NCBI GenBank assembly: GCA_002189035.1
Contig: NEEC01000021.1
Coordinates: forward strand, 930,001-994,000
Reading direction: 5' to 3'
From: Utricularia gibba
Lineage: Eukaryota > Plantae > Magnoliophyta
DNA length: 64,000 nt
Within the stretch, counting starts at the first letter, position 1, and every line of letters starts with the position of its first letter. The position numbers were made by a program, and so were the translations under genes. This document shows, piece by piece, positions 1 through 64,000 of the stretch. Under the pieces are notes generated by a model, which was not told where the DNA came from, made no database searches, and was given only the letters and a program-made list of their open reading frames with translations.

Positions 1-300
1 GTTATTATTTCGTAGAACTGTCTAGGAAGCTGCGTGATCATTTTGTTTAGTGTTGATTAAGTTATTATTAGTTGGGGTTTGTCTTAGATTAGGTACACAG
101 TTTTAACTCCGCCAGTGCAACCTTGCACTGCCAGTCCCAAGCCTGGACGAAGGAGGAGGGAAGACTGGGTTATTAGGAAGTCGAATTTCTTGTCTTGGCG
201 TTTGCATTTGCTTTCATGTTCTGAGACTTTTATTTCTTGGTGTTGATGCTTCCAAGTTTTGTGTCCATGCTTGTTCTCTGGATGAGAATCTTGCAACTCT
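1..300 (+). mobile_element. Copy 1 of an ORF-less repeat carrying a twister ribozyme (left end runs off the window)
   Basis: Colinear similarity to about 24420-24810: upstream aagttat..agtt..tag..taggt, the ribozyme core, downstream attag..ag.cgaatt.cttgt, then tgttgatgctt.caag..ttgt..catxxxxxttctc.gGATGAGAATCTTGC (14 identical nt at 281-294 and 24794-24807). No TSD, LTR end or RT ORF found, so the class is uncertain. Confidence 0.6.
98..167 (+). ncRNA. Twister ribozyme, type P1 (copy 1); predicted cleavage between U104 and A105
   Basis: All elements present in order: P1 CAGUUU(98-103)/AAGACUG(161-167); L1 UAA; P2 CUCC(107-110)/GGAG(152-155); T2 GC(111-112)/GC(141-142); P3 CAGUGCA/UGCACUG(113-130); P4 CCAG(131-134)/CUGG(143-146); L4 UCCCAAGC; catalytic-position G156, then A157; T1 CCC/GGG(158-160). 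Matches the rice twister-P1 architecture as I recall it (..UAACACUGCC..GCCGGUCCCAAGCCCGGAUAAAAGUGGAGGG..). Confidence 0.9.
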
Positions 301-730
301 ACTGCTTATCATCCATTGATGGTTACCCATATCGGTAAACTTGGTTGTCTTCATTCCCTAAGCACCCATGTGTCTGTACCATTGACCCCTACCAACAAAC
401 AGGAATCACAGTCTCGGCTGGCCACGGCGGTGAGGAACTGTCAGTGCGTCCCAGCGCCGGCAGCCGAAGTTGCTGCTAGTGCAGGAAGCGCGTCAGGTGG
501 TGGGAGGAATAGCGCCTGCGGCTGAGCATAAAAGCTGAAACGTGTTGTGCCTTCTGCATGTTTTTATTACATAAAGCAATTTATTCAATTTGAGTTTAAT
601 TAGGCTATCCAACCTCATTTGGGCTTGCAGTGACGCTTGCATCTGTGATTTTAATAGGAGTTTAGGCTATGCATTTGCTTTCATATTCTCTCTTGTTTGT
701 TATGAGGTTGGGTCGTGCCTCCATACTTGC

Positions 731-982
731 CTGAGCTTCTATCTGGGGTGCCGCTCCAAACATTTCGCGAGCCGGATCACGTGTTAGGCTGGGCCGTGCC
801 CCTAGTGGGCAGGGCTTCTCTCTGGGTGGGGTCGCACCAAACATTGGGCTTGTCCGCATGAAATGTGAGCTGGGCCCTACACCTTACTGGTCTGAGCTTC
901 TATCTGGGTGGGGCCGCATCAAATGTGAGCCGGGCCGTACCCCTATAGTGGGCTGGGTTTCTATCTGGGTGGGGCCGCATTA
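731..982. repeat. Four degenerate GC-rich tandem units with core (g/t)ttctatctgggtggggccgcat
   Basis: Copies begin near 731, 811, 892 and 951. A second sub-motif aaatgtgagcYgggcc occurs at 861 and 921. Confidence 0.8.
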
Positions 983-1000
983 TGCCTAACATTATAATTA

Positions 1001-1310
1001 TGTTCTAGAAAATTTTTAGAACTTATTTTTATTTTTGAAAAAAGTAAAAAGTAAAAATAATTTATAAAAAATAAAAGTAAAAATGGATGTTCTAGAAAAG
1101 TATAAAATTTTTTATGGATTTATGTTGAAAAATAACAATAGAATACGAAAGTAGCTTATTTCTATTTTTTGAAAAACTATTTTTAAAGTGTAATACCAAA
1201 AATATTATTAGTAAAAGTAGAAATAAAAATAAGTGGTATTCTGGATTAAAATTATTTTTACTTTTTTAAAAATAAAAATAGGTTGTAAAAATTTTCTAGA
1301 ACACACCTTA
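1001..1310. mobile_element. AT-rich fold-back MITE (PIF/Harbinger, Tourist-like), left end eroded
   Basis: Left tgttctagaaaatttttagaacttatttttattttt.aaaaaagtaaaaa is the reverse complement of the right end (..ggttgtaaaaattttctagaacacacc), which is followed by tta. No ORF. Confidence 0.65.
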
Positions 1311-1634
1311 TGTTATTTTAGAAAAATGAAAAGGAATAAAAGCATTTATTTTAAATTCATATAATTGCTATTTTAAAAAAATGGCATTTTTACATTTTAG
1401 TAAATAAGCATTCCGCATAATTATTACTTTTTTTTTGTTTTACTAGTGATTGATGAATAATAAAATATGTCCATTTTTGTTGGCAGGAACGAAGAGTCAC
1501 CTGTTTCAACGGACATCCATTGAATTGAACATCCATGTTTTTCCGTGGAGTCAATGGTATGTGATTCTTCCTCCCAATTCTCTTCTCCATGGCGCTGAGT
1601 TCATCTCCTGAAACCTCCTCATAGCATCGGAAAA

Positions 1635-4226
1635 ATGTCTAATGCCACCGTCGTTCCGTTCGATCGGGCGCACCAGACGATCATCTGCTACGCTCCCAAG
1701 TACATATCTACCAGAGGCGTATGGCAGGGGGACAACCCTTTGGATTTCGCGTTGCCCACCATTCTTCTGCAACTCATTCTCATTATTTTCATCACCCGCA
1801 TCCTCGTCTACCTGATGAAGCCCCTCCGGCAGCCCCGCGTCGTTCCCGAGATTCTGGTAAGAGAAATTATGATGATGAGCGATTGGAATGGGATGCCTGA
1901 ATGCTGTCCTGAGTTTGGTTGTGTGATGGGTGACAGGGAGGAATCATCTTGGGGCCGTCGGTGCTGGGGAGGAGCATCGTCTTCGCAGATGCGGTGTTTC
2001 CGTTAAGGAGTGTGATGATCATGAACACGATGGCGAATGTGGCTCTTCTGTACCAGCTTTTCCTGTTAGCTTTAGAAATGGATATCATGGTGGTGAAACG
2101 CATCGAACGGAAGGCGGTGGTCATCGCCATCGCCGGCATGGTGCTTCCATTTCTCATCGGCATCTCCTTCGCTCTCTTGATCCATACCAGAGTCCGGTAC
2201 CTGAAGCTTAGCACTTTCCTCCTCTTCGTCGGCGTGGTCCTCTCCGTCACAGCCTTCCGGTGCTCACCCGCCTCTTAGCGGAGCTCAAGCTCCTCAACAC
2301 CGAGATCGGGAGAGTGTCCCTGTCGACCGCCCTTGTCAGTGATTTCTTCGCGTGGGCGCTGCTGGCGTTCGCCATCGCCATAGCAGAGAACGATGAGCAG
2401 TCATCGATCTCCTTCTGGGTCATCCTCACCGCCGTCCTCTTCGTACTCTTCCACATCTGCGCCGTCCGCCCCCTTGTCATGTGGGTCATCAGAACAACCC
2501 CAGAAGGCGAATCCGTCAGCGAGCTCTGCCTCTGCCTCATCATGTGCGCCGTGATGATCTCCGGCTTCCTCGCCGACGCCATCGGCATGAACTCCTGCTT
2601 CGGCGCCTTCATGATGGGGCTCGTCATCCCCAACGGCCCTCTGAACGTGACCCTCATTGAGCGGCTCGAGGACTTCACTTCCACAGTCATGATGCCCCTC
2701 TTCTTCGCCATGATCGGACTCAAAGTCGACATCTTCTCTGTGTACGAGGCGTGGATATGGATCAGCTTGGGCTTCGTCATCATCCTCGCCAGTGTTGGGA
2801 AGATTGCAGGAACTCTGCTTCTTTCTCTGCACTACAAGATTCCCTTCTACGACGGCTTGACTCTTGGCATGCTGATGAACACAAAAGGGCTTGTTGAAAT
2901 GATCGTCCTCAACGTGGGGAGAGATCAGAAGGTGCGGAATTTCAGACTGATTACATGTTACAGAACGAAGCATAAGATCGTGTGTCTCCATTTTTGCAGG
3001 TTTTGGATGTTAAAGCTTTCTCTGTGATGGTGATTGCGGTGGTGGTGATGACGACTCTGATCACTCCTTTAGTCGGCGTGATGTACAAGCCCAGCAAGAG
3101 ATATGCCCACTACAAGAGGAGGACGATGCAGAGAGCGAAGCAGGAAGGGGAGTTCCGAGTTCTGGTTTGCGTCCACATGGCGAGAAACGTGCCCACCATC
3201 ATCAACCTCCTGGAAGCTCTGCATCCCAACAAGAAGTCTCCCATCTTCGTCTCCCTTCTCCATCTAGTGGAGCTCGCCGGACGGACATCGGCGATGATGG
3301 TCGGCGACAACCACGTCACCGGCGCGAACCACATGCACAGCCAATCGAACCACATCGTCAACGCCTTCGAAAACTTCCGGCACCACGTGAGCCACATCTC
3401 CATCAACTCCCTCACCGCTGTCTCTCCCTACTCCACCATCCACGAAGACGTGTGCAATGTGGCGGAGGATCAGCACTCCGCCTTCATCATCATCCCGTTT
3501 CATAAGCATCAGACTGTCGACGGCGGGATGGAGACCAGCAACCCGGCTTTCAGAGCAATCAACCAGAATGTACTGGCCACCGCCCCTTGCTCTGTCGGGA
3601 TCCTCGTCGACCGGGGACTCTCCGGGTCGATGAGATTGACCGGCTCCCAGTTGTCGCAAAGCGTGGCTGTCCTCTTCTTCGGCGGGCCGGACGACCGAGA
3701 GGCATTAGCCTGTGGGTGGCGGATATCTGAGCATCCCAACATCAACCTCACCGTGATTCGATTCCTGTGCGGCGTCCCTCAACGGAGCTTCTCCCGTACA
3801 GAAAGTGAGATTCTGACGATCTCCACGAGCGAAATCGACAGGGAAAGAGAGCTGGACGAGAACTACATCAGCGAATTCAGAGCAAGAACAATGTCGGATC
3901 CATCGATTTTTTTCACCGAAAGAGTAGTGAGCCATGGGGAAGAAACGGTTGCAGCTATACGATCAATAGATTCAACCCATGATTTGTTCATCGTGGGTCG
4001 CGGCCAGGGAATAGAAACCCCGGTGACGGCGGGGTTGACGGACTGGAGCGAGTGCCCGGAGCTGGGGCCGATCGGAGATTTGTTGGCAGCGTCGGATATT
4101 TCAGCAAGATACTCCGTTCTTGTGGTGCAGCAGTATCTGGGAATAGAGGCCTATGGAGATTGGACAGCGGTGCAACCCGGAAGCCCGAATCAATATGAAA
4201 TGGGCCCGGTCCGACCGGCAGTGTAA
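1635..4226 (+). CDS. CHX: Cation/H+ antiporter (CPA2, CHX15-like); 3 exons (1635-1856, 1937-2931, 3000-4226); apparent -1 frameshift at 2257-2258
   Basis: Motifs GVWQGDNPLDFALP, GLTLGMLMNTKGLVEMIVLNVG, APCSVGILVDRG, ECPELGPIGDLL; GT-AG introns. The frame switches from SVTAF to VLTRLLAELKLL with no intron between. Confidence 0.93.
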
Positions 4227-4698
4227 TTAATAATTTTTTTAACATCAGATAAATTATTTTTTAAATTCTCATTTAATTTAAATTATTAAATTTTTATGAA
4301 ATATTAAGTATCTAGTTGGTGTTATTTTTTCGAAGAATAAAGAATATTATTTGTATATTTAATTTTGACTATAATCAATGTAAATCACATTTGAGTGATA
4401 AATTATTTTATTTAAATAATAATTTTTATAAATAATAAAATGTGTAAAAAATAAATTGAGTTTAATATTAATAAGTAAGAAAGATTAGAGGCTGTTCTAG
4501 TAAATAATATATTTGATGTATAGAGTTTATTAAAGAAATTAATTTTTTTTTAATAATAAGAATATTTAATAAATGTTATAAATCACTCTCAAATTTATTT
4601 ATAATTTTTTAATTTTATATATTTTTAAATTTTTAATACAAAGATTAAAAGTAGGTTACACAGGTTGTGCTTATGTAATAAGGATGACTGGTAGTAGA

Positions 4699-5706
4699 TC
4701 ACACCGTTTCGATTTTGCCGCGCTGCTGCGCCCGCCGGGAATTACGCTGCCTCCGTTGCCGGTAAGCAAAAGCACCGGCGCCGACCAGACACGCCACTCC
4801 GATGACTGCGAAGACCAACTCAGCCTCACCGCCTTCGATTTCACGGGACCTGTCCTCCTCACGCTGCTGCTGTATGAGCAACTCTTCTTTCTTCCGGACC
4901 GGAGCTTTTTGTACCTTTTCAGTATGATTGGAGTTCGCCTGTTTCTCTTCACGGTAGCGGGAAGAGGGAGGAGTCGGAGCTGGTTCATCGCTTTCAGGTT
5001 TGTCGTCATCGGGCTTCTGCTGTATGATTATGTCTTCTTCCTTGTCTTTCGGCTGGGTCTCTTCTTCGCTTCTTCTGTCTCCTGGCTTATCGTTATCATC
5101 GAGGTCGGACGCTTCATCGTGGGGAGATGTAGTTTTAGTGTCTTTTGAGGTTTCAGTCTGCGGTGGAGAGGTTGTCGTTGAATTTTTCTCCCCAGAAGCC
5201 ACTGTGTCCGTTGGCGGAGATGGGACTGGAGGTGAAGGCGGAGATGTGGCCTCCGATCCGTTGGTGGGTCCCGACTGCTTCCCTGGCGGCGAAGGCGGAG
5301 ACGTAGCCTGCGTTTCGTTGGCTGGTTGAACCAACGGTTCGGGCTGCTTCGCCTCAGGCGAATTCGGAGACGCGACCTCCGATTCGTTTGCGGGTCCCGA
5401 CTGCACCGCCGAAGGCGAAGGCGGAGACGTACCCTGCGTTTCGTTGCTGGGTAGACGCAACGCAACGGGCTGCGTCGCCTGAGGCGAAGGCAGAGGCCCG
5501 GCCTCCGATTCGTTCGTGGGTCCCGACTGCGCCGCCGGAGGCGAAGACAGAGACGCAGCCTGCGTTTCGTTGGTGGGTTGACGCAACCCAGCCGGCTGCG
5601 ATGCAGTAGCGGAAGGCGGGGAATCTTCAGACAAAATTGTGATGGGAAACATCAGGAATGCGGCGGCGATGCAACCATACACAAGATTACGATGAATCCA
5701 ATTCAT
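4699..5706 (-). CDS. Single-exon Pro/Ser/Thr-rich type-I membrane glycoprotein with 3 x 42-aa ectodomain repeats (an upstream in-frame ATG exists at 5871)
   Basis: Hydrophobic N-terminus after MNWIHR; repeats with 126-bp period (cgtttcgt at 5311, 5437, 5563); many N-x-S/T sequons; TM segment LVFAVIGVACLVGAGAFAY followed by a basic tail. Confidence 0.75.
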   Translation of the reverse strand: MNWIHRNLVYGCIAAAFLMFPITILSEDSPPSATASQPAGLRQPTNETQAASLSSPPAAQSGPTNESEAGPLPSPQATQPVALRLPSNETQGTSPPSPSAVQSGPANESEVASPNSPEAKQPEPLVQPANETQATSPPSPPGKQSGPTNGSEATSPPSPPVPSPPTDTVASGEKNSTTTSPPQTETSKDTKTTSPHDEASDLDDNDKPGDRRSEEETQPKDKEEDIIIQQKPDDDKPESDEPAPTPPSSRYREEKQANSNHTEKVQKAPVRKKEELLIQQQREEDRSREIEGGEAELVFAVIGVACLVGAGAFAYRQRRQRNSRRAQQRGKIETV

Positions 5707-6428
5707 CTTTACGATGATCGAGACCGTACGGGCGGAGGAATGTGAGAAATAGTGAGAATTAGGGAACTGATAATGGGGGTGATAGATATTGGGAGAATAC
5801 TTTGACTTTGGAAATGAAGTCGGGGGCAGCGGCGGCGGCGACAACGGCGACGGCGGCAAATTCATATTCATTTATTAAACCTAAACAATCTGCTCACATG
5901 GGGAAGGTTTTATTGAAAATTAAAGCCCTAATTTTGTAGTTGGATAGGGGTGTTCTCTGTTTTAATGGAATCGATTTTAAAATTTTATGATTAAAATTAT
6001 TTTATATATTATAAAATTATTTATTCTAATAGATTAAAATTAGATTATAGAATTTGATACATTAAATTATATATTGTAAAAATTTAGTATAAATATAAAA
6101 TGTAATTTTTGGGATGTATAACAATAAATAAGTATATTTTTTATGTAATTTCAAAATAATATCTTAATAAATTCGATAATTTGAATTTATAATTTATATA
6201 TATAATGGATGAATATTAGAATCTACAAAATTAAAGAAAAATTCATTTTAATAAAGTATAATTACAGAACTGGCCCGACGATTATATGCATTGATTAAAG
6301 GGAAAATTTACGGGTAAAATGTTTATGGGCTTGTGATTCCGGCCCATTGGCCCAATTTCTGCTGTGAAAAATTAGCAACTGTCTGTCATTCTGTGGCTGA
6401 ACCTGGAGGAGGGATTGTTGGAGGGAAA

Positions 6429-8510
6429 ATGGCGGCTGGATCCAGGTAGCTCCCTCTTCTAAGAGTGCTAAACCTCAAGAATCCTATGCAAAGTTTGTCA
6501 ATTTTGTTGTTTTTCTCCGTATCTTAGTGAAAGAAAAATGAGGGGATTCAAGAGATGGATGAGGAGCAACGGCATAGAATGCAGCGATGCCATCCTTGTT
6601 TCAGCCCAAAATGGAGACGTTGTTGATTCCGCTGGTTCGCTTTCAATCTCCGTGAAGGCCGTGTGTGACTTAAAGGAGGGAGACGTGGTAGCAAGGATTC
6701 CTAAACAGAGTTGCCTTACCGTTAAAACTTCGGCTGCCCGCGAGCTTATCGGGGAAGCAGAGCTCGAGGGGAATTTAGCTATGTCCGTCGCGATCATGTA
6801 CGAGAGAAACCTGGGATCGGAGTCAAAGTGGTTCCAATATCTCCAAATATTGCCCCAATTCGAGCCAATTCCATTGCTCTGGACACCTAGTGACATTGAT
6901 TCTCTTCTCTCGGGAACTGAGATTCACAAGGTCAGTTTTCAACGCTTTGCAGTTCCTTGGAATGTTTCTGCTGAACTTACGCTGCTGCATTGTGTATTTC
7001 CTCGGAATTTACATGGAGAAATTAGGCAGGTAGTCAAAGAAGACAAATTGATTATGTATCAAGATTGGAAGCAATGCATTAGGCCACTTCTCGCCCTCGA
7101 TTCGCAGAAGCTGAACCCGGAATTCTTCACTTTTCATGAGTACCTTGCTGCCAGGAGCCTACTTGCGTCTAGGTCATTTCAAATAGATGAGTCGCATGGA
7201 TTTGGGATGGTCCCTTTAGCTGACCTGTAAGTCTATCCCATCTCATACTCCTGGATATCGGAAAAGGATCCAATGATCTGAGCTCGTGCTACTGGTTTCT
7301 ATAGTTTGGAGTTTCTTTTTGCTCAGGATTTTGAGCTGTTGCATTAAGCTATCCGATGTTGATTGAATAAGTTTGAATCTTTGCCCCCTGCAGTTTTTAG
7401 AGTCCCTTTTCTGTATGCACTGTCCTTCACTTCTCTTGGTGACTCCCTTTTGGCTGTTCTGGTTCTTTACATATCTGATGCTCATTGAATCAACTGTCTT
7501 ATGATAACCAGTTTTAATCACAAGACAGCTGCTGAGAATGTCCATCTCACATCAGTGTCCTGTTCTTCGGATTCTGAGGAAGATGCTGATAAGGAGGATG
7601 ATGGAGATGAAGAATCCATGTCTCCCGGTGTTCTAGACAGAACACCAAGTTTGAGTAGCAACATGGAGGTTTCATCCACTTCAGAAGGCGGATCGACTTT
7701 TATGGAAATGATCATTGTAAAAGATGTTAAAGCTGGAACAGAGGTGAGAAGGGCTTCCATTCCTTGCTCTTTTTGATGCTTCCACAAAATCAATTTTTGA
7801 TACCTATAACTGATGCATGTACGTGTTCATTTCAGGTCTTCAATACTTATGGGTTGTTGGGAAACGCTGCTCTCCTGCACAGATATGGCTTCACTGAACC
7901 TGATAACCCGTATGACATAGTGAACATAGATTTGGATCTTGTAGTTCAATGGAGTTCATCATTAATCACTTCACGCCAGAGTCGGAGGAGGTTTCGCCTC
8001 TGGAGAATGTTGGACTATCCAGAGTCCTCTTCCAGCCAGGATTTGGATTATTTTGAAATATCATCTGATGGGGAACCTCAGTCAGAGCTGTTGGTTCTCC
8101 TCTACATTCTATTGCTGCCAGAGGAGGACTTCCATGAACTAGAGTATGAACTTTCTCTCAGGAGAGAGGCAAAATCAAATCTGGGCCTCCCTTTTGTCGA
8201 GAGTGAAGGCTTCTTCTCTAACACAGATTGGAAAACAAGCAAGAAGCTGCTACTCATGCACAGAAGCATCTGCCAAGCTCTTCTTTCACTTGCAGATGCT
8301 AGAGAAGATATGTATGGTGGTGTGAACTCCCTAGACGATGATATCAGATCACTTAACAAACTTGCAGATGACCCTAAACTATATTACTCCACACTGTTGC
8401 GTATTGGTGAGAGGAAGATACTCAAAAAGCTTCGATCCACCATTGCATACAGTGCTGGTTGTATCCCGAGGACTCCTAGAGGAATGAATGATAAGAGGAA
8501 GAGAACTTGA
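6429..8510 (+). CDS. SET-domain protein lysine methyltransferase (SETD6/RKM3-like) with Rubisco-LSMT substrate-binding domain; 5 exons
   Basis: RGFKRWMRSNGIECSDA, GDVVARIPKQSCLT, SRSFQID..GFGMVPLADLFNHK, VFNTYGLLGNAALLHRYGF; canonical splice sites. Confidence 0.88.
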
Positions 8511-8913
8511 TGGGAAGTTTATTCACATTCTTATTGCAGGCATGTTCAAACATCAGTTCCATCTCAACTAATTGAAGTACTCCTGTATGAAGACAAAGCC
8601 GTTCAATTATAGTCCATGGTCCACGAAGTCAATCCAACTGGTGTCTTGGTTTTCCTGGAGCTTTTTCATTGGAGTATCGTACAATTGGCAGTTCCAATGG
8701 CTCCTCCCGGTGTTGTCAAGCAGAGGGGAAAGGTGAATGCCCGCTAGGGATCCCAGAATGGTCTTCTGTAGTTAGAAACTGAGGTGCACCTCTAGGAATC
8801 TGGAGATGAATAGCTTCCCCTGTTGACTTTCCAGAGGTCGACATTACACCAACTCTGAAAATCCATGAACTTGTCACCCCCAAAGTGGGGTTCTTCGCTA
8901 ATCCATCTGCTCT

Positions 8914-11039
8914 TCAAACAAACGTCGAGGAGGCTCTGTTTGCAATGCTTATGTTGCTGACGCCATTGCTCCTAAGAGAACTGGGATCAATCCCTGCTTT
9001 GTGAGCTGCCACCACTCCAATGGCCTCCCAGTAATTAGAAACCTTCATCTGCGAATAACACGATTTCAATGGTGGGCATGCAGCTCATATTAGATGTGTA
9101 ACGAAGATATGAAAGCAGCCATTACCACTTTAATCCCAAGCTTTTCAGGGGTGTCATCAAGAACAGTTTCATTCTCTTCCACTCCGATTAGAAGAGGCTT
9201 AAGTTCAGCAAGTGCACAAACATGAGGAAGGTAACGCGAAGGGACCAAAGATTATCATATGGAGTAGATCCTAAATGCATCTTACTCTTCTGTTAGGTTT
9301 CCTTCTAGCGAATGCAAGAGCTGCATCGCCAGCGAATGCATCGATGGGTAGGATCACGCTATCGACATCTTCACATACAATTCTCTGGGTTCCCCATGAA
9401 TCTGCATCTTTGACCGTGTACTGGGGCGCATTACTCAATCCAGCAAGCACACAGGGCAAGAATGTGTACCCAATCTGCCACTCCAGGCCACAATGAGCTC
9501 AATGTTAGGTATTTTAAGATGAGGTGATTAACAAATTATCAATGAGCCTTGCTTTTGCATGGAACTTTTTCATACTTTTGAAAAGGTTGCTACCATGGAA
9601 TTTAATTGGATGCTCACCTCTTCAGCAGCAGACTTTGGTGACACAGATGCACTCAAGGAAAAGGGCAGCACAGCAGGAGCGTGAGCGCAAGGAATCCTAA
9701 ATTTCTGAACAACTGCGTGGCTTATAACAGCTTCTACACCAGCCAATGCATCAATTCCCTGTTATTTCAAAAACCCAATTGCATTCATACCACTTTTATC
9801 TTTTAAAATGTTTAATAACAAGCTTGTTACAAGTATTGTTACCATGCCCTGTCGATAGCTTTCCTCATATTCACTATCATCATCAGGGAAGCGTGCCACA
9901 ACTGCTACAGCACTAACCCCAGATCTCTCTATCAGTGTCTCCACAGCTCTAAGCAGGGAATTGGGATTCTTTACTCTGCCAGTTGATTGCCCACTCTTTG
10001 GATCAATCCACTTCTCTACCTACAGCAGAAAGCAGATAATAAAGTGAACATGGTTTTGTGAATTGATGCAGGATTTTTTCTTGAACTAAGAAACACACTT
10101 TCTGAATCAGCTGGAATACAGTGACTAAGAATTGCGCAACTCCAATGTCACAAAGAAAAAACATTGATTTCAAATAACTATTAGCCAACAGAAAAAAAAA
10201 AACTAACATTTAGCATTACTTCATAGGCTAATGCAAACTGTACCTGCAGAGCCGCATCAGTCACCACACATTCTACAACAGGCAAACCAAGAGAGGCCCT
10301 TGCTGCATCAACTACCTGTAAATGCCGAAGAAGAAGCTCTCTTTCTATCCCAGCATCAAGAACTAAGCCAACCTATATCACATAGCAAGCATATCAAGGC
10401 CTCATTGATGAAAAAACCATAAATGAAAGTGTAGGAGACAATGTTAATAGGCACACCTTATTTTGATGAACGGGTTGCAGTGCCCAGAGACCTTCGGCAA
10501 ACCTATCCAGCGCATACCCTTCAACATACAGCACATTTGGCATTGGCCAGTAAAGCATTGCGGCATTGAGAACCTGAACAAATCACGTAAGTGGCCAATA
10601 AAAGATGCTTCCACTGTGAATTCCTCAGTTTTCTAGATACTATCATATCCTCTATCTCCTAAATAAGATTCTAACACTAGAAACATACATTTGGATGAGA
10701 AATCAGGCAATCAACAACCGAAGCCAGGGCTCGGGCCACAGGCAAAGCATCGCCGGCGTATCCTCCAATCTTCGCCGCTACTCCAGTTGGCACAATTAGA
10801 ACACTCGTGTATGGCCGCTTAACCTAAAAGCAATATGAAACATCCAGTTTACCATCACCAAACAGTTACTGCTCAAATAGTAGAAGCAACTGGTGCGTGA
10901 CTTTATTCGGAACAAAAGAGCTGGAGCATGAGACAGTCAAGTTCCGCGGTGGCTGTCGCTGATTCCGGTGACATTTCGGATTCCGCCAACCAAGAGAGTA
11001 CAGTGGACAACTGCTCGCCATTACCGCCCGGAGCTGCAT
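8914..11039 (-). CDS. DUF3326 family protein with likely plastid transit peptide; about 9 exons
   Basis: Spliced translation gives TSVLIVPTGVAAKIGGYAGDALPVARALASVVDCLISHPNVLNAA, GIDALAGVEAVISH, CAHAPA, SPKSAAEEIGYTFLPCVLAGLS, SNYWEAIGVVAAHKAGI, matching the cyanobacterial/plant DUF3326 family as I recall it. Start codon uncertain (11039 or 11021). Confidence 0.78.
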
Positions 11040-11760
11040 CCGCGGGCAGCAGTATCCGATAACAGCCGCCAAATAAATTACACAGAGAATAAAAATGCCC
11101 ATGGGCCAATTACAAGGAGAGTCCACTAAACAAGAAGATTTGGGCCTCCAATGGGCCTAAATAAAAAATTTCATCAATAAAAATTGATTATACTTAATAT
11201 TCAAATAATAAAAATAAAATGTATATGAATAAAAAATATTAAAAATTAAACATATATAATACATCAAACAATGAGAATCAACAATGCTAATAAAAATCGA
11301 ATATGCTATTTTAATCAAATAATTAAGATTAACTTCTTATCTTTCATGATGAATAGGTTAAAGAGACGAGTGTTGAAATTAGAGATTTGATGTACTTGAT
11401 GAATATATTTAAAGTTTAAGTATATAAAAAATATAAATTATATTATAAAATATTAAGTTCAATTAATAATTAGAACTTGAAAGAAGACTTATTTGTTGAT
11501 GTTTATATACTTACTAGCTTTCAATTTTGTACACACTTGTGCATGTGTATATTGAATTTTGCACTTTTGTAGTTAATTAAATATTAAATCCTATAATTCT
11601 CAATTTTAATTATTTTGTAATTAAGATGGCAAATTCTTCATTTGATATGATTTTTAGATTATGTGATTTTTGATCACATTACAAAATCAACTTCACCTGC
11701 TTGATGAAGTTACAAAAGGCAGCCACAACTGCATTAGGCGCATGCTCTCCCCTCCATATT

Positions 11761-14700
11761 TCAAAGGAACTGCTGAAGCCATTGACACTCGGCTGCATCT
11801 TTCTCCAAGTCCTCCTTCAACTTTCTGATGTGCTGCAAGGCTTCCTGCAACTCCATATGCTCAAGAGGCAAGTCAGCAAAGCTCTTCAAGAACTTTCGAG
11901 CTCGATCGGCGCCATTGCGCACATCATCCGAATCTTGTTCATGTTTGCGCTTCGCCCCATTCTGCAGATTTCAATGACTATTAGGAAGAGTTGAACCCCA
12001 GATGTGCATGATGAGGAAACAACATACTGTCATAGGTGAAAAGTCTTCAAGCTCAGAAGCCTTTTCCCTGGAGAGGGCAACTACAGTTTCTGGGAAGTTG
12101 GCAAACTCTGCAACATGTATACCGAAGCTCTGATCGCATGGCCCAGGCTCCACCTGCAATACCAGAGCATCAGCATGGTGTGTGGGTGAAGTGGGAGATC
12201 TTTTGCTGAAAGGGAGGACAAGAAGAACCTTATATAGCATAGTGAGTTTGCGGCTTGATGAGTCTATGTGTGCACTGACATGATAGTTAGCTACTCCGAG
12301 GAGTTTCTTTGAGGATTTCTCTTCAGGTGCACTTTCATGAGATAAAGCAGTCAATTCATGGAAGTGACTTGCAAATAATGTGGGTGCTCCGATGGCTTCA
12401 ACAATGTGCTCACATATTGCCCAAGCTAGACCTGGAGTATAAGGGACCATGTGTATCTTAGACAATAATGTTCGACAGAGCCATGTAAGATAACCAGTGG
12501 AGGCAGGGGAGGAGGCTAAAGAAGAAAGCAAGTTCAGATTTTGGGCCTACCAAAACCATCATACGTTGATGTGCCACGACCAAGCTCATCGATTATTATT
12601 AACGACTTGTTGTTAGCTCCTTTCAAGATTGATGCTGTTTCCAGCATTTCCTGCATGAAGGTAGAGACTCCACGCGACTGCAGAAAGAGAGTGAGCTGAA
12701 GTTAGCGAGAATCCCTGTGAGGTAGAATTGCTAGATGATTTTTTTTTTTCTCATTTTGTATATCTGCAGCATGTTTTCTATCAGAAGAATTGTTTTATAA
12801 CAGTTTATGATGCCTTGAAATGACTTGTCAAGACCATGTGATTTGTGCAACTCATAGTGTCTTGATGGCAATCAATCATTGTTTTTAGAATTTCCCTTTA
12901 TTCTTAGACAACTGTTACCTCTTAAGTGAAGGGTAGCCACTTGATACACGTACACACGCAGCAGAGGATTCAACCACGAAAAGACAGATGCAAAGCTAAC
13001 CTGGCAGTCACCAGCTCCAACACGAGCAAATATGCAGTCACGAACAGAAATGCTTGCAGTGTCACATGGAACGAAAGAGCCGATTTGTGCCATTAAGATG
13101 TTAATACCAACCTGCAGACGGATGCCGATTTCAAATTCTGTGCAGAAGATCTTGAATTGAAAATTGTGCACAGTACAGAGTAAAACGCATGCTGATAAGC
13201 TAGAGTGATTCCTACATCATCATGCAAATGGGTAAAATTTAAAGATTCTAATATGGATATCTTTTTAGAGGACAACCAAGGTAAGAATGTGATGAACATA
13301 TGATATGTATTTATTTTCCTCTCTTTTTCATGTTTCGACATGCACCATACCTGCCGTATGAATGTTGATTTTCCACCCATGTTGGGACCAGTAATAATCT
13401 GAAACCAAGTTTTGTTCCTAACCTGTCAAAGCAGTAAAAGTAAAAAAAAAACCGTTTCAAGATTTTATTTTTTCAAAACTACCATATTAAGCAAAGACAC
13501 ACCAGTCTGCAATCATTTGGGATAAAATTCACCCAATCCTGAGCTTCAACACAAGGATGCCGACTTCCTTCTAAAATAATGTCTCCCAAGTCCTGAGAAA
13601 TATGAAATGCAATGCACGTTACATTGAAATACATATATGTTTTAGGAGCTAACCAATTCTTACAGATGGAGTGACGACTGGCCGGGTGTAAGGAGTGGGA
13701 GAACTGGAAGCCAAATCAGCAAAACTTAGTAAAACATCTAGCTCAGACAGTAAGCTGGCCACTCCCTCAAAAACCTAGATACAGAAAATGGCAAGTAACT
13801 ACGAGTTCTACAAAAGTAGCCATCTATAAATTCATTTAGTGAAAACAACATTAAAAAATGCAAGATCTAAAGTTTATCGTAAGATTAAAAACATGTTTCA
13901 AGAGAAATGTACCTCAGAGAAAGTTGCAGCTGTTTGAACCACTCTAACAACCAATTCCTTCTGACAATTCTTATATTCCTCAACTACTTTTTGGTAAAGA
14001 TCGCTGAGCTTCTTAAGCTTTGTATTTGTAAATTTCACACCATCCTTGCGAGTTTCAAGAATAATATATTGGGTATTTAGCTTCTTTCTCACCTTGGGCT
14101 CCTCCTTTTTAGTAATCCTATAGGCATGCCCATATTGTGTCCCTTCTCTAGTTTCAAAGATTTATCAACCACCATATCAAGATCATTGGCTGTCCTTTGG
14201 TGCAAATCATGTATCTGTTGCTCCAGATTGTCTTGCTCTGTTTTCAAAGCTGACAGTTGAGAATCATAACTTGATGAAATCATGTATTCTCCATTCTCAA
14301 GCTGTTCAAGGTCTATAGATGCTTCCACAAGACCAATAAACTTATTCAAATGGTTATCATCCGTCCAAACTGCAAGATGATCCAAGTACCTTTCCTTGAT
14401 AAGTGTAGCAAATGGTCCATCATACTGCTCCAACAAACTTTTGATGAATGAAAGTCTGATGGTCGACTGCATGAAAAAAGATAGTAGAAAGATGTAGTGG
14501 GATCGACAGCAAACTCTAATCAAATTTCAACGTCTCAAAATTTTAATATATATGAAGTGCAGGGAAAACCATCAGTCATGAAAACCACGCTGTTGCACAT
14601 AAAGCGAAGACAACTCCGTCCCATAAATGATGCTCTGTTTATCCCTAAACCCCAATAAATGTTATGTATATTCAGAAAATAAGGCTCAAATTCTGGAGAA

Positions 14701-16613
14701 GTATGATTAACCACAACAAAGTTTCAGTCAGTAATTCAGTTGGAAGGCCGAATTATTTTATCCTCGAAATTTTCAAAGCATCCATGCTCTGCTCCATCAT
14801 GTTGCATGTTTGATATGAAGTAATTGTAAGAATTTACATTTATTTGTCAACACACATCAGAAACTTTTTATGTATAGAGAGTACCTGATACAGTTTGACC
14901 ACGTGAACCAGTGTAGCTCTCTTACTTTCAAGAAAGCGCACCATACGTTGAATATCTGAGATCCTTTTCAAATTTTGCCTCAGATCTTGCCGAAGAGAAG
15001 TATCCTCTACAAACGCCTGCACAAGGTCCAACCTCAAGTTTATCTCACTTACATCTAATAATGGCTGTTTTAGCCAAGTATGAAGCAAACGCTTCCCCAT
15101 TCCTGCTGTACAGGTTCTATTCAGAAGACCATATAAGCTAAAGTTCTTGTTAGCATCTGATTTGCTCTCCATGACATTTAGTGCCCTCATGGCAGCAGAA
15201 TCCAATCTCATATAACGGTCAAGGGAATACCTCTGGATCGTGTAGTGACCATAATTGCTTTCATCTGCCAGTAGATCAGTATAAGATATGATACATTCAA
15301 GAGCCCCCGATGCCAATCCAAATGAAGCAAGTGTATCTTTTATTGGATCAATGGAGCCTTTGACAAGCCTACTAAGATCAGGCACCAAATCCCTTAATTT
15401 AAATTCAACTTTCTTTCTTTCAGTTGCCATTATCCCACACTTTGACAATACATCATATAATGATCTATAGTTGATCGATTTTGTAGCCTCTGCAGGTAAA
15501 AGGCATTCCTTGCAACCCAAAGCAACAAGCGCCGACTCAACATTACTGAAATGGCTATCATCAGGAAACTCCGCCAACCCAAGAATTCTCCTGGTGAGAT
15601 CTATGTAGCCCAATCCAACGGTGCATCCACTTTCTTGGAAGGTTGCAATAACAGCAACAATAACAGCTGAATCCTGCATCTCACAACTAGCAAACAGAAC
15701 TTCTTCAAAGGTGCTGAAATTCCCTGGGCTTGCTCTTTTCAGAAGCCTCCAATTGGCCCCAGTGCCATGGTATAATTCAACAGTATGATCCTTCCTCTCA
15801 AGAAGAAGATCTCTTGCAACAGTCTCAAACATGTTCCTACTTAAACTAACACTAGAAATTATGTCAGAACCAGTTCCAAGCTGGCGCAGAACAGTTGTAG
15901 TGTGGTAATATGTCTTTGCAATGAAAGTTGCATTCTCACCATGGGCAGTGTAGTAATCCTGAGAAGAGACACCTGTTTAAGCGAATAACAATAGAACTTC
16001 ACAAGCATAAAATATTTAGTGCCTTAATCATGAAACCTAACAACTAAAATAGAATTGAATACGTGTAAGATAACGATTACACAAATAGTGTCGTTCCTTT
16101 TATGGACTTTTTATTGAAAATACTGAAACTAGTTGTAGAAAAGGTAACTAAAGGGACATCCTGGATATTCAAGTAAGCCAATATTTTTTCAAAACTTCAG
16201 TGAAACACGATAAATAGTCAAGAAATAGACTATAATGTCACGGCCATATTCGAAGAATATGCAACTAACCCGGCGATCAAAGAATCGAACCGCTCTGGGT
16301 TCCTGCAACATCGAAAGAAGAAATTTATTGGAAGGCTACCATTTATTCTCAAACAAACGTGCATTAAAAGAACAGAATTTAATTCTAACACTGGGTAGGC
16401 TCCTGAAGTACGACAAGAATCCTTGAGCTTGCTTGGCATCTAATAGAGAAAAGAAATCGTGAAAACCAGTATCAGCTTTGAAGAACGAAAAGAAAAAAAA
16501 AAAAAAAACTGCAGAGTAGACCAGACAAAACTATAGATAATCACAAAATAGGGCTCTATCTCACCAAGCTTCAGTTCGGGAAGCTTGCTTTGATCATCAG
16601 AATTATCATCCAT
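11761..16613 (-). CDS. MSH2: DNA mismatch repair protein MSH2; multi-exon; apparent -1 frameshift at 14141-14143
   Basis: N-terminal [28 protein letters not shown], Walker [43 protein letters not shown]-terminal WLQQFL*. Confidence 0.97.
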
Positions 16614-16933
16614 TTCTGAAACGGCGCGGCGGAGGAGCTACGACGAGTTCAAGCTTCTACTTCCAGGGTAAAGTCTAGTCGAACCGTCGTCGATTGCGCC
16701 TTTTTGAGAATTAGGCGGGAAGGATATTATTGGTTCTCGGGATTCGGGTCGGGCCTCGACACCCGAATGGAAATTCTTTTTTTTCTTTTTTATGTTACTC
16801 TAAAAGTATATATACATATATTAAATTCCCAATAATTTATTTTAGGTTTTCATTCAGGAGGAAAGTAACCGCCTCCAATTCCAATTTCGATTGCGATTCG
16901 CGCGGCGGAAGGCGATCGTCTTCACTGAGCACG
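16614..16933. promoter_or_regulatory. Short (320 bp) bidirectional promoter between MSH2 and the Cir_N gene
   Basis: Divergent start codons at 16613 and 16934; E2F-like ggcgggaa (reverse complement TTCCCGCC) at about 16714. Confidence 0.5.
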
Positions 16934-17647
16934 ATGGGTGGGCATGGAGGTTTGAATATTCTTCCACAAAAACGGTGGAATGTATACAATTACGACAACC
17001 GAGAGAAAGTTCGACAAGATGAGGAAGCGGCCGCTAAGGAGGAGCAGCTGAAGCGTGAGCAATCGCGGAGACGTGATTCCGAGCTTAGGCTTGAAAAACT
17101 CCGAGAAGCCCGAGGGATACCTGGTCGCGTCTCTACTCAACTTGATGTGGTTCCATCTTCAGCGTCTGCGCCGTCTGAATCACCAGAAGTTCCGTCGGAA
17201 CCGGAGTCCGATTCTAAGCACATCAATTTGTTTCAAGGGATTAGGATTTTTGACATAGCTAAAGAGTCTGACAGAAAGGAGAGTAAGCGGAAGGGGAAAT
17301 TTGCGGATGATAAGAACAGGACTAAGAAGGTGAAAAAGGAGGAGGTTAGGGTAGTGGGTCCTGAGGATGAAAAATACCGTATGGGCTATGGGGTAGCGGG
17401 GAAAGGCGTGAAATTGCCGTGGTATATGGAGCAGAGGGTAGCAAATCAGAGCAGTGATGATGAAGAAGAAGGTGGGGAGAAACAATATGCAATGAAGCCG
17501 AAGGAGACGAGAAAGATTGGCGAAAAGAAGAGTCTTGAGGAGTTGAGGGCAGAAAGGTTGAACAGAGAGAAGTTGGAAAAGGAAAGAGTTAAGGCTTTGT
17601 TGTCGAAATCAAGGAAAAATGGAGGATTCTCTTCCACAAGGAGATGA
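16934..17647 (+). CDS. Cir_N (CBF1-interacting corepressor N-terminal) domain protein, LENG1-like; intronless
   Basis: MGGHGGLNILPQKRWNVYNYDNREKVRQDEE, KHINLF, GYGVAGKGVKLPWY, LEELRAERL. Confidence 0.85.
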   Translation: MGGHGGLNILPQKRWNVYNYDNREKVRQDEEAAAKEEQLKREQSRRRDSELRLEKLREARGIPGRVSTQLDVVPSSASAPSESPEVPSEPESDSKHINLFQGIRIFDIAKESDRKESKRKGKFADDKNRTKKVKKEEVRVVGPEDEKYRMGYGVAGKGVKLPWYMEQRVANQSSDDEEEGGEKQYAMKPKETRKIGEKKSLEELRAERLNREKLEKERVKALLSKSRKNGGFSSTRR

Positions 17648-18677
17648 AATATATGTAATTTATCGTCTTCAACATTGGTTCATGTATTTTATGCTTTCGA
17701 TAGGTGTGATTCGATTATCATTCTGTTGGTTTCTGAAGATGCAAGTCTGCTTCTACCGTTGATGGATATTGTATCTCGAGTTTGATAATCAGTTCTACAA
17801 TTGGCCAAAATATTGTTTGATAGCATGCCTCTTTAGTGAAGATGAGTGGAAGGATCCCTTTTGTCTGTGCTTAGGAGACCTATTGAATAAATACTTGTTG
17901 AACCATAAGTAGAATAGGAGTTTGAATACCTGCTGGAATGAACTGATGAAGTGCTACATTTTCCTTACAAGCTGGATAATTCGCTTCAATAGTTCATGTT
18001 TCATTAGTGTCTTTTGATTACTCATATGTGAAACCTTGATTCCAAGTGTTATTAGGATCAGAACCAAAACATCATATTTGATATGATGGTGTGTTAAAGC
18101 TTGCCCTTTTCTACAAGTATGCTAAATGATTGACCCTACATTACATGCAGAGAAACTGAGGACCTTTTGTGGTGTTTCCCAGAGTCAAGCATGGAATGCT
18201 TGATGAGCTGAAGCCCAAGTGCCATGTCCTCACCTTGTAGAAGATTTTATATTCCTTGTGAAAACTCTCATTCTGCACTCTTTCCCCTCGAAGGGTCTTT
18301 CTCCGTAGCTTGTTCTGTGCAATACAATGTTCTATTATTCTACACTCTTATGATAATGCACTGCAACCTATCCGGTTGGATGAACATTACTCCACATATA
18401 ATTAATTTTTTACATAGAATTTTTTCCTTGCGGATCACGGGCCAGCCCCATATCATGGCTGTAATTTTTCGGGCCGGGCTGTGATGGGTTATGGGTCGGG
18501 TCGGGTTCGCTCCGCCTCAAAATTCCAATAAACTTCCCTTATTTCCTAAAAAGGAGTTATCCACGTGTTTCACGAATTCGCCAGTTTTAATCTCTAGTTT
18601 CCAAAGCATTGGTTTCTCCCTCGCTTTAGTCCCTTGATTGGTTTTGCGCGAAGTGGAAGTGGAAGCCCTGCGTTTCC

Positions 18678-20769
18678 ATGGACGGCATCTCCTCTGGGTC
18701 CAACTCCACGGGGCCACCCAGCGGTGGCGCTTCTGAGTTCCTTTCCAATCTCCCATCTCGCGGTTTCTTCTCCTCGATTGTCCCCTCCTCGCATCCGGTA
18801 CTTTTACTTCCGTTGATGAAAACCTTTTATTCGCTTCTATTTCATGTGTGCATCAGTGGGAAGCGGGATCCCTTTACAGATTTTGTGTTTTTCATCATAC
18901 CCATGTGTCGGCCATTTTATGGAGGGAAGTTCAAGTGTGTTTAGGGGGGTTTTTTGAGCTTCAGATGGTTTCTTCTTTTTACGTACATTCTCGGTTTGTT
19001 TGAACTGTTGCATTTTGCGTACCTTTGTTTCAAGAAATAAAATAGTTGTGATCCTACTTAATTCAAATGGGCACTTGAGGAGGAGAAAGAGTTTTGTGTA
19101 TTTCATTTTTCTGTTAGATTTACTCAACGTTCAAGGGGCTGAAATGTGTTTACTTTATGGGTGATATGAAATGTGTTTTAAGGCATAGAATGGTTGTGAT
19201 TCCTACTTAATTCAAATGGGCACTTGGTGATGAGGAAGAGTTTTGTGTATTTGATTGTTCTGTTAGATTTAGTCTCCTGGGCAATGCTCAAATCTTTTTC
19301 TGCATCCTTTAATTGCAGGGGGGAATGCGGGTCTACATTTGTGATCATGACACCTCTCCTCCAGGTACTTATCTGCATAGATGTGAATATATCTCTAACT
19401 GTTTTATACCAATATTTTTAGTATCCATGTTATTCAGTCGCTGTTCCTAGTTTCAGTTTGTGAAATAGCCCCAGTTGTACTTCCCAGATGCCTTTTACTG
19501 TATTGTTTAGTTTCGTGTGTCTACTTGGACTTTGAGTTGGGTTGGAAGGCGAAGAGGGAAATAAGAACAATGAATGTAAGATCAGCGAAGATAATTAAAC
19601 AATATCAAAACATCAGTAAAGGAGTAATGCTTTACTGCAGAAGCTGATGGATGAAGCTTAAACTTAACTAAATTTACGTTTCCTCCATTACCTCTGTAAC
19701 TTTTTTTATTTTTCTTGTTTTCTTCAGAGGACCAGCTTATAAAAACGAACCAAGCAAATATATTGATTAGGTCTCTCATGCTTAAGAACTCAAAGGGTGA
19801 TGCTAGTTCGAAAGAGGGTAAATCTACCTCTGCCAGCCAGAGTAAAAAAAGGTTAATGAGCTTGTGCCTCTCTTAATTTCTCTGTTCATGCTCCTTGCCG
19901 GTCCTTGCGGCTGTATTAATTATGCCTACTGCTGTAGTTTATCTCGTGGGTGATTTAACTGACTTTTCAGACTTCTCTTGTAGGATCTTTTTGTTTCTCA
20001 TACTCGTCGCTGTATCTCAGGATTGCAGACAAAGCGCTGGATAAAGCTTCAGGCAAGAAGGCACTTTCCAGTGCGCAACCTTCATCTTCGCACGGTGAGA
20101 TAATTCTCAGCTTTAAAATGGTTATGTTCCCCTTTCCTATCTCCTTTATGCTCTTTTTTTCCCTTCCAGACTGAATTCCGTAAGAGCTTTCTTTGTCATT
20201 CCCTGTGGCTTGCTTTCTAAGGTCACTTTGGTATCTTTAACAGTCAACACATATGCAGCTTTTAATCTTGTTGTTTATGTGTGTGCTCATTTTGGGGCAG
20301 AATCACGATGGAAAGTCGACTCTTTTGATTACTCAGAATGCTTTTTTTAGCACAAAAAACAACTTAGAGACCATGCTGATTTCCAAGAATTGATTGGGTG
20401 GAGTCCAGAGAATTCACATCTTCTATTCTCAAAAAAGATGCCTAGTGATTTGCCTTCCCGTGAATGCAATCTGGTTCATCCTACTTATCAAGGAACTTTA
20501 ACTTCCCATCATGTAGCTTTCTCGCCAAGCACGCAAGACAAGGATATGCTAAGCCTGACCGTGGAGAGACTCCGTGCCCTTCTCAAAGAGAAAGGCCTTT
20601 CAACAAAGGGAAAGAAGGTATTTTGCACCACATCTCTCATCCTGCACCGTCCTCACCTGTTGATACTTATCATTTACATTGTCCATTGATGATCGTATGT
20701 AAAGCTGTGCTATGCTTTCACTGCCTCTAGGACGAGCTTATTGCGCGCCTTAGAGCTGCAAATGAGTAA
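18678..20769 (+). CDS. DDA1: DET1- and DDB1-associated protein 1 with C-terminal SAP domain; 6 exons
   Basis: Spliced translation: [73 protein letters not shown]; exon phases are consistent. Confidence 0.88.
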
Positions 20770-21173
20770 GGATCAAGTGGTACTGCTCCCATCTGTAACA
20801 ATCAAATCCAGGTACTGCACATTCCAATTCCTATGTTGTTTTTTGCTTACTTGTATCTGGATTGGAAGCTTGATCCATTCTGTGCCTCATGTCCCCAATC
20901 CAAAAGTTGATGAAATACTGGAATCAAAGTCCAAGCTTGTGCTCGTTATAAAGTGATGGTTGGGTTGCTTATGATAAAGCCACTATGAGTACGTGTGCTT
21001 GTAGAAGGCACAATGCATTGGGATGAGAAACATATGAATGCAATATGATTATTACATGCGATCAAAGTTTTGATTTCCGCTACAATAAGGCAATAGCCGG
21101 ATTTAAAGTAGGCAAGTTACATACGAATAAGATCCCTGAGTTGAAAGGAAGAAATCAGAGAGCTTTAAGAATC

Positions 21174-23335
<2,162 letters not shown>

Positions 23336-23610
23336 GGCAGCGACGGAGGAACAGCGGAGAAGACACTTCCGTTCTTCCAAAGGTGATGGGTTAGTTCAGA
23401 ATGGGCATCATCAAAATCCCATTGAAGAACAGTAAGCTCCTGGACACTTTGCTTTAGTAGCAGTAAGCCGTTAGGCTCTTATTGGGCCGAACTACTAAGT
23501 GGGCTTTCATGGACTCTTCATTTTTTGTAATAGTAAATAGCTCATTGGGCCTTATTGCTTAATGGGCTTCTGAACAAATTCAGGATTCCTCCTCCCCGCG
23601 TACTTCTAGG

Positions 23611-24810
23611 TATATAAACACCCCAGTTCTTCTTTGTTTTGCAGTGTGTAGAATGGAGTGTGGGGTTTTTTAGTTCATAGATAGGGAATAGGGATTTCCG
23701 AGGAGAGATTTAGGGTCAGGTACGTCTGCCGCTTTCTCATCTTTCCTATTTCGGTTGTTTTTTTTTTTAATCAGGATTGCTTGTTGGTCTTCCTTCGTTT
23801 TGATACCTCAATTTTATGTGCGGTTGTCTTTATTTTTTAGCAATCTGAAGTTGTTGGAGATTTTGCGTTTGGTTTATGTTTTTGATTCTGTGTTCTCAAC
23901 TGTTTGTTAGTAATGTATGAACAATATCTTTAATTGCCTTGGAATTTCGTGTTTTTTTATAATTCTTCCAATATGGAACGAGCTGAACCGTTGTTTCGTG
24001 TTTCTGTTGATAGTCTTGTTGAACTGTGCTCGGTCTGAGTGTTGATCTTGGTTTCTTATGCAGGAATGGCGCTGGTCGTTGCGATTGCCAGTTTCCTCCA
24101 TTCATCCAAAAAAGAAAGAAAAAAAGGCGAAAAAAAAAGAAAAAGAAAAAAGAGGCCTAGAAAAAAGAACATTGCCAGCCTTCCCCGCGATCAAATCAGT
24201 CATTCCATCCCACTGGAATCGCTATAGCGGTTTATTACCACCTTTTTCCATGTGAATCTGCAAGGCTTGGCATTCATCCTCTATCATCTTCTGTCGCAAC
24301 TCAGGTGGCCTTCTCTGATTTTAGCCAATGTATGATAAGGGGTTAGTTGGTATTTTAGGGCTATTTATGGGCTAATTTATCAGCCTGTAGATGCTTGTTA
24401 ATGTTGGAGAAGTTATTCGTTTAGGGCTATGCATACCCTCAAGCTATCTGTTTGAATCTATTTATTCAAGGGGTATTCAAGTTATCAGTTTAGGTCTATG
24501 TAGAGTAGGTGCAAGGTTTTCAACTCCGCCTGTGCAATGTTGCGCAGCCAGTCCCAAGCCTGGTCGAAGGAGGAGGGGAGACTTGATAATTAGTGAGCCG
24601 AATTGCTTGTGCCTTGTTGTATAACTTTGGTATTTGTAGTGAAGATGCGTCTTTTTTAATTTTGATTGATCCTTGAGTGTCCTTCCTCTAGGATCGAACT
24701 GTGCATATAGTTTGTCACAATGTGTGATTGAAGTTCCAGCATTTAGTTTGTGCTGTTGATGCTTTCAAGTGTTGTCTTCATCTTTCTTCTCAGGATGAGA
24801 ATCTTGCGTC
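23611..24810 (+). mobile_element. Copy 2 of the twister-bearing ORF-less repeat, within a putative spliced non-coding Pol II transcript (boundaries uncertain)
   Basis: TATATAAA at 23611; donor CAG|GTACGT (23720); acceptor ttatgcag (24063); A-rich tract at about 24106-24170; weak donor at 24305; acceptor ttcttctcag (24793). Homology to 1-300 spans about 24420-24810. Confidence 0.5.
24514..24584 (+). ncRNA. Twister ribozyme, type P1 (copy 2); predicted cleavage between C24521 and A24522
   Basis: P1 AGGUUUU/GAGACUU; L1 CAA; P2 CUCC/GGAG; T2 GC/GC; P3 CUGUGCA/UGCGCAG; P4 CCAG/CUGG; L4 UCCCAAGC; G24573, A24574; T1 GGG(24575-24577). 50 of 57 core nt are identical to copy 1. Confidence 0.88.
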
Positions 24811-25413
24811 AAGTCTTATACTCCACAAGAGGTATCGGCAAGACAAAGAGATAAGCAGTGGGAGACAGCAAAGCAAGATTTACGGCACGGTGCTGTTACA
24901 GGCTATTAAAAATGGTAAACGTACACAGACAGAACCATGCAGTTGTGGTTACAGAAGCAGCAAGCTCTGTAAACAACCATACTGCATTCGCATATTGGCA
25001 ATGTCAACACATTGTGCTTGTGTCGCTTTATCCTGACGGCAAAAAAGATGTGGTTTGGTGCGAAGTTTGAAGAATTGAGATCGAGGTGGGATTGCCCATA
25101 GGCAATTGAAAGTGAGGCTGATTTTTCGCACTTTCGGGAACTCTTCTTGGCTTCAAAACAAATTGGATCCCCAATCTACATGTGTCAGGCCGTAAGGGGC
25201 CGTAAATTGTGTTGGATTTAATTTCAATGGTGACAACAGCATGCGTATAAAAGCGCTCAACTCCGCTGTTTCGGAAGCTTCTCGTGTCACTCCGTTCTTC
25301 TCGGCTGCTGGTTTACTTCTCTCTTTTGAGGGGTGCTGCTGGTTCTGCTTCTAACATATCAGGGACTAGAATTCTTTCTAAGTGGGCTTCCGCCGGTTTG
25401 ATCCTCTACGCCC

Positions 25414-27699
25414 ATGAATTGCCTTCAGAGCTTCCCCAGGTTCTGATCTTCATTACGCCAACCAAGACAGATTCTTATCCCTTTCTTACGAAGGATCTTA
25501 CTTTTCTTTGTCTTTTTGTTTCCCAGCTCCTTAGCGTTGCCGTCTTGGGCGCCCAAATGTTCCCTTCCGGTTGTCATGTTTCAGAGAAGAAATTTACCAG
25601 TCGGGGGCGCGGGCGCTATCAATTCCCCCTCCGGCTCCCGTATTGTCGCTAAGGTAATATATACGTCCCCGGATTGGCTTTTAGATGTTTCACCTCGAGC
25701 AGGGGAATGGGTCTTTTTTCTCTCTTTGGCTTCTTTTGTTTTTAGGCTGCCCAAGGCCCTGCGCCCAGTACAGAAAACGAGGCTTCCAAACTGGAGGACA
25801 AATCTGAAACGTACAGCCATGACATGACTGCTGCTATGGGAGCTGGTGATTAAAATCCTTGCTTACAGCGTTGCTTACAAATTGTAACTTCTGTTTATCT
25901 TGTAGTTGATACTCGAATGCAGTGCTAACATATCGGCATGAACTTGGGATGAATTACAACTTCATTCGACCTGATTTGATTGTGGGATCATGCCTACAGG
26001 CAAGCATTTGAAGATTCAATGGCCTCCTCTCCTGCTTTTTCATTCTCATTTCCTGGATCAACTTTGTGCAGACTCCTGCAGATGTGGATAAGCTTCGCAG
26101 TATTGGAGTGAAGACCATATTTTGCTTACAAAAAGACTCAGATCTCGAGTATCCACACTCAACATTTTCTTGACTTCATATGTATTGATTTGAATACTGT
26201 GTTTTTTTTTTTCTAGCTTCTATGGCTGTCGGGGTGCGGTTTTTGGATTTCTGTATCGTCCTTAACTGCAGGATTTCAGATATTTTGGTGTTGACATCTC
26301 TGCTATTCGTCGATACTGCGACAGCTTCAGTGACATTCAGCACATACGTGCTGAAATAAGGCATGCTCCATCAGCAACTGCCTTATGTTTGTGCTTCATT
26401 TCATTCTTTCCTCATTGCATCATGTCTCTCAACTCAGGGATTTTGATGCATTTGATCTTCGATTACGCCTTCCGGTGGTGGTCAGTAAACTCCACAAGGC
26501 CATCAATAGGAACGGTGGAGTTACCTACATACACTGCACTGCTGGTCTTGGGAGAGCCCCGGCAACCGCTGTAAAATATGTGTCTTACCTTCTTTACATT
26601 CAGTCACTGAGGATGTAACTCTTGTCTGTTTGTTTTATACTGCAGGTGGCTTACATGTTTTGGGTGTTAGGGTATAAGTTCAGCGAGGCACACGAACTGC
26701 TCACGGTAAATATTCGTTTCCCTTCAGCTTATAGGCTCTGGAATACAAGCTTCTATGCAGTTTTACTCAACCTGATCTGCAGAGCAAGCGGCCATGCTTC
26801 CCAAAACTTGACGCGATCAAGAGCGCAACTGCTGATATCGTAAGGACTTGTGCATTGTAACCTGCTCATCCATTGCAATAAACTGTGTTTGCACGTATTG
26901 TTAAAGCTTACAGGTCTTGAAAAGAAGCTCATAAAGTTGACTTGGAGAGGTGAAAATTGCTCGAATGTGGCGGTTTCTGGACTCGACGTTGGATGGGGAC
27001 AGGTATTGCTATGAAATGATGCAGCATTGAACTGTTCTTCTCACCAACTGCATTCCCTTTAACTGCTTACAGAGAATACCTTTAGCATACGACAAGGAGC
27101 AAGGTTTATGGATCCTCCGCAGAGAACTTCCGGCAAGTATTTCTAGTCATTCTCTTGCCCAACTTTTATCTCTGACTTTAGACAGGTCTACCTTAAAGTT
27201 CACAGAGTATAGAGTGATTTAGAATGGGAAACAACATGAGAAGTTGCTGAAGAGTTAAAATTCTGGAAAACTTGTGATGTGGGAGACTAAGCTCATTCAC
27301 AAGGACGATAAGATGTCGAATGCGAGCTTGTGTCGAAGCTCGACCAACTTCCTAAGTTTTTAGTCTCTTTGTTGGCCAGGAAGGAAGATATGAGTACAAG
27401 TACATAGTAGATGGGGAATGGTTGTGCAATGAGAGTGAGCTTGTCACTTCCCCAACGGAGACGGCCATGTCAACAACTATGTTACGGTAATGAGCAGTAG
27501 CAGCAGTTTGAGCATATCATACCAAGGTCCCTGCGAAGCATTCACTTGTAATGTTGGTTTTCAGGTGGTTAATGACGACACCGATAGCCGGAATTCCGAG
27601 ATACGATGCAGATTGGCCGGCGATGACCCTCTTCTGTCCTCGGATGAACGCCTGCTTATCAGACAGTTCCTTGAAACCGCTGATCCAGGCGAGGATTAA
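25414..27699 (+). CDS. SEX4: Phosphoglucan phosphatase DSP4/SEX4; 13 exons; apparent -1 frameshift at 27450-27453
   Basis: MNCLQSFP start, [25 protein letters not shown], catalytic [13 protein letters not shown]48 [19 protein letters not shown]. Confidence 0.95.
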
Positions 27700-28109
27700 T
27701 CAGCTTCCTGGTTAGCAGCATCCATGGAAGTGCTTAATAACTACTCACTCTCTGCCTGATATAAGGGGTACTTCAATAAGAGTAGCTAACTGCAAGGGAC
27801 AAGCAAAGCAGACAAGAGAGATCATGGCATCTGTTGAAGCAATTTTACTCTTGCATTCTTGTGTATGAAGAACAGCACAGATTTCATCCTCAGACAAAAC
27901 AATCAAACTTTGTGAAGGGCAAATTGCATTATCTGCTATTTTAACCTGAGAAAGAAGAGATCATCATATTGACTGTGATGCTGCAGAAACCTTAGATTTT
28001 TCAGCTTTTGTATTAACATATTGACTGCGAGGGCCATGGCATATGATGGCCTGAATTTTGGGGCATGACATCCAAACAAACACGAATAAGCCCACAAGGG
28101 AACAACTAC

Positions 28110-30301
28110 CTATTCGTATGCAGAGATAGAAGCAGAGAGAATTCCAAGATCTCTGTTTAATGAAGTCAGTGCAGTTTCACACTCGGAAATAATTCGCATC
28201 ACCAAAGATGGCTCCCCGGAAACGGTCTTCGAAGCTCCGGCGGCTACAGCTGCGAATGAATCTCTGAGGTTCTTTAAGTTACCTAGAAACTGGATAAGAT
28301 ACACATAGAAGGATGATGAGAAAGAACGGTATATGAATATGGACAATTTTTTAACGGTGCATCTACGTGCCTTCAGAAGCATTTTGTAGGCTTCTAGTAA
28401 CCTATTTGCAGCAGGACCAAAACCGTGTAGCTGGGGCACCTCCATCATATGAGTCCATGGCCGAATTTCCTGAGTATCAAGTAAGAGGATACATGAGAAA
28501 ATATATGCACTAGAATACACGGTCTCCCTCGGTGAATGGTCTAAATTCAAAATCATCATATACAAGAACTTCCTTGCGTGGAAAAAATTATCATTTGTTA
28601 GCTGAAACATAGTAGAGATAAGGTACCATGGAATTGCATCACATTTTTTTGTGAATGCCATCATAATCATCACACAAGTAATGAAGCAATCAGAATCGTG
28701 ACAAGGAAACAAAAAGACACAGCAGTAATGAGTTATATAAAAATCAACCTTGGTGTAAATTGAATTGAAAGATCTTGCTGTCTCAAGGAATGACTCCAAA
28801 TGGACACATAGTTTGGCTTCTGCCTCTGTGTAATCCTCATCTGGATTATATGGATGCTGCATAACTTAGAATAGTCAGATAGCAAGCCTTATTATGAGTC
28901 CCCGGAACTACAGAAATCGACACAGCGTGCTTGTAAAAGCCACAGAGTACCTTTGAAGCAAGATCATCGACCATTTCTTGAAGGTTCCGAAGTCTGTTTG
29001 ACTGGTCGGTGAGCTGCTTCTCCAGATCAGAGATGTCTGGCCTATTACCAACACATTTAAATGGCATAAATTTACTACGAAGACGAAAAAAATATCAAGA
29101 AGGCATTTTATAGATGCGTCTTTAGCACAGCCGAGGTTTTCAGTTTCAAAAGAAGCTACCCAAAATAATCCTATAGTCAATAACCATAGGCCAAGATTGA
29201 GGTTACCTACATCAGCAAATTCATAGATTGTATCTGAACATCCGCAGGAAACAACTTGTATTCCTCAGAAAAAATGTGAGATTGCTTCTCCGCTATAGCA
29301 TCAATTAGTTGTATGTCTCTTGTCACTTGCTCATCAATACTGAAAATGTAAATGCAACTTTTACAGGAAGGCAACTAAACAGAGTTGAGCCTCATGTGAA
29401 TGGAAACACTGACCTCCACTCAGGGTTATCAGCATACATAGACGCCTCCACAAGATCTACGATATATTTCAGCATTTCAATGCGGTCTTCGTAGCTTCCT
29501 CGACCCTGTGACAAGAAAACAAAAACACAAAATGGAATGGCCTAAGTATTGAAACAGCATCGAAGTCCAAATGCTTTCAGAGTGCATATGCTTTACAATC
29601 AGGGACCTACAATATCACCATCCCCAATCTAGATTACGCTAACTGTGATTGATGATGTTATCTTCAGCAAGTTGAATAGCAATATAAACTCTACATATAG
29701 TTTGAGAAAACCACAGAGTTCCTAGTAAATCAATCTTAATGAGTTGAATCAGGTGTCCATTGTATGACTGCAAGTAAGAAGGCACAAGAGCAATAAAAAA
29801 GTAAAAAAAAAAACTGGGTAAGACTGATCTAACCTGGATGGCTTCCATGTCTATCGTAACTGTAATACCTAGAAACTTGGCGATTTCCGCTAAATCTGCA
29901 AAGTTTCCGATAAACATCAAATTCTAAAAGAAGCATTTCAGAGCTAGATCAAAGGAAGGAAAGCAGAAAAAATACTATCTTGAACACTGATAGTACATTG
30001 TATTCTGGAAGTCTCATCATCACGATCGAAGCCATCGCCCTGCAGATTCTGCTGCGAAAACGGAGACTTGTCACCAAGTAATCTGCATAGTCCACAGAGT
30101 TGCGTGAAATATTCGATTAGCTACAATGAAAAAGCGGCATGTGAATGGGTAACTGGAAAATGCGCACTTGAAAAAGAGCCATTCGAGAAGGGCGTAGCGT
30201 TCCCCGCCGGCGAAGAGCAGTGACTGGGCCGGCGCATCGGCTTTAGGGTAACTCACTGCCTTCAATTTCTTCTGCAGCTCCTCCATCAGCTTCGCCGCCA
30301 T
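28110..30301 (-). CDS. AUG7: Augmin subunit 7 (HAUS7 homolog)
   Basis: [76 protein letters not shown]. Confidence 0.92.
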
Positions 30302-31093
30302 ATTGCTTCAAGATTCGAAATTGAAGATCCAGGAACATCTACCAGTTTCAAAATGATAACCGAATTTCGGTTGTTTATATTCTCTGTGACCAACCCCAGT
30401 TAACCCATTCATTAACCCTGGTTAGGTTTTGTGCCCTTTTAAGAATTACTTTGGCATTGAAAATTTTAAAATTCGTTTGATAGTATAGAATTAATATGTT
30501 CAAATATAATATAATTATATATAATATTTGATATCCAATAATATACATATAAGTACATAAATAATATAAATATAATTAACTATTCTATTTATTTGAGTAT
30601 ATCACAAACATGTTCAAAAAATAAATATATAATTGATATAATCATATAATTTTAAAATACATATAATAATTAAACAATGATATATATATATATATATTAT
30701 ATGTAAACTTACTTATGTATTTTTTATATTATCCAATCAAACGCCCAATTAGAAGAATGGATTATAAGAGTATTTAATGCGCTAGAAGCGGTTACAACAG
30801 AATTCTGTTTCTGCCAAGGCGACCAAAAGCAGTGAGAAGGAGAAGAGCTGCGGCGAGCGTGCGATTGGGAGTTTTTCGGTTTGTTTTGGCAACGAGTGAT
30901 TCTTGAAGACGCGGAGGCTTCCATTAGGCTGAGAAATTCATCGTTCTGCTTGGTGAACTACTCTCGTCTGTGATCTAAATTGGTTTGCTGTTCTGCGAGC
31001 CGATTGCTCGTTGTCTTCATTGATGCTTGTAATCTGATGATTTAGAACTGCAGCCGGAGTTATTACAAGCTGGAAGAGAAGCTCGGGCGTGGA

Positions 31094-34000
31094 TCAGGTC
31101 AGTTTGCTCTCGATCTGTTTCTGAAGATGCAATAGGTAGCCGTAGTACGACGGCGCGCTCGGCATCTGGTCTTCTACCATGTGCGAAAAGAAAACCATCC
31201 CTGTTGCGACACAATGAATATCGTCCTTCAATCGGAATAGGAAAAGGTTATGGAACTAGAATCGCTAACCTGATGGATCTCCTCTTCTGCAAAATCTTAA
31301 GCTGCAGGGAGAAGAAAGATTCATGAACATGTTTTATGCATCATCAAAGCATCCACTGGCAGTGAAACGAAAGGCTAACCGTAAGTAGGAGCTTCGCTGG
31401 AGCCTGATTTCGTGTAGGATGAGATTCAGCCCTTTGGACATGGGGTTATCAAATTGCTGCAAAGCAAACTGCAACAAAGGACGAACAGGAGGTTACCAGC
31501 GGAGTTACCTGCTGCTATCAGTATTTGAATTGGGTTTCACTCTGCTTATCACTTCTACAAAGCATTCAACAGTAGGAGGTACCTGAGGAGAAATTTCTTC
31601 GACTGAAGATATACCGAACAAACGATGCAAAAGATTTTGATGAACAGAACCGCCAACGAAAATCAGGCAGTCGACTCCGTTCTCGAGAAGATAGACGCCT
31701 TCATCGGAAATGTGCTCTGATGACAGTGGAATTCTATGGCGAACGGAATCAACAGGGTTCTGACAACATCAAGACGACTACAATAAGCTTTTTTGAACAA
31801 ATGATGCTAAACTCTGTGGTTTTTCTTCTATGTGTCACCCAGGAAAAGCTCATCTAGAAGTCTGATTTCATGAATACAAAATGGTACCTTCTCATTCAAG
31901 TTGTGAATTGAGATCATCCTGGGGTATAGGAAAGGCATCAACAAGGGGATAGGGAGAGTCGAGATGCAATTCATCCACAAGGATCTATCGTCGAATGTTG
32001 AATCAGACCGGAGTCCTTTGCTATTCAGCAAAGCTGAGAAATTAAAATGCATGCTGTGAATCTCTAGTGTTGAAACAGATTCGAGTTTCACCATACCAAG
32101 GTATAGTTGGAGCCAGAAAAGGAGAAACCTTGATTTGAAGAAGGGAGGTAAACCACACACCTAGAGTATACAGAGGCAACAATGTGAGCGCCTCAGGCAA
32201 AAGCAGTTGCCTTTGCGATGATACCAGAGTGCAAAATTTCCGGTATGACCAGAGAATGTTCACACAGAAGTCTGTCAAATGATCCCTGACTTGAGCAACA
32301 GGAGCCAAGGGAATCTTATCAGCCACTGTCATTGAGGAAAAGAAAGCAGCTTTAGTACACCACACCATGCGGACTGTGAAATGCAGTATGACAAACATAT
32401 GAGCCTAGACAAGTAAGGGATCCCAAAGAACACAGTTTGAATTCAAATATGAGTTACCCAACACCTTGCTTCGATAAGCATGCTACTTGGGCATTTAGAT
32501 CAGCAGACCGGAATAGACTCTTGAGCATATTGGTGCATCGCAGGGAGATGGTTGAAACTCTAATTCTTCGTTCACCGTATGCTGTAGTGTACAGAAGAGC
32601 ACACTGCATAATACAGGTAGCCTCATATATTTTGGCCATTTCCATGAATGAAATGAGAAGTTGGGAACTTAATGTAAGACACTGTACTCATTCTACTCAT
32701 ACCTGAAAACAACAGGCCGAATTTTCTGGCAGTTTGCCATCATGCTTCAGTGTAACCATTATTGTCTTGTCACAGTCAATCTAGATGCATGATGAACCAT
32801 TAATAAAACAACTGCCAGAAGTTCGATTGATACAGGCAAGTTTTCATGCTCTTTCTATTGTAAATTTCAAATCTAATGGCAAAATGTTAGCACAAGCAGC
32901 ACAAAAGGCCCCCATTATTGGGCTCAGAAATCCCATATACTTACAGCAGGAAGATCGATAGCAGTTGGAATGCGCTTACAGAAGTTACCATAATATTCCA
33001 GGAGTTGAATTCCCTAATCAGAAGAAAAGCTTTCTGTCATCTTCACTCTTTCAAACGCTTTGGCTATTCATTGTAGACACCTTTTCATATTCACAGAAAC
33101 TAAACTACTAGTAAAAGGCTGTGGGAAACTGACCTGGCTGCATCTAACACGCATGATGGCACCGAACCCCTGGGCCTCGTAACATTCCACCGAAGATCAT
33201 TGTAAAGCTTCGCCGAATCTAAAGATGCTGAAAAAGGATAATAATAGTAGACCTAAACAAAAAGAGAATGTACTGTGTGTCAAGCCATCAAGAAATACAA
33301 GGTAGACTTCATTCAGGATTCAGGTATACAGATGGAAACATGGAACAATCAGTCATAGCCTGTAAAATTAAAATCAGAAGGCAGATTACCTGGCCTCCAG
33401 TAGCTCTAGGAAGCACACTGAGAGAGGCAAGATCTACATATGTCTGCGTTGTACAGAACAAATCAACAGAGACCTGAAAACATCAAAATGTGATCAGATA
33501 AATCAAGCAAACCTTCTTGCAGGTAGATTGATTTCACCTGGTGCTCTGCAAATTCTGTGGCCATGGTTTTCAATGTCCCATCCATTGGTTTGAGTAATTT
33601 TTGAGAATCCTGAAAATACCAAGATTACTAAGGACATGCAAATGAAATAAAGGGATAACTGACAAAAGAATATGCAGTGTCATGCAAGAAAGCAGCCTCG
33701 TGAATAAAGATGCAAAATTCACATGGTTGAGATATCGTCCTATCCAAGTAGCTGGTAAATTGCAGCATATTTAAAATGACAACAATCTAGATCAGCAGTG
33801 ATCTAAAGCAAAAACTATGAAAGGAGAGTGCAGCAGTTTGCATTTTTGTGGTTCATTCTAAAAGAACTGTTTTCTACTGATCAAAGAAAGAAAAGTGGCA
33901 TGGGATACTTAACATCTAGGATAGGGGGGGATATGATCCTTCGCATACTGATTTAGAGAATATCTTTTTGAAAAAAGCCTATGATTAACAAGGGGGGAAT

Positions 34001-37000
34001 TAAAGTGGAAAACCACAGAATGTGAAGCATAGCCCCTGACATGCACAACATTGTGCTCCCCCACAGGTTATAAAGTGATATGAAAAGCACTAGATAATTT
34101 GGGAAAACTCCGAAATTCTAGCCTTATCTCCAGAAGATATGTTACTTTGCCCTTCAGCTGCTCTTCCAGAAAGTGATCCAATTCCGAAAGAAGGTAATAC
34201 TGTAACATCATAAATGACAAAGAAAACGAGAAACAAGTAGATGTAACAAGAACCAAAAATTAAAGCTTATTGGGGAACGAAAAAGAAGCATCTACGACTG
34301 AATTCACAAAGATATACTATACATAGTACATTTGACACCACATGTTAAGCAGACGACTTCCAAATTCAAATTAGAATTTTATGAAGAAGGATTCATATCC
34401 GTGACATACTTTTCACTCTTGAGGAAGCACACAGTATGAATGGGCATGATAAATTTCAAAATTTCACAAAACGGAATGATGGAGAACCATTTCACCTGAT
34501 TGAAAAGCAAGAAGCTTGCCCCCTGTCTTTTTCAACACTAGAAAACCAGCCTGAACAAGAAACAAGAAAAAAACATGAAGAAGATATACTAGTATGCATA
34601 TAGAGTCAAAGAAATTTACACCTTCAATGCAGCAACACAAGCAGAACTGGCAATTCTGTTATTTTGAAACATTGTAGGAATGCTTTCCAGTAATGCCTTC
34701 AGGCAGTCATGGCACTGCAAATTAATATAAATGATATAGAATAGATTATCCAATCACTATCATAAAAATTATCTTCCCCATAGCCCACCAACTAAACCAA
34801 AGAATCAATAATATATGTAAACAATGGCAATGAAAAAGTTATCCAACCTTTGCAATTTCAGCAATTACATCATCTTCAAGAGGAGCGTATACATCATCTA
34901 CATCAGGCACAATAACCATCATTGGCTGCAGGTAGGATACAAAAAAATAAAGTTCACCAAGGCCTATCCAGTATGAAACTATTTTCCCAAATATAAAATC
35001 CTAAAAAAACAGTTGAATTAGAGCAAATAATGAGAAACTGACCTGATGTGCGCTTCTCAAGTTGTAAAAGTGAATGGTGGAATCAAATGTGGCAATGCCA
35101 ACTCTTGATTGAGTACCTCCCTGTGATTAGAAACCCAGCTACTTTGGTGACAAATTCTATTTTTGCCTATCGTGCTACGGAAGAGATATTACCCATCTCT
35201 TGTAAGGGTCAAGTAACAGAAATTTATTTTAAAGCATAACTTACAGGAAGATCAGACAGAGCATGGCGGATTGCATTGCAAGCAGCAGCAACAGCACCAG
35301 TCTGTATAGCTTTCACTGATACGTCAATAAGGAAGAAAAATACTGGGGTCATGAGATCTCCCACCTGACATATGCAGCAACGAAATTCAACCTATCAGAA
35401 GCTGACGAAATAGAGAGTTCTAAATATTAAACAGCATAAATTGCTAACAAAGCACGTGTTTCAATTAGTTTAAGAAATATGATTTTCTAAATACTAATCA
35501 GGTGAAGCCAGAAGGTAATGAAATTTTCCATGCATCAAAGTTTGTGCATCCTAAAACACTATTTACAACTTGTATGAAATAGCATGCCAAATCCTGATTA
35601 TAAGTAAAGAAGCCAACCATGTAGGTTTTAGGAGCAATAAATTCAACTGTTCCACAGCATAATTCAGGCCTTTCATTAGCATCTCTACGTTTGCCTTCTG
35701 CATCTAAACTACAATAATAACTTTCTGGAGTTTCATTTGAAAATCCTGAAATATATATAGACATTTAGTGATAGAAGCTCGAAAGAAATGGAAATAGAGT
35801 AAATCAAGCAACGTATGTGACACAAAGGCAGCTAATGAGGAAATTAAAAGCAAATGCTTGCACGCATATAGTTATAACTTAAAGACATCCAACAGAATAA
35901 TACATTGATTGCTAGAGGGGGGTTCAGTAGACAGGAAATAGGTACCACACAAGTTGCAAATGAAGCATCTTCCTTGATTGATAAACTGCATGAAAAGGTT
36001 GATGTAACCCTTGCAACGAGAACATCGAATAGGACCATTTTCCCCAAAGTCAAGTACCTAGAGGACAACAATAGAATACAAGAAAAATTAAAATGAAATG
36101 GAGTTCCAATCTACTTGAAGAATAAGAAAAAATTAGTGATTGGATTAGTTGACGATGGAAAGTGTTTGCCTAAATGAATGGCATCTTGCAGTCAAAATTA
36201 AAGCACATCAATGCTTCATGACACCATTTTGGAATTAACTTTGTTGCTTTCTGATAAAATGGTTAAAGAAAAGAGCACAGACTTCCTATTCGTTGCCCTA
36301 TTAGACAAGGACCTTTTTCATTGAAACTCTTCAGTTCACACATCCCTAAGAATTCAACAAAACAAACACACTGAGAGAACACCATCATACAAAAATTACC
36401 TTGATTGGTTCCTTAGATGATTGGGGAAGCGCTAAAGGCTGGACCAACAAAGCCAACTGCAATCCAGACTTGTTTAGGAGACCAACACTGCATGGAATCT
36501 AAAAGCATTAAAAAATGATCAGGCCTATTCTCATTGCAACTCGATACTACCAGAAAGGAAGTATAAAAATAAGACAGAAAAGATAAAAATACAAAAGGAA
36601 AGAACAATGAAGAAAGTCATGGAAGACAATGCTTGCGAAACTGCAAAATGAAAGCAATAAATGCTTACAAGAATTAGATGTCTAACCTGGTTTAAAGTAC
36701 ATCTGATGTAACACCGGCTGCTATTTCCAATTCCTCTATCCACATAATCACCTATAGCAGACTTTCCATATGAAGAATAAAGCAAATAGTCAGGCAAATT
36801 TTCTGCCTAATTATATGTTCTGCTAGAATCTCATACATAAAACTAATACTAACTATTAGATGTCAAATGACCACGCTATACATACAGAGAACGGAAAGAA
36901 TATAGTTACAGATCGCCAATGCCAAAAGGAACAAACCATATCATTGGGGACATGGCAAGAAATCGAACTGGGATCTGTTACATAATGTCCTGCATGATTT

Positions 37001-37747
37001 GAGGCCGTAGATTGATTGGGAATCAGAAGAGGACTAGGTGGCATACCAAGCAGCCCCCGCTGCTGCAAATTAGAACCTTATATCAAACATAATACTTGGT
37101 CATAACTCGAACTAGGTGCGGTGCGCAGTTATTAAAGTCTAGATAGGAGCTACAATAGACTTCAAACAATCAGGAATCAACTACATGTGTAAACAGTCTC
37201 TCTCGAATCTCAACATCCTTACTCTCATTCATTTTAACATTACAAAAAAAAACATACAAACAAACTTTTCAACCATCAACAACCAATCAGCAATGGCAGC
37301 AGTGTACGAAGTCAATGAAAGGGATCACACCATAGAGACTCATGATCCAATATTCACCTGATTTTCTTGTGAAGGCGTTGTCTGTAGTTCATAAGCAGCA
37401 CTTGAAGACCCAATAACGTCTGGCAAAGCTTGACCAGCAGTAGCTAATCTATTAACTCTCATTTGTGTAGCTATTGTTGGAAATCCTGATTGGACAGATG
37501 ATACCACATCAGTGGGCAACCTATCTTGGGAAGGAGCATAAGAATGCATTGGATCTCCACGCAACACCGTTTGAAAGGGCGGATTTCCAGCAAAAGTCTG
37601 TGCCTTTTGACTAGGCAACGATGAACTAGGTCTGGAAGCTCCATGATCAAGTGAATTGATACGAAGATCATGCATATCAGTAGCAAGCGTAGCAGCTGTA
37701 GAATCAGCTAGATGATCATCCGGCCTCCTCCCACCAACATTCGCCAT
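31094..37747 (-). CDS. SEC24: COPII coat subunit SEC24-like (SEC24B/C type); many exons; not every exon traced
   Basis: Zinc finger GPIRCSRCKGYIN..FICNLC, RPELCCGTVEFIAP, QCALLYTTAYGERRIRV, LPEALTLLPLYTL, PLSSEHISDEGVYLLENG, C-terminal MVEDQ..YLLHLQKQIESKLT*. Confidence 0.9.
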
Positions 37748-38536
37748 CAGCGTAGCGCATACTGCAAACAAAACCCAATGTTTATACTCTAAAAAAAAAA
37801 AAAATAAATAAATGGACTGGAAACACTAAACCCATTGGGCCACTGAATCGATATTTATAGGCCCATTGGACCACCGTAACACGAAGCCCATTAGTTTGAA
37901 ATACTATCCGTGCCCACTCCGGTAGTCCAACATAATATCTCTAGTTTTTATTTAATATGTTAATACGAGACGAAATAAAATTAAAGTTTTTATTTGACAT
38001 AATTTATGTGAAAAGTACAAAAATAATTTTATTATTAAATACGAAGAATTTTTACTTCGATTTATAACTAAACCCACCGACGGGTTTGCATCCTATTTGA
38101 AATCATCAACCAGAAATAAATGATTATTCTACATGAAATTTTTTAATTTAATATGTAAGAAAAAATCATTTTAAATATAAATTTTATAATTTAATATATA
38201 ATGGAATGTATACGATTGACCATTTTTCTAAATAAAACTTCAAACAAATAATTTTCAGCCCGTAAAAACCGGTTTTCAGATCCTTTGATCGGTTTTCATC
38301 AACAGGAATCATGAGGATCTTTTGGACTGTGTCCCGGTTCAACATGGTTGTACAACCGGTTCATCTGGAATTCAAAGACCCGAATCAACAGACAGGCCAG
38401 CAGTTGCAGCAGCGGTCAAGATATGAATACCTGGCCTAATTATACAGTGGAAAATAAGCTGCTGCGCCTCTTCTTCTTTATGAAAAACAACAAAAGAATC
38501 TCTTCCCATATGGGCACAAGCACAAACAGCAACTTC

Positions 38537-41506
38537 TCATATAAGATTTATGGTGAAGGAGACATAAGGATGGGCATCTGCATCACCCACACCACCCACT
38601 CCTACTCCATCGTCCTCACTTTTCCAGAACGTGCTGCAGCAATGCAAAAACCCGGCATTAAAACACAGGCAAATGCTTTCTCTATGTTTCATAAGCAATT
38701 TCTGGTACATGACTCTGGCTTTGTTGTTGAGATCATAAGCCACTCAAGAGATTTCATGGCATCACTACTCAGACATACCATTATCAGCGTAAATGAGGGC
38801 AGTGTGGACATACCTATGTGAACTGTCACACAGTCCTTCAAGAATGGAGCGAACTTTGTTCTCACTTTTTCCAGGAGGGGACAGTACAACAGACTGCATA
38901 AGAAAAAAATTGGTACATGCATGGGTTTGGAAGAGTGTCCGTATGAAAAGAAGAAATATTGGCGCCATCTTACCAGAAATGATGGTGGCAGGCCGTATCG
39001 AAGAATGCTTTCTGTAAATACTCGTACAGCACAGAAATGCATCCAAGAGCTAAAAACCTGCAGCCAGGGGTACAACCACTCTGAGTAAGAGATTGTTCAA
39101 ACAATGATTTCCATGGTGTAACTCTATTTTCCGTTGTCTAGATATCTTTAACAGGGCAGTATTTTCGAGGAGCTACGAGGAACATACAAAATCACAGGGT
39201 AGAAATGTACAAAATTCATACTTACTAATTCCGCTTAATGTTCTATCATCAGATCGTTCAACGTAAAATATAAATTCATATGCACACTGCAGCATCTTAG
39301 TACAGCTGCTAAACCCTTTTCGAGGAATGAGATGCATGCTCAAACAGTGTTTCGTGTATCAACTAGTGAACTTCTAGTTGAATGCAGCATTGCAAACATG
39401 TATGCATTCAAAAATACTGAATATTTGATAATCAAAACTCAGTTCTAAGTTTCATAAGCAAAATAAACAAAACTGATGACTTGAAAAACGACAGACTGCA
39501 TTAAGAAGAATTTACCTCCCCATAACTAGTATAACACCATTGCAATAGAGAGCTTCTCAATGCATCCTGATCTTGGACCAATTTCTCAAGCTCTTGCCTA
39601 CGGCTCTCCTGGGTTTCTGAATTATACTCAAAATCACGCACCTAGATAGAAAACATGTTCAACCATGTGTGTTTGCACGTAAATTTCCAGGAGAGACAAC
39701 ACGGACACGTCACATTATAAGCATGTGAAGTATACTGGAGTTTCAAACATCAGTAAATGGAAAAAACATCACTATCAGATGGTAAAATTCGTACTCACCT
39801 GAAAATTCCTTTCACGGGACTTTGTTCTAAAATTGTCTGCATCTCGAATGAATAATGTTACAGTGTACAGAGCATATTCATTGTCATCATGAAGCTTTTT
39901 GGAGGATCTAGGGACCTGAAGCAAGCAAATTTATTAGATTATGGGAACTGCCATTGGAAAACTGAAAAAGATCCTTTTCCTGAGTTAAAATAGCCATCTC
40001 CACTATATAAAAGCACATTATTTAGATCTGAATTCTGGTTTAGTAACCATAAAAAACTAAGCGTCTCTCTCAAATAGAAAATTTATACAGAATACTTACC
40101 ACGTATGATGTCAGCGTTTCATAGCTTGACAGCCAATCCTTCTGAGAATACTTTGGGACGATAGCCAGAAGTGTTGTCAAGTGCTCTGAACTGACTATAT
40201 CCTGTGGATTTACTAAATTGGAAAGGTCACGAACAGCCAAACTGCCACAAGTAACCAGAGTTACAGATTAAGATGAAGAACTTCACAAAATACTATCCAA
40301 AATAATCTTTGCAAATGGAACTTAAATTTACAGGAGGTATCATAACATTTGTGCATAAATAAAGTTTCATCATCAAAGGCATTGCAAAGAAATCATGAAG
40401 CACATCACAGTAAAGCTTAATATCAACATTCAAACAAACATCTGTCGATGTTCAAATAATGCAGATTCATATATAATGACACATAATGTACCTGCCACCC
40501 TGCTTTCTATTTATGGCATTAAGTTGGCTGCGTATATTGTTATACTCAGCAACACGAACCTGTTAAAGATGTTTAGACAAACTGTAACCACTTCGTAAAA
40601 GTTCAACGATTAGACTAGACAAGGTGATGAAACATGCACAACTCGGTATGTCTAGATGGATTAAATCACAATAGCGTTAAAGGGAGCATGAAGGAAAATG
40701 CAGAAAAAAGACTTAATGATTTACCAAAAAAAAATCAAGGGGAATCAAACCCGTATGTGAATCCAGGGAAAACGACCAACAACTACTAATGAAGCTGAGA
40801 TCTCACAATACCTTAAGGTCATCCTCAATTTTAGCAATCTGAACATGAATCCCATCCACAATCTCCCTAAGTGGGGACACAGTCGGATATTTGGCCTCAT
40901 CCCAGACAAACCTGCAAGTCGTAGATACAAAATATCCCATTACTTCTGAAATTCTATGCCAAAACTAATATCCATTAATTTCCTCCTACATACCGAGTAA
41001 GGTAAGAGTCAACAGGTACCCCATCAACCGTAAGCGAACTGCTAAGAACTCCGGAAACCCTCTCCAGTTCTTCAATTTGTCTTCGGATTTTATGCGAGAC
41101 TCCTTCAATAAAACTATTCGACTGCACATACAAACAAAACTCAATACCCATAAGATTAAAAAACATGAAATTTTTTTAATAAAAAAACTCACCTTCAATA
41201 GATCATCACTCAACGCCAATAGGGAGTCCAAGGTTCCCACTCGTAGATTAGGAATGTTGAACTGAAGAAATCACCCCCCATTAATCATCGAAAAACAAGC
41301 AACACACGATTCACTTGCGATCAGAATCAAATTTCGGAAATGGATCTGCTATTTAGAGCTAAGGGAAACACGATTAAGGAGTTTACTCTGTACAGAGAGG
41401 TGTCAAATGCTTGCTTTGAGATAGAATCTTGAAGGCGACTCCAGAGGGAGGCGGCGGACGAGCCTTGGCCGACGGGAAGCGACGACACCCAGTAGCGAGT
41501 GGCCAT
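38537..41506 (-). CDS. VHA-C: V-type proton ATPase subunit C
   Basis: MATRYWVSSLP..RFNIPNLRVGTLDSLLALSDDLLK, FVWDEAKYPT, FSSWMHFCAVRVFTESILRYGLPP, HPYVSFTINLI*. Confidence 0.96.
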
Positions 41507-41926
41507 TATCAGGGATTGTCGGATTGATTGCAGAAACCAACCGAATCAGGAAGATATGAGAAATTTGGGGACAAGATGGAGGAGACGAGGGAGCGAGATC
41601 AAGAAACAAGTTTCATGATGATGTATCACACAATTACCAGGCCAATATACTCTTTTTACCAAAAAAAAATGCAAAAACAAAAGTTTTAAATGATCAAAAA
41701 AATTAAAAAATGAAATAAAATCAATCGAATTTTGATTATATATTATTTGTATTTAAAAATGAGTGGAAGAATTCATGAACTCACCCCAATATGGACTTCT
41801 TTTTTTTTTTTGAAATTATATTATTATAATTTCAAATATTATGAATTTTCGCACCCGCACCGCGAATCTGTGATTTCAAATCCCCAAAAATTTCTGTAGT
41901 TAGCAGCAGCGAAGTTTGTTTTCCGG

Positions 41927-43076
41927 TCAGCATGTGACGGCGGCGACGGCCAAATCGTACGGGAAAGTGTTGGCATACTGAAACGACAGAGTTCTGCCGT
42001 TGAGCAGCGGTTTTCCGTCGTTGACGAGGCAGTCATTGAATCGGAGACGCTTGAAGACATGTGGATTCACCATCCTCGCGGAGCTGAACCAGCCGCATCT
42101 CAGGTGGATGCCGCCGACGTTGCAGCCGGAGGCGCACACGTTCATTATCTCCACCGTGTACGTCGGAATCCCGTTCGGCAGCGGTGCCGTAGGGCCTTGG
42201 CTGATCATGATGTCGGAGGCGGAGCATTTTTCACTCCATATTCTGTTTGGGACAACTTTCTTACCTGCAACAACAGAAAACATTTACCGGGAGTTATTCT
42301 CTTGTGGTTTTGCTGAGCATTGCGACCTCGAAAACTGGGGTATCAAAAAATAAATGGCGAAAAGGGCTCCACTGAAAGGCAACTCTTGACTGCATTAAAT
42401 GTGGGAATGCAACTCTTGCCCTCAGAATGGCTAAAAAACAACTGTAAAGTGAAAGGGATATACCAGCAGACAAGAGGATTGAGAGCAATAGGGATGGTCA
42501 AAGATGGGAAAAAGGGAAGAGCTTTAAAGCTGAGCTGAGCATATGGATTATCTACACAGCCGACAAGAGGGAGGAAACGGCAAAAAAGCAAAGTATGCAC
42601 AGCAGTATAATGAAAGCAAACAGCAGCGTGTAGAGAGACGCTCGCCATCTCGCTGTTGTGTTCAGATAGGGTGGAATCATGGCACACATTTGTGTGCATC
42701 AACCCAAAAGTAATGCACAGGTGATGCTATTTGAAAACGATGAAGTGCAAGAGATAGTTACCTTGTTCAATCAGCTTTCTGTGTGGAAACCAGGTGTTGC
42801 TATTTCCAGCCATGTTTGAAGATGACCTAAAAGACTCCATCAACCCGTGATCTGAGGACAGAAACGAAGAAGGTGAAGCGACCCTGTGATTAGTTAACCA
42901 CTAAACTAAACAAGATTAGAGCGTAAGTGAGATTAGTTAACCACTAAACTACTATGCTTTTGTTTCCCTTATAAACCTGATAGTCCAAAAGTGAGCGGCA
43001 GGAATGTTGCAACCAACACCGCCGAGAATAAAGCCAGTCGCCGCCGCCTGAACGCTGATAACGATTGGCTCCCCAT
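41927..43076 (-). CDS. TAPETUM DETERMINANT1-like secreted Cys-rich peptide; 3 coding exons with a long upstream 5'UTR/intron
   Basis: Signal-like N-terminus, PHRKL motif, then [64 protein letters not shown]. Confidence 0.88.
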
Positions 43077-44283
43077 ACCTTTTCACCAACCTTGGAATGC
43101 TGAGATCTGGGTTCTCTTGACAGTGGATGGATCACGGGAAAATCAAACCTACTCCGCGAGGTCTTCAGCAAATAGCCGTCAAAACTGCAGGGATGATAAC
43201 TGTCTAAGATCAGGTCAATGGCAAGCGATTTGAGATGACTGCTCAGCTTGATTTCATTAAAGAATACAGAAGCATAGCAGGAAATAGATTAATCAAAAAC
43301 TCCATTACCCATCACAGTTCTCACAGTGAAGATGCTTTCTAGAAGAAAACCAAAACCCAAACTACGAACTCAGAAAATTTCGCCACACGAGTACTGAAGG
43401 TCGTGAAGAACAAGAGAAGAAACCCAGTGACTCGATCTTAAAAACGACAAGACGAAAGTGAAGAGTGGAATAAACCTATAACAATGAGAAGATAGCCTGT
43501 TCGATGAAAGTCATCAGAAATCTAAGCATCGATAAGGGAAAGTTTTCCGACATCGCTGCTAGCAAAGACACCGGGAAAAGAACCAATAGCCGAAATCGAA
43601 ATCCCTTCCCAATAAATGCAGCCCCAACAAAAGGAATACACAAATCAGAAAACGAATCTCCTCAGGAACTTAGTTCACAAAACGGTCAAAACATTAACAT
43701 CCATCCCCACGTCGACAACACAACAACACTCAAATAAGCATCAAGGCCGAAGACGTACAGACAGAGCATTGAAAGCTGTTCGTAACCAGAACTGCAATAT
43801 AGAGCGAGAAATGCGACGATTCAGCGACTTCGAACAAGATTTACTACTACTGAAACGATCGCTTCTGATCTCCTTTCTACCTTCCAAGGAGAAGACGCAG
43901 AGGCGTGCATGGACGGAGAGAGCTTTTGTATCTATCTCCGGAGGGAGAATCCCTTGCTTCCTGGACATATGTAGGGCTTTTGGAGAACACGATCATGGAA
44001 AAATTACCGCGGTAAAAAAATTGCACGTGGAAGGGGTGAGTGTTTGTTTTGACCGTGGGGGTTTACCAGTTACCACATTGTTGTTTACCGTGACACTGAC
44101 GTGGCATACGGATTTTTTTAAATTCTTTTGATTGGACATGACAAATAAATATTTAAAACAAAAACACATGAAAAGTCATACTCGAACGGCCGTTTTTCAT
44201 AGCCTGTTATTTATATATAAAATTGTATAGGCACAGAGTCTATTAACACCAAATTATCAAAAATAAAATTAAAATAATCAAAT

Positions 44284-44498
44284 GAATAATATAAAAATAA
44301 AATTGATAATTTTTTTTAAATATTAGATTATATGCCATTTTTAAATTATACCGAAAATATTATCATAAACTAAACTTACATAAAATTGATAAAAGTTTTT
44401 CATTATTAATATAATGTGACGACCCATATTTTTATTATATGAATATTGACCGATACATATACTTAATTTTTATGAATAATATAAAAATAAAATTGATA

Positions 44499-44571
<73 letters not shown>

Positions 44572-44727
44572 CAATATCAGATTATATGCCATTTTTAAAT
44601 TATACCGGAAATATTATTATAAACTAAAGTTACTTAAAATTGATATAAGTTTTTCATTATTAATATAATGTGATGACCCATTTTTTATTATATGAATATT
44701 GACCGATTTAGATACTTAATTTCTATG
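44284..44727. repeat. Tandem duplication of a roughly 190-bp AT-rich unit, with a (TA)n microsatellite (about 44498-44569) in the second unit
   Basis: agattatatgccatttttaaattatacc..gaatattgaccgat occurs at about 44325 and 44579; gaataatataaaaataaaattgataat occurs at about 44284 and 44474. Confidence 0.85.
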
Positions 44728-46331
44728 ATTTTATGATATTATAAAAGAAAATTTTCATATAAAATCAAAATAATTCTCTTATTTAAGTATATTTTTTCTT
44801 ACTTTTATAACTAATGTTAAATGCAAATTATTAGGTCTTATTCTTACCCTCTACTTTACTTAACTTAGTTGCTTAGCGTCCTCGTTAAATGTCATGTCTC
44901 ACCATTAATTTAAATTTAGGTATGATTCGAAGTCAAAATTATTATTAATATTTCATAGAGTAGGGATATCAACTTTCCATGTTAATATCCATTATTATTG
45001 AATATTTAATTTAGATATTTAACTCATTATGTTTTTTTTTAAATTTATATTCTTCATAATTTTATATTATAGATTTTTAAAATTGCGATATTTATATTTG
45101 CGGGGGTTGAATTTATAAATTGCGAAAATGTTTGGGATGAAATTCTTTGGATAACGCTGATTGGTCGGAAAATAGTTTTATTTATTGAAAAAGTTGGACA
45201 CGTGTCAAATCATTCTATTTTTGCGTAAAAAGGAAAGGGAAAGGAACCGGGGAGACACCGAAGCGACCTGGGGATTCGATCAGGTTTAACGTTTCCATCC
45301 ATGGAGTAGGAGTTTACAGTAGATTGGAAGTTGCCTATTTCGCATACAACATGGAGTGAATGAAGTCCCTCTGTAAGATACTTTTTTCCCCTTAAAATAT
45401 GTTACGTGGGATTGCCGATGAGTTTTCAATGAACTGCGTGGAAAGATTGTGTCTACCTTGTTTGGTTCTTACTGTTCCAGTGAGGCCTAGAGATTGTGGG
45501 TGGTGTTTTTTTTTTTTTTTTTTTTTTTAATTTGAGCTCTTGATTCGGTGGTTTTTGATGGGTATGCTAGAGGGGCTTTTTCGCCTGCGTTTAGGTAAGG
45601 AGTTACCCCAAAATATTACAAAATGGAATTTGCCGTGTTTTGTAAGTCGTTGACCTATTGCCATAATGGTTTTTGATAATGTATTCGGGGGTTTGAACTG
45701 TGTTTTCAGTGCTAAAATTGGGAAAGTTTTGTAGAGACTGTATTGTTGTGTTTAACAGCACTCCCGAGATTGGTGATTGGAAGTGAATAGCGGGTATCAA
45801 CATAAGCTGCATAAAGCGCAGTCTTTGTGCTCTTATATAACAGATTTGATTCTGGCATAGGCTTTCGATAATTGATGATTATGTTTATTTACTGTTAGGG
45901 TGCATCATAGCACACTATGTTGCAAATGTTATGGTAAAATGAAGTTCTATGAGTTTTTGGCTCTTCGATGTAAGCCAAGCACGATGCGTTTGTTGCTGAC
46001 AGTGTGTTAAGAAACTGTGATACTGCATTGAGCATGTGGGTGTGTAATTGTTTGGATACGTTTATGTTTTCACAATGGCTTTTGATATGATCATGTACCG
46101 TAAACCAGATTTTGTTTCATATATCTGTGGAATCTCTGATGCCGTAAGGGGATTTATTATGTGACTGGTTTCTTAAGCTTCTATTTCTAGGTTGCTCTTC
46201 TATTTTGACATGGATTTTGTTTTTTGAAATACAACATTTTGACTCTGGTTTTCTCGTATACCAATTGCAGGAAAGAAGAGAAAATTGCAGTTTGGTGGGG
46301 TGAGTAACTAATAGGAATAGGGGTAATGTTA

Positions 46332-47612
46332 ATGGCTAGGCGAGAAAAGGAAGATTCAAATAGAGTATCAGTAAAAGATTCATCCTTCAGCCTGTTAAAA
46401 CTCATCTCAGTTTTGATTAGTTTTGTTACTGGTGTAGTCATAGGGCTGGCCTCTAGTTCACATTTTGACCTGTATTTCTTGTACAAGGGTAAAGACTTCT
46501 ATACAGTGCAGTTCAGTGAAGAGAATAGCAAGTTTTCTGTAAATTGTCAAGGGGAGTATTTCAGTCTGAGGGGTTTCATTAGTCCCAAGCATTTGAACCA
46601 CAAAATGACAGATGATGAGCTATTCTGGAGGGCTTCATTGGTGCCCCAAAAGGAAGATTTTCCCTTTAAAAAAGTTCCAAGGGTTGCTTTTATGTTCCTC
46701 ACACGAGGACCACTTCCCCTGTTGCCATTGTGGGAGAAGTTCTTCCATGGCCAGGACTCGCAGAAGTATTCAATTTATGTGCATGCTCTTCCTGGATATG
46801 AGCTCAATATTTCAACTTCATCTGTTTTCTCTAGGCGCCAGATCCCAAGTCAGGTGTAAATATTCTGCTTCATTTGCTGCAATCTGCTTCTTCCACCAGA
46901 TTTTTTTTCATCTGTAGAGCATATCTTCCCTTCCCTTCTTGCTAAACCTCAATCTTTTGCTCTGTTACAGCGAGTTGAATGGGGATCCGTGTCCCTAGTT
47001 GATGCAGAGAAGCGTCTTCTAGCAAACGCTCTTCTGGATTACTCAAATGAGCGCTTTGTCCTGCTATCTGAGAGCTGCATCCCCCTCTACAACTTCCAGA
47101 CAGTGTACAAGTACCTCATCGGATCTATGCACAGCTTCGTTGAGTCATACGACGATCCGTCTCGCCAAGGCCGGGGCCGGTACAACTCTTGGATGGAACC
47201 ACATATACACCTCTCAGAATGGAGGAAAGGATCACAGTGGTTTGAGCTCCACCGGACCCTCGCCATCAAGATCATCGCAGACACCAAATACTACAACCTC
47301 TTCAGGAGATACTGCAGGCCATCCTGCTACCCTGATGAGCATTACCTGCCAACATTCTTTGAGAAGTTCTATGGCGCCCTCAACGCCAACAGAACCATAA
47401 CCTACGTCGACTGGTCGGTCTTCGGGCCGCATCCGGTGGCATTCACGGCGGCGAACGTGACGGAAGGGTTCATAGGGTGGCTCAGGAACAACGGCACACG
47501 GTGTTCCTACAACACCGGAGCCACAACGGTGTGTTACTTGTTTGCCAGGAAGTTTGATCCCAGTGCTTTGAGTCCATTGCTGGAAATGACCTCCAAGGTA
47601 ATGGGATACTGA
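46332..47612 (+). CDS. Core-2/I-branching beta-1,6-GlcNAc-transferase-like (DUF266/BC10-like) glycosyltransferase; 2 coding exons (intron 46854-46970)
   Basis: N-terminal TM, RVAFMFLTRGPLPLLPLWEKFF, AEKRLLANALLD..NERFVLLSESCIPL, WRKGSQWFE, CYPDEHYLPT, LFARKF. Confidence 0.92.
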
Positions 47613-48677
47613 AACTGGGCTCGCAGACGCAGAGCTTGTGTATACACACATACACACCATGTCTCGTATAAGCTGCCTCCATCTTCATTGGTTAATGCAG
47701 ATACAAGTTAACCAGAGACCGTTAATGGCTGGCTGATGATCATAGCTGGGGTGATGCCCATTTTTTAATTGATTTTGAAGGGTTTTTTTATTTTATAATA
47801 ATTTAATTAAATTGGTTATAGATAAATTTAAATCATCTAGAAAGATAAAAACTTAATATCAAACTATAGATGTTCATGAATTGGGTTCAATATTGATTCT
47901 TATCTTGATTATCAATTTCGGTTCTTAAATAATTTAGTTTCGATTCCAAATAATAATTATTTAGAATTTTTTTATTTACATTTTATATTTTAGTTTATTG
48001 ATATTAAATGATAAATTTGTATTGTTAATTTTAAAAAAGTTATGTATTTGTTCATAAAATTACAATATATTACATAATTAATCTTATAAAAAATTATTTA
48101 TATAAAAATAAAAAATAATAATCGATTTGAATTTAAGTAAATGATTTTTAAGAGTTCAAATTTAGATTATAATCATTTATAATCGATTATTACAAATTTT
48201 TATGTGTATTTAAATAACTTATTATCAATTCGTGTTTATTGTTTGTTAAACGGGTTCGGATCTAGTCAGTTTTAGGTAATACTCTATCTATGAACATCAC
48301 TGAATAAACAAAAATTTAAAAAATAATGTATATTTGAATCAATCCAATTGTTAAAATCAAGTTTTGATTGCGCATCAATTTTGAATTTTAAAACATTGAC
48401 CTAATTTTAAAATTTGATGTTTTATAACATCTTACACGAGCTATTGTGGTCTTAGTTGTCTATAAACGTAATATGGAAATTCAACAAATATATGAATAAC
48501 ATGATTATTATTTATTTATAATAATCTCATAATAATTTTAGGGGTGAAAGTATAAATAGATATATGAATAGGGACTAAATTGAATGCAATGAAAAACTTG
48601 AGGGTAAATGTACATAAAAAAAAACTAAGGGCATTTTTCGAAGGTGAAGACGAAGAAACACCGGATTTGCAGACGCC

Positions 48678-51600
48678 ATGGATTACAGATCAATTTCTCC
48701 TACACCTCAACAACAAGGGGGTCTGCCTGAGTTGGAGGAGTATTCGGTGCCTAGTTACTCCAGTAAGTAGTGCGAAACTCAAACCCTGGTGTATAATGTA
48801 TCAGCGTATTGCTCCTGTCCCACGGATTGTTGACTATTTACCGTTTTTGGTTTTTTGGAAAAGGTTGGTTTTCCTGGAATGACATTCATGATGTGGAGAG
48901 GTTTTCATTGACGGAGTTTTTTAACGGTAGCTCAATCACAAGGTCTCCTAGAATCTACAAAGAGTACAGGGATTTCATGATCTCCAAGTACAGAGAGGAC
49001 CCTTCAAGAAAACTCACTTTCACAGAGGTCCGGAAGTCACTTGTTGGTGATATCAGTGTTTTGCTTAAAGTTTTTACCTTTTTGGAGAAATGGGGCCTGA
49101 TTAATTTCAATATCGGTGATTCTGATGCCAAAAATAGTGGTTCCCTTGGAGATAGCTATGCGTCTAGTAGGGATGAGGAGGAGGAGGATAATTGGAAGGG
49201 TAGGGTTAAGGTTGAGGAAGGGGCACCTCATGGGGTGAGAGTGGTGGGGGCACCTAACTCAACAAAGCCTATCATAATGCCGCCACCTCCTCCGGGTATG
49301 ACGATGGGTGGTAGCGGTTATGTGGGAGAAGTTGGAGAAAATGGATTCAGATGGCCACCATTGGCTTCCTACTCGGATATTTACCCGAAGTTAGTGCAGC
49401 AGGAAGACAAAAAGGAAGTCTTGTGTGGAAGTTGTAAAGAGACTTGTGATGGTGTGCACTACGAATATGTGAAGGTGAGCTCGTTATTCTCTTGTTGTTT
49501 GATATTGATTCATTTTATGCTTAAATCTATATGATTTTTGGAATGTTTTTATTGTGTGGTTGAATCCCGTTGAATGATCATTAGTGATGCTGTTATGAGC
49601 TACAGCAGGCTAGTTTAATTTGCATCATTAGGTAACTTGCTGGCTGTCAACAACTAAAAAACATATGTTGATTAATCAGCAAGCAGAATCATGTAGAACA
49701 GGCTCTACTCACTTTGGTGCAAACTATTGAAATTTCCTACTTTATACTGTTATTTACACCTCGCATTATGGTTTCAGATAACATAAAATTCGTCTTCCTC
49801 ACCATTTTTTTATTTGCGTATCTTCATAACAAAGTAAAAAGAGCAGTATTTCTGTTGTCTATGACTATACCACAACAAAATACTATGACTACAGTTTTTT
49901 TAGGCTTATATGTGTATGTGCTAAACGTTTCAAGCTTCTCTTTTAGCATGTTTTCATCAGTATGCCTCCAATTCATAAGGTGCGAAACATAGAAAAAAAG
50001 AAATTTTGTTGATCCTACACTGATTATGTTTGTAAAAGAAATTGTGAGCCGTGATTGTTGCTCCTGCTTTTCTTGGTTTCTTTCTTTCTTTTTTACATTC
50101 AAAACTCCGTGATGAAAAAACTTGTCTTTTGAACCAAGTCTATTTTTTCTTTACCACAAATAATTTTCCGTTTGATGAGATGCTGAGTTTATCCTAAAGC
50201 ATTTATTTAACCATCGTTTTCTAATAAACAGATAGTTTGGAATCGTTTATACCTGTCACATGTGGGATAATAGATATTTTATTGATGTTTTCTTTCCAGG
50301 ATGAGGATTTCATCATTTGTGAGAAATGCTTTAAAGATGGTAAATACGATGAGGGAAAATGTTCAGATGACTTCAAATTAAAAGATAAAAAGCAAGTGGG
50401 TTCATGGACGGAAGAAGAAACATTACTTCTTCTAGAGTCTGTTGTAAAGCATGGAGATGACTGGGAGCTTGCAGCAAAGAATATCGAGGACAAAAGTAAA
50501 GAGGATTGTATATTAAAGCTTGTAGAGATGCCATTTGGTGATCTTGTGCTGAGTAATGCCAACGGGCACGGTAGCTATTTAAATGAAACTGGTAGAATAG
50601 GTAATTCTCTGCAAGAAGCATTGGTTGAGCCTGTGAAATCAAAGGGTCTTTCCTCAGAGTTTATTTCAAAGGATCCGCCAAATGAAGATGTGAGTAATGG
50701 GAGTCTACCACAGAAACGGGCGCGCTGTGAACAACGTTCTGTCACTGGAAGTCCTTTGATGCAACAGGTTGTCCTTTCACCTACTCTGTTTTATCCCTAG
50801 TATTTGCAATTTGGCATCTCCCGTACTCTGTAATAGTGGGAATGGTATAATCATCACGGGTGCAAAGGATGAAACTCAATCATATGTTAGCTTCTGTAGC
50901 ATACTCTATCGAACTATTCAATATACTATTTTCCTTGCGTTTTTTTTTTTTTTGAGAAAATCCCATTTTCACTCATGTTTTCCTAAAGCATCACTGAATC
51001 CCTGGTCCTTATCCCATTCATATGAAATGTATCATTTCATTTCTCCAGGTAGCAAAGATCTCTAAATTGTTGGGTCCAAATGTCACAGCCTCAGCAGCTG
51101 ATGCTGCAGTTACTGCTCTTTGCTCTGAGAATCAATGTTCCAGAGAAATATTCTATGATGATGAAAGATTTGATGATCAAAACAGGTGTTTGGACGATTT
51201 CATGATATCCTTGGTTCACATGTAGACTTCAAATTTGAATGATTACTTTAGTAACATTTTACCTTGTCAGGGCGGTTGTAGGGGTAGACCAACAGGAAGA
51301 AAAAGCATTCAGCCTGTCAGGTATTAGCTTTTTAAATCTGTTAGCCAATGTTATGAAGATGGTTTGTTATTCCAACTTGGAGATCTTCATGTGTGCTCTT
51401 GTGGTCTTACCGTACTTCTATTTGACTTTCTTGTGAACAGATGCTTGTGAGATTTCCCCTACAAAGAGCATAATACCATTAAACCTAAGGACAAGGGCTG
51501 CGACTGCCGCAGCCCTCGGTGCTGCAGCAGCAAATGCTAAGCTGCTGGCAGACCAAGAAGAAAGAGAGATTGGATTTTTGTTGGCTACAATGATTGAAGA

Positions 51601-51880
51601 CCAGGTTACCTCTGTGTTCCTCAAACTAGCACTTACACACCGTTGTTAAAAGGTTTCATTGATGTTGAGATGACACGATTCTGAGATTTCCATTTCATTT
51701 CAGCTGAAGAAGCTGCAGAAGAAGATGAAGTACTTCGAAGAGCTGGAACGGATAATGGAAACAGAGCAAGCGCAGTTTGAGGAACTGGAAGAATCTCTGT
51801 TCTCCGAGCGCATAAATATCATGCAAAGAATAGTTGCTGCTGGTATAATCGATCCCAGGGATCAAAACCCATTCAAGTAA
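48678..51880 (+). CDS. SWI3A: SWI/SNF complex subunit SWI3A (SWIRM, Zn-finger-like, SANT, leucine zipper); 7 exons
   Basis: SWFSWNDIHDVER, YKEYRDFMISKYREDPSRKLTFT, WTEEETLLLLESV, RAATAAALGAAAANAKLLADQEEREI; phases are consistent throughout. Confidence 0.9.
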
Positions 51881-52074
51881 CAAACTCACACTTTTTCCCT
51901 GATCATTCCATTGTCTCTGATATTTTAGTCACCATTTGCTGTACATCTTGCAGTAGGAAAAGCTTTAGTGAACATTTGATGGCAGACACGCACGCATTCA
52001 TCTGATGTTGAATTTCAATAGATTCTCAATGGGAACATATAAACCATATTGAGCATGTTTCCAAGAAGCCACGC

Positions 52075-53759
52075 TTATTTTCGGCAACAAGGACACCCCT
52101 CACGTTTACCATCAAGGCGACGGAGGAGCTTGCGAACTCTCCGAGCGCAGCCCTGGCGTACTTTGAGCATGATTGCTTTAGGGTTGGCGCACGACCCTCC
52201 ACCCTCAGGTTGCTTCTTGGCTTCGCCTCCCTTCTCCCCAGCGCAGGTCCCCGGTTTCGTTTCCGATCCGGCGCTCAGTATTCTTACTGTGTTTCCAGTT
52301 TTCCGATGGATGTAGTCGGCCACGCTTTCCGGCGAGATCGATCCTTTTACGGTGACCCGGGAGGTATCTGCCTCTATCTCAACGCTCTCGACTCCTGTTC
52401 ACAGCCACCCCATAACTATATATACACCTCTTGAGAAGAGTCATAAGTTCGATAAGCGAATCACTCCAAACCTGGGAGCCGTTTTATCCAATTCTTGATG
52501 TCTTCAGCACAGGCGTCGCAGTGCACGTCTGCCCCCAACACCATCGTCCTCACCATCTCACAAAGCTGCATTGACTTTGATTTTAATTTTAAATTTATTT
52601 TTTTGTAATATATTAAATCGAGTTTACTTTATTGTAAATATATTATAAAAATAAAAATAAATAATCTAATTTAATTTTTTTAATTATTTATAAAAAAATT
52701 TATTGAATCAAATTTTATAATTATTTTATATTAAAATTAAAAATTCAAATTCTACTATTAACTTTAAAAATTATTGAATATCTTCAATATTTGTATTAGA
52801 GATTAGAAAAATTATAATATTTATTTTTTTTATTTATCTTAAAAATACAATAATATCATAATATTAAATTATACATAAAACAGTTTTATAATATTAAATT
52901 CATTATATTTACACAATTTTAAAACTGATTCTATTTGGTATAATATGAAGTATAACTTAAAATTACAGACTCATAGTAAGATGCTCACGTATTTTTATAT
53001 TTATGTTGCACATTTTTTATTTTCTTATTTTTCATCATACAATGTTGAAAATTTTAGAAAAAATATGCTCAAAGTTTCTAGGAAATTTTGGAAATGTAAA
53101 AAATAGTATAATTTATTTCGAAAAAAAACTGATAACATTATAAAGGTTACTATAATACATTTAAAAACTCAAAAAATATTAAATTTCAATTAAAATTATT
53201 CTAAATATCCGAAATTTTGACGAAATTTCAATCTATGTATATTCAGTACACAAGAGATTAAAAAAAGAAAAAAATGGCAGCATGTTTTTCCGACATACCT
53301 CTTTTTTCTCCGGCGGCGGCAGTGGTTCTGGGATAGGCGAGATTAGCTCCACACAACGGTGGCTTTTTTTCTCGACTATCTCCACCACCTTCCTCGCGTC
53401 AACCTTGCAGCCTCTGACGACCACCGTGTCGGCGCCGCAATCCGTTATCACCTCCGCGACGCCTGTCATGCATAAAATGGAGTTCCATGAGGCGAAACTA
53501 CAGAACACAGTGATCAGTTTTGCGAGTTACCCGGAAGACGTTGCAGGCTTCTCCGGACTTTCCGAGAACACCTAACGCAGTGCAGGAAAACCCTGACGAC
53601 GACTTCGCTCTACCGAAAGCAAAGAAGCCGGTGAGCAAGAAAAGAGGGCAGAGAAGAAGCGACGACCAGCAGGAGTCAGACGGATACCTCCCCCATCCAG
53701 CAAAAGACGCCGGAGCACCGCAGGGTCGCCGGTACGGGTGCGTATCTTCCATCATCCAT
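52075..53759 (-). CDS. Heavy-metal-associated (HMA) domain protein, HIPP/HPP-like: two HMA domains plus a truncated third; no CaaX motif (start 53759 or 53696)
   Basis: Spliced: MGE|SEVVVRVFLHCVRCSRKVRRSLQRLP|GVAEV..; MVLGADVHCDACAEDIK..|GVESVEIEADTSRVTVKG..; IMLKVRQGCARRVRKLLRRLDG. Confidence 0.78.
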
Positions 53760-55690
53760 GGCGGATTTATAGGTATTTTTTCTTTTCCTTTTTCTTTTTA
53801 TTAAAAAAAAAGTTAAAGCTACGTGGTTTTTACATAAATTTATACACAATTTTTTTTATTTAATACATGACTTGTAATGAAATATAAATGTATATCATAG
53901 TAACTTTCATTAATCTTATAATTTCACAAATATATTTACTTATTTAATTTTATTTATGCAATTAATTACCTAACTTTTATTAACTAAATAATAAATAATC
54001 ATGATTTAAGTAACTTATTTAGGAAATAATTTCATTTTTATACAAATTAATTCTATTCTACACTCTCAAATAAATTACAATGATTAATTTTAAATATTCA
54101 AAAACTAAAGATGTGAAATAATAATTGATGAGGAAGCTTTTTTAATAAAAAAATATATTACAATCATCTGTTTTTAGTGATCTATTTTGAAATATATTAT
54201 ACATTTTGTGCTTAATTTATATTTCATAAGAATTATAAATTATAAATTTATTTGATATGAAAGTTGAATTTTCACAATGATCATGAAATTTTTGTTTATC
54301 ATAATTTATTTTTCTCATATAATAATCCCCAAATGCGGTTGAAAGTGTTTTTTAATTTTGAAAGTAGGAAAATGGACAATGCTTGGGATTAGAGAATATT
54401 TTTTATGAATAAAATTTGAGAAAATGTAAAATTTATCCAATTTATATTACGCGTAAAATTGCACTTTTCAAAAATAATTTCGGATTATGCCATTCTTCAA
54501 CCATATGATATACAATTTTCAACTACTCTTATTATTTTTCTGCACAACCCTCAATGTGATATAATAAAGTTTTGTCATTAGTATAAAAGATATTAAAATG
54601 TGGCTATTGACAAAATCTGATATTACAAAACTCCTCATCCATTTACATTTTATTTATTTAATCTTTAGAATAAAGAAATTATATCTGCAAATTTACAATA
54701 AATTAAAGCAATATAGTAAGACGATATCATGAGAAAATTGTATAGTAAAATCTCAAGTTTTAATATTTTGGTAAACTTAATCCTCATTTTTTAAATATAA
54801 ATTACGTAATTGATTTCTATTAGTAAAATAAATCCCCAAAATTTCATGTATCTGCATTATTAATCACCAAACATAATTAGTTTCAACTTTCAAGTTTCAA
54901 CAATTTGTTGGGGATTAATTTTGTCAAATTTTTAAATAATTTGAAGACTAATAATGAGGATTGCAAATATTAAATTGGTGAATACAAAAATATTAGGAAT
55001 CAATTTTTTAAACATTAGGGACCAATTTTGTAATTATATTAAAAAAATGGAAACCAATTTTCTTAATGTTTTAAAACATTGGGAATAATATTAAAATGTG
55101 AGGGACATTATTGCAATTTTTTACAAATATTGGGGACCATTTACAAATGTGAGGGATTGTGGTTAGTTTGGGATCCGGAAAGAATTCCGGGTCGGGTTCT
55201 GAACAAACCCCGGATCCATGTTTTTCTTTTTCGGAGCCCCAGAGTCATTATGCTATGAACATAGACGCTATATGAATTTAATTCATCAATGGCCAAGTGG
55301 AGGTACAACACAATGCAGTTTAGTATCTAGTCATGTGTTTAAAAAAAAATAAATGCTATTTAATTTAAAATTTCCTAGAGTTGAAAAAAGAAAGAAATAG
55401 CTGGTGCTAATAGTCAAATAAATTATTTATTTATTTAAAAAAGGACATGGAAGATGGTATAAATCTTGCTAATTTCTATGAATTTTAATTACTAGTAGGT
55501 ACCCAAGGAAATGCATTGTGGAAATTAAGGGGATATTTGATGGTCTACTATTATATTTTTTATAGTGCATTTAATAATTTATAATTATATTTAAATATTT
55601 TAAAAATTAATAATGTTGATTTAAAGGGATTGAATACAATCTAATAATGAATCAATTGGATCCATAGGTTTAAGTTATTTGAATTTAAAT

Positions 55691-55848
55691 CAATGTTTTA
55701 AAAACGGGTTCGACCCATCATCCAAATTATAATGAATTGAATCCATTACCCATATGCTATAATATTTCAAAATTTCAAACTTTTTTCTTAATGTATTATA
55801 AATAGCATTGAATTCAAACCTAAAAAATCGTAAGATTTTAAAACATTG
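55691..55848. mobile_element. hAT-type MITE (158 bp)
   Basis: 13-bp TIRs CAATGTTTTAAAA / TTTTAAAACATTG; 8-bp flanks atttaaat / gtttaaat (7 of 8 match, consistent with a TSD). Confidence 0.75.
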
Positions 55849-56299
55849 GTTTAAATAAACCTAAATGTGTAAGTATAAGAATACTTATATCCCTTCTTGG
55901 ATATACACATGCTCATATAGAAGGATATTATAGTATACCTATATAATAAGGGCTACAATTATTTAAATTCATCATAAATCGATTTCAAAAGTACATATCA
56001 AGCAAGGGCTAAGTGGTAAAATGGCATGCTCCAATTCACCCAGTCTATTTACCCTAAAAACTTGTGCTTCACATACTCCTATGATGTAAGGAGATCAAGG
56101 AGCAGCATCAGACATTTAATGTTAGAATCAGAGGTTATATCAAGGGCAGTCCTAAATGTCAATGCATGGGCTTATTAAATTCTCAAAATAAAACCTAAAT
56201 GTCAATGCATTGGCTAAACTGGTGTCTATAAATGCACACCAAACCCTAGAAACACACAGGTGCCATACCCTTTCTGTCTCCCATCTTCAGAGAGAAAGG

Positions 56300-56731
56300 A
56301 TGAGGAGAGTTCAGAGCTTTCTGGTAATGGCGATGCTGGTTTTCCTTATCATCAGTACTGAGGCCGATGATGGGCCTGAGCATCCCGGGGGTCGCGGCCA
56401 TCATCGTCCTCCGTCAGCTCCCGCGCCGTCGCCGTGCGACCACCACCACCACGCTCCATCGCCGTCGCCCCGCGGGCCCCCCGTCCTGATCCTGACCACG
56501 GTCGTGATCATGATGGGAAACATCCGGGATCGCCGTGGCCCGCCCCCATCGCCGTGTCAATCCTTGACATCCTTCCAATCTGTCTGCGATGCTCATCAGT
56601 CGTCACTACTACTTACTAGCAATAAACGACGACTGAGATGCGGAAGCAGAGTAGAAGTTCGCCGGCACGGTTCAGGCTGGTCTTCTCCGAGGAGGAAGTT
56701 GAAATTAGGGTTTCCTTCCTGTTTCTTGTAA
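56300..56731 (+). CDS. Small secreted His/Pro-rich (AGP-like) protein; C-terminal reading frame uncertain
   Basis: TATA-like tataaat at about 56227; signal peptide MRRVQSFLVMAMLVFLIISTEA; GHHRPPSAPAPSPCDHHHHAPSPSP. Confidence 0.6.
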   Translation: MRRVQSFLVMAMLVFLIISTEADDGPEHPGGRGHHRPPSAPAPSPCDHHHHAPSPSPRGPPVLILTTVVIMMGNIRDRRGPPPSPCQSLTSFQSVCDAHQSSLLLTSNKRRLRCGSRVEVRRHGSGWSSPRRKLKLGFPSCFL

Positions 56732-57601
56732 TCCTTCTTGGTACATGATCATGCTCAACTTTGCTGTGTTAGAATGAATAAGCTTGGTGTCTCTCTGCTA
56801 TGTTTTGTAAAATTATGTTTCGCCAAAAACACTTTTAAAAAAGAAGTTGGATCTCTGTAACTTCTTAAAAATTAGATTTTTCCTCTGTTTAGAATATAAG
56901 TCACTCGTATTTAATAATTAAATTATTCAGTTTGGAATAATTTTTGTTTGAGGAGAATCAATCTAAAAGCGATTTTGTTATTAAACACGAACGATTTCTA
57001 TTTTAAATTCTATTTGGAATTATTTTAGTTTGTGAATAAATATTTTATAAACTGTTTTGATACTAAATACAAACTATTTCTGTTTCAAAAAATTTAAAAA
57101 TTTAGAAATGTTTATCATTTTAAATTAATTGAAAAACATCAATTTCTAATTTTTCAAATGAATAATTTTATTATTCAATACAATTATTTTTGTATAAAAA
57201 AGAATAGAAATTTTGAAGCGTTTCTTATGCACATAATTTATAAAGCAACCCAAATTGGTTGGTGGTCTCAAATCTCATTTATCTTATATTTCTTATTTTC
57301 AAAATTAGAATTCAATTTAAATGAATAAAAATCAATTATTGTTTTTGTGCCATTTTTCCCTATGGATTGGTGGTCTCAAATCTCAAATCTCATTTATCCC
57401 TATGGATTGCCATATTAGGAGAAATTGCCATTTTTGTCCCCAAATCATGAAAATGCGCACAAAAGTCACATCAAATCGACTAATTCTATTTTCACCCCAA
57501 AATAACTTCAAAATTTCAATCAAGGGAGATATGACCCTGTGTGTAAATACTAATAAATGGCCTAAAACAGATTGTTTTTCTCCGCCGGGGAATCCAGAGA
57601 A

Positions 57602-59140
57602 ATGTCTCCGTCGACGACTCCGCCGCTGAAGGATGATTTGGACATCGTCGTAACCTCTACAGGGAATGACGTCGATTTCCTCGAAATGTGGCGTCCTTTC
57701 TTCCAGCACTATCATCTAATCGTTGTTCACCACGGCGATTCCTCTAAGAAGGTCAACGTTCCTCAGGGATTCGATTACGAGCTCTTCAATCGGGATGACA
57801 TTAATCGGATGCTGGGATCTAAGGCCTCCTGCTTGTCCTTTAAAGATTCTTTCGCTGCCGCACGATGTTTCGGTTACCTCGTCTCGAAAAAGAAGTGCAT
57901 CTACACCATTGATAGAGATTGCTGCGTAAGCCTTCTCCTCGACCGTTTCTGGGCTTCTTTTTTCCCTTAGTTGATCGATCATTAATAGATAGGTTTTAAT
58001 TGATTTGAATGAAAAGCTCTGATCTGTGCTAAGTTGGCATTGTCCTTGCGTGTGACTTTTTGCTCATAATTCTAAGTAAAGATGATATTCTTGTTTTTTT
58101 TGTTCCATTTGGGCTGCCGATTTGATCGAAATGCAGGGGGTGGGGGGGGGGGAATGAGCTTCACTTTGTGGGATGCTGCTTGATCTGTTATTCTACTTGA
58201 AACAGGTCGCTAAGGATACGAATGGGAAATATATCAATGCTTTAGCGCAGCACATACAGAATTTGCTGACTCCATCCACGCCATTGTTTTTCAACACATT
58301 GTACGATCCCTATAGAGAAGGGGCTGATTTTGTGCGTGGTTATCCATTCAGCATGCGGGAGGGTGTACCCACTGCTGTTTCCCATGGTCTCTGTCTCTAT
58401 AATCAGCTCCCCACCAGGTTAACCAGACAGTGATCAACATCTTTGTTCGATGCAAGTGCGATGCCGCTTTTTTATTGTCCTACTTGACTTCTAGCACAGG
58501 TATGTGGATGCTGTTCTAACAATTCCAAAGGGAGCTCTTTTTCCCATGAGTGGGATGAACCTTGCCTTCAACAGAGATCTCATTGGTCCTGCGATGTACT
58601 CCCCACTGATCGGGGATGGAGAGTCTTTTGGAAGAGATGACGATATGTGGGCTGGCTTATGCACTAAGGTGACATACTTTATTCACTTTTGTGCATATGC
58701 TGACCCTGCTTCTGTCACCGGAAATGGGATGACGAATTGATTCTTAAAAATATGCTCATGCATCTGTAACATCCAAATGATGTAAGAAGAAACAACTATA
58801 TGCTTCAGTTCTTGAACCCGTTTCATTATCACAGGTTATTGCAGACCATTTGGGGCTGGGAGTGAAGACCGGGCTTCCATACGTTTACAGCAAATCTTCT
58901 GCCAACCCAAAGGAGGACAAACGCATGACCCCATGGCAAGACGACATTATCTCGTTTTTCCAGTGTGTTGTCCTCCCAAGAGAATGCATAACGGTGCAAA
59001 AATGCTACATTGAGTTGTCTAAGCTCGTCAAGGAGAAGCTCTCCTCAGTCGATCCCTACTTCTCAAAACTTGCCGATGCGATGGTTACATGGATTGAGGC
59101 CTGGGAAGAACTCAATCAACAGCCTACTCTTATATCCTAA
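57602..59140 (+). CDS. RGP: Divergent reversibly glycosylated polypeptide / UDP-arabinopyranose mutase (class 1 RGP-like); 4 exons
   Basis: [77 protein letters not shown]. Confidence 0.9.
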
Positions 59141-59512
59141 GATCAATGGATGGTGTAGAGTTAACTTGATTTTACACCCCAAGCCAATGTGGCGCTTGTG
59201 CTTTGCTAGTTTTATGTTCCAAGGTAATCAACTGATGATGCTATTCCGGTTGCATTGAACAGATCACGGTATATATGACTAACAGATTGTCTGCAAATCA
59301 TGAATCTTGTTTGAGACAAGGCTACTTGTGCAGAAGTAGAATCCATGATGAGATACAAAAGAGAAACAGCCTCCCTCTGAGGGAAACACAAACTTACGGT
59401 TGATTCAGCAAAAGATCATATCACATGAATGAGCAAAGCTCCAGTACCTTGTTTCTGCTTATTTCTTACTGTCCACCAAAGGTAATGTAGCAGACAGGGC
59501 ATGGCCCAACTC

Positions 59513-61050
59513 TCACAAAGAAATCCCCAGAGATGATTTCAGCTTCTCGAGTTCGAGATACACTGTTGAATAGGGCAGAAACTCGGACATGTAGCTCTGG
59601 CAGAGGTCATTTATAGCAACAGCAAGTTTAGGGATCTCTAGAGTTTCCTCATGAGTCAGAGTCCTCACGAACTTTGCAGGATTTCCAGACCAGAGCTCGC
59701 CACTTGGTATTCTCCTTCCGGGAGGAACCACAGACCCTGCTTCAAGGATGGAATGTGTCTCAACCAATGAGCCCTCCATCAAGATGGAGTGCTGGCCGAT
59801 GATGCATTCAGGTTCGATGGTGCAGGATCGCAGAAGACAGTATGCACCCACGGTAACATATCGATCGATCAATGTCTCTGCTGGGAGACCTGGCAAACAT
59901 GCATAATGCATAAAAAAGAGATCAAACATCCTGGAATCCATACAAAATGTTCTAAAGAACAACCGAAACAACAGAGAAAATATGACCCTTTCTCAGGAAC
60001 GTTCTGTGGATTGAGCTTTGGTACTTGTGATAATGTTTCAAAGTACTGACGCTTGAGACATGAATAGATGACAAACATAACAAATTACAAAAGTTCATGA
60101 ATTAAAAACTAATGATCAGTCATGATCACCAACCGCATGAACTTGAACAATGCCACCCAAACTGCATGTTTGGGTTGCCTAAAAGCGAAATTGCAAACCC
60201 ATTATCCCTTTTTCAAACCTATAGCAATGGTAACATGTATCTACTAGAGGAATGCAAGATTTCCTACTCCAACTGCTTCTTATCTTCCCGTAACACATCA
60301 GCTAAAACCCCAAAATGACAGCATGGCCTGTTGAATTTGCAAATGATGGACCAAATGCATATCTAGTACATAAACCCTCAATTCACCCTTCAGTAATAAA
60401 GGCTGAAAAATGCAGCCTTCGCACGCCCATATACAAAAGCTCAAGTTCAAGCCCATATCTTTGTTATATTCAACGCTGCAACAGGTAAACATCAAGCTGA
60501 ACATCTATTTGTTTCCTAAAAGATCCAAATGATGTGCGAGCCCTACCCAATACTTCCAATACATGTGTTCTTTGGATTTCTACACTATGGAAAAAGTGGA
60601 TTCCCCAGTACACAAAAAGAGCCCCCAATACCACACCAAATCCTAAATCAATAACAACTTACCTGTAGGAGAGGACCAGGCAGCATGAACAACAGACCGC
60701 TCCTGGACACTGGAACAAAACCCAACAGAAATCTTGTTAAGATCGCCCCTCAAAACAGCGCCGTTCCACACCGAAGCACCATCGTACACCACAACTTGAC
60801 CGGCCAAAACCACATTGGGCGCGACATAAGCATCGACGGCGATCTTGGGGCACCACTGACCCAACGGAATGATCCTCCTCTGACCCCTATAATCCCATTT
60901 AACTCGATCCGCAGACTCTCTGATAACTGGGGCTATTGGGTGTTCCGGGCTCACGGCCAATTGCGCAGCTTCCGTCGAAAAGGCGCTACTCGGAGCTGCG
61001 CAGAGAGTCCTCGGAAGCAGCCTCCTCGAAATCCTCCCTAAAATCGACAT
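59513..61050 (-). CDS. GAMMACAL: Mitochondrial gamma carbonic anhydrase-like complex I subunit (gamma-CAL1/2); 2 exons
   Basis: RVKWDYRGQRRIIPLGQW, AYVAPNVVLAGQV, VHAAWSSPTGLPAET, LPYSTVYLELEKLK. Confidence 0.93.
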
Positions 61051-61628
61051 TTGCTTCCGATTGTATTCCCCTTCCTTGAAGACTTCTGGATTGTGGAAAC
61101 AAGCACCAAGAACACGCAGAAGTGGGATCAGTGCGCAAATTGCTAAGGCAACAGACTTTGCCAAAAATGGGCCTGGGCTTCATGATTACCGGCCCAAACA
61201 GCCCATTCAAAAAATGTAACAAAAACAATCGTCATTGTGAATCTAGTAATGTGCACATTGTTTTAAAATCCGGAATAATTAATAATTTTCTGAAATTTTA
61301 AATCATTAAATTTAAATAATATTATTTTTTTCTTCTGTATTTTCTGTTTTCTTATATAAAATTTATAGGTAAATTTTTTTTATTTTTCTTCTTTTCATTT
61401 TTTGCTTCCAAAGTTTCACGAAACATAGTATTAAATTTTTAAAGACTGGGCTTAAAAAAGATTAAATTTATTTTTTAAATTAAATGTAAACAGTTTTTTT
61501 ATTGATTATATACTTTTATACAGATAATAATAAAATAATACAACAAAAAATAAGTTAATATTTGAATACAATTAAATCCTACTTTTTTAACTATGTGAAA
61601 AGACCAAATACCCCATACGCTTCTAAGC

Positions 61629-62527
61629 TCAACGTACTTGTGTCTGAACGAACGCATCAAGAGCTTCGATCATCCATGGATGCACGCATGCTTCTCTTGC
61701 TTCTTTGATCCGCATCTGCAAGACAGGCATCCATGTGTTCGACGTTATGCCTCAAAGATTCAAGATGCGAGTTGAAAACGATTGAAATCAAATCTGATGT
61801 TTCCATGTATTTACCCAAACTCGTTGCCGGACATTCTTCTCCGGCCAGTTATCGAGCTCCTCTTCCACGAGCAGCGTGAACATTGATCCCTTGTGAAGCG
61901 TCTCCTGGCTATTGCTTTTGAAAGTCCATTCTCCTAACTTCACCTGCATTAGTAAGCAGTATAACATGTTCGTCAGCAATGGCTCCATTTCTGCTGTTTT
62001 AGGAAGAGGGACAGGAGTTTTTACTGATACGAACCCCCAGTGATCCAACCACTCCGGCTTCCTCTAAGGTTTCTCTGGATGCAGCATGTTCAATGCCCTC
62101 ATCTAGTTCCCAGCCACCCTGAAAGCACAAGAACAGAAACTTCATTCCCTGATTCCATAATATTGGACCATGAAATTGCACAGATTCCAAATGGTTCCTT
62201 GCACAAATCTATGACTTGTACTCCAAATCTTATGTATGTGTTTACCTTAGGGAACATCAGCTTGGGGCTTTTCTGGGAGGTGACCAGAAGAACCTCCAAG
62301 TCTCCTTGCGCTTGAAGGGAAGAAGACACGCCCTCATTGATTCTCCTGTATGGAATACACCTGCAAAAGGAAAAGCACAAATCAACACAGGATTCGGGGG
62401 ATAAAGGTGAAGACAGCCACGAAAATGCATACCCAACAACCAACCGAACCCCCTTGCTGTATCTCTGCAAGCATCTACCGGAGCGAGGCGGGGAAGAGGC
62501 GAGATGCCTGATCTGAATAGACGCCAT
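61629..62527 (-). CDS. Nudix hydrolase (NUDT17/18-like); 5 exons
   Basis: RSGRCLQRYSKGVRLVVGCIPYR, Nudix box FPKGGWELDEGIEHAASRETLEEAGV, WPEKNVRQRVW, final exon EAREACVHPWMIEALD. Confidence 0.9.
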
Positions 62528-63599
62528 TGAAATTGCACGCAAAACAGAATCTTTCTCCAAACCCAGAACTCCCTTCGTAACAATTTTTACAGTTTGACAA
62601 TCGAAATCGAATCTACAGGTTTGACGAGAATCAAGATTCCGGCTCCTCCCTCCTTAAGTAGAAAGGATTTCATCCCCGTAGCCGCCTCTTTCGTCAATAA
62701 AAGAAGACTCTCCAGCGTTGCGTTCCCTTCGCCGCGTAAGCTTCCCGGGAATAGCCACGAAGTTGCGGCTGTTCTAGATATCAAATAGAATAATCTATTT
62801 CAAATATAATTGAACCAAAACGGAATCGACGAAACAACGACGAACATTCGGTTATTGAAATTTAGAAAAGATAATAATTAAATTAATTAGAATTTATCAT
62901 ATATATTATTTTATAAATACATAAATTTAATCAGATAATTTCTAAATTCTCGAATTCATTTTAAATTTTAGTAAAATTTAATAAGGTAGTCTAGAAAACA
63001 TGTTATTTTATTTATTTTTTTTTTTACTTTTCACTCCATATTTGAAAATAGAAACCAGAGACTTTGAACACAGTATTTTTTGAAATAAATAAATAAATTC
63101 AATTATAATCATCTTCTAGAAAATAAGAAATCTATTTTTGATATTAAAAATTTTTGTTGTTCATCGGAAAATGACATTTTTAGTCTCAATCATCACATTT
63201 AATTTTCTTCATAAAACTCAAATTGAAGATAATTTTGCAAATACACATAATTTTAGTAATTTATAAAATAGTAATAAATTGAGAAAAACGAACGGTTCAA
63301 TCATAATTTATTTATTTATTTTTATCATGATGTAAAACACTAGTAGAGATTATCTCCATACTTTTTCCCATGCTTTTTTGAATGGATTGTAACAGCGCTG
63401 AAGGCGAAGGCAGAATGCTGGGGTTTGAGAAGACGCATCCAGAGGCACATGCCTGCTGCTGCAAAGCATGGACCATGTCTGGACGGGAAGTCCACGCAAG
63501 ACCATACTTTTGTCACTCAACAGTAGGATCATCCCCACCCAACCCTTGCTTCAATCCGGTAATAAAATCACATATTGAAATTCAATATCCGATAGATTA

Positions 63600-63912
63600 G
63601 ATGAAAACATGTGAAGTTTAAATTCATAATAAATATAAATCATATTAAAAAAGATTAAACTAAATCGAATATTAATAATTTATAATTTTTTATATACATT
63701 ATTATTTCAATTTCAAATTTTGATGTGTTATTAGTTGTTCTTATTAGAACACATAACCCTATATCAAAAAATGAAAGTATCATAATTAAGTATATAAGAA
63801 TTTATAAATTATAATTAATCAATTAGATCTAATTTTTTCTATTATAATTCATGATTTTTTGTAATCTAATGATCGTTGAATACTGAATTTTAACAGTTCT
63901 AATAACACACCC
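63600..63912. mobile_element. AT-rich MITE remnant, probably related to the element at 1001-1310
   Basis: Ends in ttctaataacacaccc, similar to the right terminus ttctagaacacacc; interior is strongly AT-rich with no ORF. Confidence 0.4.
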
Positions 63913-64000
63913 AAAGTCTAGCATCCTAATTCTGAGTGACCCAGAGCAGAGCCACCCTCCCCTACGGGGGAGCCTCCGTTTGTCGCCTGAGTCCCGATGC

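What the first reader, a model, noticed from the sequence alone, without database searches (positions are those of the whole stretch)
98..167. Complete twister-P1 self-cleaving ribozyme (copy 1)
Seen: every helix and pseudoknot of a type-P1 twister can be drawn (P1 with one unpaired nt, P2, P3, P4, T1, T2), with L1 UAA, L4 UCCCAAGC and the G-A-GGG catalytic segment. Established: twister ribozymes occur in plants (the rice Osa ribozyme was crystallised) and have been linked to the 5' ends of RTE-type non-LTR retrotransposons. Inference: this copy should be active and cut between U104 and A105, leaving a 2',3'-cyclic phosphate and a 5'-OH. No RTE endonuclease/RT ORF follows it.
Basis: partly seen in the sequence, partly recalled or inferred. 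Interest (0 to 1): 0.9.

Follow-up and report, generated by a model that had tools for sequence, protein, structure and literature searches.

The report
Genuine twister self-cutting RNA in a plant
Window 98-167 holds a complete, well-conserved copy of the known twister self-cleaving ribozyme in a flowering-plant genome, apparently sitting in intron-like sequence of a small duplicated gene rather than in a jumping element; this makes it a new example of a known RNA whose job in plants is still unknown.

Summary
Rfam's type-P1 twister model (RF03160) matches window 100-164 (+) end to end at 64.5 bits (E 2.5e-12 for the whole window). That is 2.7 bits below Rfam's strict cut-off, which only 3 of 20 environmental twisters reached. 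P1 (with A164 bulged), P2, P3, P4 and both pseudoknots pair. The conserved core and the U104|A105 cut site are in place.

A second copy lies at 24517-24581. It differs at 9 of 65 positions, and none breaks a pair or a core base (4 of 200,000 random trials do as well), so the fold has been under selection.

Homology between the copies starts about 40 nt before the cut and ends without a tail, which argues against a retroelement 5' end. Both copies lie in T-rich, intron-like sequence that ends at a conserved pyrimidine tract and AG. Cleavage is also untested.

This scan had already reported the sister copies in this genome (s1-186715, s1-261633).

Verdict: a new member of a known ribozyme class, in a genomic setting worth testing.

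The parts
98..167 (+). Complete type-P1 twister ribozyme, copy 1 (P1-P4, T1, T2)
   Evidence: Rfam RF03160, 64.5 bits, E 2.5e-12, full model 1-68 at 100-164. All pairs verified. The MFE fold recovers the helices.
104..105 (+). Predicted scissile bond U104|A105. The products would be an upstream RNA ending in a 2',3'-cyclic phosphate and a downstream RNA starting with a 5'-OH at A105.
   Evidence: Alignment to consensus U5|A6. The rice Osa-1-4 bond is U6|A7 (PMC6154101). Inferred, not measured.
156..160 (+). GAGGG segment: G156 is the predicted general-base guanine at the foot of P2, and G158-160 form pseudoknot T1 with C136-138.
   Evidence: Role of the conserved guanine (G45 in rice, G48 in env22) from PMC6154101.
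134..143 (+). Terminal loop L4, GUCCCAAGCC. It supplies CCC to T1 and GC (141-142) to T2 with G111 C112.
   Evidence: Identical in both copies and to the Rfam consensus.
65..97 (+). Upstream flank homologous to copy 2 (T-rich). It contains TAG|GTACAC at 92|93, a donor-like motif of uncertain meaning.
   Evidence: blastn 65-193 vs 24482-24610, 80%. 27 of 40 identical in the 40 nt before the ribozyme. Composition.
168..285 (+). T-rich (T 0.47) intron-like sequence after the ribozyme. It ends in a conserved block (229-294) with a branch-point-like TTGAT, a pyrimidine tract and AG 284-285.
   Evidence: Homology 65-271 vs 24482-24687 (72%) and 229-315 vs 24742-24825 (77%). T content drops from 0.47 to 0.24 at 285/286, and likewise at 24793/24794 in copy 2. 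The splice acceptor is inferred.
286..580 (+). Putative downstream exon(s) of the host transcript, with CATAAA motifs at 527 and 570. Only 286-315 is alignable with copy 2.
Evidence: Low confidence.
24514..24584 (+). Sister twister, copy 2, used here as the comparator
   Evidence: RF03160, 57.5 bits, E 2.6e-10. All pairs are kept and P1 is 7 bp without a bulge. 9 differences, all structure-neutral.

Best explanation
Window 98-167 (+) is a genuine, probably catalytically competent type-P1 twister ribozyme. It is one of a small paralogous family in this flowering-plant genome, with a second copy 24.4 kb downstream on the same strand.

Once transcribed, it should fold into the double-pseudoknot twister fold and cut its own backbone between U104 and A105, by the class's guanine/adenine acid-base mechanism (G156 and A105). 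The upstream RNA would end in a 2',3'-cyclic phosphate and the downstream RNA would begin with a 5'-OH.

It is not the head of a retrotransposon. It most likely sits inside a U-rich intron, or at least the untranslated 3' part, of a short spliced RNA-polymerase-II gene whose upstream exons lie before the window start. Cleavage would then cut the precursor between the upstream exon(s) and the last exon(s), in kinetic competition with splicing. This would set how much full-length spliced RNA is made and how much truncated, cyclic-phosphate-ended RNA plus 5'-OH fragment.

Shown: the motif, its statistical significance, every helix and pseudoknot, structure-preserving divergence from copy 2, and the absence of RT/EN ORFs. 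Inferred: catalytic activity, intron location and the consequence for the host transcript.
For: Motif and significance:
- RF03160 matches the full model at 64.5 bits, E 2.5e-12.
- The score lies inside the range of natural twisters, 43.9-68.1 bits, of which only 3 of 20 pass the gathering score.
- Every P1-P4, T1 and T2 pair forms in both copies.

Selection on the fold:
- The copies differ at 9 of 65 positions. These are one compensatory pair (A114-U129 to U-A), two changes to G-U wobble pairs (A127G, A161G), two P3-loop changes, one variable L2 position, the N-1 base (U to C) and the outermost P1 base.
- None touches the core. Only 4 of 200,000 random sets of 9 substitutions do as well.
- C at N-1 is a natural variant, seen in about 21 of 119 metagenome twisters.
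- Flanks are about 68-72% identical and soon become unalignable.

Context:
- Both ribozymes are G+C-rich islands in T-rich sequence (T 0.39-0.47), like the predicted intron 1 of the copy-2 gene (T 0.49).
- In both copies T drops to 0.24 exactly at a conserved pyrimidine tract plus AG.
- The copy-2 locus has a TATA box at 23611, four TGGGCY motifs upstream, and good donor and acceptor motifs.
- No RT/EN domain or long ORF follows.

Leads from earlier notes, not verified here: s1-261633 and s1-186715 report sister copies in an intron of a spliced lncRNA pair, and a transcript starting at the predicted cut.
Against: - No RNA evidence was obtained. Transcription, splicing and cleavage at this locus are therefore unshown.
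- The score is 2.7 bits under Rfam's gathering threshold.
- The L2 3' strand reads ACGAA instead of the consensus gUAAA. G at the third position occurs in only 8 of 119 natural core-pattern matches, and the 'CG' pair in 2 of 119. The effect on rate is unknown.
- P1 needs a bulged A164. A slipped, bulge-free register that pairs the N-1 base U104 is thermodynamically preferred and could slow cleavage.
- The upstream exons of the presumed host gene lie outside the window.
- Only two sequences support the selection argument.
- No twister lies within 10 kb of CHX15-like homologues in three Lamiales genomes, so there is no evidence of deep conservation, although orthology is uncertain.
Confidence: 0.72

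Rival explanations
1. The twister marks the 5' end of a non-autonomous non-LTR (RTE-mobilised, SINE-like) retroelement. The ribozyme would trim read-through transcripts to give the element's RNA 5' end, as in Schistosoma Perere-3.
For: Twister variants sit at the 5' end of Perere-3/RTE elements (PMC8501958, PMC7761336). The two copies share only about 250 nt and no protein-coding potential. Type-P1 twisters were reported enriched near class I elements in plants (PMC11933835).
Against: Homology between the copies starts about 40 nt upstream of the cut site rather than at it. It ends at about 315/24825 without an A-rich or microsatellite tail or target-site duplication. Copy number is very low: 2 in 64 kb, and about six in the genome according to the unverified note s1-186715. 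Both copies carry the full P1 5' strand in conserved sequence. No RT/EN ORF is present.
Confidence: 0.07
2. It is part of a retrozyme-like element, the twister analogue of plant hammerhead retrozymes. Two ribozymes in direct repeats would excise a 600-1000 nt RNA that circularises.
For: Plants carry hammerhead retrozymes that work this way (PMC4918200). There are two same-strand twisters in the window.
Against: The two twisters are 24.4 kb apart and separated by ordinary genes (CHX antiporter, MutS homologue and others). There is no second ribozyme within 1-2 kb of either copy at E<=0.1. No LTR-like direct repeats flank copy 1, and blastn of the copy-2 unit against the window finds only the two short blocks.
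Confidence: 0.03
3. The ribozyme is exonic and acts as a 3'-end-forming or destabilising device of the host RNA. It would lie in the terminal or 3'-untranslated part of the transcript rather than in an intron, like the twisters reported in UTRs of rice genes.
For: Rice twisters are reported in UTRs (PMC10226581). I have no spliced reads. The donor for the presumed intron of copy 1 lies outside the window, or is the weak TAG|GTACAC at 92|93.
Against: The T-rich flanks and the conserved pyrimidine tract plus AG 120-210 nt downstream in both copies look like an intron end. The earlier follow-up on sister copies places the twister in an intron (s1-261633, unverified here).
Confidence: 0.15
4. It is an inactive relic: a twister-shaped sequence that no longer cleaves or is never transcribed.
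For: Sub-threshold Rfam score, the unusual L2 strand ACGAA, a bulged or slipped P1, and no RNA holder among public runs.
Against: All core nucleotides and all pairs are intact in two copies whose flanks have diverged to about 70% or beyond alignment. The pattern of 9 neutral or compensatory differences is very unlikely without selection (4 of 200,000).
Confidence: 0.08

Closest known systems
Type-P1 twister ribozyme (Rfam RF03160), e.g. rice Osa-1-4 (PDB 4OJI)
   Same: Same open-P1 topology, P2 and P4, the optional P3 (reported in 78% of twisters, PMC6154101), both pseudoknots, the UAA / GAGGG internal loop, the GUCCCAAGCC loop and the N|A cut site. It is also from a plant nuclear genome, where twister and hammerhead are the only small ribozymes reported (PMC10226581).
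   Different: Different plant lineage: the best CHX protein matches are about 65% to Lamiales and other asterids. It has a P3 stem, which the crystallised Osa-1-4 form lacks. The L2 3' strand is ACGAA rather than the consensus. P1 is bulged. It scores 2.7 bits below Rfam's gathering score. The context looks intronic rather than the UTRs described for rice.
Twister variants at the 5' end of Perere-3 / RTE non-LTR retrotransposons (Schistosoma mansoni)
   Same: Same ribozyme class in a eukaryotic genome, with cleavage expected to define a 5'-OH RNA end.
   Different: Those are truncated variants whose P1 5' strand comes from the target-site duplication, and they are followed by EN/RT ORFs (PMC8501958). 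Here the ribozyme is complete, is embedded in conserved upstream sequence, has no RT/EN ORF behind it and occurs in few copies.
Intronic self-cleaving ribozymes of animals (CPEB3 HDV-like ribozyme; intronic hammerheads of amniotes)
   Same: A fast self-cleaving RNA conserved inside an intron of a polymerase-II gene, where cleavage competes with splicing. This comparison rests on my own knowledge of that literature and was not checked here.
   Different: Different ribozyme class and kingdom. The host here seems to be a short non-coding or micro-ORF gene. The intron location is inferred, not shown.
Plant hammerhead retrozymes
   Same: ORF-less plant sequences carrying a small self-cleaving ribozyme (PMC4918200).
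   Different: Retrozymes have two ribozymes in LTR-like direct repeats 600-1000 nt apart and yield circular RNA. Here there is one ribozyme per locus and no repeats.

Membership tests
Twister ribozyme, type P1 (Rfam RF03160) | Significant match to the family covariance model over its full length | tested here: met
   64.5 bits, model 1-68/68, E 2.5e-12 in 64 kb.
Twister ribozyme, type P1 (Rfam RF03160) | Score at or above Rfam's curated gathering threshold (67.2 bits) | tested here: not met
   64.5 against 67.2. The threshold is strict: only 3 of 20 environmental twisters with the same core reach it, so this does not argue against membership.
Twister ribozyme, type P1 (Rfam RF03160) | Helices P1, P2 and P4 (plus optional P3), with the chain open at P1 | tested here: met
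   All pairs are Watson-Crick or G-U. P1 is 6 bp with A164 bulged.
Twister ribozyme, type P1 (Rfam RF03160) | Double pseudoknot: L4 pairs with L1 (T1) and with L2 (T2) | tested here: met
   C136-138 with G158-160, and G111 C112 with G141 C142, in both copies. Architecture as described in PMC6154101 and PMC4666379. The exact partner assignment rests on my own knowledge of the structures.
Twister ribozyme, type P1 (Rfam RF03160) | Conserved core nucleotides (A A after the cut, GCC, GUCCCAAGCC, AA before P2', GAGGG) | tested here: met
   All match the upper-case consensus, except that U52 A53 of the model read C148 G149.
Twister ribozyme, type P1 (Rfam RF03160) | Site-specific self-cleavage at N|A of L1, giving 2',3'-cyclic phosphate and 5'-OH ends | not testable with these tools
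   Needs an in vitro cleavage assay or end-specific RNA sequencing.
Twister-headed non-LTR (RTE / Perere-3-like) retroelement | Ribozyme at the element's 5' end, followed by an endonuclease/RT ORF or by a SINE body with a 3' tail and target-site duplications | tested here: not met
   No RT/EN Pfam hit and no ORF above 70 aa. Homology starts about 40 nt before the cut and ends without a tail.
Retrozyme-like circular-RNA element | Two ribozymes in direct repeats flanking 0.6-1 kb | tested here: not met
   One ribozyme per locus; the next copy is 24.4 kb away across protein genes.

The most novel reading that the evidence does not exclude
The twister is a selected, functional part of a small family of spliced polymerase-II non-coding (or micro-ORF) genes. 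Placed in their last intron, it would decide by fast co-transcriptional self-cleavage whether the precursor is spliced to full length, or is released as a truncated RNA with a cyclic-phosphate end plus a stable 5'-OH fragment. That would be the first defined cellular role and host-gene context for a twister ribozyme in plants.
Probability: 0.3. Interest if true: 0.65.

Novelty: new member of a known kind. Interest (0 to 1): 0.4.

Why it matters
Twister ribozymes have been known since 2014 and a rice one has been crystallised. Their biological role in plants, and in most organisms, is still unknown (PMC10226581, PMC6765202). The only worked-out eukaryotic role is 5' processing of RTE-type retrotransposons in a flatworm (PMC8501958).

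This locus offers a clean case outside any retrotransposon. Two old paralogous copies have drifted in their flanks but kept every pair and core base of the fold, and both sit in intron-like sequence of a small gene. If RNA data confirm this, it gives a tractable system for asking what self-cleavage does for a host transcript: mutate G156, then follow splicing and RNA ends.

As a sequence feature it is not new in kind. The same scan has already reported its sister copies.

Tried and rejected
1. RNA evidence. The look-up of sequencing runs listed no run on record as RNA and only 5-6% word shares. I sent no letters of 1246-1281 to any search tool afterwards: ORFs overlapping them were left out of the searches, the repeat finder was limited to 1-1200, and they were masked with N in my local blast.

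2. Relatives of the flanks. A metagenome scan with a core pattern gave 120 loci, but their similarity to the window is confined to the ribozyme core 102-163. A viral-contig scan with the family-specific CGAAGG variant found nothing.

3. Synteny. CHX15-like homologues in Penstemon, Primulina and Rehmannia (65-67% identity, orthology uncertain) have no twister within 10 kb at E<=0.01.

4. Finding sister copies through ORFs that overlap the ribozyme. The minus-strand 70-aa ORF and the copy-2 77-aa ORF gave no homologues, and five exact look-ups were not on record. This genome seems absent from the protein collection.

5. Donor-like AGGT[AG] just upstream of twisters. Both window copies have one 12-13 nt before the cut. 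Among metagenome twisters it occurs in 10 of 114 upstream against 1 of 118 downstream, which is close to chance and drawn from redundant sources, so it is not claimed.

6. Structured upstream exon. The copy-2 putative exon 2 (24063-24303) folds no better than shuffles (z 0.22).

7. The Pfam DBINO hit of the minus-strand ORF 84-296 is below cut-off (26.2 against 31) and lies in a Lys/His-rich stretch, so I rejected it.

8. The Pinc lncRNA hit at 143-284 (13.9 bits, E 6) is noise.

9. The original twister paper (PMC3867598) is not held, so conservation percentages per nucleotide could not be checked.

Full report
**Observation**

Window 98-167 reads CAGUUUUAACUCCGCCAGUGCAACCUUGCACUGCCAGUCCCAAGCCUGGACGAAGGAGGAGGGAAGACUG. 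At Rfam's gathering thresholds the whole window gives nothing. With E-value reporting, the type-P1 twister model RF03160 matches 100-164 (+) over all 68 model positions at 64.5 bits. That is E 1.6e-14 in a 400-nt scan and 2.5e-12 in the full 64 kb on both strands.

The shortfall against the gathering score (67.2) is 2.7 bits. To see what that means, I fetched environmental twisters with a core pattern and scanned 20 of them. Their scores run from 43.9 to 68.1 bits and only 3 reach 67.2. Copy 1 would rank seventh. The threshold is simply strict, and the hit is not marginal.

**Anatomy**

- P1: C98-G167, A99-U166, G100-C165, then A164 unpaired, then U101-G163, U102-A162, U103-A161.
- L1: U104 A105 A106, opposite G156 A157 G158 G159 G160.
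- P2: 107-110 with 152-155.
- P3: 114-119 with 124-129.
- P4: 131-133 with 144-146, plus a possible G134-C143.
- T1: C136-138 with G158-160.
- T2: G111 C112 with G141 C142.

The plain thermodynamic fold of 90-175 recovers P1-P4. It uses a slipped, bulge-free P1 that pairs U104 with A161. The active fold needs U104 free, so this alternative register is a small caveat.

The model alignment puts the scissile bond at U104|A105. This corresponds to U6|A7 of rice Osa-1-4. G156 is the 'conserved guanine at the bottom of P2' (G45 in rice, G48 in env22) that acts in catalysis (PMC6154101).

The only departures from upper-case consensus positions are in the 3' strand of L2, which reads ACGAA rather than gUAAA. 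Among 119 natural matches to the core pattern these three positions vary widely. The third is A in about 91% and G in 8 of 119, and the CG combination occurs in 2 of 119. The variant is therefore natural but rare, and its kinetic effect is unknown.

**Second copy and selection**

The same scan finds a second twister at 24517-24581 (+), at 57.5 bits and E 2.6e-10. All its helices and both pseudoknots pair, and its P1 is 7 bp without a bulge.

The two ribozymes differ at 9 of 65 positions:
- A114/U129 becomes U/A, a compensatory change.
- A127G and A161G both create G-U pairs.
- Two changes fall in the P3 loop.
- One falls at a variable L2 position.
- The base 5' of the cut changes from U to C, a variant seen in about 21 of 119 natural twisters.
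- The outermost P1 base changes.

None touches a core base or breaks a pair. In 200,000 trials of 9 random substitutions in copy 1, only 4 did as well. Outside the ribozyme the copies are about 68-72% identical for 40 nt on each side and soon cannot be aligned. With only two sequences this is not a full covariation test, but it is hard to explain without purifying selection on the fold.

**What it is part of**

The genome is a flowering plant. The window encodes:
- a CHX-type cation/H+ antiporter (ATG at 1635, exons to 4226);
- a MutS homologue;
- plant NMP1;
- a SWIRM protein;
- a core-2/I-branching enzyme.

The best CHX matches are about 65% identical, to Lamiales and other asterids.

Between 165 and 1634 no ORF exceeds 70 aa, and the ORFs of 84-989 have no RT or endonuclease hit.

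Twister variants do head RTE-type elements in Schistosoma (PMC8501958) and, according to a review, in the RTE superfamily generally (PMC7761336). This locus does not have that anatomy, for these reasons:
- Homology between the copies runs 65-271 with 24482-24687, and 229-315 with 24742-24825. It therefore begins about 40 nt before the cut site rather than at it.
- It ends without an A-rich or repeat tail or target-site duplication.
- Only two copies occur in 64 kb.

A retrozyme-like reading also fails. There is one ribozyme per locus, the next is 24.4 kb away across ordinary genes, and no LTR-like repeats flank it.

**Intron-like setting (inferred)**

Both ribozymes are G+C-rich islands (AT 0.42-0.43) in T-rich sequence: T is 0.44 and 0.47 around copy 1, and 0.39 and 0.43 around copy 2. 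The second conserved block contains a branch-point-like TTGAT, a pyrimidine tract and an AG. Exactly there T falls to 0.24 in both copies, at 285/286 and at 24793/24794.

The copy-2 locus lies wholly inside the window and reads like a small polymerase-II gene:
- four TGGGCY motifs at 23483-23563;
- TATATAAA at 23611;
- a first exon ending at CAG|GTACGT (23720|23721);
- a T-rich intron (T 0.49) ending at TATGCAG|G (24062|24063);
- an A-rich exon;
- a donor at CAG|GTGGCC (24303|24304);
- an intron of about 490 nt holding the twister;
- the conserved acceptor.

For copy 1 the corresponding upstream exons would lie before the window start.

Earlier notes of this scan point the same way, but I could not verify them:
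- s1-212955 describes a spliced orphan gene running from about 1.2 kb before the window to 580.
- s1-186885 places copy 2 in a predicted intron.
- The follow-ups s1-261633 and s1-186715 report two further sister copies 64 kb upstream in an intron of a spliced lncRNA pair, about six copies in the genome, and a transcript beginning at the predicted cut.

I treat these as leads. Four copies within about 130 kb would fit local gene duplication better than transposition.

**How it most likely works**

On transcription the 70-nt domain folds and cuts between U104 and A105. The upstream exon(s) are left with a short tail ending in a 2',3'-cyclic phosphate. The rest of the intron and the downstream exon are left with a 5'-OH.

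Twisters are among the fastest small ribozymes (PMC6154101). Cleavage would therefore compete with splicing of the host intron and set the ratio of full-length spliced RNA to truncated products. From my own knowledge of work on ribozymes inserted in polymerase-II introns, slow cleavage is tolerated by co-transcriptional splicing and fast cleavage aborts it. Which regime applies here is open. The alternative, that the ribozyme is exonic and acts as a 3'-end or decay device as suggested for rice UTR twisters (PMC10226581), cannot be excluded without reads.

**Limits**

- No RNA evidence was obtained. No RNA run holds the stretch.
I worked beside those places afterwards and sent none of their letters to a search tool.
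- Searches for relatives of the flanks came back empty: metagenomes, viral contigs, ORF-based protein searches and three homologous CHX loci.
- The plant itself seems absent from the protein collection.

**Verdict**

This is a new member of a known ribozyme class. The sister copies were already noted by this scan in the same genome. The non-retroelement, intron-like, selected context is moderately interesting because the function of plant twisters is unknown.

Noticed in passing
window 23483-24832: The copy-2 host locus reads like a small polymerase-II gene: four TGGGCY (site II-like) motifs, TATATAAA at 23611, CAG|GTACGT donor at 23720|23721, acceptor at 24062|24063, and an A-rich exon 24063-24303. 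That exon carries a 53-aa Lys-rich ORF (ATG at 24066), which is not on record in the protein collection. The twister-bearing T-rich stretch then runs to the AG at 24793.
   Followed up: partly
window 705-980: Three to four tandem units of 61-82 nt, each carrying TGGGCY/CTGGG motifs, lie between the twister locus and the CHX gene. They may be a promoter-proximal repeat or a decayed element.
   Followed up: no
window 1001-1050 and 1255-1303: A 50-nt inverted repeat (94%) encloses about 200 A/T-rich bases and looks like a small MITE.
   Followed up: no
window 203-222 and 670-689: A 20-nt direct repeat (19 of 20 identical, TGCATTTGCTTTCATGTTCT) lies 467 nt apart around the putative last exon of the copy-1 host gene. 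It is absent from copy 2 and unexplained.
   Followed up: no
window 5230-5600: A 126-nt tandem repeat (2.9 copies, 81%) lies inside a 390-aa minus-strand ORF (4699-5871) that has no Pfam match.
   Followed up: no
window 1635-4226: A CHX15-like cation/H+ antiporter gene sits on the same strand 1.5 kb downstream of the twister. Homologues in Penstemon, Primulina and Rehmannia have no twister within 10 kb.
   Followed up: partly
L013 333-394; L063 and L085: Metagenome twisters from a 'plant metagenome' contig and two other contigs share a downstream motif with each other (TTGTG.TAGG..TTG....CCAACGTAAA) but not with the window. This may be another eukaryotic twister-bearing repeat family.
   Followed up: no

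Follow-up and report, generated by a model that had tools for sequence, protein, structure and literature searches.

Two probable type-P1 twister ribozymes of a small plant family keep their fold while the surrounding sequences diverge

Among self-cleaving RNAs, the type-P1 twister ribozyme (RF03160; Roth et al. 2014) is the class to which the two copies discussed here belong. Eight twister candidates have been listed in rice, with cleavage shown for two of them (PMC10226581), and many flowering plants proved to have active twisters in a high-throughput assay (PMC11662667); no biological role is assigned to flowering-plant twisters in either report (PMC10226581, PMC11662667). Two kinds of repeated element also offer points of comparison: the 5' ends of Perere-3/RTE retroelements carry twister variants that are active in retroposition (PMC8501958; PMC7761336), and plant elements devoid of ORFs exist in which each repeat bears a ribozyme (PMC4918200).

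Here we describe two twister copies of Utricularia gibba, located in the stretch of 64,000 nucleotides that was analysed as a whole (the window). With the RF03160 twisters, including the rice Osa-1-4, they have in common the P1-P2-P3-P4 order, the L4 loop GUCCCAAGCC, the GAGGG strand and the AA that follows the cut, as well as the optional P3 hairpin and a flowering-plant host. They differ from them in that copy 2 has C and not U at N-1, and in that both score 3-10 bits low. The two copies are additions to the known twister class.

An earlier note, made from the letters of the DNA, had placed two twisters in the window, and both were recovered by the Rfam model. In E-value mode, cmscan matched RF03160 on the + strand at 100-164 (copy 1; 64.5 bits, E 1.6e-14) and at 24517-24581 (copy 2; 57.5 bits, E 1.2e-12), the alignment spanning model positions 1-68, that is the full model, in both. 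Together with the minimum-energy fold and a check of the pairs, this delimits copy 1 to 98..167 and copy 2, all 19 checked pairs of which are canonical, to 24514..24584, both on the + strand. The scores fall 3-10 bits short of the RF03160 gathering score of 67.2 bits, which is a working threshold and not a property of the RNA; a default Rfam scan of the window is blank because both copies lie under this cut-off. At E <= 1, no Rfam family other than RF03160 at these two places was found in the whole 64-kb window, and neither sensitive BLAST, a motif search nor Rfam at the same E-value revealed further twister copies in it. The L4/P4 motif CCNGTCCCAAGCCNGG occurs in the window at copies 1 and 2 only, 0.18 occurrences being expected by chance.

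Minimum-energy folding recovered P1, P2, P3 and P4 of copy 1 at -29.1 kcal/mol (z -3.1), and gave the same helix layout for copy 2 (z -1.26). On the + strand of copy 1, P2 is formed by 107-110 with 152-155, P3 by 113-119 with 124-130 and P4 by 131-133 with 144-146. The strands of two pseudoknots, T1 (the CCC of L4 with the GGG of the 3' strand; 136-138 with 158-160) and T2 (the GC after P2 with the GC of L4; 111-112 with 141-142), are complementary in both copies, under a pairing scheme that we take to be that of the published twister structures. P1 is paired through another sequence in copy 2, as the earlier note had proposed: read directly, 24514-24520 with 24578-24584 (AGGUUUU with GAGACUU) form 7 pairs, 3 of them G.U. 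The most stable P1 of copy 1 (CAGUUUU with AAGACUG) pulls N-1 into the helix, and P1 in the Rfam register has one mismatch there. The conserved unpaired bases, namely A+1, A+2, the L4 loop GUCCCAAGCC and the GA of GAGGG, match the Rfam consensus in both copies. The twister model predicts cleavage of the + strand RNA between U104 and A105 in copy 1, and between C24521 and A24522 in copy 2. Copies 1 and 2 are very probably genuine type-P1 twister self-cleaving ribozymes, members of a nuclear family of about six, and we infer that each of them cuts itself.

Position by position, the cores of the two copies (104-160 and 24521-24577, both 57 nt) differ at exactly the seven sites given in the earlier note, with no indel. 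The N-1 base changes from T to C (104), A>T at 114 together with T>A at 129 turns a P3 pair from A-U to U-A, the P3 loop has C>T at 121 and C>G at 122, A>G at 127 converts U-A to U.G at pair 116:127, and one linker base changes from A to T (147). The swap and the U.G change leave P3 canonically paired in both copies, while P2, P4, the L4 loop and both pseudoknots proved identical, again as claimed, and so did the GAGGG strand. Counted over P2, P3, P4 and both pseudoknots, each copy has all of its 19 pairs canonical, and none of the seven differences touches a conserved unpaired base. When seven random core substitutions were simulated, all were harmless (no pair broken, no conserved unpaired base touched) in 1.25e-4 to 1.4e-3 of the trials, a range set by the transition bias; with survival of helices P2-P4 as the sole requirement, the fraction was 0.04.

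Natural variation in P3, in the linker and at N-1 was read from metagenome relatives, which were used solely for this: 79 metagenome loci have the exact same core, with no similarity of their flanks to the plant units, and viral contigs contain no match to the core pattern. Among related metagenome twisters sharing the core, the A-U to U-A switch of the P3 pair is also found in 2 of 51, and either A or U occupies the first linker position among the 51 distinct relatives. N-1 is U in nearly all relatives with a proper P1, and C in copy 2; changes at this position are broadly tolerated in high-throughput cleavage tests (PMC11662667). A second copy with compensatory changes, as would be expected for any genuine ribozyme family, is not a new kind of finding.

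The core has changed less than its surroundings. Over 75 nt on each side, 44 of 143 flank positions are substituted (~31%; 19/70 and 25/73 per side, or 27-34% diverged), to which 14 gap columns are added, against 7 of 57 (12%) and no indel in the core (Fisher p = 0.007), the flank divergence being 2-3 times that of the core. The upstream flanks are 73% alike over the 75 nt, with 65-103 resembling 24482-24520. BLAST aligns 65-271 with 24482-24687 at 71.6% and 229-315 with 24742-24825 at 77%, and these two blocks (72% and 77% in round figures) correspond to the patchy, indel-containing alignment that had been reported. On the + strand, the stretch homologous between the two surroundings thus runs from 65 to 315 around copy 1, the conserved block 229-315 included, and from 24482 to 24825 around copy 2, where ~95 extra bases separate the twister from the second block (24742-24825). 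The contig of copy 1 aligns on 24518-24610 and 24754-24807 of the copy 2 region.

Further upstream, a second short multi-copy piece lies at 24251..24313 (+ strand), with a DNA depth of ~2.5x, and its part 24259-24313 is also found in the copy 1 contig ~123 nt upstream of the twister, before the start of the window. The homology of the units spans at least 24259-24825 and reaches upstream of the cut site. Since the neighbouring genes of the two copies are unrelated, the units were moved or copied on their own. Each ribozyme probably sits within a short non-coding unit whose duplication took place at the DNA level.

Piece 24251-24313 also occurs in other RNA and DNA contigs with unrelated flanks. 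A microRNA-like origin was considered for it and rejected, no hairpin being obtained on folding (z +1.3 and +0.3). Just upstream of copy 2, TTTAGG(G/T)CTAT is present three times with a spacing of 66-69 nt (24354-24499), and related TTTAGG motifs precede the twister in other copies; the count of TTTAGG(G/T)CTAT over the whole window is not significant.

The number of copies was addressed with contigs from sequencing runs of this organism, two of DNA and two of RNA, placed on 23400-25600 at 80% likeness. DNA depth in 24510-24583 amounts to 44.5 against a single-copy value of 9.06 in run X1, and to 167.8 against 43.9 in run X5, and this depth of 4-5x the single-copy value is confined to the core region. 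Besides copies 1 and 2, at least four further contigs match at this likeness, and they do so over ~24512-24610 only. They are near single-copy depth in both DNA runs, which argues that they are plant DNA and not a contaminant, and the 30 nt at their loose ends are similar to the flanks of copies 1 and 2, at less than 80%. Within 24544-24577, the part for which the core differences among DNA copies were listed, the copies vary almost only at P3 sites 24544/24546 and linker sites 24564/24565; one copy differs at the L4 site 24556, and one further copy leaves the alignment at the linker, after 24563. The genome contains about six twister copies, and the ribozyme is their best-kept part. The earlier note had asked how core and flanks decay across the genomic copies, and as far as the contig data reach, the core is not decaying like the flanks.

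The window also contains a CHX cation/H+ antiporter gene (1635-4226), MutS, a plant NMP1, a SWIRM protein gene and others. The best relatives of the CHX antiporter are from Lamiales, at only 65% identity. Taken together, the genes around the copies suggest a fast-evolving asterid with a compact genome, probably one of the Lamiales. Copy 1 sits 1.5 kb before the CHX start codon. No twister was found upstream of the CHX15-like genes of Penstemon, Primulina and Rehmannia (Lamiales), genes whose orthology is not established; this is weak evidence, in which nothing points to an old host element kept in synteny. The interval from copy 1 to the CHX gene contains an AT-rich stretch of 300 nt that is bounded by 50-nt inverted repeats with 94% identity (1001-1050 / 1255-1303), and the segment 1001-1303 looks like a miniature inverted-repeat element. 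A tandem array with units of ~61-75 nt occupies 705-980, and 126-nt tandem repeats at 5229-5600 lie within a 390-aa minus-strand ORF that has no Pfam family.

Copy 2 is placed between a small transcript and a dual-specificity phosphatase gene of the same strand, which begins ~750 nt further on and whose RNA depth climbs from 25324. The RNA evidence consists of assembled contigs and not of raw reads. The small transcript (23646..24408, + strand) is represented by a 476-nt contig of run X16 that starts at 23646 right after an adapter ending in GGGG, and that carries an A-tail at its other end. Exon 1 (23646-23716) is joined to exon 2 (24061-24408) across a GT..AG intron (23717-24060; contig joint 23716>24061), exon 2 contains an A-rich tract (24097-24156) and is followed by a non-templated A-rich tail, and a TATA box (TATATAAA, 23611..23618, + strand) lies ~30 nt before the transcript start. 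No significant Pfam family was found in the ORFs of this transcript or in those around both twister copies. Thus a small, TATA-driven, spliced and non-coding RNA polymerase II transcript is real, and it ends 109 nt before copy 2. As its sole RNA contig stops short of the twister, a placement of copy 2 inside an intron of this transcript receives no support. Several TGGGCY (site-II-like) motifs are present at 23440-23570, between a minus-strand adenylosuccinate-synthetase-like ORF and the TATA box at 23611, which suggests a two-way promoter.

A cleaved RNA was found for a sister copy. It is a 357-nt contig of run X16 (depth 31), in which an adapter, ...CGATATACGGG, is joined exactly to the position matching A24522 (A+1), the first base past the predicted cut. 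The adapter is the same as that at the 23646 start and ends in GGG; its string gave no literature match. Over 56 nt, 4 differences separate the contig from copy 2, and its downstream flank resembles that of copy 1 but is not equal to it, which makes it a third copy. It provides direct evidence that, in this family, natural transcripts end where the twister should cut, a cut that may also have occurred after RNA extraction. The RNA of yet another copy is uncleaved, a 725-nt contig of run X11 running through the twister, and no RNA contig covers the twister of copy 2 itself at >= 95% likeness.

The structure-neutral character of the seven changes, the slower divergence of the core, its conservation in multiple copies and the sister RNA end at A+1 all support the view that the RNA fold has been kept by selection, the core remaining nearly constant while the flanks drifted. 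The earlier note's proposal of a fold maintained by selection, with self-cleavage being of consequence for the element or its host, is supported by the same simulation, core/flank contrast, copies and sister RNA end.

We propose that, once the + strand is transcribed, the RNA would fold into P1-P4 and the two pseudoknots and cut itself between N-1 and A+1 (U104|A105 in copy 1, C24521|A24522 in copy 2). The upstream piece would be left with a cyclic-phosphate end, and the downstream RNA would start with a 5'-OH and carry the folded ribozyme at its head. Because copy 2 lies 109 nt past an A-tailed end and ~750 nt before a gene of the same strand, the cutting of read-through RNA appears to be its most likely role: copy 2 would cut RNA polymerase II read-through RNA beyond the poly(A) site. 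Such a cut could aid termination and insulate the downstream gene, or it could set free a downstream RNA that is stable and uncapped. In depth, the sister copy's downstream product is close to the transcript upstream of copy 2 (31 vs 28), which favours a stable RNA, as a stable product fits this better than a pure role in termination. Tentatively, the twister may have a function of its own in a small, lineage-specific family of non-coding genes that RNA polymerase II transcribes in this compact plant genome. From its position ~110 nt past the poly(A) site, it would cut the nascent read-through RNA, and thereby either stop transcription ahead of the following same-strand gene or liberate a stable, uncapped, ribozyme-headed RNA. 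If this is true, it would be the first natural role assigned to a plant twister, and the twister would be a natural ribozyme terminator or insulator. The small family, with its constrained core, its natural RNA end at the cut and its defined position, is a tractable case in which ribozyme-aided termination or insulation and the release of uncapped RNA are directly testable.

The main rival explanation, which we consider improbable, is that the twister heads a non-autonomous non-LTR retroelement, RTE-like or SINE-like, so that cleavage would trim the RNA of the element from host read-through and the copies would have arisen by retroposition. The twister variants of Perere-3/RTE 5' ends are a precedent for it, the sister-copy RNA does start exactly at A+1, homology among the metagenome relatives with the same core begins exactly at A+1 as well, and the plant units are dispersed without their neighbour genes (CHX after copy 1, the phosphatase after copy 2). 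Copies made by retroposition of the cleaved RNA would start at A+1, however, and the plant homology runs upstream of the cut (65-103 with 24482-24520, and 24259-24313 shared with copy 1); at three other copies, too, the loose ends are similar to this upstream sequence over 30 nt. Furthermore, the ORFs downstream encode the CHX antiporter and the dual-specificity phosphatase, not a reverse transcriptase, the copies number only about six, a poly(A) or simple-repeat tail and a target-site duplication were not seen, and the plant flanks are without similarity to the metagenome elements.

That the copies are functionless, decaying relics which look intact by chance or through recent origin is very improbable. 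Both scores are below the Rfam gathering cut-off, the copy 2 fold is barely better than that of shuffled sequence (z -1.26), and copy 2 has C where nearly all relatives with a proper P1 have U at N-1, but seven changes would all be neutral with a chance of ~1e-3 or less, divergence is 2-3 times greater in the flanks than in the core, the core is retained in about six copies and the RNA of a sister copy has its 5' end at the cut site. A retrozyme-like element, of which the two copies would be the repeats and which would give a circular RNA after double cleavage, has a precedent in the ORF-less plant elements with a ribozyme in each repeat and in two metagenome relatives (L038 and L074) with 450-nt tandem units that each contain a twister, but is close to excluded at these two loci: at least five unrelated genes lie within the 24.4 kb that separate the copies, there is one ribozyme per locus and two twisters in 64 kb, neither a primer-binding site, a polypurine tract nor a short two-twister unit was found, and the flanks are 70-80% alike, whereas near-identity would be expected for repeats of a single element.

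The metagenome relatives have features of their own. About 54 loci (L003 and L005-L079, mostly on Ga0081606 contigs, e.g. L047:2248-2355) share a ~107-nt unit that starts exactly at A+1 of a twister with this core and finishes past a short hairpin (CGACGCTAATCA...), with unrelated flanks on both sides. These units look like tiny twister-headed insertions, in line with the 5'-end twisters of RTE/Perere-3. Two twisters lie 443-457 nt apart in ~450-nt tandem units at L038:688-1193 and L074:2225-2737, which may be the twister counterpart of the tandem hammerhead retrozymes of animals. A poly-A run immediately precedes P1 in related loci, among them L001, L002 and L033.

Returning to our reading of the plant copies as ribozymes within short, DNA-duplicated non-coding units, the comparison with known systems can be drawn as follows. 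The hammerhead retrozymes (PMC4918200) are likewise ORF-less, ribozyme-bearing repeated units of a plant genome, but their ribozyme is of another class and two ribozymes are found within ~1 kb, whereas the loci described here carry a single ribozyme each and lie 24.4 kb from one another. The Perere-3/RTE twisters of Schistosoma mansoni (PMC8501958, PMC7761336) also cut at the 5' edge of the ribozyme, which stays on a downstream RNA starting at A+1, and they too exist as dispersed copies. Unlike them, the plant units show homology upstream of the cut and encode P1 themselves; moreover, they have no reverse-transcriptase ORF, a very low copy number and no visible target-site duplication. Compared with the known plant twisters, the copies described here belong to a family of about six and to a duplicated non-coding unit located just past a poly(A) site, with a natural RNA end at the cut. 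To our present knowledge of the literature, no such small family, no location of this kind behind a poly(A) site and no natural RNA end at the cleavage position have been described for plant twisters.
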